Source: Ranitomeya imitator
Lineage: Eukaryota
Assembly (NCBI RefSeq): GCF_032444005.1
Contig: NC_091286.1
Coordinates: 24,242,001 to 24,306,000 of the forward strand
DNA: 64,000 nucleotides
Reading direction: 5' to 3'
Below, one piece after another: positions 1 through 64,000 of the stretch. The position numbers and the translations under genes were made by a program. Below the pieces are notes generated by a model. The model was given only the letters and a program-made list of their open reading frames with translations. It searched no databases and was not told the origin of the DNA. Position 1 is the first letter of the stretch. Every line of letters begins with the position of its first letter.

Positions 1-573
1 TTCTTGGGAAGTGTTGGATCTCTGTCTGGCTTCTCCTGCTTAGCTGCCAATTCAGCAAAGATAAGTGTTTCTTTTTCTATGGCACACAAGCTGTGTGCTT
101 GTTTTTTGATTGTATTCCTGCTCTGAGTGTAGGAGTCTCTGGAGTTGCAGATATACGTTCCACGTCTTTAGTTAGATGGAGGAATTTTTTGTATAATCTG
201 CTGTGGATATTTTTGGAAGGGTTTTAATACTGACCGCACAGAACTCTGTCCTATCCTTTCCTCTTTTAGCTAGAGTGACCTCTTTTGCTAAATCCTGTTT
301 TCTGCCTGTGTTTGTCTTTCCTCTCCTACTCACAGCCAATATCTGTGGGGAGCTGCCTATCCTTTGGGGTTCTGCTCTGAGGCAAGGTAGTATTCCTATT
401 TCCATCTTTAGGGGTATTTAGTCCTCCGGCTGTGACGAGGTGTCTAGGGTTTGTTAGGTACACCCCATGGCTACTTCTAGTTGCGGTGTTAAGATCAGGA
501 TTTGCGGTCAGTATAGTTACCACTTACTCCAGTGAAAGTTTTCATGCTGCTCCAAGGTCACCGGATCATAACA
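1..573. mobile_element. 3' portion of an LTR (LTR-retrotransposon solo-LTR-like), cut by the window edge
   Basis: Non-coding. Ends ...GGTCACCGGATCATAACA, an LTR-like ..CA terminus that resembles amphibian Gypsy-type LTR ends as I recall them, directly against the 31-bp minisatellite. Family call is from memory, not a search. Confidence 0.5.
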
Positions 574-886
574 GATGTCACAGTACAGGGATAATGCACA
601 AAGTGGTGTAGCAGTACAGGGATAATACACACAGTGATGTCACAGTACAGGGATAATACACACAGTGATGTCACAGTATAGGGATAATACACAGTGATGT
701 CACAGTACAGGGATAATACTCACAGTGATGTCACAGTATAGGGATAATACACAGTGATGTCACAGTACAGGGATAATACACACAGTGATGTCACAGTGCA
801 GGGATAATGCACACAGTGATGTCACAGTACAGGGATAATATACACAGTGATGTCACAGTACAGGAATAATGCACACAGTGATGTCC
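574..886. repeat. 31-bp minisatellite (GTGATGTCACAGTACAGGGATAATACACACA), block 1
   Basis: Period seen directly (GTGATGT at 634 and 665). About 10 copies, with 29-bp variants. Confidence 0.95.
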
Positions 887-1109
887 CAGCTCCATATGTT
901 CTAGTTAAAGAGTCCTTAAAGGGGTATTCCAGAAAGAAATTGAGTCATGGCCTCCAGTTGGAGACACATTGAAGTAGATGATAGAATTTCACCCATAAAT
1001 GGTCATAATAAAGCAGACAAAACAGCTAAAAAAGCCTAATAAATAATATGTGTGGAAAGCACAATTTTCTAGAGTAATGCCAAACAGCAGCATCACACAG
1101 CAGGTAGGA

Positions 1110-1412
1110 TACACACAATGAGGTCACAGTACAGAGATAATATACACAGTGAGGTCACAGTACAGGGATAATACACACAGTGATGTCACAGTGCAGGGAT
1201 AATGCACACAGTGATGTCACAGTACAGGGATAATATACACAGTGATGTCACAGTACAGGGATAATACACACAGTGATGTCACAGTACAGGGATAATGCAC
1301 ACAGTGATGTCACAGTACAGGGATAATGCACACAGTGGTGTCACAGTACAGTGATAATACACACAGTGATGTGTCAGTATAGGGATAATGCACACAGTGG
1401 TGTCACAGTACA
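1110..1412. repeat. 31-bp minisatellite, block 2
   Basis: Same unit as 574-886, about 10 copies. Confidence 0.95.
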
Positions 1413-1842
1413 TAGCATATATGGTGGTTATTACAGCTACTACAGGATTTTCTCCCAGTCTTCCCAGTTTTTGCCAGCAGTGGCTGTACACCCTGAGTCT
1501 CCGCACGGTGTGGTGTTTTGGCTCGCGGTGATTCCGGCAGTATGATCCTTCTCTCGGTGCAGCATTCCCAGACAGGCGCTTGCCCTGTTTTGCATGTCTG
1601 GTCATGGCTGCCAGTAATTGCTCAATGTCTCACCTTGTTTTTCCTATACAATGTGTGGTGGAGACTTGTCATTAAGTGTTTCATCATATGGAGCGTGTTG
1701 AGTCGGAGACCACGTCAGGTTATTCATCTGTGAGTTGCAACTATCCTGAGACAAAGTCATTAGGTAAAGCCACTAAATAGCTATAAGCTATGGAGACAGT
1801 AAATGGTAATCCCTTGTTACAAGCTTAAAAATAGACGGTCAC

Positions 1843-2549
1843 TCTAACCGTAGTCCTCAGGCTTCTGATTAAAATTACCCAAATGGCTATGGATTCATTA
1901 TAACCTCTTCTCGGGTCCCCCTTCCCTTCCCCCTCCCCTAACCCTTGTCCCCCATTTTGTGTGTTTTTGTCGCTGTTAGGCTGTGTGCACATGTTGCGGT
2001 TTTTCGCGTTTTTTTTTTGCGTTTTTTCCCGATAAAAACGTTATAAAACCGCAAAAAAAACCATACAATAAGCATCCCATCATTTAGAATGAATTTCGCA
2101 TGTTTTGTGCACATGATGCATTTTTTTCCCGCGAAAAAAACGCATCGCGGTAAAAAACGCAGCATGTTCATTAATTTTGCGGGTTTTTTTGCGGATTTCC
2201 CACTACAAAATGCATTGGGAAGTGTCCGGAAAAAACTGCGGCAAAAACGCGTCAAAACCGCGGCAAAAACGCGTCACAACCGCGGCAAAAACGCATGCGG
2301 TTTTTTTGCGGATTTCTTGCAGAAAATGTCCGGTTTTTCTCAGGAATTTTCTGCGAGAAATCCTGAACGTGTGCACATAGCCTTACACTTGTCCTTTGAT
2401 ATGACTCGTCTTAAGTTTATTGCCAGTTACCAGAACATAAATGAAGGATTGTTACCCCCTTGTTATGATGCAATGTACTATATGATAATACTAAAGCTTT
2501 TTCTCTTCCTGTATCATATATGCAAACTTCAATAAAAATTTATTGTTAA
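1843..2549 (+). mobile_element. 5'-truncated L1/Tx1-type non-LTR retroelement 3' end with 16-bp TSD
   Basis: AAAAATAGACGGTCAC at 1827-1842 and 2550-2565. The left copy follows TT, giving the canonical L1 endonuclease site TT|AAAA. The insert ends in AATAAAAATTTATTGTTAA plus an A-run. Interrupted by the MITE at 1979-2382. Confidence 0.7.
1979..2382. mobile_element. PIF/Harbinger-type MITE
   Basis: TIRs GGCTGTGTGCACA...TGTGCACATAGCC. TTA TSD at 1976-1978 and 2383-2385. Interior rich in GCGG/TTTT and AAAA/CCGC motifs; no transposase. Confidence 0.85.
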
Positions 2550-2741
2550 AAAAATAGACGGTCACCGGCCGAGCCTCATATGTGTGCGCAACGACTAGTG
2601 TATCACATTCCACGGCTTATAATGTTTGCTGGGAACCTGGAAAGTTCATGTCACAATTGGTAAGAGGATTTATAGCGCATGTGTCCACTGATGACCACGG
2701 TAATAAGTTTATAATGCATTCACTGTAATTTACATAATTAG

Positions 2742-4493
2742 TAGTCACTGTACATACATTACATTACTGATCCCAAATTACCTTCTGTATTATACTCCAG
2801 AGCTGCACTCACTATTCTGCTGGTGCAGTCACTGTGTACATACATTACATTACTGATCCCAAATTACCTTCTGTATTATACTCCAGAGCTGCACTCACTA
2901 TTCTGCTGGTGCAGTCACTGTGTACATACATTACATTACTGATCCTGAGTTACATCCTGTATTATACCCCAGAGCTGCACTCACTATTCTGCTGGTGCAG
3001 TCACTGTGTACATACATTACATTACTGATCCTGAGTTACATCCTGTATTATACCCCAGAGCTGCACTCACTATTCTGCTGGTGCAGTCACTGTGTACATA
3101 CATTACATTGCTGATCCTGAGTTACATCCTGTATTATACTCCAGAGCTGCACTCACTATTCTGCTTGTGCAGTCACTGTGTATATACATTACATTACTGA
3201 TCCTGAGTTACCTCCTGTATTATACCCCAGAGCTGCACTCACTATTCTGCTGGTGCAGTGACTGTGTACATACATTACAGTACTGATCCTGAGTTACATC
3301 CTGTATTATACCCCAGAGCTGCACTCACTATTCTGCTGGTGCAATCACTGTGTACATACATTACATTGCTGATCCTGAGTTACATCCTGTATTATACTCC
3401 AGAGCTGCACTCACTATTCTGCTTGTGCAGTCACTGTGTATATACATTACATTACTGATCCTGAGTTACCTCCTGTATTATACCCCAGAGCTGCACTCAC
3501 TATTCTGCTGGTGCAGTGACTGTGTACATACATTACAGTACTGATCCTGAGTTACATCCTGTATTATACCCCAGAGCTGCACTCACTATTCTGCTGGTGC
3601 AATCACTGTGTACATACATTACATTACTGATCCTGAGTTACATCCTGTATTATACCCCAGAGCTGCACTCACTATTCTGCTGGTGCAGTCACTGTGTATA
3701 TACATTGCATTACTGATCCTGAGTTACCTCCTGTATTATACTCCAGAGCTGCACTCACTATTCTGCTGGTGCAGTGACTGTGTACATACATTACAGTACT
3801 GATCCTGAGTTACATCCTGTATTATACCCCAGAGCTGCACTCACTATTCTGCTGGTGCAGTCACTGTGTACATACATTACATTACTGATCCTGAGTTACA
3901 TCCTGTATTATACCCCAGAGCTGCACTCACTATTCTGCTGGTGCAGTCACTGTGTATATACATTACATTACTGATCCTGAGTTACCTCCTGTTTTATACC
4001 CCAGAGCTGCACTCACTATTCTGCTGGTGCAGTGACTGTGTACATACATTACAGTACTGATCCTGAGTTACATCCTGTATTATACCCCAGAGCTGCACTC
4101 ACTATTCTGCTGGTGCAGTGACTGTGTACATACATTACAGTACTGATCCTGAGTTACATCCTGTATTATACCCCAGAGCTGCACTCACTATTCTGCTGGT
4201 GCAGTCACTATGTACATACATTACATTACTGATCCTGAGTTACTTCCTGTATTATACTTCAGAGCTGCACTCACTATTCTGCTTGCGCAGTCACTGTGTA
4301 CATACATTACATTACTAATCCTGAGTTACATCCTGTATTATACTCCAGAGCTGCACTCACTATTCTGCTGGTGCAGTCACTGTGTACATACATTACATTA
4401 CTGATCCTGAGTTACATCCTGTATTATACCCCAGAGCTGCACTCACTATTCTGCTGGTGCAATCACTGTGTACATACATTACATTGCTGATCC
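2742..4493. repeat. 86-bp satellite (CATTACATTACTGATCCTGAGTTACATCCTGTATTATACCCCAGAGCTGCACTCACTATTCTGCTGGTGCAGTCACTGTGTACATA)
   Basis: About 20 tandem copies. The 86-nt period shows in the ORF starts at 2834, 2920, 3006 and onward. Confidence 0.97.
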
Positions 4494-6844
4494 TGTACTG
4501 GACAGGATGTCTTTCCTCTGCCGGCGAGTTAAAAGAAGTGACATAAGACGTGAACTGGAATGTCGCTTTTATGGAATCCTCCTGAAAAAGACGTTGTGTG
4601 CATGTTCTCCTTGGGTTCTCAGGGGGCTGGGATTAGGGAAACTGATTTAGGGGGGTATTTATGTATTTTTGCCCTTGGTAGCATGAGTGAATTGCCCCCA
4701 TGGGGCCGTTGGCTACTCAGTACCGGGTCCCTCGGTTCACAGGGGGATGTCACGGTGGCTGACCCAGTCCATGGCCCTGGGACGTCCGTGTAAAAGGGAA
4801 AGGTCTTTAAAGGGATAAAGTTTGTGTTTGTGACGCCACCTGTGGTATTCGGTCAGGGTGACTGTCACGGATCCCTACTCCGTGGTGTCACTAATTCATC
4901 ACGTGCCTGCTGTCACACGTGACTTGGGGTCGTGCCTGCAAGGGTTAATCTATCTCCCCACTCTCAGTCCAGCATTCAACCTCTGTCCTATACTGTAATG
5001 GGAGCATAAATCACACACCGACCGAGGCAACACACCTGCTCATACACGCTGCCACCACTCATCGAATACACGGGCGATGAGTCCCAGAAATAATAATACT
5101 AATAAAAATATGTCTATCACTCATTAAGCTCACACACCTCTAGGCTATGGATTCTCTTAGAACATTCAAGGTTCAACTTGTTAAAGTTTTATACTTTAAT
5201 AACAAAAGGTTCAATGCTTACAATAAGAAAACTTATAAAAATATGATAATAAAAAGACATACAACTTATGCAAAACAGTATCAAAATAAACAGGAGAAAA
5301 CTTACAGAAATTATCTAACTGGTAGTTGCTTTCTGCTCCCTGAGGGGGGGGGGGGAGGTTGAATGGAGTTGGTGGACCACATCAGCTTATCAGGCTGCCC
5401 TCACATGTGAACACAATTCTCTGTCTGCAGCCTAAATTTATAACTTTGGCCTTAGGTCAGGTTTCTAGACCGGGCCCCCAGGTTAATATCATAATTGCGG
5501 TCTGTTTGATTGGCCACGGCTGCTCCACTAATGAATATATTATTTTCTCTTTTGAGACACTTGTGAAAAGGTTCTCAAGGATAGATCACCTCAGGCCGCA
5601 ATTAGCATCTCCCCTCCAAGACCTAAGAGGTGCCAAATGTTACCTTCTTCTTGGCTCTAGCTAAACCTCCTGGTGAGATATGGAGACGCAATTTCTACTA
5701 GTCCCAAGGAAGTACCTATTAACACCTAGGTGCGACTTGCCTTCAGGACAGATGTTACATTATCACTAGTCACACATATAACCCTAGACATATGTCACTA
5801 CACACATATAGATATATATATATATACACATATTTCACCACAGTAACCGAAGCTGCTTTAAGGGGTCCGCTGGGGTGATTTTATGGCAGCTAGATGGTAT
5901 ACCTTCCCACAGGTGAAGTGTATCCCCAGGGCTTCCCAGTGTGTAGATGGTGGATGGTGAGAGGCGCAGAGAAGAACGAGGACACAAGGTTGCAGTCTCT
6001 TTACCTTTTCTGAAGACTTCAGCATCCACAGTCCAGAGCACCAGATCACAGGCAGGTAGAGTCCGGCCGGTTTGGAGGCAAGTCCAGAGTCCCCTTGTCC
6101 AGGTGGAAATCAGTAGCCTTCCCTTGCGCTGCAGTGTTGTAGTTCCTTACTGCCTAAGGCTTCACATAAGGTGCTCACAGATGTAATGTCTTTCTCTCTG
6201 TCCCCCATATAGGATAAAACAAACCCGTATGACTGGTGGCTTAAGGCGGTTTATAGGGACTCTAGCACGCCCCAGCCTCTAAGGGGTGTCACCGTGCCTC
6301 CTGGGTGTAGGGCGAACAGGTAACGTGAAATTAGCTGTCCTGCCGGTCTCTGGAGCAAAGCATAAAGATCCTTACTCCCTCGGTGCTCCGGCTACCGGGC
6401 TTCTGCGCCTCAGAAGGAGGCAGCCTGTGCAGGGCTGATACCCTTCTGATATCCACTCCTTTGCTACGACTTCCTTGCATACTCGCTGCAATACAGTTCT
6501 GCCTTCAATGTCTCTTTCTAGGAGCTGCAGCTCTCAGGGCATGCACAGCTCCGTGTCCTTCTCCTTCGTTCTCTGACAGGATCCCACTATTGCCAGGGAC
6601 CAACTAACTGAGCTGAGCTCAGCCAGCAACTAATTAACTTTCCCTACAGGCAACCAGTTTTACCAATGTGGGGAGTGTCCTAATAAATAGGAGCAAGAGC
6701 TCCCCCTGGTGGCCTGGAGTGTGAAATGTGTTGCATGTTTGTGGTACCTGGATGCAGTTATCCTTCTTTGCCTCCAAGAGTAGCAACACTCTCCCCGAGA
6801 GGAAAGCAATACCACTGCGATGACCAGTACCCTGGGGCGCCGCA
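4494..6844 (-). mobile_element. LTR-like element (host), split by a nested LTR at 4863-5842
   Basis: The right end reads TGCGGCGCCCCAGGG on the minus strand, an LTR-like TG start. Sequence on either side of the nested insert is continuous (GGTCAGGGTGAC / GTAACCGAAGCTGC). Left boundary approximate, no TSD found. Confidence 0.55.
4863..5842 (-). mobile_element. Solo LTR (980 bp, TG...CA) nested in another LTR
   Basis: TGTCACGG...TTTCACCACA, flanked by GTGAC (4858-4862) and GTAAC (5843-5847), a 5-bp TSD with one mismatch. The minus strand has CCAAT, TATAAA and ATTAAA in promoter-to-polyA order. A diverged copy lies at about 35220-36047. Confidence 0.7.
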
Positions 6845-9344
6845 TCAGCACTGGGCACTGTCAGCCGAGGAACGCTAGGATCAAGCTGTCATCACACATC
6901 GCACATGATGATTAGCATACATAGCATGCCACCCACCCCACATCCCACTGACCCGCACTCTGAGCTCTGCTTAGCAGATGCAGCCATTTCATGATACAGT
7001 CTGTAGCTCTGGGGCCAACACTCACACTTAGATCTGCCAATCATGCATGCTCCCTGCCAGACATCTCCGCTTATCTCCAAGAGAAGAGTGTGGGGCAAGA
7101 ACTTTGCATTTTTCCTATTGATAACCGAACCCTTCAGGAAAGTCCACTTGCCAGTTTCGCAACAACCAGCCGATCATCTGATGTTTCTGGGCTCGTTTCA
7201 CCCTCCCACGACAAAAAATGATGGCGGACAGAAGAATACGGTGTGTACAGCTCTGCAGCATAGGCTGGCGCCATATATATAAGGGATATAAGGCATAAAG
7301 CTGAGCCCACTCCACATTATATGCTGGCTGTATTAAACAGCCAACACCGGGTTCTGATTGTTTAATGCTGTTAATCTCAGACAACGGCACTTACATGGAG
7401 CGATTGTGACTTGCAAACACTCCAGCTCACGATCAAATGGTGCCAACAGTTTGCCATATCAGCCGGGGGGCATTTATTCTGCCATCTTGGTGCTCCGGTG
7501 CAGCTTAAGGAACAGTCAGGCGGACCGAGACCGGAACGCAATGCAAAGACTGGACGGCAGCGCTCCCTGCCTGAGAATGACAGCTTCACGTATTTCTATG
7601 CAGCTGTCACGCTCGGGATGGGAGAGCCGCCGTCCAGTCCGAGCACTGCGCCCCGATCTTGGTGGGATTTGTACGGCTGTCTAACTGCGCCCACACGTTG
7701 GGTTTCATAGGAAACCGTGATTTTCACTACATGCTGACATTCTGTGCTACCTTAGTATATAAAACAATCAATGAAAATATTGCCAGGTTCAAGTCCTTTC
7801 TGAGGATGTAAAAAAAAGTGTTTGTAAAAAAATAAATAAAAAAACAAATGTTTAAAAATAAAACACAAACATATTTGGTATTACCGTATTCATAAAAGTC
7901 CAATCTATCAAAATTTAAAGTCAATTAACCCATCTGATAAAAATCATGAATAGGTAAAAGTATCAGCTTCTGGGGTTTTCTGGCCACCACTTCTTCTCCC
8001 AAATATTCAATACAAAGACATCAATTAAAACTTCAGGTCGAAAAGCAGAAAAAAAAAATAGATGTAGCACAGCTCCATCGACAGAAAAATAAAAACGTGG
8101 CAGGTTCAAGGAAAGAGCGACGCAAACCCCCAAAATAATTTTTTTATTAAATTCTGAAATTTCTTTTGACCACTAAAATATAAATAAAATAAAGACTTTA
8201 TAAAGTTGGGAAAACTACGACTCGTAAAAAGAAAAGCTCTAGAAGGAAAAATGAAAAAAAAAAAAGCTGTGTGAAGGGAGAGGGGGGACCAACAGAGAAT
8301 AAAAAAAAGACCGGTTGGAAAGGGGTCAACGGAGAACAATTATCACAGGTATTAGCATATTTCGTCCTCCCGGGACCCCCCGACTCCATCCAGCACCAAA
8401 GAAGAGGCTGCTCCCCAGCCCTGGAGTAAAGAAACCTATGGCTGTGCTTATGAGTTTATGGAGGGGATAGAGGAGGGGGTCTGGCATGAGACTTCTTTTT
8501 TTAAGACAGGACGTGTTGGCCTGCGGCTCGTGGCGTTACAATACTGGCAGCTCCAGAGAACATCAGTAATCCTAAAACTATGCAGAGTGTCCAAAGGGGT
8601 GACCTCATGCATATCCGAAACATGTTCATCTCATTACACCGCGGCATCGTCACGAGACGATAGAGGGTCCCGAACAAGATGATTAGACTGCTCTACTGCA
8701 CATGGGGATTTGGGGGGATTCGGGGATTTGCTATATCAGAATTTGCTTTCTGCTTTTGCGGGACGTAACGTCACATGACCCATGCGGATACTGAAAACTG
8801 GGACCATTGAATCAAAAGTAAGCCAAACACAGGAAACCACCAGCAAATGTTTAATTCCCCTGTAACGCCACCACAGGTGAAAAGAAGTATTACACAGTGT
8901 CTATTGAGATGAATCTGTGTGCGGAGGGTGAGCAGACTGGCCGGGTGTCTGGGAACAGTTCAATGAGGCTTTATTTACATCCAATATGGAGGCACTTGGG
9001 CATGACATCCGCTCTGTTACGGGCAAACTCTGATCTCTGGTTCCAGTGAGATCCACACTCTCTCATCAGAATTTGTGACCGTTCTTTACTTCAGTCGCGC
9101 CCTATGTCTCCGCACTTCAGGCACTCGCCCTCATGGTGCCTACTTGACCATTTGCACAATCGGACGGTCTTCCTCTGGATTGTGATGTGCACGGTGGTCT
9201 CTTCTTGCTCTTTTTTTGTGGGCAGCCAGGTTGCTATACCTGGAACAGTCACAGAGGTAATCTTCCCTCAGTAACCAAGGTCAAGATGTTTTCACTAATC
9301 ATCTGCTCAATAACACGGCTCCTACTGACTGTACAGGCCCACTG

Positions 9345-10928
9345 ACAGTGGCACAAGTCCACCGCAACAAAATCCTCTGCAACTGACACAAGCCTTCTGT
9401 TATTGATACAAGTGCTCTGGAACTGACATGGACCCTCTGCTACTGGCACAAGCCCTCTGCAACTGGCACAAGTCCTCTGTTATTGATACAAGCACTCTGG
9501 AACTGACATGGACCCTCTGCTACTGGCACAAGACCTCTGGAGCTGACACAAGTCCTCTGTAACTGACACAGGCCCTCTGCAACTGACACAAGCCCTCTGC
9601 AACTGACACAAGCCCTCTGCAACTGACACAAGCACTCTGGAACTGAAACAAGCCCTCTGTAACTGACACAAGCCCTCTGTTATTGATACAAGCACTCTAG
9701 AACTGACATGGACCCTCTGCTACTGACACAAATCCACTGCAACTGACACAAGCCCTCTGTAACTGACACAGGCCCTCTGCAACTGACACAAGCACTCTGG
9801 AACTGAAACAAGCCCTCTGTAACTGACATAAGCCCTCTACAACTGACACAAGCCCTCTGTAACTGATGCAAGTACTCTGGAACTGACACAAGTCCTCTGT
9901 AACTGACACCGGCCCTCTGCAACTGACACAAGCCCTCTGCAACTGACACAAGCCCTCTGCAACTGACACAAGCACTCTGGAACCGACACAAGCCCTCTGT
10001 AACTGACATAGGCCCTCTGCAACTGATACAAGCCCTTTTCAACTGACATAAGCCCCCTGCAACTGACACAAGCACTCTGAAACTGACACAAGCCCTCTGC
10101 AACTGCCACAAGCACTCTGGAACTGACACAAGTCCTCAGCAACTGACACAACTACTCTGTAACTGACACAAGCACTCTGGAACTGACACAGGTCCTCTGC
10201 AACTGACACAGGCCCTCTGCAACTGCCACAAGCACTCTGGAACTGACAACAAGCCCTCTGTAACTGACACAAGCACTCTGGAACTGACACAAGCCCTCTG
10301 CAACTGCCACAAGCACTCTGGAACTGACACAGGTCCTCTGCAACTGACACAAGCCCTCTGCAACTGCCACAAGCACTCTGGAACTGACACAGGTCCTCTG
10401 CAACTGACACAAGCCCTCTGCAACTGCCACAAGCACTCTGGAACTGACACAAGCCCTCTGCAACTGCCACAAGCACTCTGGAACTGACACAAGTCCTCAG
10501 CAACTGACACAACTACTCTGTAACTGACACAAGCACTCTGGAACTGACACAGGTCCTCTGCAACTGACATAAGCCCCCTGCAACTGCCACAAGCACTCTG
10601 GAACTGACACAAGCCCTCTCCAACTGACACAAGCCCTCTGCAACTGATACAAGCACTCTGCAACTGACACAAGCCCTCTGCAACTGACACAAGCACTCTG
10701 GAACTGACACAAGCCCTCTGCAACTGCCACAAGCACTCTGGAACTGACACAAGTCCTCAGCAACTGACACAACTACTCTGTAACTGACACAAGCACTCTG
10801 TAACTGACACAAGCACTCTGGAACTGACACAGGCCCTCTGCAACTGACACAACTACTCTGTAACTGACACAAGCACTCTGGAACTGACACAAGCACTCTG
10901 CAACTGACACAAGTCCTCTGCTACTGAT
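9345..10928. repeat. 20-bp minisatellite (AACTGACACAAGCCCTCTGC)
   Basis: About 80 tandem copies with point variants. Source of the Cys/Gln/Val-rich minus-strand ORFs. Confidence 0.97.
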
Positions 10929-11439
10929 GCTGAATGATGGGAAGTCGGCCCCTAAACAAACTTTGTCTGTTTCTCACACACTGCCTGTTCAGGCTCTCTC
11001 ATTCTCTTGGAAAACAGACATTCGCTCCTAAGCTGCTTCAGCATTAGCATGAGCCCACATTACTCACAGTCTCACACACATTGCATTATTGGAAATAAAC
11101 AGACAATTAAATCATGGTCCCTGATTCATTAAAACTGGCAATTGGTATGCCAGTCTTAATGAGGTGTGTGCATGAATTAGATGTCTAGAATTTTATTTGG
11201 TGTACCGTGTCAGTGGCATGAATCTTAATATTCCACTATTGATGAATTTATCACGCCTCAGCTCCACCCAGTTTGTCGGAGCACACAGAGTGGTGTGAAA
11301 ACTCCAGAAATTGCATTTTTTTTGTGTTTTCAACAATTTTTCAATTTTTGAGTAAAACACTTTGATGAATCAGGGTCATAGACAAGTGAACTGAACATAA
11401 GTCCAGAAAAGTTAGATTAACAAAGTGAGGTGATAGACC

Positions 11440-12010
11440 GGGATAAAGAGATATGTTTTTAAAGCATGCTTAAAAATGTGGGGGGCCAAGGATTAGTCAG
11501 ATTGCCCAGGGTAGTGCATTCCAGAAAACTGGCGCAGCACAAGAGAAGTCTAGGAAACGGAATTGGGAGGTTCGGATTATGGAGGATGTTAGTCTTAGAT
11601 CAGTTGCAGAATGGAGAGCACAGATAGGGTGATCAACAGATGAGGGAAGAGATATAGGGCGGTGCAGAACTTTAGAGAGCTTTGCAGGTTAGAGTGATAA
11701 GTTTGTATTGTATTTTGTAGTGGATGGGTAACCAGTGTAATGACTGGCACAGGGTGGAGGTGTCGGTGAAGCGGCTGGACAGAAATACAACCCTGGCTGC
11801 TGCCCTCAGGAGTGATTACAGAGGATAAAGTTTAGTTAGAGGGAGACTGAGCAGTAGAGAGTTGCAATAGTCCAGACGACAATAAATAAGAGGGACAGTA
11901 AGAGTTTTTGCATTTTCAATGATGGCAAAAGGTCAGATTCTGGAGATGTTTTTAATGTTCAGATGACATGAGAGACTGAGTGATCGGATATAGGGAATAA
12001 AGGAAAGTTC
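11440..12010 (-). mobile_element. L2 (CR1/L2 clade) LINE ORF2 C-terminal fragment, decayed
   Basis: Minus-strand translation: KNISRI*PFAIIENAKTLTVPLIYCRLDYCNSLL...AAARVVFLSSRF...SLHWLPIHYKIQYKL. It has the L2 hallmark motifs RLDYCNSLL and LHWLP, with in-frame stops. Confidence 0.85.
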
Positions 12011-12527
12011 TGTGAGTGATTCCCCTAGAATGCACAAAAGTGATTATTCCAAAGGTTTATTTTAATCCCTGTATGAAATCCTTCGAGGAGGTTTTCCAGT
12101 AACATTATTGAATATCCCAAATTGAAGGAATCAATCACCAAAGTTATACATACCTGTTTATTTTAAGACCAAACTGCAGCTTGGAGACTGACCCTGGCTG
12201 AATGACATATGTGTCATGTATCCTGGTAACATGCTGAATACATTTTCTGTTACTTTCAGACATCTGGTTCACATTAGGAAACTTTGCATCTATGATCTGT
12301 ACGAAGCCGTTGCATAAGAGAAGCTCTATCCTAATGCATCTTCCTATCTGTGTTTATTATTGATTTTATGGATTTTTTTTGATAGTTTTTTTTTTTTTTC
12401 ACTCAGTGTGAATCTACCTGGAAACTGTCAACAAGCTGCTGTTAACAAATATGGTTAAGAGTGTGTGCACATGACGTCTTTTTCAGGCCGTTTCCACTCT
12501 AAACACTGTGCTTTGCAATATAAGTCA

Positions 12528-15500
12528 GTGTCTCTTGCTATAGAGTGTCTCTTGCTGTGGAGTGTCTCTTGCTGTGGAGTGTCTCTTGCTGTGGAGTGTC
12601 TCTGGCTCTGGAGCGTCTCTTGCTCTGGAGTGTCTCTTGCTCTGGAGCGTCTCTCACTATGGAGCGTCTCTTGCTGTGGAGCATCTCTTTCTCTGGAGTG
12701 TCTCTCGCTGTGGAGTGTCTCTTGCTGTGGAGTGTCTCTTGCTGTAGAGTGTCTCTTGCTGTAGAGCATATCTTGCTGTGGAGCGTCTCTTGCTGTGGAG
12801 TGTCTCTTGCTGTGGAGTGTCTCTTGCTGTGGAGTGTCTTTGGCTCTGGAGTGTCTCTTGCTATGGAGTGCCTCTTGCTCTGGAGTGTCTCTTGCTGTGG
12901 AGTGTCTCTGGCTCTGGAGCGTCTCTTGCTCTGGAGTGTCTCTTGCTGTGGAGTGTCTTTGGCTCTGGAGTGTCTCTGGCTCTGGAGCGTCTCTTGCTGT
13001 GGAGTGTCTCTGGCTCTGGAGCGTCTCTTGCTCTGGAGCGTCTCTTGCTGTGGAGCGTCTCTCGCTGTGGAGCGTCTCTTGCTGTGGAGTGTCTCTGGCT
13101 CTGTAGCGTCTCTTGCTGTGGAGTGTCTCTTGCTGTGGAGTGTCTCTGGCTCTGTAGCGTCTCTTGCTGTGGAGTGTCTCTTGCTGTGGAGTGTCTCTTG
13201 CTGTGGAGTGTCTATGGCTCTGTAGCGTCTCTTGCTGTGGAGTGTCTCTCGCTGTGGAGCGTCTCTTGCTGTGGAGCATCTCTTGCTATGGAGTGTCTCT
13301 GGCTCTGGAGCGTCTCTTGCTGTGGAGTGTCTCTGGCTTTGGAGCGTCTCTTGCTCTGGAGTGTCTCTCGCTGTGGAGCGTCTCTTGCTGTGGAGTGTCT
13401 CTTGCTGTGGAGCGTCTCTTGCTGTGGAGTGTCTCTTGCTCTGGAGCGTCTCTCGCTGTGGAGCGTCTCTTGCTGTGGAGTGTCACTTGCTCTGGAGCGT
13501 GGCGTCTCTTGCTATGGAGTGTCTCTTGCTGTGGAGTGTCTCTTGCTGTGGAGTGTCTCTTGCTGTGGAGTGTCTCTTGCTGTGGAGCGTCTCTGGCTCT
13601 GGAGCGTCTCTCGCTGTGGAGCGTCTCTTGCTGTGGAGTGTCTCTTGCTGTGGAGTGTCTCGTGCTCTGGAGCGTCTCTTGCTGTGGAGTGTCTCTTGCT
13701 GTGGAGTGTCTCGTGCTCTGGAGCGTCTCTTGCTGTGGAGTGTCTCTGGCTTTGGAGCATCTCTTGCTCTGGTGCGTGACGTCTCTTGCTGTAAAGGGTC
13801 TCTGGCTCTGGAGCATCTCTTGCTGTGGAGCGTCTCTGGCTCTGGAGCATCTCTTGCTGTGGAGCGTCTCTGGCTCTGGAGCGTCTCTGGCTCTGGAGCG
13901 TCTCTCGCTGTGGAGCGTCTCTTGCTGTGGAGTGTCTCTTGCTGTGGAGCGTCTCTCGCTGTGGAGCATCTCTTGCTGTGGAGCGTCTCTTGCTGTGGAG
14001 TGTCTCGTGCTCTGGAGCGTCACTTGCTGTGGAGTGTCTCTGGCTTTGAAGCATCTCTTGCTCTGGTGCGTGATGTCTCTTGCTGTAAAGGGTCTCTGGC
14101 TCTGGAGCATCTCTTGCTCTGGAGTGTCTCTGGCTCTGGAGCGTCTCTTGCTCTGGAGCGTCTCTTGCTATGGAGCGTCTCTCGCTGTGGAGCGTCTCTC
14201 GCTGTGGAGTGTCTCTTGCTGTGGAGCGTCTCTTGCTGTGGAGTGTCTCGTGCTCTGGAGCGTCTCTTGCTGTGGAGCGTCTCTCGCTGTGGAGCGTCTC
14301 TTGCTGTGGAGTGTCTCTTGCTGTGGAGTGTCTCTGGCTGTGGAGTGTCTCTGGCTGTGGAGTGTCTCTGGCTCTGGAGCGTCTCTTGCTGTGGAGTGTC
14401 TCTGGCTCTGGAGCGACTCTTGCTGTGGAGCATCTCTCGCTGTGGAGCGTCTCTTGCTGTGGAGTGTCTCTTGCTGTGGAGTGTCTCTGGCTGTGGAGTG
14501 TCTCTTGCTCTGGAGTGTCTCTTGCTCTGGAGCGTCTCTCGCTGTGGAGCGTCTCTTGCTCTGGAGCGTCTCTCGCTGTGGAGCGTCTCTCGCTCTGGAG
14601 TGTCTCTGGCTCTGTAGCGTCTCTTGCTCTGGAGTGTCTCTTGCTGTGGAGTGTCTCTTGCTCTGGAGTGTCTCTTGCTCTGGAGTGTCTCTTGCTGTGG
14701 AGTGTCTCTGGCTCTGTAGTGTCTCTTGCTGTGGAGTGTCTCTTGCTGTGGAGTGTCTCTGGCTCTGTAGCGTCTCTTGCTGTGGAGTGTCTCTTGCTGT
14801 GGAGTGCCTCTTGCTGTGGAGTCTCTATGGCTCTGTAGCGTCTCTTGCTGTGGAGTGTCTCTCGCTGTGGAGCGTCTCTTGCTGTGGAGCATCTCTTGCT
14901 ATGGAGTGTCTCTGGCTCTGGAGCGTCTCTTGCTGTGGAGTGTCTCTGGCTTTGGAGCGTCTCTTGCTCTGGAGTGTCTCTCGCTGTGGAGCGTCTCTTG
15001 CTGTGGAGTGTCTCTTGCTGTGGAGCGTCTCTTGCTGTGGAGTGTCTCTTGCTCTGGAGCGTCTCTCGCTGTGGAGCGTCTCTTGCTCTGGAGTGTCTCT
15101 TGCTCTGGAGCGTGACGTCTCTTGCTATGGAGTGTCTCTTGCTGTGGAGTGTCTCTTGCTGTGGAGTGTCTCTTGCTGTGGAGCGTCTCTGGCTCTGGAG
15201 CGTCTCTCACTGTGGAGCGTCTCTTGCTGTGGAGTGTCTCGTGCTCTGGAGCGTCACTTGCTGTGGAGTGTCTCTGGCTTTGAAGCATCTCTTGCTCTGG
15301 TGCGTGATGTCTCTTGCTGTAAAGGGTCTCTGGCTCTGGAGCGTCTCTTGCTCTGGAGCGTCTCTTGCTATGGAGCGTCTCTCGCTGTGGAGCGTCTCTC
15401 GCTGTGGAGTGTCTCTTGCTGTGGAGCGTCTCTTGCTGTGGAGCGTCTCTCGCTGTGGAGTGTCTCTTGCTGTGGAGCGTCTCTTGCTGTGGAGTGTCTC

Positions 15501-18500
15501 GTGCTCTGCAGCGTCTCTTGCTGTGGAGTGTCTCTGGCTCTGGAATGTCTCTCGCTGTGGAGCGTCTCTCGCTGTGGAGTGTCTCTGGCTCTGGAGCGTC
15601 TCTGGCTCTGGAGCGTCTCTCGCTGTGGAGCGTCTCTTGCTGTGGAGCCTCTCTTGCTGTGGAGTGTCTCGTGCTCTGCAGCGTCTCTTGCTGTGGAGTG
15701 TCTCTGGCTCTGGAGCGTCTCTTGCTATGGAGCGTCTCTTGCTGTGGAGTGTCTCTGGCTCTGGAGCGTCTCTTGCTGTGGAGTGTCTCTGGCTCTGGAG
15801 CGTCTCTTGCTGTGGAGTGTCTCTGGCTCTGGAGCGTCTCTCGCTGTGGAGCGTCTCTTGCTGTGGAGCGTCTCTTGCTGTGGAGTGTCTCTTGCTCTGG
15901 AGTGTCTCTGGCTCTGGAGCGTCTCTTGCTCTGGAGCGTCTCTTGCTATGGAGCGTCTCTCGCTGTGGAGCGTCTCTTGCTGTGGAGTGTCTCTTGCTGT
16001 GGAGCGTCTCTTGCTGTGGAGCGTCTCTCGCTGTGGAGTGTCTCTTGCTGTGGAGCGTCTCTTGCTGTGGAGTGTCTCGTGCTCTGCAGCGTCTCTTGCT
16101 GTGGAGTGTCTCTGGCTCTGGAGTGTCTCTCGCTGTGGAGCGTCTCTCGCTGTGGAGTGTCTCTGGCTCTGGAGCGTCTCTCGCTGTGGAGCGTCTCTTG
16201 CTGTGGAGTGTCTCTTGCTGTGGAGTGTCTCGTGCTCTGGAGCGTCTCTTGCTGTGGAGTGTCTCTTGCTGTGGAGTGTCTCGTGCTCTGGAGCGTCTCT
16301 TGCTGTGGAGTGTCTCTGGCTTTGGAGCATCTCTTGCTCTGGTGCGTGACGTCTCTTGCTGTAAAGGGTCTCTGGCTCTGGAGCATCTCTTGCTGTGGAG
16401 CGTCTCTGGCTCTGGAGCATCTCTTGCTGTGGAGCGTCTCTGGCTCTGGAGCGTCTCTGGCTCTGGAGCGTCTCTCACTGTGGAGCGTCTCTTGCTGTGT
16501 AGTGTCTCTTGCTGTGGAGTGTCTCGTGCTCTGGAGCGTCACTTGCTGTGGAGTGTCTCTGGCTTTGAAGCATCTCTTGCTCTGGTGCGTGATGTCTCTT
16601 GCTGTAAAGGGTCTCTGGCTCTGGAGCATCTCTTGCTCTGGAGTGTCTCTGGCTCTGGAGTGTCTCTCGCTGTGGAGCGTCTCTCGCTGTGGAGTGTCTC
16701 TGGCTCTGGAGCGTCTCTGGCTCTGGAGCGTCTCTCGCTGTGGAGCGTCTCTGGCTCTGGAGCGTCTCTCGCTGTGGAGTGTCTCTTGCTGTGGAGCGTC
16801 TCTTGCTGTGGAGCGTCTCTCGCTGTGGAGTGTCTCTTGCTGTGGAGCGTCTCTTGCTGTGGAGTGTCTCGTGCTCTGCAGCGTCTCTTGCTGTGGAGTG
16901 TCTCTCGCTGTGGAGCGTCTCTCGCTGTGGAGTGTCTCTGGCTCTGGAGCGTCTCTGGCTCTGGAGCGTCTCTGGCTCTGGAGCGTCTCTCGCTGTGGAG
17001 CCTCTCTTGCTGTGGAGTGTCTCGTGCTCTGCAGCGTCTCTTGCTGTGGAGTGTCTCTGGCTCTGGAGCGTCTCTTGCTATGGAGCGTCTCTTGCTGTGG
17101 AGTGTCTCTGGCTCTGGAGCGTCTCTTGCTGTGGAGTGTCTCTGGCTCTGGAGCGTCTCTCGCTGTGGAGCGTCTCTTGCTGTGGAGCGTCTCTTGCTGT
17201 GGAGTGTCTCTTGCTCTGGAGTGTCTCTGGCTCTGGAGCGTCTCTTGCTCTGGAGCGTCTCTGGCTCTGGAGCGTCTCTGGCTCTGGAGCGTCTCTCGCT
17301 GTGGACCCTCTCTTGCTGTGGAGTGTCTCGTGCTCTGCAGCGTCTCTTGCTGTGGAGTGTCTCTGGCTCTGGAGCGTCTCTTGCTATGGAGCGTCTCTTG
17401 CTGTGGAGTGTCTCTGGCTCTGGAGCGTCTCTTGCTGTGGAGTGTCTCTGGCTCTGGAGCGTCTCTCGCTGTGGAGCGTCTCTTGCTGTGGAGTGTCTCT
17501 TGCTGTGGAGTGTCTCTTGCTGTGGAGTGTCTCGTGCTCTGGAGCGTCACTTGCTGTGGAGTGTCTCTGGCTTTGGAGCATCTCTTCCTCTGGTGCGTGA
17601 CGTCTCTTGCTGTAAAGGGTCTCTGGCTCTGGAGCGTCTCTTGCTCTGGAGCGTCTCTTGCTATGGAGCGTCTCTCGCTGTGGAGCATCTCTTGCTGTGG
17701 ATTATCTCTTGCTGTGGATCGTCTCTTGCTCTGGAGTGTCTTTGGCTCTGGAGCGTCTCTCGCTGTGGAGCATCTCTTGCTGTGGAGCGTCTCTTGCTCT
17801 GGAGCGTCTCTTGCTGTGGAGTGTCTCTTGCTGTGGAGTGTCTCTCGCTGTGGAGCGTCTCTTGCTGTGGAGCGTCTCTTGCTGTGGAGTGTCTCGTGCT
17901 CTGGAGCGTCTCTCGCTGTGGAGCGTCTCTTGCTGTGGAGCGTCTCTTGCTGTGGAGTGTCTCGTGCTCTGGAGCGTCTCTTGCTGTGGAGTGTCTCTGG
18001 CTTTGGAGCATCTCTTGCTGTGGAGTGTCTCTGGCTCTGGAGCGTCTCTTGCTCTGGAGCGTCTCTCACTATGGAGCGTCTCTTGCTGTGGAGCGTCTCT
18101 TTCTCTGGAGCGTCTCTCGCTCTGGAGTGTCTCTTGCTGTGGAGTGTCTCTTGCTGTGGTGTGTCTCTTGCTGTGGAGTGTCTCTGGCTATGGAGCGTCT
18201 CTGGCTGTGTAGTGTCTCTGTCTGTGGACCATCTCTTGCTCTGGATCATCCCATCTTCTGGACCGTCCCTTGCTCTGGAGGAGTGTCTCTTGCTCTGGAT
18301 TATCCCTTACTTTGGAGCACTCCTTGCTCTGTAGAGTCTCTTGTTCTGGACTGTCCCTTGCTCTGGAACGTCCCTTGCTCAGGAATGTCATTTGGTCTGG
18401 AACACCACTTGCTCTGGAGTGTCTCTTGCTCTGGAACGTCTCTTGCTCTGGAACGTTTCATGCTCTGGAATGTCTCTTGCTCTGGAGTGTCACTTGCTCT

Positions 18501-19554
18501 GGAGCATCTCTTGCTCTGGAATGTCTCTTGCTCTGGAACTCCACGTGCTCTGGAGCGTCTCTTGCTCTGGAACGCCACTTGCTCTGGAGTGTATCTTGCT
18601 CTGGAACGTCTCTTGCTCTGGAACATCTCTTGCTCTGGAATGTCCCTTGCGGTGGAGCATCCCTTGCTCTGGAACGTCACTTGCTCTGGAGTGTCTCTTG
18701 CTCTGGAGTGTCTCTTGCTCTGGAACGTCTCTTGCTCTGGAGCATCTCTTGCTCTGGATTGTCTCTTGCTCTGGAACTTCTCTTGCTCTGGAGCATCTCT
18801 TGCTCTGGAACGTCTCTTGCTCTGGAGCATCTCTTGCTCTGGAACATCTCTTACTCTGGAACGTCTCTTGCTCTGGAATGTCTCTTGCTCTGGAGCGTCT
18901 CTTGCTCTGGAGCATCTCTTGCTCTGGAACGTCTCTTGCTCTGGAGCATCTCTTGCTCTGGAGCATCTCTTGCTCTGGAATGTCTCTTGCTCTGGAGCAT
19001 CTCTTGCTCTGGAACATCTCTTGCTCTGGAACGTCTTTTGCTCTGGAATGTCTCTTGCTCTGGAACGTCTCTTGCTCTGGAGCATCTCTTGCTCTGGAAC
19101 ATCTCTTGCTCTGGAACGTCTTTTGCTCTGGAATGTCTCTTGCTCTGGAATGTCTCTTGCTCTGGAACGTCTCTTGCTCTGGAGCGTCTCTTGCTCTGGA
19201 ACGTCTCTTGTTCTGGAGTGTCTCTTGCTCTGGAGCATCTCTTGCTCTGGAACATCTCTTGCTCTGGAGCATCTCTTGCTCTGGAGCATCTCTTGCTCTG
19301 GAACGTCTCTTGCTCTGGAGCGTCTCTTGCTCTGGAACGTCTCTTGTTCTGGAGTGTCTCTTGCTCTGGAGCATCTCTTGCTCTGGAACATCTCTTGCTC
19401 TGGAGCATCTCTTGCTCTGGAGCATCTCTTGCTCTGGAACGTCTCTTGCTCTGGAGTGTCTCTTGCTCTGGAATGTCTCTTGCTCTGGAGTGTCTCTTGC
19501 TCTGGAACGTCCCTTGCTCTGGAGCACTTCTTGCTGTGGAGCGTCCCTTGCTCT
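12528..19554. repeat. 7-kb 17-bp satellite (TGTCTCTTGCTGTGGAG and variants)
   Basis: About 410 copies. The 17-aa period of the ORFs (51 nt = 3 units) confirms a 17-nt unit. The consensus has no stop on the + strand. Confidence 0.97.
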
Positions 19555-20339
19555 AAACACCATTGACACCCTATAATTGTTAATGGGCACCATGTAACAC
19601 TACATTTCCCCCATGGAGGCGCAGCAGGGGAACGTAACACTTACTGCCGGGTTCCTGCAGCTGATGGCTTGGGGTTTCAGCACCAAGACAAGCAAATTAG
19701 GGGATCCTTCTGAGATGATTTGTCGTAGGGGCTGCACAATCCCGCTAATATCTTGATATGCTGGATTTGGTCTTTCCAGGGTAAATTCAGCTTGTTTATT
19801 AGAACATTTCCTTTGGGAATATTTCTTTTCCTTTTCTTCACATATCAGATGATGATCAGGAATGTTTCTCCAACTCTGTGTGGACCAAGCAGATGACACT
19901 GACCTCATTACCCTGGAAGGTACGGTCCGCCATACGTCCCCCGGAGTAGAGGCACAGACTGGTGACCAGAAGATGCCGAAAATTCACGTTAAGGAAAACT
20001 AATAGGTGCGGTTCTGGTCAGGAGAAAACATACAGCGGAGGGGCCCGGACATGCGGGGCCAAAGCCCACCGTGCTGCTTCTCTCACTGCTCAAACTCTCA
20101 CAGCTGCTTTTGGACGCTGTGTACTTGTGCAGCACCAACCCACTGTCCAGATGGTACAGCATACTGGATGGGATTTCTAGAAACGCCATGACCACTATGG
20201 ATCCATAGACACCCGCGGCTCACCCGCGGAGACGGACATACGGCGCGTCTCTCCAGACTGCAGCATGTCAATTTCTCTTGTGGAGACACATACGGTCTCT
20301 AGATCACCAAGGGATCAAAAGCAAATCTACCATTAATCT

Positions 20340-20920
20340 AACCACTGCCCTAGCCCACCACCACCAGGAATGTAACCATACAGCCCTTCACTACCACAGA
20401 CCACCAGGAATATAGCCGAAACCTTCTTCAATGATATAAATATAAATCCATGTGTTACCCAAGATCTCTAGGAATGTAACCATAAACCTATACTACCAGG
20501 GATGTAAAGCATAAAGCCCATTTACTACCCTTGACCACCAGAGACGTAAACCATAGACCCCTTTATTACCCTAGAGCACAAGGAATGTAATCATAAACTC
20601 CTTCACTGCCCTAGACCACCAGGGATATAAACATTAAACCATTTTACTATTCTATACCACCAGGGATTTAAACCATAGACCCCTTTACTACCCTAGACCA
20701 CCAGGGATATAAACAATAAACCCTTTTACTACCCTAGACCACCAGGGATTTAAACCATAGACCCCTTTACTACCCTAGACCACCAGGGATATAAACAATA
20801 AACCCTTTTACTATTCTATACCACCAGGGATTTAAACCATAGACCCCTTTACTACCCTAGACCACCAGGGATATAAACAATAAACCCTTTTACTACCCTA
20901 GACCACCAGGGATTTAAACC
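20340..20920. repeat. 41-bp minisatellite (CCACCAGGGATTTAAACCATAGACCCCTTTACTACCCTAGA)
   Basis: Period 41 (CCACC at 20657 and 20698). Homogeneous core about 20600-20918, degenerate to the left. Confidence 0.9.
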
Positions 20921-22152
20921 ACAAGTTGTTCGTGTTTTCACCCCCGATTCAGGTCACCCAGACAGAAAGCTCTTTGTAAGCAGCTCTCCATTCTGCCTCA
21001 TAAATGGGGGGCTCCACTAGAGACCCCTGGGCTCTATGATATCTATATGCCATGAACTGGCTTATAAAGGTCACTGGACGGGAACCTATATGACCGCCGC
21101 CTGCAGAACCCCCAGTGTAATAAAGGGATCATCCCTATTTAAAGGGGACCTCTCGTAAAAGACCCCATTGTACAGAAGTGAAGGAAGCGTTCTGCCAGAA
21201 ATCCTGACGTGTGCACGTAGCCTTAAAGTGGTCCGTCCTGCCATGGCCGTGTGTAATAGAAGCCATGAGACTCTGCGGGGGGCGGTGGATTCTGTATTTT
21301 TAAACTTGGAGCTCCGGACTGGAATGTGTGATGGAGTCAGCGGCGAAGATTAGATAAACATGGAAAAACGCTGGCAGGCCATGTCCCCTTCGCCGCGGCC
21401 CGTTCTGCGCCCAGCCAGGGATTCCTATCCCGTGTGTAATGCGCTGCCTTTTATATACCGAGGTGAGGCGAATTGTTTTATCGTCTGATGCGGCCTCATT
21501 CCTAATATCCGGGGACGTGACCACACACCTCGCCTTTCCCAAATTTGGAGACATTTTTTTTTTAGCGCTTCTATTTCATACTCCCCTATAATGGACCCAT
21601 ACGGGCGGTGTTAGGGGTGTAGTTATAGGGGGTGAGGCGGCTGTCCAGGTCCTGGTGCCCAAAAAAATCAAAAAAATCCCAAAGGCCGATCTATACTTGG
21701 CATAAATTGCAAAAAAAAAAGCAACAAAAAATGTGCAGAACTCAAAAAGTAAGAAAAAATCCACAACCCGGAAACTTTTTATTAATAAAAATGAAAGAAA
21801 AAAAAAATCACTTTTTATTGTCACATAATTATTATTACTATTTTAGCATACAGTGAATTATGTAAAATTTAGATGAGCCAAAGCCTTTTATACAAATACT
21901 TACAGAAATATAATATGCAAATTGCCTCTCCTGAGAAAAAGAGGACTTAACTCTATAGCGCCACCTGTTGGAAGTAGCGATCAAAAATTGTAATAAACCT
22001 CTGTATTTGCGATGGATACTCGGAGAATGTTCAAGAGCTCCTGGATTTACCACGCACAGAGGGAAATATAGAGAATAAAGACAAGGAGGAATCATATATA
22101 AGATATAGTGGATACATAGTGGTTGTGATATATTTTCACCAAGAGAAAACAC

Positions 22153-22290
22153 ATCTGATTCGCGTTTCGCATCGCGCTTCATCAGAGGGCCCTTTAAAAT
22201 ACAAAGACCAGAGTATAAAAAAATACATTTTTTGGGATGCAATTGTAGCAAACCCTCAGCTGAGACAAGTATTAGGTCTGTAGAATCTGG
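22153..22290 (-). mobile_element. Penelope-like repeat remnant, copy A, ending in a degenerate minimal hammerhead motif
   Basis: About 125-bp direct repeat with 22605-22730. Minus strand reads CCCT-CTGATGA-AGCGCGATGC-GAAA-CGCGAATC. Confidence 0.55.
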
Positions 22291-22604
22291 ACCAAAACAC
22301 ACACACACAAAAAAAAAATTGATCCAGAGCCCATGTTGTTATAAGTACAATGCATAGGTGTGCAATTACACAGCGGCCATTTATCCAAGATAAATACAAA
22401 ATGAGAAAATTCTCTCTAGTAAGTAAATAAATAATAATAGTAAGTATAAATTTTATAGGGGACATAGATAAAATTGTTTTGATTAAAAAAAAAATGTCAA
22501 AGTCATCCCACCACGACAAGGTGTAACCCAATCGGGACACTAGGACACCTCATAATATTGTAAAATAGAAAATAATGAAAGGGAGGAATAATGAATGATA
22601 CATT

Positions 22605-22730
22605 TTAATACGCGTTTCGCCACAAGCTTCATCAGGGGCCTGATCGCAATACACAAATCAGGGTAAAAATACATTTTTTGGATACAATTGTAACAAACCC
22701 TCAAGCTGAGACAAGTATTAGGTCTGTAGT
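22605..22730 (-). mobile_element. Penelope-like repeat remnant, copy B, ending in a minimal hammerhead motif
   Basis: Minus strand reads GGCCC-CTGATGA-AGCTTGTGGC-GAAA-CGC-GTA, with the palindromic ACGCGT in stem III. Confidence 0.55.
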
Positions 22731-24532
22731 CTGTCGATGGAAATCATACAATATACTGATAATTAACTGAGCATCCTGGGTCCCACTCCTGAGACCCCCA
22801 ATAATGTGGGCTTAGACTGGGTTAAGCATCATATTTACTTTTTTAGCACCTACAGAAGGAAAGAAAATAGCCGAAAGTCGATATCTGATATTGTAGCTGC
22901 CTCCAGTAGGTGGCGCTAGAGAGACAGCTTGTTTTCAGAGCTAATCTGCATACCTTTTCTCCCAGGAAGCATTGCACGGCCCAGTCTCCCCAAGAAGAAA
23001 CAGTAATCACTAAGGAATAGGCAACCATGAAATTGGTAGAATGGGGGTCACTTTGTATGGGAAGAACCCTCACTGGGACGATGAAGGGGGGGGTCCTGGA
23101 CCCCAGAACAAAATCACCATACAATATATTGCGGTAATAGGGCCGGTGGGCCCGCGATGGCCACCACTGTGACGATTGAACATGAAATTATGTGTGAATG
23201 TCATCCATGATTATGTCATAGGACAGACATGATGGTCTCATATATACAGGGGGGCTGGGTATCCGCAAACTATGTGCGACCCTCGCCCCCCCGCTGACTC
23301 CCTGGTGCTGGGAGGAATGTCCAGTTATGTCTGCTATGTGGTCGGGACCCCCAAGTATGGCCTCACCTTGTCATCATGTGGGATACACAGGAGCCCTGCA
23401 TGAAAATAGCAGCCAGCAGGGAGACATTTAAAGGGCCAGTGACGCTGTTTTTTGACTTTGGCGGTCTTTTCCGGTATATTTATAAACTTCTGTAACTTTT
23501 TAATACAGTTTGGCCCCGGTTCTTCACTTGTGGGGTTTTTAAGTCTCATTTCTTTTTATGTCTTTGGTATTGTTTTTTTTTTCTTTTGTGCCTTATTCTT
23601 CTAAATGGTGCACAGGATTTATGAATTTTTTGTATAAAGTGAAAAATCATCTTTATTTCAACTTTAACTTTTTTTTGTGTGTGACTTTTTAACGCAAAAA
23701 AGTCAGACACTTTGCAAAATGTCACAAAACAATTGCTGGCGCACGTGAAATCTCTCCCATGACGGTGGAGAACGTTAGTGCGAAAAACTTTGCAACTTTT
23801 GGAAAAAGTTTCAAATAATGAATTGGACAAAAACTTCTGGAAAGCGGAAACTGCGGCTCACAATGTGGAACTAAGAAACGGAAACAGAAAAAAAAGCGCA
23901 AATGAAAAGATGAATGTGGCAGAAATGAAAAATGGACAAAAATGGGGCAAAAGCAATGATGATCAGCCCCTTTGTAACAATTCCTTGCCGTTTTCACTGT
24001 CCATGCTTGCTGTCAGTGAATGCGGACACTCTGGTTTCCATTCAGACGCTGCGATCCTGCACTTCTCTAGTTCAGCGCTCAGCTGTGTTCACGTGGTGTT
24101 TTATGCCACAGGTCAGTGGCTCTGGGGAGCTTCCCATGGGGCCGTTGACTTCTATGAGGCATCTCTACTCTGGTCCCAGTTTCCATCTGGAAACGTTCTG
24201 TCTATAGTAAATGCTGTAGAGGACTTTGCAGGTTACTTTTTGGCAGTGGCGGGTGCACTGGGATCTGCTCCTGGGGCAATGCCGGAGAATCGTCATATCG
24301 GGGTATATCAGCCCTAATGTGATCCCAGGTCATCGATCCGCTCCGCATCCTGCCCTAGAATAGAACAAACCACAGCAGGTGTAAAAGGGAAAGAGAGAAC
24401 ACCGACACCTGATGGTTGGAGGCGGTACTGCAGCTTTCAGGAGTTTTTTTTTGAGAGAATTGAAAACTAAATAACTTACACATAAGTCTGAGCTAAAAAC
24501 AAAAAACAAAAACAGGAGGAACAGGAGAAGTT

Positions 24533-26141
24533 ACAGCGCCCCCATAGGAGAGGAAGGTACAGCGCCCCCATAGGAGAGGAAGGTGCAGCGCCCCCATAGG
24601 AGAGGAAGGTGCAGCGCCCCCATAGGAGAGGAAGGTGCAGCGCCCCCATAGGGGAGGAAGGTACAGCGCCCCCATAGGAGAGGAAGGTACAGCGCCCCCA
24701 TAGGACAGGAAGGTGCAGCGCCCCCATAGGAGAGGAAGGTGCAGCGCCCCCATAGGGGAGGAAGGTGCAGCGCCCCCATAGGAGAGTAATGTACAGCGCC
24801 CCCATAGGAGAGGAAGGTGCAGCGCCCCCATAGGAGAGTAATGTACAGCGCCCCCATAGGAGAGGAATTTACAGAGCCCCCATAGGAGAGTAATGTACAG
24901 CGCCCCCATAGGAGAGGAAGGTACAGCGCCCCCATAGGAGAGGAAGGTGCAGCGCCCCCATAGGAGAGGAAGGTGCAGCGCCCCCATAGGAGAGTAATGT
25001 ACAGCGCCCCCATAGGAGAGGAATTTACAGAGCCCCCATAGGAGAGTAATGTACAGCGCCCCCATAGGAGAGGAATTTACAGCGCCCCCATAGGAGAGGA
25101 AGGTGCAGCGCCCCCATAGGAGAGGAAGGTACAGCGCCCCCATAGGGGAGGAAGGTACAGCGCCCCCATAGGAGAGGAAGGTACAGCGCCCCCATAGGAG
25201 AGGAAGGTACAGCGCCCCCATAGGAGAGGAAGGTACAGCGCCCCCATAGGAGAGTAATGTACAGCGCCCCCATAGGAGAGGAATTTACAGAGCCCCCATA
25301 GGAGAGTAATGTACAGCGCCCCCATAGGAGAGGAATTTACAGCGCCCCCATAGGAGAGGAAGGTGCAGCGCCCCCATAGGAGAGGAAGGTACAGCGCCCC
25401 CATAGGAGAGGAAGGTACAGCGCCCCCATAGGGGAGGAAGGTACAGCGCCCCCATAGGAGAGGAAGGTACAGCGCCCCCATAGGAGAGGAAGGTACAGCG
25501 CCCCCATAGGAGAGGAAGGTACAGCGCCCCCATAGGAGAGTAATGTACAGCGCCCCCATAGGAGAGGAAGGTACAGCGCCCCCATAGGGGAGGAAGGTAC
25601 AGCGCCCCCATAGGGGAGGAAGGTACAGCGCCCCCATAGGAGAGGAAGGTGCAGCGCCCCCATAGGAGAGTAATGTACAGAGCCCCCATAGGAGAGTAAT
25701 GTACAGCGCCCCATAGGAGAGGAATGTACAGCGCCCCCATAGGAGAGGAATGTACAGCGCCCCCATAGGAGAGGAAGGTACAGAGCCCCCATAGGAGAGT
25801 AATGTACAGAGCCCCCATAGGAGAGGAAGGTACAGCGCCCCCATAGGAGAGGAAGGTACAGCACCCCCATAGGAGAGGAAGGTACAGCGCCCCCATAGGA
25901 GAGTAATGTACAGCGCCCCCATAGGAGAGGAAGGTGCAGCGCCCCCATAGGAGAGGAAGGTGCAGCGCCCCCATAGGAGAGGAAGGTGCAGCGCCCCCAT
26001 AGGAGAGGAAGGTGCAGCGCCCCCATAGGAGAGGAAGGTGCAGCGCCCCCATAGGAGAGGAAGGTGCAGCGCCCCCATAGGAGAGGAAGGTGCAGCGCCC
26101 CCATAGGAGAGGAAGGTCCAGCGCCCCCACAGGAGAGGAAG
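24533..26141. repeat. 26-bp minisatellite (ACAGCGCCCCCATAGGAGAGGAAGGT)
   Basis: About 62 copies; variants ...GAGTAATGT and ...GGAATTT. Confidence 0.97.
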
Positions 26142-26143
26142 CT

Positions 26144-27708
26144 GCAGCGGGCAGCGCAGGTTCTCAGCAGCGCAGGTACTGGGCAGCACAGGTTCTCAGC
26201 AGCGCAGGTACTGGGCAGCGCAGGTTCTCGGCAGTGCAGGTACTGGGCAGCGCAGGTTCTCAGCAGTGCAGGTACTGGGCAGCGCAGGTTCTCAGCAGCG
26301 CAGGTACTGGGCAGTGCAGGTTCTCGGCAGCGCAGGTACTGGGCAGCACAGGTTCTCGGCAGTGCAGGTACTGGGCAGCGCAGGTTCTCAGCAGTGCAGG
26401 TACTGGGCAGTGCAGGTTCTCAGCAGCGCAGGTACTGGGCAGCACAGGTTCTCAGCAGCGCAGGTACTGGGCAGCACAGGTTCTCAGCAGCGCAGGTACT
26501 GGGCAGCGCAGGTTCTCGGCAGTGCAGGTACTGGGCAGCGCAGGTTCTCACCAGTGCAGGTACTGGGCAGCGCAGGTTCTCAGCAGCGCAGGTACTGGGC
26601 AGCACAGGTTCTCGGCAGTGCAGGTACTGGGCAGCGCAGGTTCTCAGCAGTGCAGGTACTGGGCAGCGCAGGTTCTCAGCAGTGCAGGTACTGGGCAGCG
26701 CAGGTTCTCGGCAGTGCAGGTCCTGGGCAGCGCAGGTTCTCAGCAGTGCAGGTCCTTGGCAGCGCAGGTACTGGGCAGCGCAGGTTCTCGGCAGTGCAGG
26801 TACTGGGCAGCGCAAGTTCTCGGCAGGCCAGGTTCTTGGTAGCGCAGGTACTAGGCAGCGCAGGTTCTCGGCAGTGCAGGTACTGGGCAGCGCAGGTTCT
26901 GGGCAGTGCAGGTCCTGGCCAGCGCAGGTTCTCAGCAGTGCAGGTTCTCGGCAGCGCAGGTACTGGTCAGTGCAGGTTCTCAGCAGTGCAGGTACTGGGC
27001 AGCGCAGGTTCTCAGCAGTGCAGGTCCTGGGCAGCGCAGGTTCTCAGCAGTGCAGGTTCTCGGCAGCGCAGGTACTGGGCAGCACAGGTTCTCTGCAGTG
27101 CAGGTACTGGGCAGCGCAAGTTCTCAGCAGTGCAGGTACTGGGCAGTGCAGGTTCTCGGCAGTGCAGGTCCTGGGCAGCGCAGGTTCTCAGCAGTGCAGG
27201 TACTGGGCAGCGCAGGTTCTCGGCAGTGCAGGTCCTGGGCAGCGCAGGTTCTCAGCAGTGCAGGTTCTTGGCAGCGCAGGTACTGGGCAGCGCAGGTTCT
27301 CAGCAGTGGAGATACTGGGCAGCGCAGGTTCTCGGCATTGCAGGTGCTGGACAGCGAAGGTTCTTAGCAGCGCAGGTACTGGGCAGCGCAGGTTCTCGGC
27401 AGTGCAGGTTCTCAACAGTGCAGGTACTGGCAGCTCAGGTTCTCAGCAGTGCAGGTACTGGGCAGCGCAGGTTCTCAGCAGTGCAGGTTCTCGGCAGCAC
27501 AGGTTCTCTGCAGTGAAGGTACTGGGCAGTGCAGGTTCATGGCAGTGCAGGTTCTTGGCAGCGCAGGTTCTTGGCAGTGCAGGTACTGGGCAGCGCAGGT
27601 ACTGGGCAGTGCAGATTCTTGGCAGCGCAGGTCGTCAGCAGCGCAGGTACTGGGCAGCGCAGGTTCTCAGCAGCGCAGATTCTTGGCAGCACAGGTCCTC
27701 AGCAGCGC
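26144..27708. repeat. 16-bp minisatellite with 32-bp dimer (GCAGCGCAGGTTCTCA / GCAGTGCAGGTACTGG)
   Basis: About 95 subunits, directly abutting the 26-bp array. Confidence 0.95.
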
Positions 27709-28512
27709 ATCGTTGTGTGGTGAATCGGTTGGCCGGCCTCCATTATAGTCACCGGTCGCTTTGTGTAAATGAACATTGAGGCTTTGATGGATTCATTGCT
27801 TGTAGATTACAATAATTCTGTTCCTGAAAACCTCAATGTGCAGAGAACGTCCGCTGACTGATCTGGGAAAGAACACCTGCAGTGTAAAGCATGGGGGACA
27901 CGTATGAGCAGATCCGGCTGTGAGCTCCGCTGCTTACTGATAAAACCCCAATGGCTTCTTGCCATTGACCCCGATGTTATTTCGGATGAGTCAGGACATT
28001 ATACAGTAATATGGAGACCGGGGGGCTGACAATCCTCCGCAGCCGCCCCATCCCCCCCTTGTTGCTGATCACGGATTGCAGTACCGCTCCGGACCCCCAA
28101 TCTCTTGATTACAGACGTTTATGTTACATGATTTTCTTGATTCGGGAGGACGAGTAATCAGCGGGATCGGATGTTACCGCGGGGCTCCGGTCACTGAGCC
28201 GTACGGCAGGTCTACGAGTCCGGGGGATTGTAGGCTTTTTATCCATTTATGGCCCTGGGGATAATCCTAACGATATGCCCGTACATTACTGGATGAAAAG
28301 ATTGATTTAACCCCTAAAATGATCAATCCAATTTAATCGTTACAATGAATTCCCACCATCGAACATTATAGCGTTTTTTGTCTTATAGGAATAGGTTGAA
28401 AATTCAATAAATTCATCATATATATTTATAGGAGGAAATCACTTTTTTTTTCCAATACAGAGCTGTAATTTTCCAGTAAAGAGATGTCACTTGGTCAGAA
28501 GTGCATGAAATT

Positions 28513-28610
28513 CTGCCTGCAGCCACCACTAGAGGGAGCCGAAGAGCGTTCTATATACTGTGATGTATTGATCTCAATGCAGAGCTCCCTCTAGTGGTGA
28601 CTGCAGGCAG
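28513..28610. repeat. 27-bp inverted repeat (MITE-internal palindrome) carrying two CTCF-like motifs
   Basis: CTGCCTGCAGCCACCACTAGAGGGAGC (28513-28539) against GCTCCCTCTAGTGGTGACTGCAGGCAG (28584-28610): 1 mismatch, 44-bp spacer. Confidence 0.85.
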
Positions 28611-28664
28611 AGAGTTTTATTGTTTATCTCGGTGCAAGGAATTTGGGGTTCGAAAAAGGCCCAG

Positions 28665-29950
28665 GATGGGGGACATTATACCTGGAAGGGGCAAAGGATG
28701 GGGGACATTATACCTGGAAGGGGAACAGGATGGGGGACATTATACCTGGAAGGGGCAAAGGATGTGGGACATTATACCTGGAAGGAGAACAGGATGGGGG
28801 ACATTATACCTGGAAGGGGCAAAGGATGGGGGACATTATACCTGGAAGAGGAACAGGATGGGGGACATTATACCTGGAAGGGGCAAAGGATGGAGGACAT
28901 TATGCCTGGAAGGGGCAAAGGATGGGGGACAAAGGATGGGGGACATTATGCCTGGAAGGGGCAAAGGATGGGGGACATTATACCTGGAAGGGGAACAGGA
29001 TGGGGGACATTATACCTGGAAGGGGAAAAGAATGGGGACATTATACCTGGAAGGGGAACAGGATGGGGGACATTATACCTGGAAGGGGCAAAGGATGGGG
29101 GACATTATACCTGGAAGGGGCAAAGGATGGGGGACATTATACCTGGAAGAGGAACAGGATGGGGGACATTATACCTGGAAGGGGCAAAGGATGGGGGACA
29201 TTATACCTGGAAGAGGCAAAGGATGGGGGACATTATACCTGGAAGGGGAACAGGATGGGGAACATTATAACTGGAAGGGGAACAGGATGGGGGACATTAT
29301 AACTGGAAGGGGAACAGGATGGGGGACATTATACCTGGAAGGGGCAAAGGATGGGGGACATTATACCTGGAAGGGGAACAGGATGGGGGACATTATACCT
29401 GGAAGGGGCAAAGGATGGGGGACATTATACCTGGAAGAGGAACAGGATGGAGGACATTATACCTGGAAGGGGCAAAGGATGGGGGACATTATACCTGGAA
29501 GAGGCAAAGGATGGGGGACATTATACCTGGAAGGGGAACAGGATGGGGGACATTATAACTGGAAGGGGAACAGGATGGGGGACATTATACCTGGAAGGGG
29601 CAAAGGATGGGGGACATTATACCTGGAAGGGGCAAAGGATGGGGGACATTATACCTGGAAGGGGCAAAGGATGGGGGATATTATACCTGGAAGGGGAACA
29701 GGATGGGGGACATTATACCTGGAAGGGGTACAGAATGGGGACATTATTACATAATGGGGAACATTATACCAGGTTCGGGATCCAAGTTGGGTGACATTTT
29801 TATAGCATAGGGTCCAAGATGGGAGCATTATTACTGGAAGGGGCCAATATGGGAACATTATCATTGGCCCAGGATGGGGGACATTATTACTGGAAGGGGT
29901 CTAGAATGGGGAAGATTATTACAGGAAACAGCCAGGATGAGGGACATTAT
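28665..29950. repeat. 32-bp G-rich minisatellite (GGATGGGGGACATTATACCTGGAAGGGGCAAA)
   Basis: Period 32 (CCTGG at 28681 and 28713). About 38 copies, degenerate after about 29740. Confidence 0.96.
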
Positions 29951-31338
29951 TACATGTCTTTATAGGATCTAGAACGCTACAAGGTCACATACATCTGACC
30001 AATCTTGAGATCTTGAAAATGGTGAAAATATTAATTTTCTATTTTGTTTCCTCTTTAATTTCTATGGGGTTTTCATCTTTCCTTTTTTTTTTGGTTTTCG
30101 GAAGAAGGGGAGAAAAGAAAAACAGCTTTTTTTTAAAATTCTTCTGCTGATACAATTGTATCCAGTAACCTATAAGCTGCACAGATCTGGTTCGCTACAA
30201 TGTATCAGTCTGCAGTCTGGGGCTGTTTCGCTGATAGTGTAGAAAAGTTAGGATTGTTTCACCTTTCATCAGGACCAGGGTAAGATACAGGTTATAGTTT
30301 AACGTTTCCATTCACTGACAGCAAGCGGTATTTTTTTTTTTTACAGTATATTTCATAGTTGTGGCGTATATTGTATTGCTGGAGCCTGGTGTGTGGATAG
30401 TGGACCGGGCTGCGATCATCGGAGAATAGACGATGAAGCGATCGTTGCTATTTTAATGATACAAGCTATAATAAACCCAAATCTGCGGTGAGTCAGCGCT
30501 TCCCACTCGTATGGAGACATGTAAAATGAAAACCATCCGCACGCGAGCCGCCGCTTCATACATGAGCTCATCCACATTCTTACATAAGAGCGCGGCTGCC
30601 GCCGGGGGTCTCGTACATTCGATCCTGATGTCTCTCAGCGAGCGAATCACGGAAAATTCATCACTTTCTTCTTTTTACCCCTGGGACCTGGGGAGGGGGG
30701 TTAAAGGTTAAAGAAAACAATAAAATCTGGGTCTGGAAAATCAGCCCTTTGGGAACGTGCGCAGAAATCCTCGATGAACCTCAAAATAAGCCCTGTCCAA
30801 AAATTAGGGGGCGGAAAAAAAAGACAAAAGTCAGGTGTGGACGTATCAAATGTGCCACCGAGGCAGCAGCACAGGGGCCCCTGAAGATAAGGGGGTCACT
30901 GTCTCTTTAAAAGAAACTTCCTGCTATCTTTAAGATTCCTGGAAGGCGAAGAGCTAATCTCACAACTACTACCCATAGGGGGCGCTCTGTAGAACGGACA
31001 TATTCTGTGCTTGTAGGACCCGTCCGCGGCTTGTGGTGGGCCTCGACCGTAGTGTTATAGCATTGGGGACAGCCACAGTCTCACCTGCAGGAATCAGAAA
31101 ACTTCAGCTGTGAAACTGCAGCTTCAAACATGCAACACATGGCTTTCAGTGATTGCTGGGAGTTGTAGTCTTGAGATGAAATAAAAAGTTTGTCTGGGAC
31201 TTTGTTTATATATTTTTCCGACTTTTTTTTTTGCCCAATTTTTGTTTTTTTTTTGTCCTTTTTCCATTCTTCTACTTTCTACTTCTGGATTTCTCTTTTT
31301 TTTGTTCGTCGTTGTAGGCGATGATTGGGGTTTTGTGA

Positions 31339-32549
31339 AGTCATTGGACGTGGTATATCTCGATTTTTCCAAAGCGTTTGATACCGTGCCGCACAAGAGG
31401 TTGGTACACAAAATGAGAATGCTTGGTCTGGGGGAAATTGTGTGTAAATGGGTTAGTAACTGGCTTAGTGATAGAAAGCAGAGGGTGGTTATAAATGGTA
31501 TAGTCTCTAACTGGGTCGCTGTGACCAGTGGGGTACCGCAGGGGTCAGTATTGGGACCTGTTCTCTTCAACATATTCATTAATGATCTGGTAGAAGGTTT
31601 ACACAGTAAAATATCGATATTTGCAGATGATACAAAACTATGTAAAGCAGTTAATACAAGAGAAGATAGTATTCTGCTACAGATGGATCTGGATAAGTTG
31701 GAAACTTGGGCTGAAAGGTGGCAGATGAGGTTTAACAATGATAAATGTAAGGTTATACACATGGGAAGAAGGAATCAATGTCACCATTACACACTGAACG
31801 GGAAACCACTGGGTAAATCTGACAGGGAGAAGGACTTGGGGATCCTAGTTAATGATAAACTTACCTGGAGCAGCCAGTGCCAGGCAGCAGCTGCCAAGGC
31901 AAACAGGATCATGGGGTGCATTAAAAGAGGTCTGGATACATATGATGAGAGCATTATACTGCCTCTGTACAAATCCCTAGTTAGACCGCACATGGAGTAC
32001 TGTGTCCAGTTTTGGGCACCGGTGCTCAGGAAGGATATAATGGAACTAGAGAGAGTACAAAGGAGGGCAACAAAATTAATAAAGGGGATGGGAGAACTAC
32101 AATACCCAGATAGATTAGCGAAATTAGGATTATTTAGTCTAGAAAAAAGACGACTGAGAGGCGATCTAATAACCATGTATAAGTATATAAGGGGACAATA
32201 CAAATATCTCGCTGAGGATCTGTTTATACCAAGGAAGGTGACGGGCACAAGGGGGCATTCTTTGCGTCTGGAGGAGAGAAGGTTTTTCCACCAACATAGA
32301 AGAGGATTCTTTACTGTTAGGGCAGTGAGAATCTGGAATTGCTTGCCTGAGGAGGTGGTGATGGCGAACTCAGTCGAGGGGTTCAAGAGAGGCCTGGATG
32401 TCTTCCTGGAGCAGAACAATATTGTATCATACAATTAGGTTCTGTAGAAGGACGTAGATCTGGGGATTTATTATGATGGAATATAGGCTGAACTGGATGG
32501 ACAAATGTCTTTTTTCGGCCTTACTAACTATGTTACTATGTTACTATGT
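31339..32549 (+). mobile_element. CR1 LINE, 5'-truncated (RT domain to 3' end)
   Basis: Open frame YLDFSKAFD...GVPQGSVLGP...FADDTKL...to the stop at 32438, then a 3'UTR and (TTACTATG)n tail typical of CR1. Confidence 0.95.
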
Positions 32550-32989
32550 AAGTGTTTGGCCAATTTTTCGCACAAATCTACATCAGTTCCTCCCCACAGA
32601 CGAGACAAATATAAGCCTTAAAAAAAAAATATCAATGATGAATCGGGCTCTTTATGTTTCAGCTCTTCAGGCCAATCACTTTGGGAAGGGGCAATACATT
32701 TTGGGGCTCCTTCCCTTGTGCACGGTCTGCCCCCTACCTCTTCCAGGGACCCTCCACTCTGCGCCAAAGAAATGTCAATGAAGAACATCTAATAACGGGA
32801 TTTATTAGAAATAAATAGAGTTTATCTTTTACTTGTATTTCTGATAATATAAGCAGTACATGTAAGACTTTTTTTTATATTGATTCATTCTTTATAATAT
32901 ACTACATTAAGGCACAACTTATTTTTTTGCATAATTTATAGTATTTTTTTTGTCCTCTCATGGACATTTCTAGCAAACACTTCTTTTTA

Positions 32990-33155
32990 GGCCGGGGTCC
33001 CACTTGCAACTGTAATGCGGGAAACTCGCATGAGTCTCTTGCCTCAATACCCGGCACTCAGGACATAGAAATACATGCAGCCGCACGTTCCGGTCCCGAG
33101 TTTGTGTATTGAGGCGCGAGTTTCTCGCATTGCAGTTGCAAGTATGACCCCGGCC
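32990..33155. mobile_element. 166-bp Harbinger-type MITE
   Basis: About 40-bp TIRs: GGCCGGGGTCCCACTTGCAACTGTAATGCGGGAAACTCGC / GCGAGTTTCTCGCATTGCAGTTGCAAGTATGACCCCGGCC. Flanks TTA / TTG. A related fragment lies at about 54690-54760. Confidence 0.8.
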
Positions 33156-33224
33156 TTGTGTTCGCCTTAGTACAGGACTTCCTATACTTACATGCATTAT
33201 GTAAGATGGAGTGCCAAGAGAAAA

Positions 33225-33995
33225 AATAAATAAATAACTCCTCGCGTTTCACCACCAGTATGGGCTTCCTCAGGGGTTTCAATGACGAAGTAGAAGAGTA
33301 AGCTTGATTATTGTGATCAATAATGAAAACTATGCATAATAATAACCAACTATATGTATAGTATGGGGGGGCATGGTTGTACGCTGCATCCAGGATCAGT
33401 GGGTTGCCCATGCGCAAAGACGCAAGGTTTGACGTCCGGAAATCAGAGGTGCGGAGGCGCGAAAATTGCATAAGTAAATGTCAACCAAGCAGACATGTGT
33501 GATGGCGAATCCTCGGAATGTGAGTGAACAGATACAACCAAGACAACAGAACACTAGAAAATAGAAGAAAATAAAAGAAAATCATAGTGCCGTGTAATAT
33601 GGAGATGTGTCACCCCCTGAGCGCATGCGTCATCCCCTACTCGCATCTCATTTACACGCATGTGTCTTCGCATGGTCTTTTTTTACCATACTACATGTGT
33701 GCTTGTGCTTTTGTTTTCCTCACACATGTCGCTTTGGTAACTACTTATGCAATTTTCACGCCTGCGCAGTTCTCATTTCCAAACGCTAATTTTTTGTGTC
33801 TCTGTGCATGTGCAACCCACTGATCCTGGATGTGCCGTTCTGACTATGCTCCCTCTTGCTTTACACACAATTGTTAATTATTATGTATAGTTTTGATTAT
33901 TGATCAATATATATGAGACATACCATTCTACTTAGTTATTATACCCCTGAGGAAGCCCATACTGGTGGCGATACGCATTGGGGAAACTCACTGCT
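33225..33995. mobile_element. Penelope-like remnant: diverged inverted arms, each with a decayed minimal hammerhead motif
   Basis: Arms about 33225-33440 and 33790-33995 share, inverted, CATCCAGGATCAGTGGGTTGC and CCCCTGAGGAAGCCCATACTGGTGG. Hammerhead-like motifs at 33238-33276 (-) and 33944-33983 (+). Confidence 0.6.
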
Positions 33996-35219
33996 CCATC
34001 TTACTCGGTCCAGGTAATGTCCACATAACTCCTGATTTTATCTTCTGTCGGCTGAATGAGTGATTCTGTGTATGGGGAGTGATGGCTGAGACGGCTGTCA
34101 GTCATGTAGTGACTATGGCCAGCCATATACTGACTTCTTACCGCACAGTTACTATAATCCAGGAGGGAACACAATGTTATATTTTCTTAATATTTTGTGC
34201 ACTTGATGAGATCTATTGATCTCTGTTATGTTAATTCAAGACAAGGATCCCATCAAGAACGACACCAGCAAGGAGTTTGTATGTTCTCCCCGTGTTTGGT
34301 GGGTTTCCTCTGGGTTCACCAATCTCCTCCCACATTCTAAAGACATACTTGTGAAACCCAATGGGGACAGATTGTGGAGTAACTAGATTCGGATGGGCCC
34401 CGATGCAAAATTTGGACCTGGGCTCCCACCTGCACCTATGTTGGTCAGATATATGAGCCTTTATATCGTTCTAGATACTATAAACACATATATGTTTGCC
34501 CCTTATGTAATTATGTCCCCCGTCCTGCACCCCTCACCCATCCAGATGCCATTCTGTAATAATGGCCCCCATCCTGGTTCCTTCTTGTAAGTGTTCCCCT
34601 TTATGAGCCCCTTCCTGTAATAATCTCCCCCCATCCTGGGCCCCTTTCTGGTATAATGTTCCCCATCTTGGCCCCTTTATTTAATAATGTCCCTTATCGT
34701 GGCCTCCCACCATGGCCACATATCTCCAGCACTAGGAACCTCCAGAGTCATAGACTTTCATACTTAGACCCCAGTTTGCTGCAGATGGGGCACTTCTTTG
34801 CCACACTGTCTTCTGCGATATCGGGTACATCGATGACATCCTATGGGCAGACAGGTGCATAATATAATGTGTGTTTCCATTCTTCAATGATCAAGATCTT
34901 TACCTGCTGCCAGTGAAGGAAAATGATTATTTTCAGAGGCTAAAAATCTCTGGAGACCTAAGACTTCTCAAAGCTGAAGGTTTGTTACAGTTGAACCCAA
35001 TCTAGAGAAAGATATCATCAGCACATACACTTGTATAATGTATCAGTCTGGACTCCAGGATGTTTATCACATAGATTCAGACTGGATATAATAGTAACAA
35101 AACCTCAGCAGCAAGAAGCATCAGGTCTGTTTTGGTTTTCATGGCAAGAATGTCCCCACGGACACCCAAAACTCCTCAGGGATCTCCGCCAAGAAACCCA
35201 GCAGAAAGTCATGGCTACA

Positions 35220-36047
35220 TCCCTCTCTCAGTCCAGCATTCAACCTCTGTCCTTTGCTGTAATGGGAGCATAAATCACACACCGACCCAGGCCACACACC
35301 CACTCATACAAGCTGCAACCACTCATCGAACTCACGGGCGATGAGTCCCGGAAATATTACTACTACTGTCTGCCAATCATAAGGCTCGCAGAGTTTAAGG
35401 CTATGGATTCTTTAGAACATTCAAGGTTCAACTTGTTAAAGTTTTATGCTTTAATACAAAAAGGTACCGTGCTTAAAATAAAGAAAAAGGTATAAAAATA
35501 TGGTAATAAAAAGACATACAAATATGCAAAACAGTTATAAAATAAACAGGAGAAAACTTACAGAAATAGCTAACTTTGTAGTCTGCTTCCTGCTCCCTGA
35601 GGGGGGGATGAATATGGACTGGATCACATCAGCTTGGCTGCTCTCAATCTGTGAACACAACTCTATGTATACAGGCCTGATTTATAGAGTCAGCCTGGAG
35701 GTCAGATTTCTGGAATAGCCTCTCAGGTTAATATTATAATTGCTTGTTTTTTCATTGGCCCATGGCCACTCCACCAATGAATATAATATTTTCTCTTAAT
35801 TTCTTGGTGTAAAGTTTCCCACAGATAGATGGTGTCAGGCTGTAATTGACATCTCCCTTCAAAAGAGTTAGAAGGTGTGACATGTTTCCCCTTCTTCCAG
35901 GTTCCCAGCAAAACTCCCTGGAGAGATTGCAGACAGTAGACTGCCTTCTCAGATACATATGTTGTGACCTTTGTGAGACCTGCAGTTTCAGGACAGATGT
36001 TAAACTACTGCTAGTTACACATATAAACCTATACATATTTCACTGCA
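35220..36047 (-). mobile_element. Diverged LTR of the same family as 4863-5842
   Basis: Shared blocks CTCTCAGTCCAGCATTCAACCTCTGTCC, GGCTATGGATTC..TTAGAACATTCAAGGTTCAACTTGTTAAAG and AAAATAAACAGGAGAAAACTTACAGAAAT, plus the ...CATATTTCAC end. Left boundary uncertain (may reach about 35040). Confidence 0.75.
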
Positions 36048-36143
36048 CACATGTATCATTTCCAGGGGACCCACTAACCACCGACCCACTGGACACATGC
36101 TGAATGTGCACCACTTAATCACGGCCATGAACACAGATAAGGC

Positions 36144-37203
36144 GGTGCACACTGGTAATGAGGTACACACAGGTAACGAGATGCAGACAGGTAACGAGAT
36201 GCAGACAGGTAACGAGGTGCACGCAGGTAACGAGGTGCACGCAGGTAACGAGGTGGAAGCAGGTAACGAGGTGCGCGCAGGTAACGAGGTGCGCGCAGGT
36301 AACGAGGTGCGCGCAGGTAACGAGGTGCAAGCAGGTAACGAGGTGCACGCAGGTAACGAGGTGCACGCAGGTAACGAGGTGCACGCAGGTAACGAGATGC
36401 ACGCAGGTAACGAGGTGGAAGCAGGTAACGAGGTGCAAGCAGGTAACGAGATGCGCGCAGGTAACGAGGTGCGCGCAGGTAACGAGGTGCACGCAGGTAA
36501 CGAGGTGCAAGCAGGTAACGAGGTGCAAGCAGGTAACGAGGTGCACGCAGGTAACGAGGTGCACGCAGGTAACGAGGTGCACGCAGGTAACGAGGTGCAC
36601 GCAGGTCACGAGGTGCACGCAGGTCACGAGGTGCACGCAGGTCACGAGTTGCACGCAGGTAACGAGGTGCACGCAGGTCACGAGTTGCACGCAGGTCACG
36701 AGGTGCACGCAGGTAACGAGGTGCACGCAGGTAACGAGGTGCACGCAGGTAACGAGGTGCACGCAGGTAACGAGGTGCAAGCAGGTAACGAGGTGCACGC
36801 AGGTAACGAGGTGCACGCAGGTCACGAGGTGCACGCAGGTCACGAGGTGCACGCAGGTCACGAGGTGCACGCAGGTCACGAGGTGCACGCAGGTCACGAG
36901 GTGCACGCAGGTCACGAGGTGCACGCAGGTCACGAGTTGCACGCAGGTCACGAGGTGCACGCAGGTAACGAGGTGCACGCAGGTCACGAGGTGCACGCAG
37001 GTCACGAGGTGCACGCAGGTCACGAGGTGCACGCAGGTCACGAGGTGCACGCAGGTCACGAGTTGCACGCAGGTCACGAGGTGCACGCAGGTGACGAGGT
37101 GCACGCAGGTGACGAGGTGCACGCAGGTGACGAGGTGCACACAGGTAACGAGGTACACACAGGTAACGAGGTACACACAGGTAACAAGGTACACACAGGT
37201 AAC
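36144..37203. repeat. 18-bp minisatellite (GCAGGTAACGAGGTGCAC), inside ORF 36097-37473
   Basis: About 58 units, none with an indel that I could see. Translates as AGNEVH/AGHEVH repeats. Confidence 0.95.
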
Positions 37204-37981
37204 ATTGTGGAGTACACAACACTCATGGGCTCCATACATGCTGGACACATGCCTCATTCACACACTGGAGACATGCCGCAGGTCAGACATGAACCCCTCA
37301 CATCCAGGACACATAAATCACATACACCTCTCACACTAGGTATATGTCCCACATGCTTAAAAACAGCCCTCCCGCTCCCTACCAGGTCCCTTAGCAGCTC
37401 CGCTGGTGTCACTTCCTGCAGTAGAGCTGGGAACACAGTAGGTGGGAGGATTACCAGGGTAGAAGAAGAGTAGTGGGAGAAGTCACCCCATGGTCACAAA
37501 AACCCAACTGCTTACTGTTACCACAGTGTCCTACCAATGGGCTGCATGAATGGAGCAGCGGAGGATGGAGACGATTCTCTCAGAGGAGATGAAACACTGG
37601 TGGAGGACACACTGACAGTACACGTATGTCACTTCTGTATATTGTCCAGAAGCCACCAAAAATGTTTCCACTGAGAAATTAACTGGGAATGATTATCGTG
37701 GAGGAAGCAGAAAGGACAATACAAAGATAACCGGAAACAAAAGGGATTGAAGAAACTTTATCAACTAAAAAAACCTATGATTAAAACATTCAACATTAGG
37801 AAAACACACAACCGTTAAGTTGTGAGAAAGGATAAAGAATATTAATGTACGTGTCATACACCCGTATGAGAAACCCCATGTGCCACAGGCTTAATGGATC
37901 ACAGGATGGTGGATTGTATTTATGTGTCCATCTGCTTAAAAAACTTTGTGTAGTATGAATTATAAATAAAATAAATAGTAT

Positions 37982-39060
37982 AGAATATAACTACTATAAT
38001 ACTGCTCCTATGTACAAGAATATAACTACTATAATACTGCTCCTATGTACAAGAATATAACTACTATAATACTGCCCCTATGTACAAGAATATAACTACT
38101 ATAATACTGCCCCTATGTACAAGAATATAACTACTATAATACTGCCCCTATGTACAAGAATATAACTACTATAATACTGCTCCTATGTACAAGAATATAA
38201 CTACTATAATACTGCCCCTATGTACAAGAATATAACTACTATAATACTGCCCCTATGTACAAGAATATAACTACTATAATACTGCCCCTATGTACAAGAA
38301 TATAACTACTATAATACTGCTCCTATGTACAAGAATATAACTACTATAATACTGCTCCTATGTACAAGAATATAACTACTATAATACTGTCCCTATATAC
38401 AAGAATATAACTACTATAATACTGCTCCTATGTACAAGAATATAACTGCTATAATACTGCTCCCTATGTACAAGAATATAACTACTATAATACTGCCCCT
38501 ATGTACAAGAATATAACTACTATAATACTGCCTCCTATGTACAAGAATATAACTACTATAATACTGCCCCCTATGTACAAGAATATAACTACTATAATAC
38601 TGCTCCTATGTACAAGAATATAACTACTATAATACTGCTCCCTATGTACAAGAATATAACTACTATAATACTGCCCCCTATGTACAAGAATATAACTACT
38701 ATAATACTGCTCCTATGTACAAGAATATAACTACTATAATACTGCTCCTATGTACAAGAATATAACTACTATAATACTGCTCCTATGTACAAGAATATAA
38801 CTACTATAATACTGCCGCTATGTACAAGAATATAACTACTATAATACTGCCCATATGTACAAGAATATAACTACTATAATACTGCTCCCTATGTACAAGA
38901 ATATAACTACTATAATACTGCCCCCTATGTACAAGAATATAACTACTATAATACTGCCCCTATGTACAAGAATATAACTACTATAATACTGCCCCTATGT
39001 ACAAGAATATAACTACTATAATACTGCTCCCTATGTACAAGAATATAACTACTATAATAC
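37982..39060. repeat. 35-37-bp AT-rich satellite (TATGTACAAGAATATAACTACTATAATACTGCTCC)
   Basis: Period 35 (TGTAC at 38011 and 38046). About 30 copies; length varies in the C-run. Confidence 0.97.
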
Positions 39061-40104
39061 CGCAAACATTCACTATATAACAAGGGATCATATTATATGC
39101 CCATTTTGGAGCGGGTATGACTTGGCTCCATCATGTTGCAGTTATTCGTACAGTCTTTCGGTATTAACCCTTTCTCTCCGGCATTGATCTGACCTGGCAG
39201 AATAAATATTTGAGCATAAAGCAGAATATTCCCGATCCGCCGGGTGCTGCTCCAGTGACTCCGGACCCCCGATGTTGGCTCACGTCCCAGAATTTTTACT
39301 TTCCAACGTGACGTGACTTAGGAATGTTCTGCTTGCAGGAACTAATCTGGAACAACAGTTCCCTTTGTGAGTCAGGGCCCCGGGACTCCTGAGCGGGCTC
39401 GGAGCCTTCCCTTAGGTTGCTATTTCCAGAGGGAGTTTATTTGCTCTTTGTTCTTGTGCAATGCCCCAACAAAGACCGAGCGACTGAGCAGGAGGACAGC
39501 GCCATTTGGCAAGGTGTCGAGATGGTGCGCGAAGGGCTGGGAAAAAAAGGAATGCGGAGGACGGGGGAAAAAAGAAAATAACTTTACTCTTTGTGTCCTA
39601 GAGAGGAAACCACCGTATTTTAGGAACAGTGCAATTACCATTAATACAGTTTGCGACTATAGATCGAGCCTGTCAATAATCCTTCTTAAAGGGATTGTCC
39701 ATATTTAATAAGCCCTTGCCTTTGAATTTGGAAGGTGCTCCTAAAATAAGATGAACCATGGGAGACCCCATAACCTATCTGTAATCAGTTCGACAGCTTG
39801 GCAGCAAGTGTTCAATTTTTCTGCAGCGCCTCCGCAGGAGAAGTGTGGTATCACATGCTGAAATTTGAATTCTGTAGATTATGTGATGAGCCCAGTGCTG
39901 TGTCCTCCAAAGTCACTCCTTGTTGTCTCCAATTTCGCCTAATTGATGGATAATCACATTTATATTGGAATTTCACATAATTTTTTAAAAATATTTAGAA
40001 GGTTTCATGATGGTTTGTCAGGCAGTTATTCTGTGGGGGATGGAAAGTGAGACGAAATGGAAATCAGAGAAATTGTTGCATGTTTGAGCCATAGATACTA
40101 AGCA

Positions 40105-41880
40105 AAGGGAAACAGGACTCACAGGCTTTCTCTATGAGTGGGTGGAGGAAGCAGGACTCACAGGCTTTCTCTACGAGTGGGAGGGGGAAGCAGGGCACAA
40201 GCTTTCTTTATGAGAGGGAGGGAATCAGGACTCACAAGCTTCTCTGAGTAGGTGGGGGAAGCAGGACACACAGGTGTTCTTTATGAGTGAGCGGGGGAAG
40301 CAGGACTCACAGGCTTCTCTGATTGGGGGGGTGGAAGCAGGACTCACAGGCTTCTCTGATTGGGGGGGGTGGAAGCAGGACTCACAGGCTTCTCTGATTG
40401 GGGGGGTGGAAGCAGGACTCACAGGCTTCTCTGATTGGGGGGGTGGAAGCAGGACTCACAGGCTTCTCTGATTGGGGGGATGGAAGCAGGACTCACAGGC
40501 TTCTCTGATTGGTGAGGTAAGCAGAACTCTCAGGCTTCTCTGATTGGGTGGGTAAGCAGAACTCTCAGGCTTCTCTGATTGGGTGGGGAAAGAAGGACTC
40601 CCAAGCTGCTCTGATTGGACAAGGTAAGCAGGACTCAAGCTTCTCTGATTGGGCAGGGTAAGCAGGACTCACAGGCTTCTCTGATTGGAGCTGTGGAAGC
40701 AGGACTCACAGGCTTCTCTGATTGGGGGTTAAGCAGGACTCACAGGCTTCTCTGATTGGGCGGAGTAAGCAGGACTCTCAGGCCTCTCTGATTGGACAAG
40801 ATAAGCAGGACTCAAGCTTCTCTGATTGGGCGGGGTAAGCAGACTCAAGCTTCTCTGATTGGGCTGGGTAAGCAGGACTCTCAGGCTTCTCTGATTGGGC
40901 TGGGTAAGCAGGACTCGCATGCTTCTCTGATTGGGCTGGGTAAGCAGGACTCAAGCTTCTCTGATTGGGCAGGGTAAGCAGGACTCTCAGGCTTCTCTGG
41001 ACAAGATAAGCTGGACTCAAGCTTCTCTGATTGGGCTGGGTAAGCAAACTCAAGTTTCTCTGATTGGGCTGCGTAAGCAGGACTCTCAGGCTTCTCTGAT
41101 TGGGCGGGGTAAGCAGGACTCTCAGGCTTCTCTGATTGGACAAGATAAGCAGGACTCAAGCTTCTCTGATTGGGCTGGGTAAGCAGACTCAAGCTTCTCT
41201 GGGCTGGGTAAGCAGGACTCTCAGGCTCCTCTGATTGGGCGGGGTAAGCAGGACTCTCAGGCTTCTCTGATTGGGCTGGGTAAGCAGGACTCTCAGGCTT
41301 CTCTGATTGGGCTGGGTAAGCAGGACTCAAGCTTCTCTGATTGGGCGGGGTAAGCAGGACTCTCAGGCTTCTCTGATTGGGCTGGGTAAGCAGGACTCAA
41401 GCTTCTCTGATTGGGCTGGGTAAGCAGGACTCTCAGGCTTCTCTGATTGGGCGGGGTAAGCAGACTCAAGCTTCTCTGATTGGGCTGGGTAAGCAGGACT
41501 CTCAGGCTTCTCTGATTGGGCTGGGTAAGCAGGACTCAAGCTTCTCTGATTGGGCTGGGTAAGCAGGACTCTCAGGCTTCTCTGATTGGGCTGGGTAAGC
41601 AGGACTCTCAGGCTTCTCTGATTGGGCTGGGTAAGCAGGACTCTCAGGCTTCTCTGATTGGGCAGGGTAAGCAGGACTCCTAAGCTACACTGAGTAGGTG
41701 GGGAAGCAGGACACAAAGATTTTGTTTATGAATAGGTGAAGGAAACAGGATACAGACTTTTTTTGGGAGGAGGAGCAGGACTCACAGGTTTTTTCTATGA
41801 GTTGGTAGGAGACTTAGGACTCACAGGCTTTTCTATAAATGGGAGGTGGAAGAAGGACTCACAGGCTTTTTCTTTAAGTG
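40105..41880. repeat. 32-35-bp minisatellite (AAGCAGGACTCACAGGCTTCTCTGATTGGGCTGGGT) rich in CCAAT boxes
   Basis: Core about 40295-41680, nearly every unit containing CTGATTGG; degenerate units on both sides. Confidence 0.93.
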
Positions 41881-42599
41881 GGTGGGAGAAGCAGAAGGGC
41901 ATTAGGAAAGGGGAAGGAAAAGCAATGTGTGGTTTGGGGAAAAAATGAGTTTTGTCTCAAGTGACCCTTTAAGTGAAGAGCAGTGTAACATTTCAGGAGA
42001 CGGCAGATTCTGAGATTTCCCCATAATGACCTGATATTTGAGAACGGAGGGAAGAATAACAACATATAAAGTCACAGTGCATCATAGGAGCGATACTGAA
42101 AGAGGAGTTGAATCCTCATCATGAGACTCATTGCTGCCGAGACATCACTTTACAGGTACAGACTAATAATAGAGGAGGATATACAAATATCAAACTTTCT
42201 AATTTTGGGCAAGGTCAGCATCTGGATGGGGCAGGACACTCGGGAGATAAATTATTGAAGGGAAATGTTCATTTCAATAATGGAAGAGTCATAATACATA
42301 TTTAATGAAAATTCTGGAAACCGGAGGCAAAAACATCTATATCGACATCGCTGACGAATGAGAAATCATCAGAAAACGACAGACGCATAAAACAGTATTG
42401 CGGCGTCATCGGTGTCCGTTATTAGTCCTCATTTATTGATGCTGCTTGTAATATTCAGCGTCGCTGTCACTTCTTATCATAGAGACTTGTCAGAAGAGCC
42501 TCACTTCACAGGGTCCGGGTGACATCCTGATCCATCATTTGAATGAAGAGGCAAAAGTGCTGCGTCCCCCTGCGTAGATTAGCTTCCCATCATACATGG

Positions 42600-45145
42600 T
42601 ACAAAGATAATGCTGCCATACTGGGCAAAGAAGTAATGCTACCAGACAGAATAGAACTACAGTGCTGTCATATTATACAGATATATACAGATAAATAATG
42701 CCACAATTTAGTTTACATAGATAATATGACCATACTGCACACATACCTATTGCCAACATACTCGTACAGTATAAGTAGACAATACTGCCATACTGTACAC
42801 GCAAAAAAACCATACAATATTTACATCATAACTAATGCCGCCATATACAATACTGCCATACTGTACACAACTAATGCCAAATAGTATACATAGATGATAC
42901 TGCAATACTGTACACATAACTAATGCCATCATACATGTAAAATACTGCCAAAATGTACACATAACTTGTGTACACATAGACCGTACTTCCATGCTATACA
43001 GATAAATAATTAATCCATACTATACAGATAAATACTACTATACAGTACACATAGACCATATTATACAGATAAATAATAGCACCATACAGTACACACAAAT
43101 CATACTGCCATACTGTATACATAAATACATAATAAATGCCACCATACAAACCGTACTGCCATACTATACAGTACAAAGACCATACTGCCATACTGTACAG
43201 ATAAATAATAGCACCATACAGTACACATAGACTGTACTGCCAAACTATACAGATAAATAATGCCACCATACAGTACACAGACTGTACTGCCATACTATAC
43301 ATATAAGTAATGCCACCATAGAGTGCACATAGACCGTACTGCCATACCATAAGATAAATAATTCCACATACTATACAGATAAATAATACCACTATACAGT
43401 ACACAGATCATACTGTCATAATATAAAGATAAATAATGCATCCATACAGTGCACATAGACTGTATTACCATAAAGTACACATAGACCGTACTGTCATCGT
43501 ACAGATAAATAGTACAGTACACAGACTGTACTTTTATACTGTAAAAATACCACCTTAGAGTATAATAGACCATACCGCCATATTATACAGATAAATAATG
43601 CCACATATACCGTAACACCATACTGTACAGAAATAATGCCGCCATACAGTACACAGACCGTACTGTCATACTGTACAGATAAATACCACCATATAGTACA
43701 TAGACTGTACTGCCATACTGTACAGATACATACCACCATACAGTACACAGACCGTACTGCCATATTATACAGATAAATAATGCCACATAGACTGTACTGC
43801 CATACTGTACAGATATATAATGCCACCATACAGTACACAGACTGTCCTGAAATACTGTACAGTTAATACCACCATACAGTACACATAGATCATACTACCA
43901 TACTGCACAGATAAATAATTCCACCATACAGTACACATAGACCCTAATGCCATGCTGTACAGATAATACCACCATACAGTACACATAGATCATACTACCA
44001 TTCTGCACAGATAAATAATACCACCATACAGTACATAGGCCATACTGCCAAACTGTACAGATAAATACCACCATACAGTACATGTAGATCGTACTACCAT
44101 ACTGTACGGATAAATAATACCACCATACAGTACACATAGACTGTACTGCCATGCTGTACAGATAATACCACCATACAGTACACATAGATCATACTACCAT
44201 ACTGTACAGATAAATACCACCATACAGTAGACTGTACTGCCATACTGTACAGATAAATAATACCACCATACAGTACATAGGCCATACTGTCAAACTGTAC
44301 AGATAAATACCACCATACAGTACATGTAGATCGTACTACCATTCTGCACAGATAAATAATACCACCATACAGTACATAGGCTATACTGCCATACTGTACA
44401 GATAAATACCACTATACAGTACACGTAGATCGTACTACCATACTGTACGGATAAATAATACCACCATACAGTACACATAGACTGTACTGCCATACTGTAC
44501 AGATAATACCATCATACAGTACACATAGATCATACTACCATGCTGCACAGATAAATAATACCACCATACAGTACACATAGACTGTACTGCCATACTGTAC
44601 AGATAATACCATCTTACAGTACACGTAGATCGTACTACCATACTGTACGGATAAATAATACCACCATACAGTACACATAGACTGTACTGCCATACTGTAC
44701 AGATAATACCATCATACAGTACATGTAGATCGTACTACCATACTGTACGGATAAATAATAACACCATACAGTACACATAGACTGTACTGCCATACTGTAC
44801 AGATAATACCATCATACAGTACACATAGATCATACTACCATGCTGCACAGATAAATAATAACACCATACAGTACACATAGGCCATACTGTCATACTGTAC
44901 AGATAAATACCACTATACAATACACAGACTGTACTGCCATAGTGTACAGATAAATAATACCACTATATAGTACACAAACTGTACTGCCATACTGTACACA
45001 AATTATAATGCCACCATACAACGCACATAGACCGTACTGTCATACTGTACAAAGACCACTGTACAATAGACATAGACCGTACTACCAAACTGTACAGATA
45101 AATAATACCGCCATACAGTACACACAGATAATTCTGTACACTGCA
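42600..45145. repeat. Degenerate ~48-52-bp AT-rich tandem repeat (ACAGATAAATAATACCACCATACAGTACACATAGACTGTACTGCCATACTGT)
   Basis: About 50 variable copies, ending about 310 bp before the SRP9 ATG. Confidence 0.9.
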
Positions 45146-45149
45146 CATA

Positions 45150-45456
45150 TAATGGCGCGCGTGCGTGTTCCAGTGCAGCGCTCAGTTTCCAGCCGGCCGT
45201 TCTCTGCATTTGTCTGTAGTTACCGCTATTGACCACTAGAGGGAGAGAAGCCTCCTCGCTATAGAGGCCACCGATGAAAGACACTCCATTCGTGCCAAGA
45301 TGATAGAGTTCCCTGCGCCCCGGAAGTGTTCGTCTGTGATTGGTGGGAGGTCGTATAAACAGCCAATTAGAGCGCTGGCTCGTGTTTCCTGCGAGTGCTG
45401 ATGTGTGCTCCCGGCTTCCCTGCCTCTAGCACCACAGTGACCGGCGCGGCTCCATC
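45150..45456 (+). promoter_or_regulatory. SRP9 promoter / 5'UTR within a CpG island
   Basis: CpG-rich from about 45150 into intron 1. ETS/GABP-like CCGGAAGTG at 45320-45328, inverted CCAAT at 45338-45343, TATAAA at 45354-45359, CCAAT at 45363-45367, NRF1-like GCGCGCGTGCG at 45155-45165, CTCF-like CCACTAGAGGGAG at 45233-45245. Motif function is inferred. Confidence 0.75.
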
Positions 45457-45528
45457 ATGCCTTACTACCGCACCTGGGAGGAGTTCACCCGGGCCGCCGA
45501 GAAGCTCTACCAGGCCGACCCCATGAAG
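45457..45528 (+). CDS. SRP9: Signal recognition particle 9 kDa protein, coding exon 1 ([24 protein letters not shown])
   Basis: ATG in CCATCATGC context. Matches the vertebrate SRP9 N-terminus (human [24 protein letters not shown]). Phase-0 donor AAG|GTGAGT. Confidence 0.97.
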
Positions 45529-46228
45529 GTGAGTGCGCAGCCGGGTGACTCTGCGGGCGGTGACTGCGCGCCTTCCTCCTGTAGGAGCTCTGTTATCTGT
45601 CAGTGAATGAAATGGACACTTGTCACGTGGGATTCAGCTGCAGAATCTGCCTGGTCCGGATCCGCCGCTGGGATCACTGTCTGCGGAGACCTGATCTCTC
45701 CTGGATCCCGCGCTCTGTCCCCTGCGGACAGGCTCCATTCATTGGGGGCTGGCACTAAACTGTAACCCCCAATGTTCTGTACCGGGGGAAGCCCCTGTAT
45801 AGTGTCGGCCATCACTCTCTCCTGTGGGCGGCATTCCACGGTCTGACTGCTGTAACTGCAGAGAACCCTTTCCCTGTGTAGCTGCGGAATCTCCTTCCTT
45901 CCTTCCCCCAGTGATGGTGCCCCTGGTCCCGTAGAATAATCGAGTTGCCGCCTTTGAACTAACGCCACAATCTCCTTATTAAAACCTGGATCCTGTATTC
46001 TAGATGTCACAATATGTTGGGCTTTTACCTCTTCTTACACACCCTGAAATCTCTTGTAGGCTTTTGCAGCTGCTGCCTGACACTGAGCGCTGCTGCTCCG
46101 CTTACTTGTACCCAGGATCCCCGTCCTTCTCCTGTTCCGTAGTCCTGCGTATTCTCCCACTTATAAATCTGCAGCTATAGGATTACTCCGTCCTGGGTGG
46201 ATCACTCTACATTTATCTACAGTAAACC

Positions 46229-47956
46229 ACGAGGCTGAAGTTGGTTTCTTATTCGGCAATTTTTTCTTTTGTTTTTTTATAGGTTTAACAAAAAAAAAAA
46301 AAAAGAATCATCACAATAATAAAAGACAATGCAGTGAGGAGCCCTGATGTGAATACGCTTAAAACGGCTACAAAAACAATAACACTGGCACAAAAATGGG
46401 CATCAAAGAGCGCTGAAGAAAGGGTTAAATGCCTTTTGGGCCACTGATCTCACAGTGCAGACATATAAGAACAGGGCGCCCCACATCCAAACCAGTTATT
46501 TCCAGCCTGGCCCAAATGGGTTCTGGGCATCAGAACTGGCATCAAAGTGGGCACACAGTCAATTTTGGCCATTTGAATAAGTAACTGATGTTTTTAAGAA
46601 GTTAAATGCCTTTGGGCCACTGATACCAGTGCGTACATATAGAACAGGGAGCCCCACATCAAAAACAGGTCCCTTCAGCCTGGCCCAAATGGGTACTGGG
46701 CATCAGAACTGGTATCAAAGTGGGCACACCCCATTTTCACACATTTGAATAAGTAACTGATGTTTTTAAGGGGTTAAATGCCATTGGGCCACTGATCTGA
46801 CACTTAAAATACACAGATATCGATGCCCAGCATCAAACCCAGGTCCTCCAGCCTGGCCCATATAGGTTTTGGAAGAAAGAACCTGGCACTGAACTTAATG
46901 CTTGGCTACTACGATTAAAATCTCACAAGCATTAAGTTGAGTGCCAGGTTCTTCTAGTATCACATGGTGTGGGAACCTACCTGGGCACCACTAGTAGTAG
47001 TGCACACGGCTTTCTTTCAAATAGGTTTTGGGCAGCAGAACTGGCATCAAAGTGGGCACACAGCCCACTTTCACACATTTGAATAAGTAACTGATGTTTT
47101 TAAGGGGTTAAATGCTCTTGGGCCACTAATCTGACACAAAATACAGACCGTGATGCCCTGCATCAAACCCAGGTCCCTCCAGCCTGGCCCAAATGGGTTC
47201 TTGGCACCAGAATTGGCATCAAAGTGGGCACACAGCCCATTTTCACGGATTTAAATAAGTAACTGATGTTTTTAAGGGGTTAAATGCCTTTGGGCCACTG
47301 ATCTGACTCTTAAAATACAGACAGTGATGCCCTGCATCAATCCCAGGTCCCTGCAGGGCATCACTGTCTGTGTATTTTAAGTGGCCCAAATGCATGTAAC
47401 CCCTTAAAAACATCAGTTACTTAATCAAATCTGTGAAAATGGGCTGTTTGCCCACTTTGATGCCAGTTCTGATGCACAGAACCCATTTGGGCCATGCTGG
47501 AGGAACCTGCGTTTGATGCAGGGCATCAATATCTGTGTATTTTAAGTGTCAGATCAGTGGCCCAAAGGCATGTAACCCCTTAAAATCATCAGTTACTTAT
47601 TCAAATAGCCACAATTGCCTGTTTGCCCACTTTGATGCCAGTCCTGATGCCCAGAACCCATTTGGGCCAGGCTGGAAATAACAGGTTTGGATTTGGGGCG
47701 CCCTGTTCTTATATGTATGCAGTGTGAGATCAGTGGCCCAAAGGCATTTAATCCTTTCTTCAGCGCTCTTTGGTGCCCACTTTGATGCCCATTTTTGTGC
47801 CAGTTTTATTGTTTTTGTAGCCGTTTTTAAGCGTACTCTCATCAGGGCACCTCACTGCATTGTCTTTTATTATTGTGGTGATTATTTTTTTGTTAAACCT
47901 ATAAAAAAAACAGAAAAGAAGAAAAATGGCGAATAAGAAACCAACTTCAGCCTCGT
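46229..47956. mobile_element. Foldback (MULE/FB-type) non-autonomous DNA transposon, 1728 bp, in SRP9 intron 1
   Basis: Termini ACGAGGCTGAAGTTGGTTTCTTATTCG / CGAATAAGAAACCAACTTCAGCCTCGT. Perfect 9-bp TSD CAGTAAACC (46220-46228 and 47957-47965). Arms 46229-47336 and 47352-47956 are built from ~180-bp tandem units around a 15-nt loop. Confidence 0.88.
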
Positions 47957-49731
47957 CAGTAAACCTCACTTGCTATTCTCCTCCCTGCGCTGTCTGTACG
48001 CTGTGCACAGTGACAGTGCCCGTTCTCTTGTTGCCTCAAAGCTGCAGATCAGAGCCCACAACACAGCGATGTGCAGGAGATCAGCGTCACCCCTGCAGGT
48101 GACATCGTTATTCTCTGCTGGGTTTGTGACACGGCCGTGTTGCCGACTCATTACTGCAGATTTGAGACAACGAGAGCTGTCATTGTGCACATCTCACAGT
48201 ATACAGGGACCAACCTCACCCCTGAAATCAGTGTCACCGATGACTGTTCATTTCAGAAAGGGGACAGAGATTGTGACCCTCTGCCACCATTATGCTTCGT
48301 TTGAGTTTCCCAGCATGCACTGGGGGCTCTCAAAATGTCATCAGTCTATATAAGTTTTTTTTTTTGTTTGTATTTTTTTTCCTTCTTTCTGTAACAGTTG
48401 GTGTATTTGAAAATAGCTTAATTCTGACATCAAACAGATGGGGAGTTAGCTAAAATTCACTTCTGTCTTCAGACGTCCCTTTTAAAGGGATTGTCCACTA
48501 CTGCAGGACACCATCCTAAATGCCTCCAGTGGGCAAGAGGAAAACCCAATGCTGATCTCCAAGACCAGTGCTTCTGTATTGTCTGCAATACCCCCCCTGC
48601 TGTGCAGAAGTCCCTCAACCTCATTGGGGGGGCTGCGGCTGGCTGTAGGGGGCGCTGCTGGCAGGGAAGAAGATAGAAGGATATACTAGCAGTCTGGGCA
48701 GCAGGAGGTCGCCTCCACATCTGAGTGGCCTTGTATTATGTATGCAGCTCTTATACTGAGCTCCTTGTTTCTATGGTTACAGACTATAAACAAACCTTGT
48801 CGTCTGATCCTGTCCTCTCCCGTTCAGTTTCCTCTTCCTCCTTTACTAGAATATTCTCATTCACTGACAGCAAGCAGAGATATACAGATGGCGAGAAAGC
48901 AAAGCACATAAGAAAGTTGCGGAACTTCTGCTTCTTGTCCGGTATTCTCTGCGACTGAATATTCAGTGTCGGCCGTCTGCTAATGCCACTATATTATTAT
49001 AGAAGGGTTATAATTTTCTAGTTGCCGTGGTGACTAGGCATGCATGAGGTCTGTGGATGGCTATTACATTACTCAGCAAGTTAGACCTTTTAAGGGTCTA
49101 ATGCAGAACTCGTCTCCAAAGCTTAAGTGCACCCCCTTCCGTGTTTTTTTTTTTTTTTTTTCCCCTGAACATAAATGGTAAAAACTAGAACATGTAGTAT
49201 TGCAGTGTGCAGTTGCCCAATCTGGTATAAACCTATTTATCCCATATGCCGTAAAGGAAAAATCGAGACACAGGAATTGAACGTCTTTTGGTTTGAGATT
49301 CTTAAACAAAAAATACTTTTTTTTTTTTTTTTGAGCACCGCACGGTGGCTGTTCTCGGGTACTGCAGTCAGATCACACTTTCTTCAATACCTGAGAGCGG
49401 CCACTAAGCTGCGCTCTTCTACTCCACAGTCGGCCTCTATCTACACACATCCAGCGGGGTCTCGGCTTGGTCTGGGACTCTCCACGGTGGTCAATTCCTG
49501 CTTGTTGGAAGGGTCCTTTAAAAATAAGCTGATCCCACGTGGCCCCTTGGCTGGGAATCCCCAGCAATCCGTCCCTAAGTGTTCGGTTACCCCTTAAGCA
49601 TTAACATTGGGATTAGATGGCGGGGGCCGTAGATTTCCATGGTTCTGGATGACACTGTAGGGAAGGTTGCAGCCACCAGTCTCCGACCAGTGCCAGGACT
49701 AACACTTCACTGGTTGCTGTTTCCTCCACAG

Positions 49732-49800
49732 GCGCGAGTGACGCTGAAGTACAGACACTGCGATGGGACTTTACGTATGAAAGTCACAGATGACGTAGTG
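49732..49800 (+). CDS. SRP9: SRP9 coding exon 2 (ARVTLKYRHCDGTLRMKVTDDVV)
   Basis: Acceptor TTCCTCCACAG|G, donor GTG|GTGAGT, 69 nt, phase 0-0. Matches human [23 protein letters not shown]. Confidence 0.97.
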
Positions 49801-50177
49801 GTGAGTAGACATTACAGGGGATGACCTAAATCCCTGCCCCCGCACACTCTACCAGAGCCGTTTATACACCTCTGCGAATTGTCCTGACTTATAACCTACC
49901 GTTCTGTGTGTGCAGCTCCCCTGCAGACCTATGTGAGTCTATGGATACAGACTACACTTAAATCCACGGTAGTCTGCAGAATGAGGGATGGCTGTGATTT
50001 CTCTTGGTCACAGCAGCTGGAGCCGTGAAGGGATATTCCACAGGCTGAGGAAGAAGAGACTACTGCCACAAAGCTGCTTTCTTTTTGCCATATAATAACA
50101 AACAAGATCAAAAAGGGATTTTCTAATTTGGACAATCTCATTATGTTTGAAATGCTCTGCAATTTTACATTGCACCC

Positions 50178-50350
50178 AAACTGTCATTGTACAGGAGGAG
50201 GTGAGCTGTGATATCACCTATTGTTAATGGTGGATCCTGTGATATATCCTCTAGACAATAGGTGATGTCACAGCTCACCTCCTCCTCCTGTACAATGACT
50301 GATAACACCTCTATATACAGTAGATAACACAGGATCCACCATTCACAGTA
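50178..50350. repeat. ~86-89-bp satellite-like unit in head-to-head arrangement
   Basis: GTCATTGTACAGGAGGAGGTGAGCTGTGATATCACCTATTGT is inverted against ACAATAGGTGATGTCACAGCTCACCTCCTCCTCCTGTACAATGAC. Confidence 0.8.
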
Positions 50351-50353
50351 GAT

Positions 50354-51400
50354 TGTCACCGATCGGGGGTGACCTTTGGCCCGCACACGGCTATCACATG
50401 TGCAGGGGGCTTATCTTGGTTATCCCACCACTGCTACAATGTGATGAAAACACAAACAAGGCTATTGACCGATCAATTTACCGCAGGGGCTTATTTTAGT
50501 TAGCCCACTGCTGCTACAATATATCACGAACTGCAGGGATTTATGTATAGTCCGCTTCAGAACTTGCAGCTCTCCGGCACCCCCCTTACCCTCAGGTCAG
50601 TCAGGGAACTACACCTAGGATAATTAGTCGTTGGACGGGCTGCTTCACTGTGGACTGGCTAGCAGGTACGCTGCAGCGAGAGAATTATAAATGCTCAGGC
50701 CGTAGCCAGACAATAGCTTATAAAACCCCGTTCCGTCGCTGTCAGCTGGACCCACCAAGCCCAGAACACACTTTGCTGCCACCAGCTCGGATTTATCCAC
50801 AGAGAGGTTCGAGCCAACCCAAATTAGTAGCGTAATTCACTTCAGGCACATGAAAATTCGCATAGAACATGGAGAAGACTAATTAGTAGTTTTATAGGTT
50901 ACTCCAAAAAGTAGGCAGTGTTTACAAATGGTCTACTACGATTTTACAATATGAGACAAAGTATGTACAATCAATTACATCAAAACAAAACAGGGATTAA
51001 AGAATATTAAGACTCACATGCTGCTTAGATCATTTCAGGCCAACCATGCTGGTTGGAGGAGCCATATATCCCAATTCATCAGGGGGTCTTGTTGCAGTGA
51101 GGTCCCAGGCAAGAATGAAGGCTGGGTTGAGTGCAGGAACTTAACCCCCTTTGGGCATGTCTCAAGCCCAGCACTATGAGTTACCCCCGCCCTCCCCTTC
51201 TCTCAAAGCTACGTATTTAGCAACACTTCTAATGATCATATCTTGCCTGGAGAGCTTAGCAGAGTAACTGCATACATATCACTCGTCTTATATTGAAATT
51301 GGCTTTCTAATGAATCTAGACTCGGGCTAGCTAGTCCACTCTGTTTAGGAGAAATCCATTTCTCTGGTTCTCTTGGTGCCAGACTCCAGCAAGAGGCCCT
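50354..51400. mobile_element. Probable LTR-like element in SRP9 intron 2
   Basis: Starts abruptly with TGTCACCG where the satellite breaks off. Non-coding, with TATAAA-like motifs. Right end not defined. Confidence 0.4.
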
Positions 51401-51712
51401 GTTGTGAAGCTATATTAAATCACATTCTGAATATGCATTCATCATTTTCTATCATTGATTGGGCCAGAGATATGCCCTTTTTAGTATCTCCCATATCTAC
51501 AAAGGAAAGCACATGTTTCTTTTGGACAAAGCCAGCACTGGGCTAATTAACTTTCCGACGGGAGGGGGAAACGAGCAGAGAGGAGTTTGTTACACAGGAA
51601 TTGTGCCTAGGCAAGCGAAGGCAGTGGGAAGAGTAAGGGGGGATCAGCGCCCACTGTGTGTATTAACAGGGGAAAATGAAAAATCCTACTCCATTTTATA
51701 CATTCACACGAA

Positions 51713-51946
51713 AATGATGTCACAGCTCACCTCCTCCTGTACAATGACTGATAACACCTCTATATACAGTAGATAACACAGGATCCACCATTCACAATAG
51801 ATGAGATCACAGCTCACCTCCTCCTGTACAAAGACTGATAACACCTCTATATACAGTAGATAACACAGGATCCACTATACACAATAGATGAGATCACAGC
51901 TCACCTCCTCCTGTACAAAGACTGATAACACCTCTATATACAGTAG
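51713..51946. repeat. ~86-bp tandem repeat (TCACAGCTCACCTCCTCCTGTACAAAGACTGATAACACCTCTATATACAGTAGATAACACAGGATCCAC...), ~2.7 copies
   Basis: Direct tandem copies of the same family as 50178-50350. Confidence 0.85.
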
Positions 51947-52190
51947 TCAGTCATTGTACATAGAGGAAGTAGAGCAACACTTGTTTGCAGTGACAGACTG
52001 TGATGTAATGGTGCTCGCAGATCTGCATAGGAAACTTAATAAATATATACAATTTTTGTGAATTTGTTCTAGAGCCAATTTGAAAAGCGAATTGGCTGCA
52101 AAAAATGTCCGCGCCCTTTAACTGTTTTTTCCTCTTTCTGTTTGGTTGTGGGCCCGGCTCTGCTCCCATATTCTTTTTCCTCTTCTCCAG

Positions 52191-52310
52191 TGTTTGCTGT
52201 ACAGCACGGATCAGGCGCAGGACGTGAAGAAGATCGAGAAGTTCCACAGTCAGCTGATGCGACTAATGGTGGCGAGGGAATCCCGCAGCTCCGCCATGGA
52301 AACTAACTGA
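52191..52310 (+). CDS. SRP9: SRP9 coding exon 3 ([39 protein letters not shown])
   Basis: Acceptor TTCTTTTTCCTCTTCTCCAG|T. Contains the near-invariant [21 protein letters not shown]. The join 45457-45528 + 49732-49800 + 52191-52310 gives 86 aa, the same length as human SRP9. Confidence 0.97.
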
Positions 52311-52651
52311 CTGTCCGACCCGGAAGACGTGAAAAGAGAATCGGTTATCAGAATTTTTTTTTTTTTTTTTTTTCCACACTAGAAAAGAGAAAGTGAGTGA
52401 GGGAAAGTATGATGAAAAACTTCTTACTAAAAGAAGAAATCCTCCTGTGCTGGTCGAAGGTCGGGACGTTCTTTGCTGCTTCCGAGTAAAAGCTTCTATT
52501 TATTTTTGGAAATGGATCAGAATGTGGACACTTGTCCCGTGGACGCCCGACCCCTGAATGAGAGGAAAATTAAATCAACATTTATAAATTTTTTTTTTTT
52601 TTTTTTCTCCCAGATGTTGGCTGAAAAGTTTGGAATATTTCTATCATTTTC

Positions 52652-52657
52652 AATAAA
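52652..52657 (+). terminator. Probable SRP9 polyadenylation signal (AATAAA)
   Basis: AATAAA about 340 nt after the stop, followed by TGT/T-rich sequence. Use is inferred. Confidence 0.6.
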
Positions 52658-55175
52658 TGTTTAATATTCAGTTAATCTTGTGTATTGGCAATGAAAGGGA
52701 GTTGTCTCAGGTTAACTTTGACCTTGGGGACCATGGATGCGGGGGGTAGAAGTACCCTGTAGTATGGGCACAAGGAGATCTGTGTCGGTAGCCATATGCA
52801 TTGGTACAATGTCAGCCAAACCTGACTTTTTCATGGGAACTGACCCCATCTTATTTATCTTTGGGGGGAGGGGTCCGGATTCTCTTCCAGCTGCAATGTA
52901 AGATGTGTAAGCTGCACCACTGCAAAACCTAAAAATCCAATTTGGGGAGGGGGGGATGTGGTTGAAACTGTTAATGAAGCCCGTCCTTCCCCCTGTCAGG
53001 CATCTGCCCCATTATACTCCGCAGTGGAGCGCCATTGATGTCATTGGAAGCACAATAAACACTAGAAGTTGGCGCCCCCTAGTGGTGGCTGCAGGCACCA
53101 TATCAGTGGGATTGCTCATCAGGGACACTGAGTGGGCGCACGCGCTGAATGTTTTGGTCTTTCATCATCCAATCGATTGTGAGTTGTAGATATCAGTTTG
53201 CAGATGAGGCCCCAGGGTTGTGTGGTATCATTTCACTTTTTTTTTTTTTTTTTTTCAAATGCAAAAACCCTTTTTTTTTCTCTCTTGAGATATGCGCAGC
53301 GTCTCCTATACACTTTATCTCACGCACGGTGTTTAGTAGACAATAGGCTGCGTGTAACTAAACACTTTAATAGGCTGCTGTGTAATTATAGTGTATCGCA
53401 TGGCTGCTCAGTATCGTGGTACCACGGCTCCACAATGCCAGGCTGGGGCGGGCGAGGGCCGGAGCTCTGCCTACGAATGTCTATCATCCCTTATTAGAGG
53501 TTAGTGCAGCAACACTGACCCCTGTGTCTGAGAAGAAGTACTACACCACAAGGAAAAATAGTTGTTTGTTTTGTTTTTTAATCTGTACCATGACATATCT
53601 GTTCTGTTTATTATATGTAGATAAGACTTTTCTTTTTCCAATGTGGAACCTTTTATCCTTAGGAAAGGTCCTGGTCCCGTACATTACATAGACAGTGCCA
53701 TTGTTTACGGATGATCCATGTTATAGTTTCACCACCCAGACTCCTCCTCGGAGTCTACAAACACATCTATACACATGAATGCGTTCCCGTCGTGTTGGAT
53801 CCGTGGGAAGAGAGGCTTCTCGCCCCCGAATGCTGTGGCTGGTTCTATTCGCCGGCTGCCAGATACCAATCACCTCTCTGGAATTCGCTGGTGTCGTTCT
53901 CACCTGCACATTTCCCCACACAACAATCCTTTTTGCAGTGATGGCCGTGTGCGTGATCCGCCGCCGTGTCCTCCGCCGAGCCGCTATAATCCGGCCCCGT
54001 GTAACTGAGACGCGGCTGCTCTTCTATATTCTGCGCCGCTCACCTGGATCTAGGGGGTAAGTGACACCTCCTGGGGCAGCGATGGGAGCCAAAATCTGAT
54101 CCGGGCGAAGGATTAAGCTTCTAGCAAAAGATTTCTGAAATGAGCGGCGGTAACTTCCTGCAGAGAATGGAATCCCAGGACGGACATCCTCCAAGATCCA
54201 GAACGGTTTATATTTCCCCATCTACGTGGGGACGTATGAGGCTCGTTATTTGCAGGACGCCATTCACTTTACTATATAATGTACTGAGACACGGGGAGAA
54301 AAAATTAAAAATGGTGAAAAACAAAAAAACCTGCTATTCCGCCATTGGTTTTTTGGCTTTGTTCTTACAAGATTCATTAAACAGTCAAGATCACCTGGAA
54401 ATCTGATTTGTCATGACTATAATTATGGCGATATTAAGCTTGGTTTTCTGAGATCCGAAAATCTTTTTTTCTGACTAAAGATTTTTTTTTTTCAGTTACC
54501 AGCTGTAGTTTTTACTGATGGTTTTTTTAGGGCTAAATATTGTTTTGATTTTTTTTTTTTTTAAATGTAATTTTGTTATGGGAGGGGAAGCAACTAAAAT
54601 GCCTCTTTTTTTTTTTTTATTTTTATGGGGAGATATATACATTATATAGGTTTTATAATATAAACAATACACTGCAGTATAGGTGTCATACTCACTTGCG
54701 CGAAGCTCGGATGGGTCTCGCATGTTAATACCCGGCACTCACATCGGAGCGTGCGGCCGTATAGGAATACATGGCAGCCGCTTATAAATCTGTCCCTACT
54801 TCTTTGTAAGTTGTGGAGGAAAGGAGAGGGGGTAACACACCTGCAATTTTTTTTTTTTCTTTTTGTAGTCTAACCATGGAGATCCATGGGTCTGCAGAGG
54901 TGCTGTATACTCGGTAGGGAACACTACAAGTCCCTGTAATGAAACACTTGTCTTATAAGATATCAGGCTGCGCGTGTGACGGGAGTGAGTGTGGAATAAC
55001 GAGCGTGTGGATCGGTGACACCGGGAGCTGCAGACTGACGAGAACACGTGACTGGAGAAATGGCGGCTGAGCGCGGTGCACTGCCAACCAAAATAAGGCC
55101 TGAAGCCAAAGGAAATGTTTGTGCACCCCGCCCCCGACATGGCCTCTGTACTAATGAGACTTCACCTGTCAGTAT

Positions 55176-57556
55176 AGTGTGACACTGCTGAGCCGTGTAT
55201 CTAATCCCATCATGAGACACTGCTGAGCCGTGTATCTGATCCCATCATGTGACACTGCTGAGCCGTGTATCTAATCCCATCATGAGACACTGCTGAGCCG
55301 TGTATCTAATCCCATCATGTGACTGCTGAGCCGTGTATCTGATCCCATCATGTGACTGCTGAGCTGTGTATCTAATCCCATCATGTGACTCTGCTGAGCC
55401 GCGTATCTAATCCCATCATGTGACACTGCTGAGCCGTGTATCTAATCCCATCATGAGACACTGCTGAGCCGTGTATCTCATCCCATCATGTGACTGCTGA
55501 GCTGTGTATCTCATCCCATCATGTGACACTGCTGAGCTGTGTATCTAATCCCATCATGAGACACTGCTGAGCCGTGTATCTAATCCCATCATGAGACACT
55601 GCTGAGCCGTGTATCTCATCCCATCATGTGACTGCTGAGCTGTGTATCTAATCCCATCATGTGACTGCTGAGCCGCGTATCTAATCCCATCATGTGACAC
55701 TGCTGAGCTGTGTATCTAATCCCATCATGTGACTGCTGAGCTGTGTATCTAATCCCATCATGTGACACTGCTGAGCCGTGTATCTAATCCCATCATGTGA
55801 CTGCTGAGCCGTGTATCTGATCCCATCATGTGACTGCTGAGCCGCGTATCTAATCCCATCATGTGACACTGCTGAGCTGTGTATCTAATCCCATCATGTG
55901 ACTGCTGAGCCGTGTATCTAATCCCATCATGTGACACTGCTGAGCCGTGTATCTCATCCCATCATGTGACACTGCTGAGCTGTGTATCTAATCCCATCAT
56001 GTGACTGCTGAGCCGTGTATCTGATCCCATCATGTGACTGCTGAGCTGTGTATCTAATCCCATCATGTGACTCTGCTGAGCCGCGTATCTAATCCCATCA
56101 TGTGACACTGCTGAGCCGCGTATCTAATCCCATCATGTGACTCTGCTGAGCCGTGTATCTGATCCCATCATGTGACACTGCTGAGCCGTGTATCTAATCC
56201 CATCATGTGACACTGCTGAGCCGTGTATCTAATCCCATCATGTGACTCTGCTGAGCCGTGTATCTAATCCCATCATGTGACACTGCTGAGCCGTGTATCT
56301 AATCCCATCATGTGACACTGCTGAGCCGTGTATCTAATCCCATCATGTGACACTGCTGAGCCGTGTATCTAATCCCATCATGTGACTCTGCTGAGCCGTG
56401 TATCTAATCCCATCATGTGACTCTGCTGAGCCGTGTATCTAATCCCATCATGTGACACTGCTGAGCCGTGTATCTAATCCCATCATGTGACACTGCTGAG
56501 CCGTGTATCTAATCCCATCATGTGACACTGCTGAGCCGTGTATCTAATCCCATCATGTGACTCTGCTGAGCCGTGTATCTAATCCCATCATGTGACACTG
56601 CTGAGCCGTGTATCTAATCCCATCATGTGACACTGCTGAGCCGTGTATCTAATACCATCATGTGACACTGCTGAGCCGTGTATCTAATCCCATCATGTGA
56701 CTCTGCTGAGCCGTGTATCTAATCCCATCATGTGACTCTGCTGAGCCGTGTATCTGATCCCATCATGTGACTCTGCTGAGCCGTGTATCTGATCCCATCA
56801 TGTGACTCTGCTGAGCCGTGTATCTGATCCCATCATGTGACTCTGCTGAGCCGTGTATCTAATCCCATCATGTGACACTACTGAGCCGTGTATCTCATCC
56901 CATCATGTGACACTGCTGAGCAGTGTATCTATCCCATCATGTGACACTGCTGAGCCGTGTATCTGATCCCATCATGTGACACTGCTGAGCCGTGTATCTC
57001 ATCCCATCATGTGACACTGCTGAGCCGTGTATCTGATCCCATCATGTGACACTGCTGAGCCGTGTATCTGATCCCATCATGTGACACTGCTGAGCCGTGT
57101 ATCTCATCCCATCATGTGACACTGCTGAGCCGTGTATCTGATCCCATCATGTGACACTGCTGAGCCGTGTATCTGATCCCATCATGTGACACTGCTGAGC
57201 CGTGTATCTCATCCCATCATGTGACACTGCTGAGCCGTGTATCTGATCCCATCATGTGACACTGCTGAGCCGTGTATCTGATCCCATCATGTGACACTGC
57301 TGAGCCGTGTATCTGATCCCATCATGTGACACTGCTGAGCCGTGTATCTGATCCCATCATGTGACACTGCTGAGCCGTGTATCTGATCCCATCATGTGAC
57401 ACTGCTGAGCCGTGTATCTGATCCCATCATGTGACACTGCTGAGCTGTGTATCTAATCCCATCATGTGACACTGCTGAGCTGTGTATCTAATCCCATCAT
57501 GTGACACTGTTGAGCCGTGTATCTAATCCCATCATGTGACTCTGCTGAGCTGTGTA
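55176..57556. repeat. 33-35-bp satellite (CTGCTGAGCCGTGTATCTAATCCCATCATGTGACA)
   Basis: About 68 highly homogeneous copies. Confidence 0.97.
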
Positions 57557-58880
57557 CAAGTGCTCACAGAATTAGAATATCATCAGTCATTACAAACACT
57601 GATCTATTTCACGTGTTGATTTCTGTTAATGTTGATTATGGCTTACAGCCAATGAAAACCCAAAAGTTGTTATCTCAGTAAATTAGAATACTTTATAACA
57701 CCAGCTTGAAAAATGATTGTAAAATCCGAAATGTTGGCCTACTGAAATGTATGTTCAGTAAATGCACTCAATACTTGGTCGGGGCTCCTTTTGCATCAAT
57801 TACTACATCAATGCGGCGTGGCATGGAGGCGATCAGCCTGTGGCGATGCTGAGGGGTTATGGAAGCCCAGGTTGCTTTGATAGCAGCCCTCAGCTCGCCT
57901 GCATTGTTGGATCCGGTGTCTCATCTTCCTCTTGACAATACTCCATAGATTCTCTATGGGGTTAAAGGGACACTGTCACCTGAATTTGGAGGGAACAATC
58001 TTCAGCCATGGAGGCGGGGTTTTGGGGTTTTTGATTCACCCTTTCCTTACCCTCTGGCTGCATGCTGGCTGCAATATTGGATTGAAGTTAATTCTCTGTC
58101 CTCCGTAGTACATGCCTGCACAAGACAATCTTGCCTTGCCCAGGCGTGTACTATGAAGGACAGAAAATGAACTTCAATCCTATATTGCAGCCAGCGGGTA
58201 AGGAAAGGGTGAATCAAAAACCCCAAAACCCCGCCTCCATGGCTGAAGATTGTTCCCTCCAAATTCAGGTGACAGTGTCCCTTTAAGGTCAGACGAGTTT
58301 GCTGCCAATCAAGCCCAGTGATACTGTTGTTTTTACACCAGGTGTTGGTACTTTTGGCAGTGTGGACAGGGGCCAAGTCCTGCTGGAGAATGATATTTCC
58401 ATCTCCAAAAATCTTGTCGGCAGAGGGAAGCATGAAGTGCTCTAAAATGTCCTGGTAGACGGCTGCGCTGACTTTGGTCTTGTTAACACAGTGGACCTAC
58501 ACCAGCAGATGACATGGCCCCCAAACCATCACTGATTGTGGACACTTCACACCAGACCTCCAGCAGCTTGGATTGTGGCCTCTCTCAAAAGGAAGATGAG
58601 ACACCAGACCCCACAATGCAGACGAGCTGAAGGCTGCGATCAAAGCAACCTGGGCTTCCATAACCCCTCAGCAGCGCCACAGGCTGATCGCCTCCATGCC
58701 ACGCAGCATTGATACAAAACGAGCCCCGGCCAAGTACTGAGTGCATGTACTGCACATACATTTCAGAAGGACAATATTCCGGATTTTACAATCATTGTTC
58801 AGGCTGGTGTTATAAAGTATTCTAATTTACTGAGATAATGACTTTTTGGGTTTTCATTGGCTGTAAGCCATAATCATCAC
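57557..58880 (-). mobile_element. Old internally deleted Tc1/mariner derivative with long inverted arms
   Basis: Starts TA|CAAGTGCTCACAGAATTAGAATATCATC. The minus strand encodes a decayed DDE C-terminus (MLPSADKIFGDGNIILQQDLAPVHTAKSTNTW...DL[insert]NPIENLWSIVKRKMR). About 57630-57925 and 58590-58880 are diverged inverted copies. Confidence 0.8.
57966..58282. mobile_element. T2/Kolobok-type MITE (317 bp) inserted in the Tc1 remnant
   Basis: Near-perfect long TIRs AGGGACACTGTCACCTGAATTTGGAGGGAACAATCTTCAGCCATGGAGGCGGGG... TTAA TSD at 57962-57965 and 58283-58286. Confidence 0.9.
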
Positions 58881-58886
58881 TATTAA

Positions 58887-59200
58887 GGCTTCTTTTACAC
58901 TTGCCCGTTTTTTGTGGTCCCAATAGATTTCCACCGGGCCGTCAAAATTCATCGCAGTTCCGTACGCCGTATTTACGGCCGTGAAGGAATATGGCGCTTG
59001 CTCGATATCTCTCACGGCTTACGGACACGGCCCCCATTGAAACACAACGGAAGCTTGTTATTGCGGTGCACCGTGAAGACCGTATTTGCGGAACGCCGGT
59101 TTTTCCCCCCTACTATTCTAAACCAGCGATATTTCTGAGGCCCGTTTTTTGCGTCAGACCGTGAAAATGAAGGTGATCCGGCCTGCAAATAACACGGCAA
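58887..59200. mobile_element. Truncated Harbinger-type MITE
   Basis: TAA|GGCTTCTTTTACACTTG left end, interior rich in ACGG/CCGT motifs. No matching right TIR seen. Confidence 0.5.
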
Positions 59201-59299
59201 ATGTAACATGTTTCTGAGCTGTGTACATAGTCCCATCATGTGATCTTCGTCTTGCTGGGACTTGTGGTGGCTGTAGTGTAGGGGAGCTCTGTCTCCGCC

Positions 59300-59534
59300 T
59301 CCTGCTCTCTGCTGTGTGTGTCACCTTTGTACACAGCTGTGCGCGTGCGTGCGACCCTTCCTGGACTACATGTCCCGGCATGCCCCGCGCCTGCCTGCTG
59401 CTGCTGCCCGCGCGCTGTCTGCTGGATGCAGCAGATCCAGGGGAGTGATCTGATCTGCGGACGCTGCAGGAGAGCGATCCGTCCGGAGTGACCGCCTGCA
59501 GCCCGCACCGACTGCCTGCAGCCTGCACTCACAG
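59300..59534 (+). promoter_or_regulatory. Probable CpG-island promoter and non-coding first exon of the next gene
   Basis: CpG-rich about 59300-59700. NRF1-like GCGCGTGCGTGCG at 59341-59353, ZNF143/SBS-like ACTACATGTCCCGGCATGC at 59365-59383, donor CAG|GTGACT at 59534/59535. Gene identity cannot be read here; EPHX1 follows SRP9 in human, so that is a synteny guess only. Confidence 0.5.
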
Positions 59535-60108
59535 GTGACTATACGCCCGTCCCCCGCGTGGCATGCACCTGTATGTCTGAGCGACCGCATTGTGCCTGCA
59601 CCGTGATCGGGCGCAGCTGCTGCAACAGTGCGGGAGAGGAGCCGACATGTCCGGGCATCGTCTAAGGGGGAATCTCCAAACTCCAGATATCGGCCGATAA
59701 ATATCTGCCGGCCGAGTTATGGCCTGTGCAGTACAGACGTCACCACATGCACCGTCTACACATATACTATATACTGCTGTCGTCTCTAGACATTTCTGCT
59801 GTAAATTCAGTGTCTATACCTCACCCTCTTTTCCCATCGGAGGGGTGAAATGTTGCAAAAAAAATTGCATTTATCCAATTTTTTTTTTTTTTTTATAACA
59901 AAACGTGTGAAGCCGTCAGCAAATCCTGCTCAATAATTGGTAATTTCCCTAGAAAGATCGGCGTATAATCGGCCGATCGCAGGATGAGAAGCTGGGAGTA
60001 AGTGCTCTCCCCCCCACAGCGCCACCGCTGGTGAAGCGCAGTAGTGTGCGCTACCTGTATGGGCTGAGTCCTCCAGAGCGAGGGCGCTCAGGGGGAGCTA
60101 AGTGCACA

Positions 60109-62100
60109 GTAACATAGTAACATAGTTAGTAAGGCCGAAAAAAGACATTTGTCCATCCAGTTCAGCCTATATTCCATCATAATAAATCCCCAGATCTACG
60201 TCCTTCTACAGAACCTAATAATTGTATGATACAATATTGTTCTGCTCCAGGAAGACATCCAGGCCTCTCTTGAACCCCTCGACTGAGTTCGCCATCACCA
60301 CCTCCTCAGGCAAGCAATTCCAGATTCTCACTGCCCTAACAGTAAAGAATCCTCTTCTATGTTGGTGGAAAAACCTTCTCTCCTCCAGACGCAAAGAATG
60401 CCCCCTTGTGCCCGTCACCTTCCTTGGTATAAACAGATCCTCAGCGAGATATTTGTATTGTCCCCTTATATACTTATACATGGTTATTAGATCGCCCCTC
60501 AGTCGTCTTTTTTCTAGACTAAATAATCCTAATTTCGCTAATCTATCTGGGTATTGTAGTTCTCCCATCCCCTTTATTAATTTTGTTGCCCTCCTTTGTA
60601 CTCTCTCTAGTTCCATTATATCCTTCCTGAGCACCGGTGCCCAAAACTGGACACAGTACTCCATGTGCGGTCTAACTAGGGATTTGTACAGAGGCAGTAT
60701 AATGCTCTCATTATGTGTATCCAGACCTCTTTTAATGCACCCCATGATCCTGTTTGCCTTGGCAGCTGCTGCCTGGCACTGGCTGCTCCAGGTAAGTTTA
60801 TCATTAACTAGGATCCCCAAGTCCTTCTCCCTGTCAGATTTACCCAGTGGTTTCCCGTTCAGTGTGTAATGGTGACATTGATTCCTTCTTCCCATGTGTA
60901 TAACCTTACATTTATCATTGTTTAACCTCATCTGCCACCTTTCAGCCCAAGTTTCCAACTTATCCAGATCCATCTGTAGCAGAATACTATCTTCTCTTGT
61001 ATTAACTGCTTTACATAGTTTTGTATCATCTGCAAATATCGATATTTTACTGTGTAAACCTTCTACCAGATCATTAATGAATATGTTGAAGAGAACAGGT
61101 CCCAATACTGACCCCTGCGGTCCCCACTGGTCACAGCGACCCAGTTAGAGACTATACCATTTATAACCACCCTCTGCTTTCTATCACTAAGCCAGTTACT
61201 AACCCATTTACACACATTTTCCCCCAGACCAAGCATTCTCATTTTGTGTACCAACCTCTTGTGCGGCACGGTATCAAACGCTTTGGAAAAATCGAGATAT
61301 ACCACGTCCAATGACTCACCGTGGTCCAGCCTATAGCTTACCTCTTCATAAAAACTGATTAGATTGGTTTGACAGGAGCGATTTCTCATAAACCCATGCT
61401 GATATGGAGTTAAACAGTTATTCTCATTGAGATAATCCAGAATAACATCCCTCAGAAACCCTTCAAATATTTTACCAACAATAGAGGTTAGACTTACTGG
61501 CCTATAATTTCCAGGTTCACTTTTAGAGCCCTTTTTGAATATTGGCACCACATTTGCTATGCGCCAATCCTGCGGAACAGACCCCGTCGCTATAGAGTCA
61601 CTAAAAATAAGAAATAATGGTTTATCTATAACATTACTTAGTTCTCTTAGTACTCGTGGGTGTATGCCATCCGGACCCGGAGATCTATCTATTTTAATCT
61701 TATTTAGCCGGTTTCCGCACCTCTTCTTGGGTTAGATTGGTGACCCTTAATATAGGGTTTTCATTGTTTCTTGGGATTTCACCTAGCATTTCATTTTCCA
61801 CCGTGAATACCGTGGAGAAGAAGGTGTTTAATATGTTAGCTTTTTCCTCGTCATCTACAACCATTCTTTCCTCACTATTTTTTAAGGGGCCTACATTTTC
61901 AGTTTTTATTCTTTTACTATTGATATAGTTGAAGAACAGTTTGGGATTAGTTTTACTCTCCTTAGCAATGTGCTTCTCTGTTTCCTTTTTGGCAGCTTTA
62001 ATTAGTTTTTTAGATAAAGTATTTTTCTCCCTATAGTTTTTTAGAGCTTCAATGGTGCCATCCTGCTTTAGTAGTGCAAATGCTTTCTTTTTACTGTTAA
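60109..62100 (-). mobile_element. CR1 LINE, 5'-truncated, ORF2 with two 1-nt frameshifts
   Basis: Minus-strand ORF segments 61700-62146, 61063-61551 and 60215-61105 (PIFKKG..PGNYRPVSLTS, QHGF, YLDFSKAFD, FADD). Tail (TTACTATG)n at 60109-60130. Frameshifts near 61120 and 61715. Confidence 0.95.
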
Positions 62101-62318
62101 AGTGCTGCCTCCAGTTGTATACGGGCCCCAGTGAGCCTCCCTTCACTTATCATTTTTGCCCCGCACCTTTCCTGTGCTATGTCCCTTGTTTTTTTGGTCG
62201 ATAGAGTTGTTGTTTTTTTTTATGTGGTACTAACTCAATTTTTTTTTTTATCATTACCCTTTTGGATTCTGTACAACTTTTGAAATTTTTTTTTTGGGAA
62301 GGTGAAGTGATGTATATA

Positions 62319-63912
62319 CAGTGGGGCAAAAAAGTATTTAGTCAGTCAGCAATAGTGCAAGTTCCACCACTTAAAAAGATGAGAGGCGTCTGTAATTTAC
62401 ATCATAGGTAGACCTCAACTATGGGAGACAAACTGAGAAAAAAAAATCCAGAAAATCACATTGTCTGTTTTTTTAACATTTTATTTGCATATTATGGTGG
62501 AAAATAAGTATTTGGTCAGAAACAAACAATCAAGATTTCTGGCTCTCACAGACCTGTAACTTCTTCTTTAAGAGTCTCCTCTTTCCTCCACTCATTACCT
62601 GTAGTAATGGCACCTGTTTAAACTTGTTATCAGTATAAAAAGACACCCGTGCACACCCTCAAACAGTCTGACTCCAAACTCCACTATGGTGAAGACCAAA
62701 GAGCTGTCAAAGGACACCAGAAACAAAATTGTAGCCCTGCACCAGGCTGGGAAGACTGAATCTGCAATAGCCAACCAGCTTGGAGTGAAGAAATCAACAG
62801 TGGGAGCAATAATTAGAAAATGGAAGACATACAAGACCACTGATAATCTCCCTCGATCTGGGGCTCCACGCAAAATCCCACCCCGTGGGGTCAGAATGAT
62901 CACAAAAATCCCAGAACCACGCGGGGGGACCTAGTGAATGAACTGCAGAGAGCTGGGACCAATGTAACAAGGCCTACCATAAGTAACACACTACGCCACC
63001 ATGGACTCAGATTCTGCAGTGCCAGACGTGTCCCACTGCTTAAGCCAGTACATGTCCGGGCCCGTCTGAAGTTTGCTAGAGAGCATTTGGATGATCCAGA
63101 GGAGTTTTGGGAGAATGTCCTATGGTCTGATGAAACCAAACTGGAACTGTTTGGTAGAAACACAACTTGTCGTGTTTGGAGGAAAAAGAATACTGAGTTG
63201 CATCCATCAAACACCATACCTACTGTAAAGCATGGTGGTGGAAACATCATGCTTTGGGGCTGTTTCTCTGCAAAGGGGCCAGGACGACTGATCCGGGTAC
63301 ATGAAAGAATGAATGGGGCCATGTATCGTGAGATTTTGAGTGCAAACCTCCTTCCATCAGCAAGGGCATTGAAGATGAAACGTGGCTGGGTCTTTCAACA
63401 TGACAATGATCCAAAGCACACCGCCAGGGCAACGAAGGAGTGGCTTCGTAAGAAGCATTTCAAGGTCCTGGAGTGGCCTAGCCAGTCTCCAGATCTCAAC
63501 CCTATAGAAAACCTTTGGAGGGAGTTGAAAGTCCGTGTTGCCAAGCGAAAAGCCAAAAACATCACTGCTCTAGAGGAGATCTGCATGGAGGAATGGGCCA
63601 ACATACCAACAACAGTGTGTGGCAACTTTGTGAAGACTTACAGAAAACGTTTGACCTCTGTCATTGCCAACAAAGGATATATTACAAAGTATTGAGATGA
63701 AATTTTGTTTCTGACCAAATACTTATTTTCCACCATAATATGCAAATAAATTGTTAAAAAAACAGACAATGTGATTTTCTGGATTTTTTTTTTCTCAGTT
63801 TGTCTCCCATAGTTGAGGTCTACCTATGATGTAAATTACAGACTCCTCTCATCTTTTTAAGTGGTGGAACTTGCACTATTGCTGACTGACTAAATACTTT
63901 TTTGCCCCACTG
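62319..63912 (+). mobile_element. Tc1 (DD34E) transposon, near full length (1594 bp), ~210-bp TIRs
   Basis: CAGTGGGGCAAAAAAGTATTTAGTCAGTC... / ...GACTGACTAAATACTTTTTTGCCCCACTG. TA on the left, TG on the right. The TIRs differ at only about 2 positions that I could see. Confidence 0.96.
62686..63695 (+). pseudogene. Tc1 transposase, frameshifted once
   Basis: HTH N-terminus (MVKTKELSKD...GAPRKIP) in ORF 62686-62934. The rest is in ORF 62934-63695 with [15 protein letters not shown] and SPDLNPIEN, 34 residues between the second D and the E. Frameshift near 62905. Confidence 0.9.
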
Positions 63913-64000
63913 TGTATGTATGTATATATATATTACGGGTGAGACTGGTGTATACCAACTTTTTGAGTTTTTCTCAGTCTTGGCTTGTTTGCGCATTTAT

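What the first reader, a model, noticed from the sequence alone, without database searches (positions are those of the whole stretch)
46220..47965. Foldback transposon with a perfect 9-bp TSD and modular 180-bp arms in SRP9 intron 1
The whole 1728-bp element is one asymmetric hairpin: left arm 1108 bp, 15-nt loop (47337-47351), right arm 605 bp. Each arm has a ~190-bp terminal domain plus tandem ~180-bp units (about 4 and a partial on the left, 2 and a partial on the right). A 9-bp TSD with long TIRs made of internal tandem repeats is the signature of Foldback/MULE-type elements, best known from Drosophila FB and plants. I do not recognise this family in amphibians. There is no transposase. 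In the pre-mRNA of an essential gene it would form several hundred bp of dsRNA, a likely ADAR substrate, and in DNA it could extrude a cruciform.
Basis: partly seen in the sequence, partly recalled or inferred. Interest (0 to 1): 0.7.

Follow-up and report, generated by a model that had tools for sequence, protein, structure and literature searches.

The report
Non-coding foldback transposon in frog SRP9 intron
This is a real but ordinary relic of a non-coding, hairpin-shaped "foldback" jumping gene. It belongs to a very abundant repeat family in a poison-frog genome, sits in the first intron of the SRP9 gene and is spliced out normally.

Summary
A 1,728-bp element (46229-47956) has exact 27-bp inverted ends and an exact 9-bp duplication (CAGTAAACC). 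Each arm is a ~191-bp terminal domain followed by 172-176-bp tandem units: 4 plus a partial unit on the left, 2 plus a partial on the right. The arms meet at a 15-nt loop.

What I added:
- Two LINE copies elsewhere in the window act as empty sites. They align without gaps across the junction and carry the 9-mer once, so this is a true insertion with a true target duplication.
- cDNA contigs confirm that it lies in SRP9 intron 1 (45529-49731), which is spliced normally.
- Short-read contigs of another haplotype and a cDNA run confirm the junctions.
- About 6,000 contigs in each of two species match the element, so the family is very abundant.

Best reading: a non-autonomous foldback-type cut-and-paste transposon, probably Mutator-like (inferred from the 9-bp duplication). 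Its layout matches Drosophila Tetris/FB. Earlier notes of this scan record foldback elements in this genome, among them a transposase-carrying NOF-type one. I found no evidence of RNA editing. Verdict: a new member of a known kind, of low to moderate interest.

The parts
46220..46228 (.). Left copy of the 9-bp target site duplication, CAGTAAACC
   Evidence: The 9-mer is present once in the paralogous LINE copies that align across the junction.
46229..47956 (.). The whole foldback element: 1,728 bp, non-coding
   Evidence: No ORF longer than 81 aa. No Rfam family at gathering score.
46229..46255 (+). Left terminal inverted repeat core, 27 bp, an exact reverse complement of 47930-47956
   Evidence: two matches in the window, 0 expected by chance.
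46229..46419 (+). Left terminal (flanking) domain, ~191 bp. It contains an A15 tract at 46290-46304 and two motifs 12 bp apart at 46387 and 46399.
   Evidence: about 88% identical to the right terminal domain. for the A15 tract.
46420..46767 (+). Left-arm tandem units L1 (46420-46595) and L2 (46596-46767)
   Evidence: L1 is 93% identical to its mirror unit R1.
46768..47101 (+). Unit L3, interrupted (46768-46872 plus 47032-47101)
   Evidence: With the insertion removed, L3 is 175 bp long and 91% identical to R2.
46873..47017 (.). Nested 145-bp insertion of another repeat family, flanked by a 14-bp duplication (46859-46872 CATATAGGTTTTGG; 47018-47031 CAAATAGGTTTTGG)
   Evidence: Five uninterrupted units serve as empty sites, and both duplicate copies share two derived bases. 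Other copies of the inserted piece appear in runs X3 and X13.
47102..47336 (+). Units L4 (47102-47273) and the partial L5 (from 47274), ending in the left half of the central stem
47337..47351 (.). 15-nt loop at the turn of the hairpin
   Evidence: perfect 22-bp stem, 47315-47336 with 47352-47373.
47352..47757 (-). Right-arm units: R3 partial (47352-47405), R2 (47406-47581), R1 (47582-47757)
47758..47956 (-). Right terminal domain, including the 27-bp end (47930-47956) and three motifs 12 bp apart at 47777, 47789 and 47801
   Evidence: (family D5)
47957..47965 (.). Right copy of the 9-bp target site duplication
45782..47973 (-). Host of the insertion: an antisense, 5'-truncated LINE reverse-transcriptase fragment (45782-46228 plus 47966-47973), split by the element
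   Evidence: It aligns with the reverse-transcriptase ORFs at 31242-32435 (+) and 60218-61105 (-).
45529..49731 (+). SRP9 intron 1 (4,203 bp, GT..AG). The element makes up 41% of it.
   Evidence: the 45528 to 49732 joint in runs X3 and X13. for the exons. Transcript 5' ends lie at about 45370-45372, marked by template-switch oligo loose ends.

Best explanation
This is a non-autonomous, foldback-type cut-and-paste DNA transposon and is now a decayed relic. A copy of a very abundant poison-frog repeat family was excised elsewhere and integrated into a LINE fragment in SRP9 intron 1. A transposase supplied in trans made a 9-bp staggered cut at the target, and repair of that cut produced the CAGTAAACC duplication. 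The 9-bp length and the architecture point to a Mutator-like (MULE, NOF/Phantom-type) enzyme; this step is inferred, not shown. The transposase would recognise the conserved 27-bp ends. It probably also binds the short motif that recurs, often in pairs 12 bp apart, in the terminal domain and in every 173-bp unit. The unequal unit numbers in the two arms would arise by unequal exchange or replication slippage, and the same units probably also build satellite-like arrays. At this locus the element has no demonstrated function: it is transcribed as part of the intron and spliced out.
For: Shown:
- Exact 9-bp duplication and exact 27-bp inverted ends.
- The flanks joined with a single copy of the 9-mer align without gaps to two LINE paralogues in the window. 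This holds at DNA level (214 nt) and at protein level (QVRFTVDKCRVIH against QMRFNNDKCKVIH) and in frame across both junctions. So it is an insertion and the 9-mer is a target duplication.
- Terminal domain plus 172-176-bp tandem units in both arms. Mirror units are more alike (L1-R1 93%, L3-R2 91%) than neighbours within an arm (77-87%).
- No ORF above 81 aa.
- 5,919 contigs in organism A and 6,226 in organism B were laid on the stretch. Summed depth in the units is about 10^5 against about 8 in unique flank. Joints among these contigs show copies with fewer units, more units and other turn-round points.
- Contigs carrying a different haplotype (shared differences at 45654, 45655, 45892 and 45958) cross the left junction in runs X1 and X3, and the right junction in X1.

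Supporting:
- The 27-bp ends and the duplication are perfect while the arms are only 91% alike (P about 0.04 if the divergence were uniform). This suggests the arms had diverged before insertion and the ends were kept by selection for transposition.
- A 10-nt motif occurs 13 times in the element against 3 times in the remaining 62 kb, both strands counted.

Literature:
- 9-bp duplications with composite foldback repeats mark MULE/Phantom elements (PMC3169594).
- Tetris has the same layout of flanking domain plus ~220-bp repeats with 8-10-bp duplications (PMC4079207).
- FB4 is argued to be a MULE on the same grounds (PMC8277862).
Against: - Only one copy could be examined, so I cannot say whether the duplication length is constant across the family.
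- No autonomous partner with matching ends was reachable. Linking this element to the NOF-type element noted elsewhere in the genome is a guess.
- Merlin elements also make 8-9-bp duplications.
- The ends show no recognised superfamily signature that I could test.
- Transposase binding to the repeated motif is pure inference.
- The summed contig depth is not a copy number, as the tool itself warns.
Confidence: 0.75

Rival explanations
1. It is a non-autonomous DNA transposon of another superfamily (Merlin, with 8-9-bp duplications, or hAT/P-Galileo-like with long repeats) that evolved a foldback shape independently.
For: [quoted passage not shown] Only one duplication was measured. Earlier notes of this scan say this genome is rich in giant hAT elements.
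Against: The duplication is exactly 9 bp. An 8-bp reading would leave the ends asymmetric. hAT (8 bp) and P/Galileo (7-8 bp) do not fit. From general knowledge, Merlin is not known for arms built of long tandem units.
Confidence: 0.15
2. It is a reverse-transcription product: a fold-back, two-strand-primed insertion of a multimeric non-coding repeat, of the kind earlier notes describe for Penelope-like or retrozyme elements in this genome.
For: Earlier notes of this scan (s1-288126, s1-288107) describe fold-back multimers with duplications in this genome. Here too both outer ends are the same base of the same sequence.
Against: - Those insertions have 14-16-bp duplications and near-identical arms made only of monomers.
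- Here the duplication is 9 bp.
- A unique 191-bp terminal domain caps both arms.
- The arms are 9% diverged while the ends are perfect.
- No hammerhead or other Rfam family was found at E<=1.
- The nested 145-bp piece, with its 14-bp duplication, shows in the same element what an insertion with a 14-bp duplication looks like.
Confidence: 0.05
3. It is not mobile: either a local inverted duplication or an assembly artefact of a tandem repeat.
For: No public contig spans the centre of the palindrome.
Against: - Both junctions are confirmed in contigs of another haplotype and in a cDNA run.
- Paralogous empty sites show a clean insertion with a target duplication.
- Thousands of related contigs occur in two species.
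Confidence: 0.03

Closest known systems
Tetris (and its relative DAIBAM), a foldback transposon of Drosophila virilis (PMC4079207)
   Same: It is non-coding and its long inverted arms have an outer flanking domain followed by a variable number of ~220-bp tandem repeats. Part of the repeat unit resembles the flanking domain; here 46386-46413 resembles the units at 68-82% (family D6). Duplications are 8-10 bp. The units are also far more abundant than the ends, which suggests satellite-like arrays.
   Different: There is no sequence relationship. The host is a vertebrate. The unit is 172-176 bp. There is no middle domain: the arms meet at a 15-nt loop.
Drosophila FB / FB4-NOF and the Phantom subclass of Mutator, including Tm1 of root-knot nematodes (PMC3169594, PMC8277862)
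   Same: 9-bp target duplication. Composite inverted repeats of unequal length, built from tandem subrepeats. MITE-like non-coding members are mobilised in trans.
   Different: The subrepeats here are much longer (173 bp, against 10-31 bp in FB from general knowledge and 13-15 bp, mostly 14, in Tm1).
Xenopus MITEs that carry or seed tandem repeats: Xmix/Xstir and miDNA4 (reviewed in PMC9659126)
   Same: They are amphibian non-autonomous DNA transposons whose interior or arms hold tandem repeats that also form satellite DNA.
   Different: According to that review miDNA4 belongs to Tc1-mariner, and no superfamily is given for Xmix. A Tc1-mariner element makes a 2-bp TA target duplication (PMC8277862), not 9 bp.
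Galileo (P superfamily) of Drosophila buzzatii (PMC3688188)
   Same: Long foldback-like arms with internal tandem repeats that hold extra transposase-binding sites. This is the model for my inference about the repeated motif.
   Different: From general knowledge Galileo makes 7-bp duplications and encodes a THAP-type P transposase. Neither is seen here.

Membership tests
Foldback-type transposons (structural class) | Long inverted arms make up nearly the whole element, with little or no central domain | tested here: met
   Arms of 1,108 and 605 bp around a 15-nt loop. 705 base pairs form in the fold, and the outermost pair joins the two ends.
Foldback-type transposons (structural class) | Arms are built of tandem subrepeats whose number differs between arms and between copies | tested here: met
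   4 plus a partial unit against 2 plus a partial unit, each 172-176 bp. Joints in contigs of other copies skip or repeat units.
Foldback-type transposons (structural class) | A target site duplication of fixed length flanks the insertion | tested here: inconclusive
   This copy has an exact 9 bp, verified against paralogous empty sites. No other copy could be retrieved, so constancy across the family is untested.
Mutator / MULE superfamily (NOF/Phantom branch) | 8-11-bp, mostly 9-bp, target duplication | tested here: met
   9 bp. Criterion as used in PMC3169594 and PMC4079207.
Mutator / MULE superfamily (NOF/Phantom branch) | An autonomous member with the same ends encodes a MULE DDE transposase | not testable with these tools
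   There is no MULE ORF in the window. An earlier scan note (s1-294668) reports a NOF-type element in this genome, but its sequence is not readable here.
MITE (miniature inverted-repeat element) | Small size (a few hundred bp), non-coding, high copy number | tested here: not met
   It is non-coding and abundant, but at 1,728 bp it is too long to count as miniature.
Penelope-like / retrozyme fold-back retro-insertions | Hammerhead ribozyme motif and long (14-16 bp), variable target duplication | tested here: not met
   No hammerhead at E<=1 in 45900-48300. The duplication is 9 bp.
SRP9 gene (host locus) | Exons match the SRP9 family and are spliced together in RNA | tested here: met
   Exon 1 matches positions 2-20 and exon 3 positions 64-89 of Pfam SRP9-21. 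Both are below the cut-off because each piece was searched alone. The exon 1-2 joint and the exon 2-3 continuation appear in cDNA/RNA-type contigs.

The most novel reading that the evidence does not exclude
This copy belongs to a previously undescribed family of foldback MITEs mobilised by a NOF-type Mutator transposase. The family would have thousands of copies in at least two dendrobatid frogs, and its 173-bp arm unit would also be a major satellite. That would make poison frogs a vertebrate system for studying foldback transposition and the birth of satellites. A weaker extra: the intronic hairpin in a housekeeping gene could feed small-RNA or editing pathways.
Probability: 0.4. Interest if true: 0.4.

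Novelty: new member of a known kind. Interest (0 to 1): 0.25.

Why it matters
Foldback elements are well studied in Drosophila but little described in vertebrates. An abundant family shared by two frog species would be useful for annotating the repeat-rich poison-frog genomes, where de novo tools label many repeats 'Unknown'. It would also help in studying how transposon arms seed satellite DNA. In addition it provides many long intronic hairpins that could be tested for RNA editing or small-RNA production. By itself this single decayed copy has no demonstrated effect: SRP9 intron 1 is spliced normally.

Tried and rejected
1. Other copies inside the window: none for the ends, the units, the nested piece or the flanks.
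2. Fetching other copies through spurious ORFs. The 81-aa ORF of the right arm found no protein in the word-based search.
3. An exact 18-mer of the unit in metagenome contigs gave 19 hits, all chance matches of at most 31 nt.
4. Rfam at E<=1 returned only palindromic miRNA-like hits far below threshold, and no hammerhead.
5. Earlier findings searched by sequence: blank.
6. Literature search for the end and unit sequences found nothing. The two poison-frog genome papers do not mention MULE, Foldback or MITE.
7. ADAR editing: the cDNA-type runs show no A>G or T>C excess (X3: A>G 4, T>C 5 against C>T 9, G>A 6). Contigs of a multi-copy family cannot settle this.
8. An orthologous empty site in organism B: its contigs barely cover the unique flanks, so presence or absence there is unknown.
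10. My first Pfam query for exon 2 was one codon off (49729-49797 instead of 49732-49800), and I did not repeat it.
Full report
**Observation.**
- The nine bases CAGTAAACC stand at 46220-46228 and again at 47957-47965. The bases on either side differ, so the repeat is exactly 9 bp.
- Between them lie 1,728 bp whose first and last 27 bases are exact reverse complements. That 27-mer occurs nowhere else in the window, with 0 expected by chance.
- The outer 604/605 bp of the two sides align colinearly at 91% identity.
- Each side starts with a ~191-bp terminal domain, followed by tandem units of 172-176 bp (Tandem Repeats Finder periods 173 and 176; unit alignment).
- The left arm has units L1 to L4 plus a partial L5. 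The right arm has R1, R2 and a partial R3.
- As a single strand the element folds at -1113 kcal/mol against -454 +/- 13 for shuffles, with perfect helices of up to 39 bp.
- No ORF exceeds 81 aa and no Rfam family reaches its threshold.
- The description is therefore correct, apart from the unit length (about 173 bp, not 180) and one missed feature described below.

**It is a true insertion with a true target duplication.**
- The left flank is itself repetitive. It is an antisense, 5'-truncated fragment of a LINE, and two other copies of that LINE's reverse-transcriptase region lie in the window (31242-32435 on the + strand, 60218-61105 on the - strand; Pfam RVT_1).
- I joined the left flank, one copy of the 9-mer and the right flank. 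The result aligns without gaps to both LINE copies across the junction, over 214 nt of DNA.
- In translation the same reading frame runs through both junctions: QVRFTVDKCRVIH here against QMRFNNDKCKVIH in the LINE copies.
- The LINE fragment ends only 8 nt beyond the duplication, so the overlap on the right side is short. Even so, a 9/9 block straddles the junction and no three-codon surplus appears.
- This is a paralogous empty site. The 1,728 bp were inserted and the 9-mer was duplicated on insertion.

**Independent support from public reads.**
- Contigs of run X1 (organism A) cross the left junction (45300-46254) and the right junction (47930-48499).
- A contig of run X3 also crosses the left junction (45500-46254).
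- X1 and X3 share differences from the window at 45654, 45655, 45892 and 45958, so they represent another haplotype or individual. The insertion is therefore neither private to the assembly nor an artefact at its borders.
- All these contigs break 26-27 nt inside the element, where the exact inverted ends make short-read graphs branch.
- No contig spans the centre, so the unit count and the turn-round point rest on the assembly alone.

**Family.**
- 5,919 contigs of X1 and 6,226 contigs of X4 (a different species label, organism B) were laid on the 4.6-kb stretch at 85% likeness or more. Nearly all fall in the element.
- Summed depth in the units is about 10^5, against about 8 in the unique flank. 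The terminal domains reach about 10^4.
- The tool warns that these sums are not copy numbers. They do show a very abundant family in two species, with units about ten times more frequent than ends. That fits longer arrays in other copies or free satellite-like arrays.
- Joints among the contigs show copies that skip units, repeat units or turn round at other points. This is the variability expected of foldback arms.

**Internal logic of the arms.**
- Mirror units are more alike (L1-R1 93%, L3-R2 91%) than neighbours within an arm (77-87%). The multi-unit arm is therefore an inherited feature of the family, not a local amplification at this locus.
- The ends and the duplication are perfect while the arms differ by 9% (P about 0.04 under uniform divergence). 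This suggests the arms were already diverged when this copy inserted and that the ends are kept by selection for transposition.
- A 10-nt motif, GG[GC]A[CT][CA]A[GA]A[AG], occurs 13 times in the element and 3 times in the other 62 kb on both strands. It often comes in pairs 12 bp apart, both in the terminal domain and in the units.
- By analogy with Galileo (PMC3688188) and the argument made for Tetris (PMC4079207), these are candidate transposase-binding sites. That is inference only.

**Mechanism and class.**
- The simplest account is a non-autonomous cut-and-paste transposon moved in trans.
- From general knowledge of the eukaryotic superfamilies, a 9-bp duplication fits Mutator-like elements (8-11 bp) and, less well, Merlin (8-9 bp). 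It does not fit hAT, P, Tc1, piggyBac, Harbinger or Kolobok.
- A 9-bp duplication combined with composite foldback arms is the published signature of FB/Phantom-type MULEs (PMC3169594, PMC4079207, PMC8277862).
- I therefore put about 0.55 on a MULE/NOF-type transposase and about 0.85 on a TIR DNA transposon of some kind.
Other notes (s1-294750, s1-294757) report further foldback elements with satellite-like arms. Whether any shares ends with this copy could not be tested here.

**Rival: a retro-type fold-back.**
- Earlier notes describe many Penelope-style fold-back multimers in this genome. They have 14-16-bp duplications and arms made only of monomers.
- This element differs in four ways: a 9-bp duplication, a unique terminal domain on both arms, diverged arms with perfect ends, and no ribozyme.
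- The element carries its own contrast. Unit L3 is split by a 145-bp piece (46873-47017) flanked by a 14-bp duplication (46859-46872 and 47018-47031). The two copies match at 13 of 14 positions and share two derived bases. The five uninterrupted units carry that site once.
- The 145-bp piece is a separate repeat with other copies in X3 and X13 contigs. Its long duplication suggests a different, probably reverse-transcription-based, insertion route.

**Gene context.**
- SRP9 lies on the + strand: exon 1 CDS at 45457-45528, intron 1 at 45529-49731 (GTGAGT...CAG), exon 2 at 49732-49800, and exon 3 from 52191 to the stop codon at 52308-52310.
- Exon 1 and exon 3, searched alone, match the two ends of Pfam SRP9-21 below its cut-off.
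- Contigs of X3 and X13 join 45528 to 49732, and an X13 contig continues from 49800 into the first bases of exon 3.
- X3 is a cDNA library: template-switch oligo sequence abuts the genome at about 45370-45372, which marks the transcript start.
- The element fills 41% of intron 1 and does not prevent splicing.
- One X3 contig runs unspliced from exon 1 to the element's left end, so the left arm at least is transcribed. Its high depth may come from internal oligo-dT priming on the element's A15 tract (46290-46304), which is my inference.
- The cDNA-type contigs show no A>G excess. Contigs of a multi-copy family cannot test editing, so the ADAR idea remains open and unsupported.

**Novelty.**
- The architecture matches Tetris almost point for point: an outer flanking domain, ~200-bp tandem repeats partly derived from it, 8-10-bp duplications, no ORF, and units that also behave like a satellite.
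- Amphibian MITEs that carry or seed tandem repeats are known (Xmix/Xstir and miDNA4, PMC9659126).
- RepeatMasker classes for MULE-NOF are already applied to fish genomes (e.g. PMC4746887, seen in the search list only).
- The two poison-frog genome papers I checked do not mention such elements, and the sequence motifs appear in no paper searched. The family itself is probably undescribed by name.
- It is a new member of a known kind, and this scan has already met foldback elements elsewhere in this genome.

**Verdict.** The structure is real, neatly confirmed and ordinary. Interest is 0.25.

Noticed in passing
window 46859-47031: A 145-bp hairpin-containing repeat (46873-47017) is inserted in unit L3, flanked by a 14-bp target duplication. 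Copies of it occur in RNA-type contigs. The size and duplication length recall the tiny fold-back retro-insertions noted elsewhere in this genome, but Rfam found no hammerhead.
   Followed up: partly
window 45782-46228 and 47966-47973; 31242-32435 (+); 60218-61105 (-): There are three copies of one LINE family (Pfam RVT_1). The copy in SRP9 intron 1 is antisense and 5'-truncated, and it is the target of the foldback insertion.
   Followed up: partly
window 45370-45372 and 45500-46254: Template-switch oligo junctions in cDNA run X3 mark the SRP9 transcript start about 85 nt upstream of the ATG. An unspliced exon 1-intron 1 contig has a depth (185) similar to the spliced joint (148). This may come from internal oligo-dT priming at the element's A15 tract (46290-46304).
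   Followed up: no
window 13000-19600: A long block of strongly skewed, G+C-rich DNA (AT skew about -0.67) is open in several reading frames for up to 1,573 codons. It looks like a simple or tandem repeat rather than a gene.
   Followed up: no
window 62934-63692 (+): A Tc1-type transposase ORF (Pfam HTH_Tnp_Tc3_2 plus DDE_3).
   Followed up: no
window 48226-48379: Another highly repeated and transcribed short segment in SRP9 intron 1. Its summed depth is about 2,000 in the DNA runs and it has the highest depth of the stretch in cDNA run X3.
   Followed up: no
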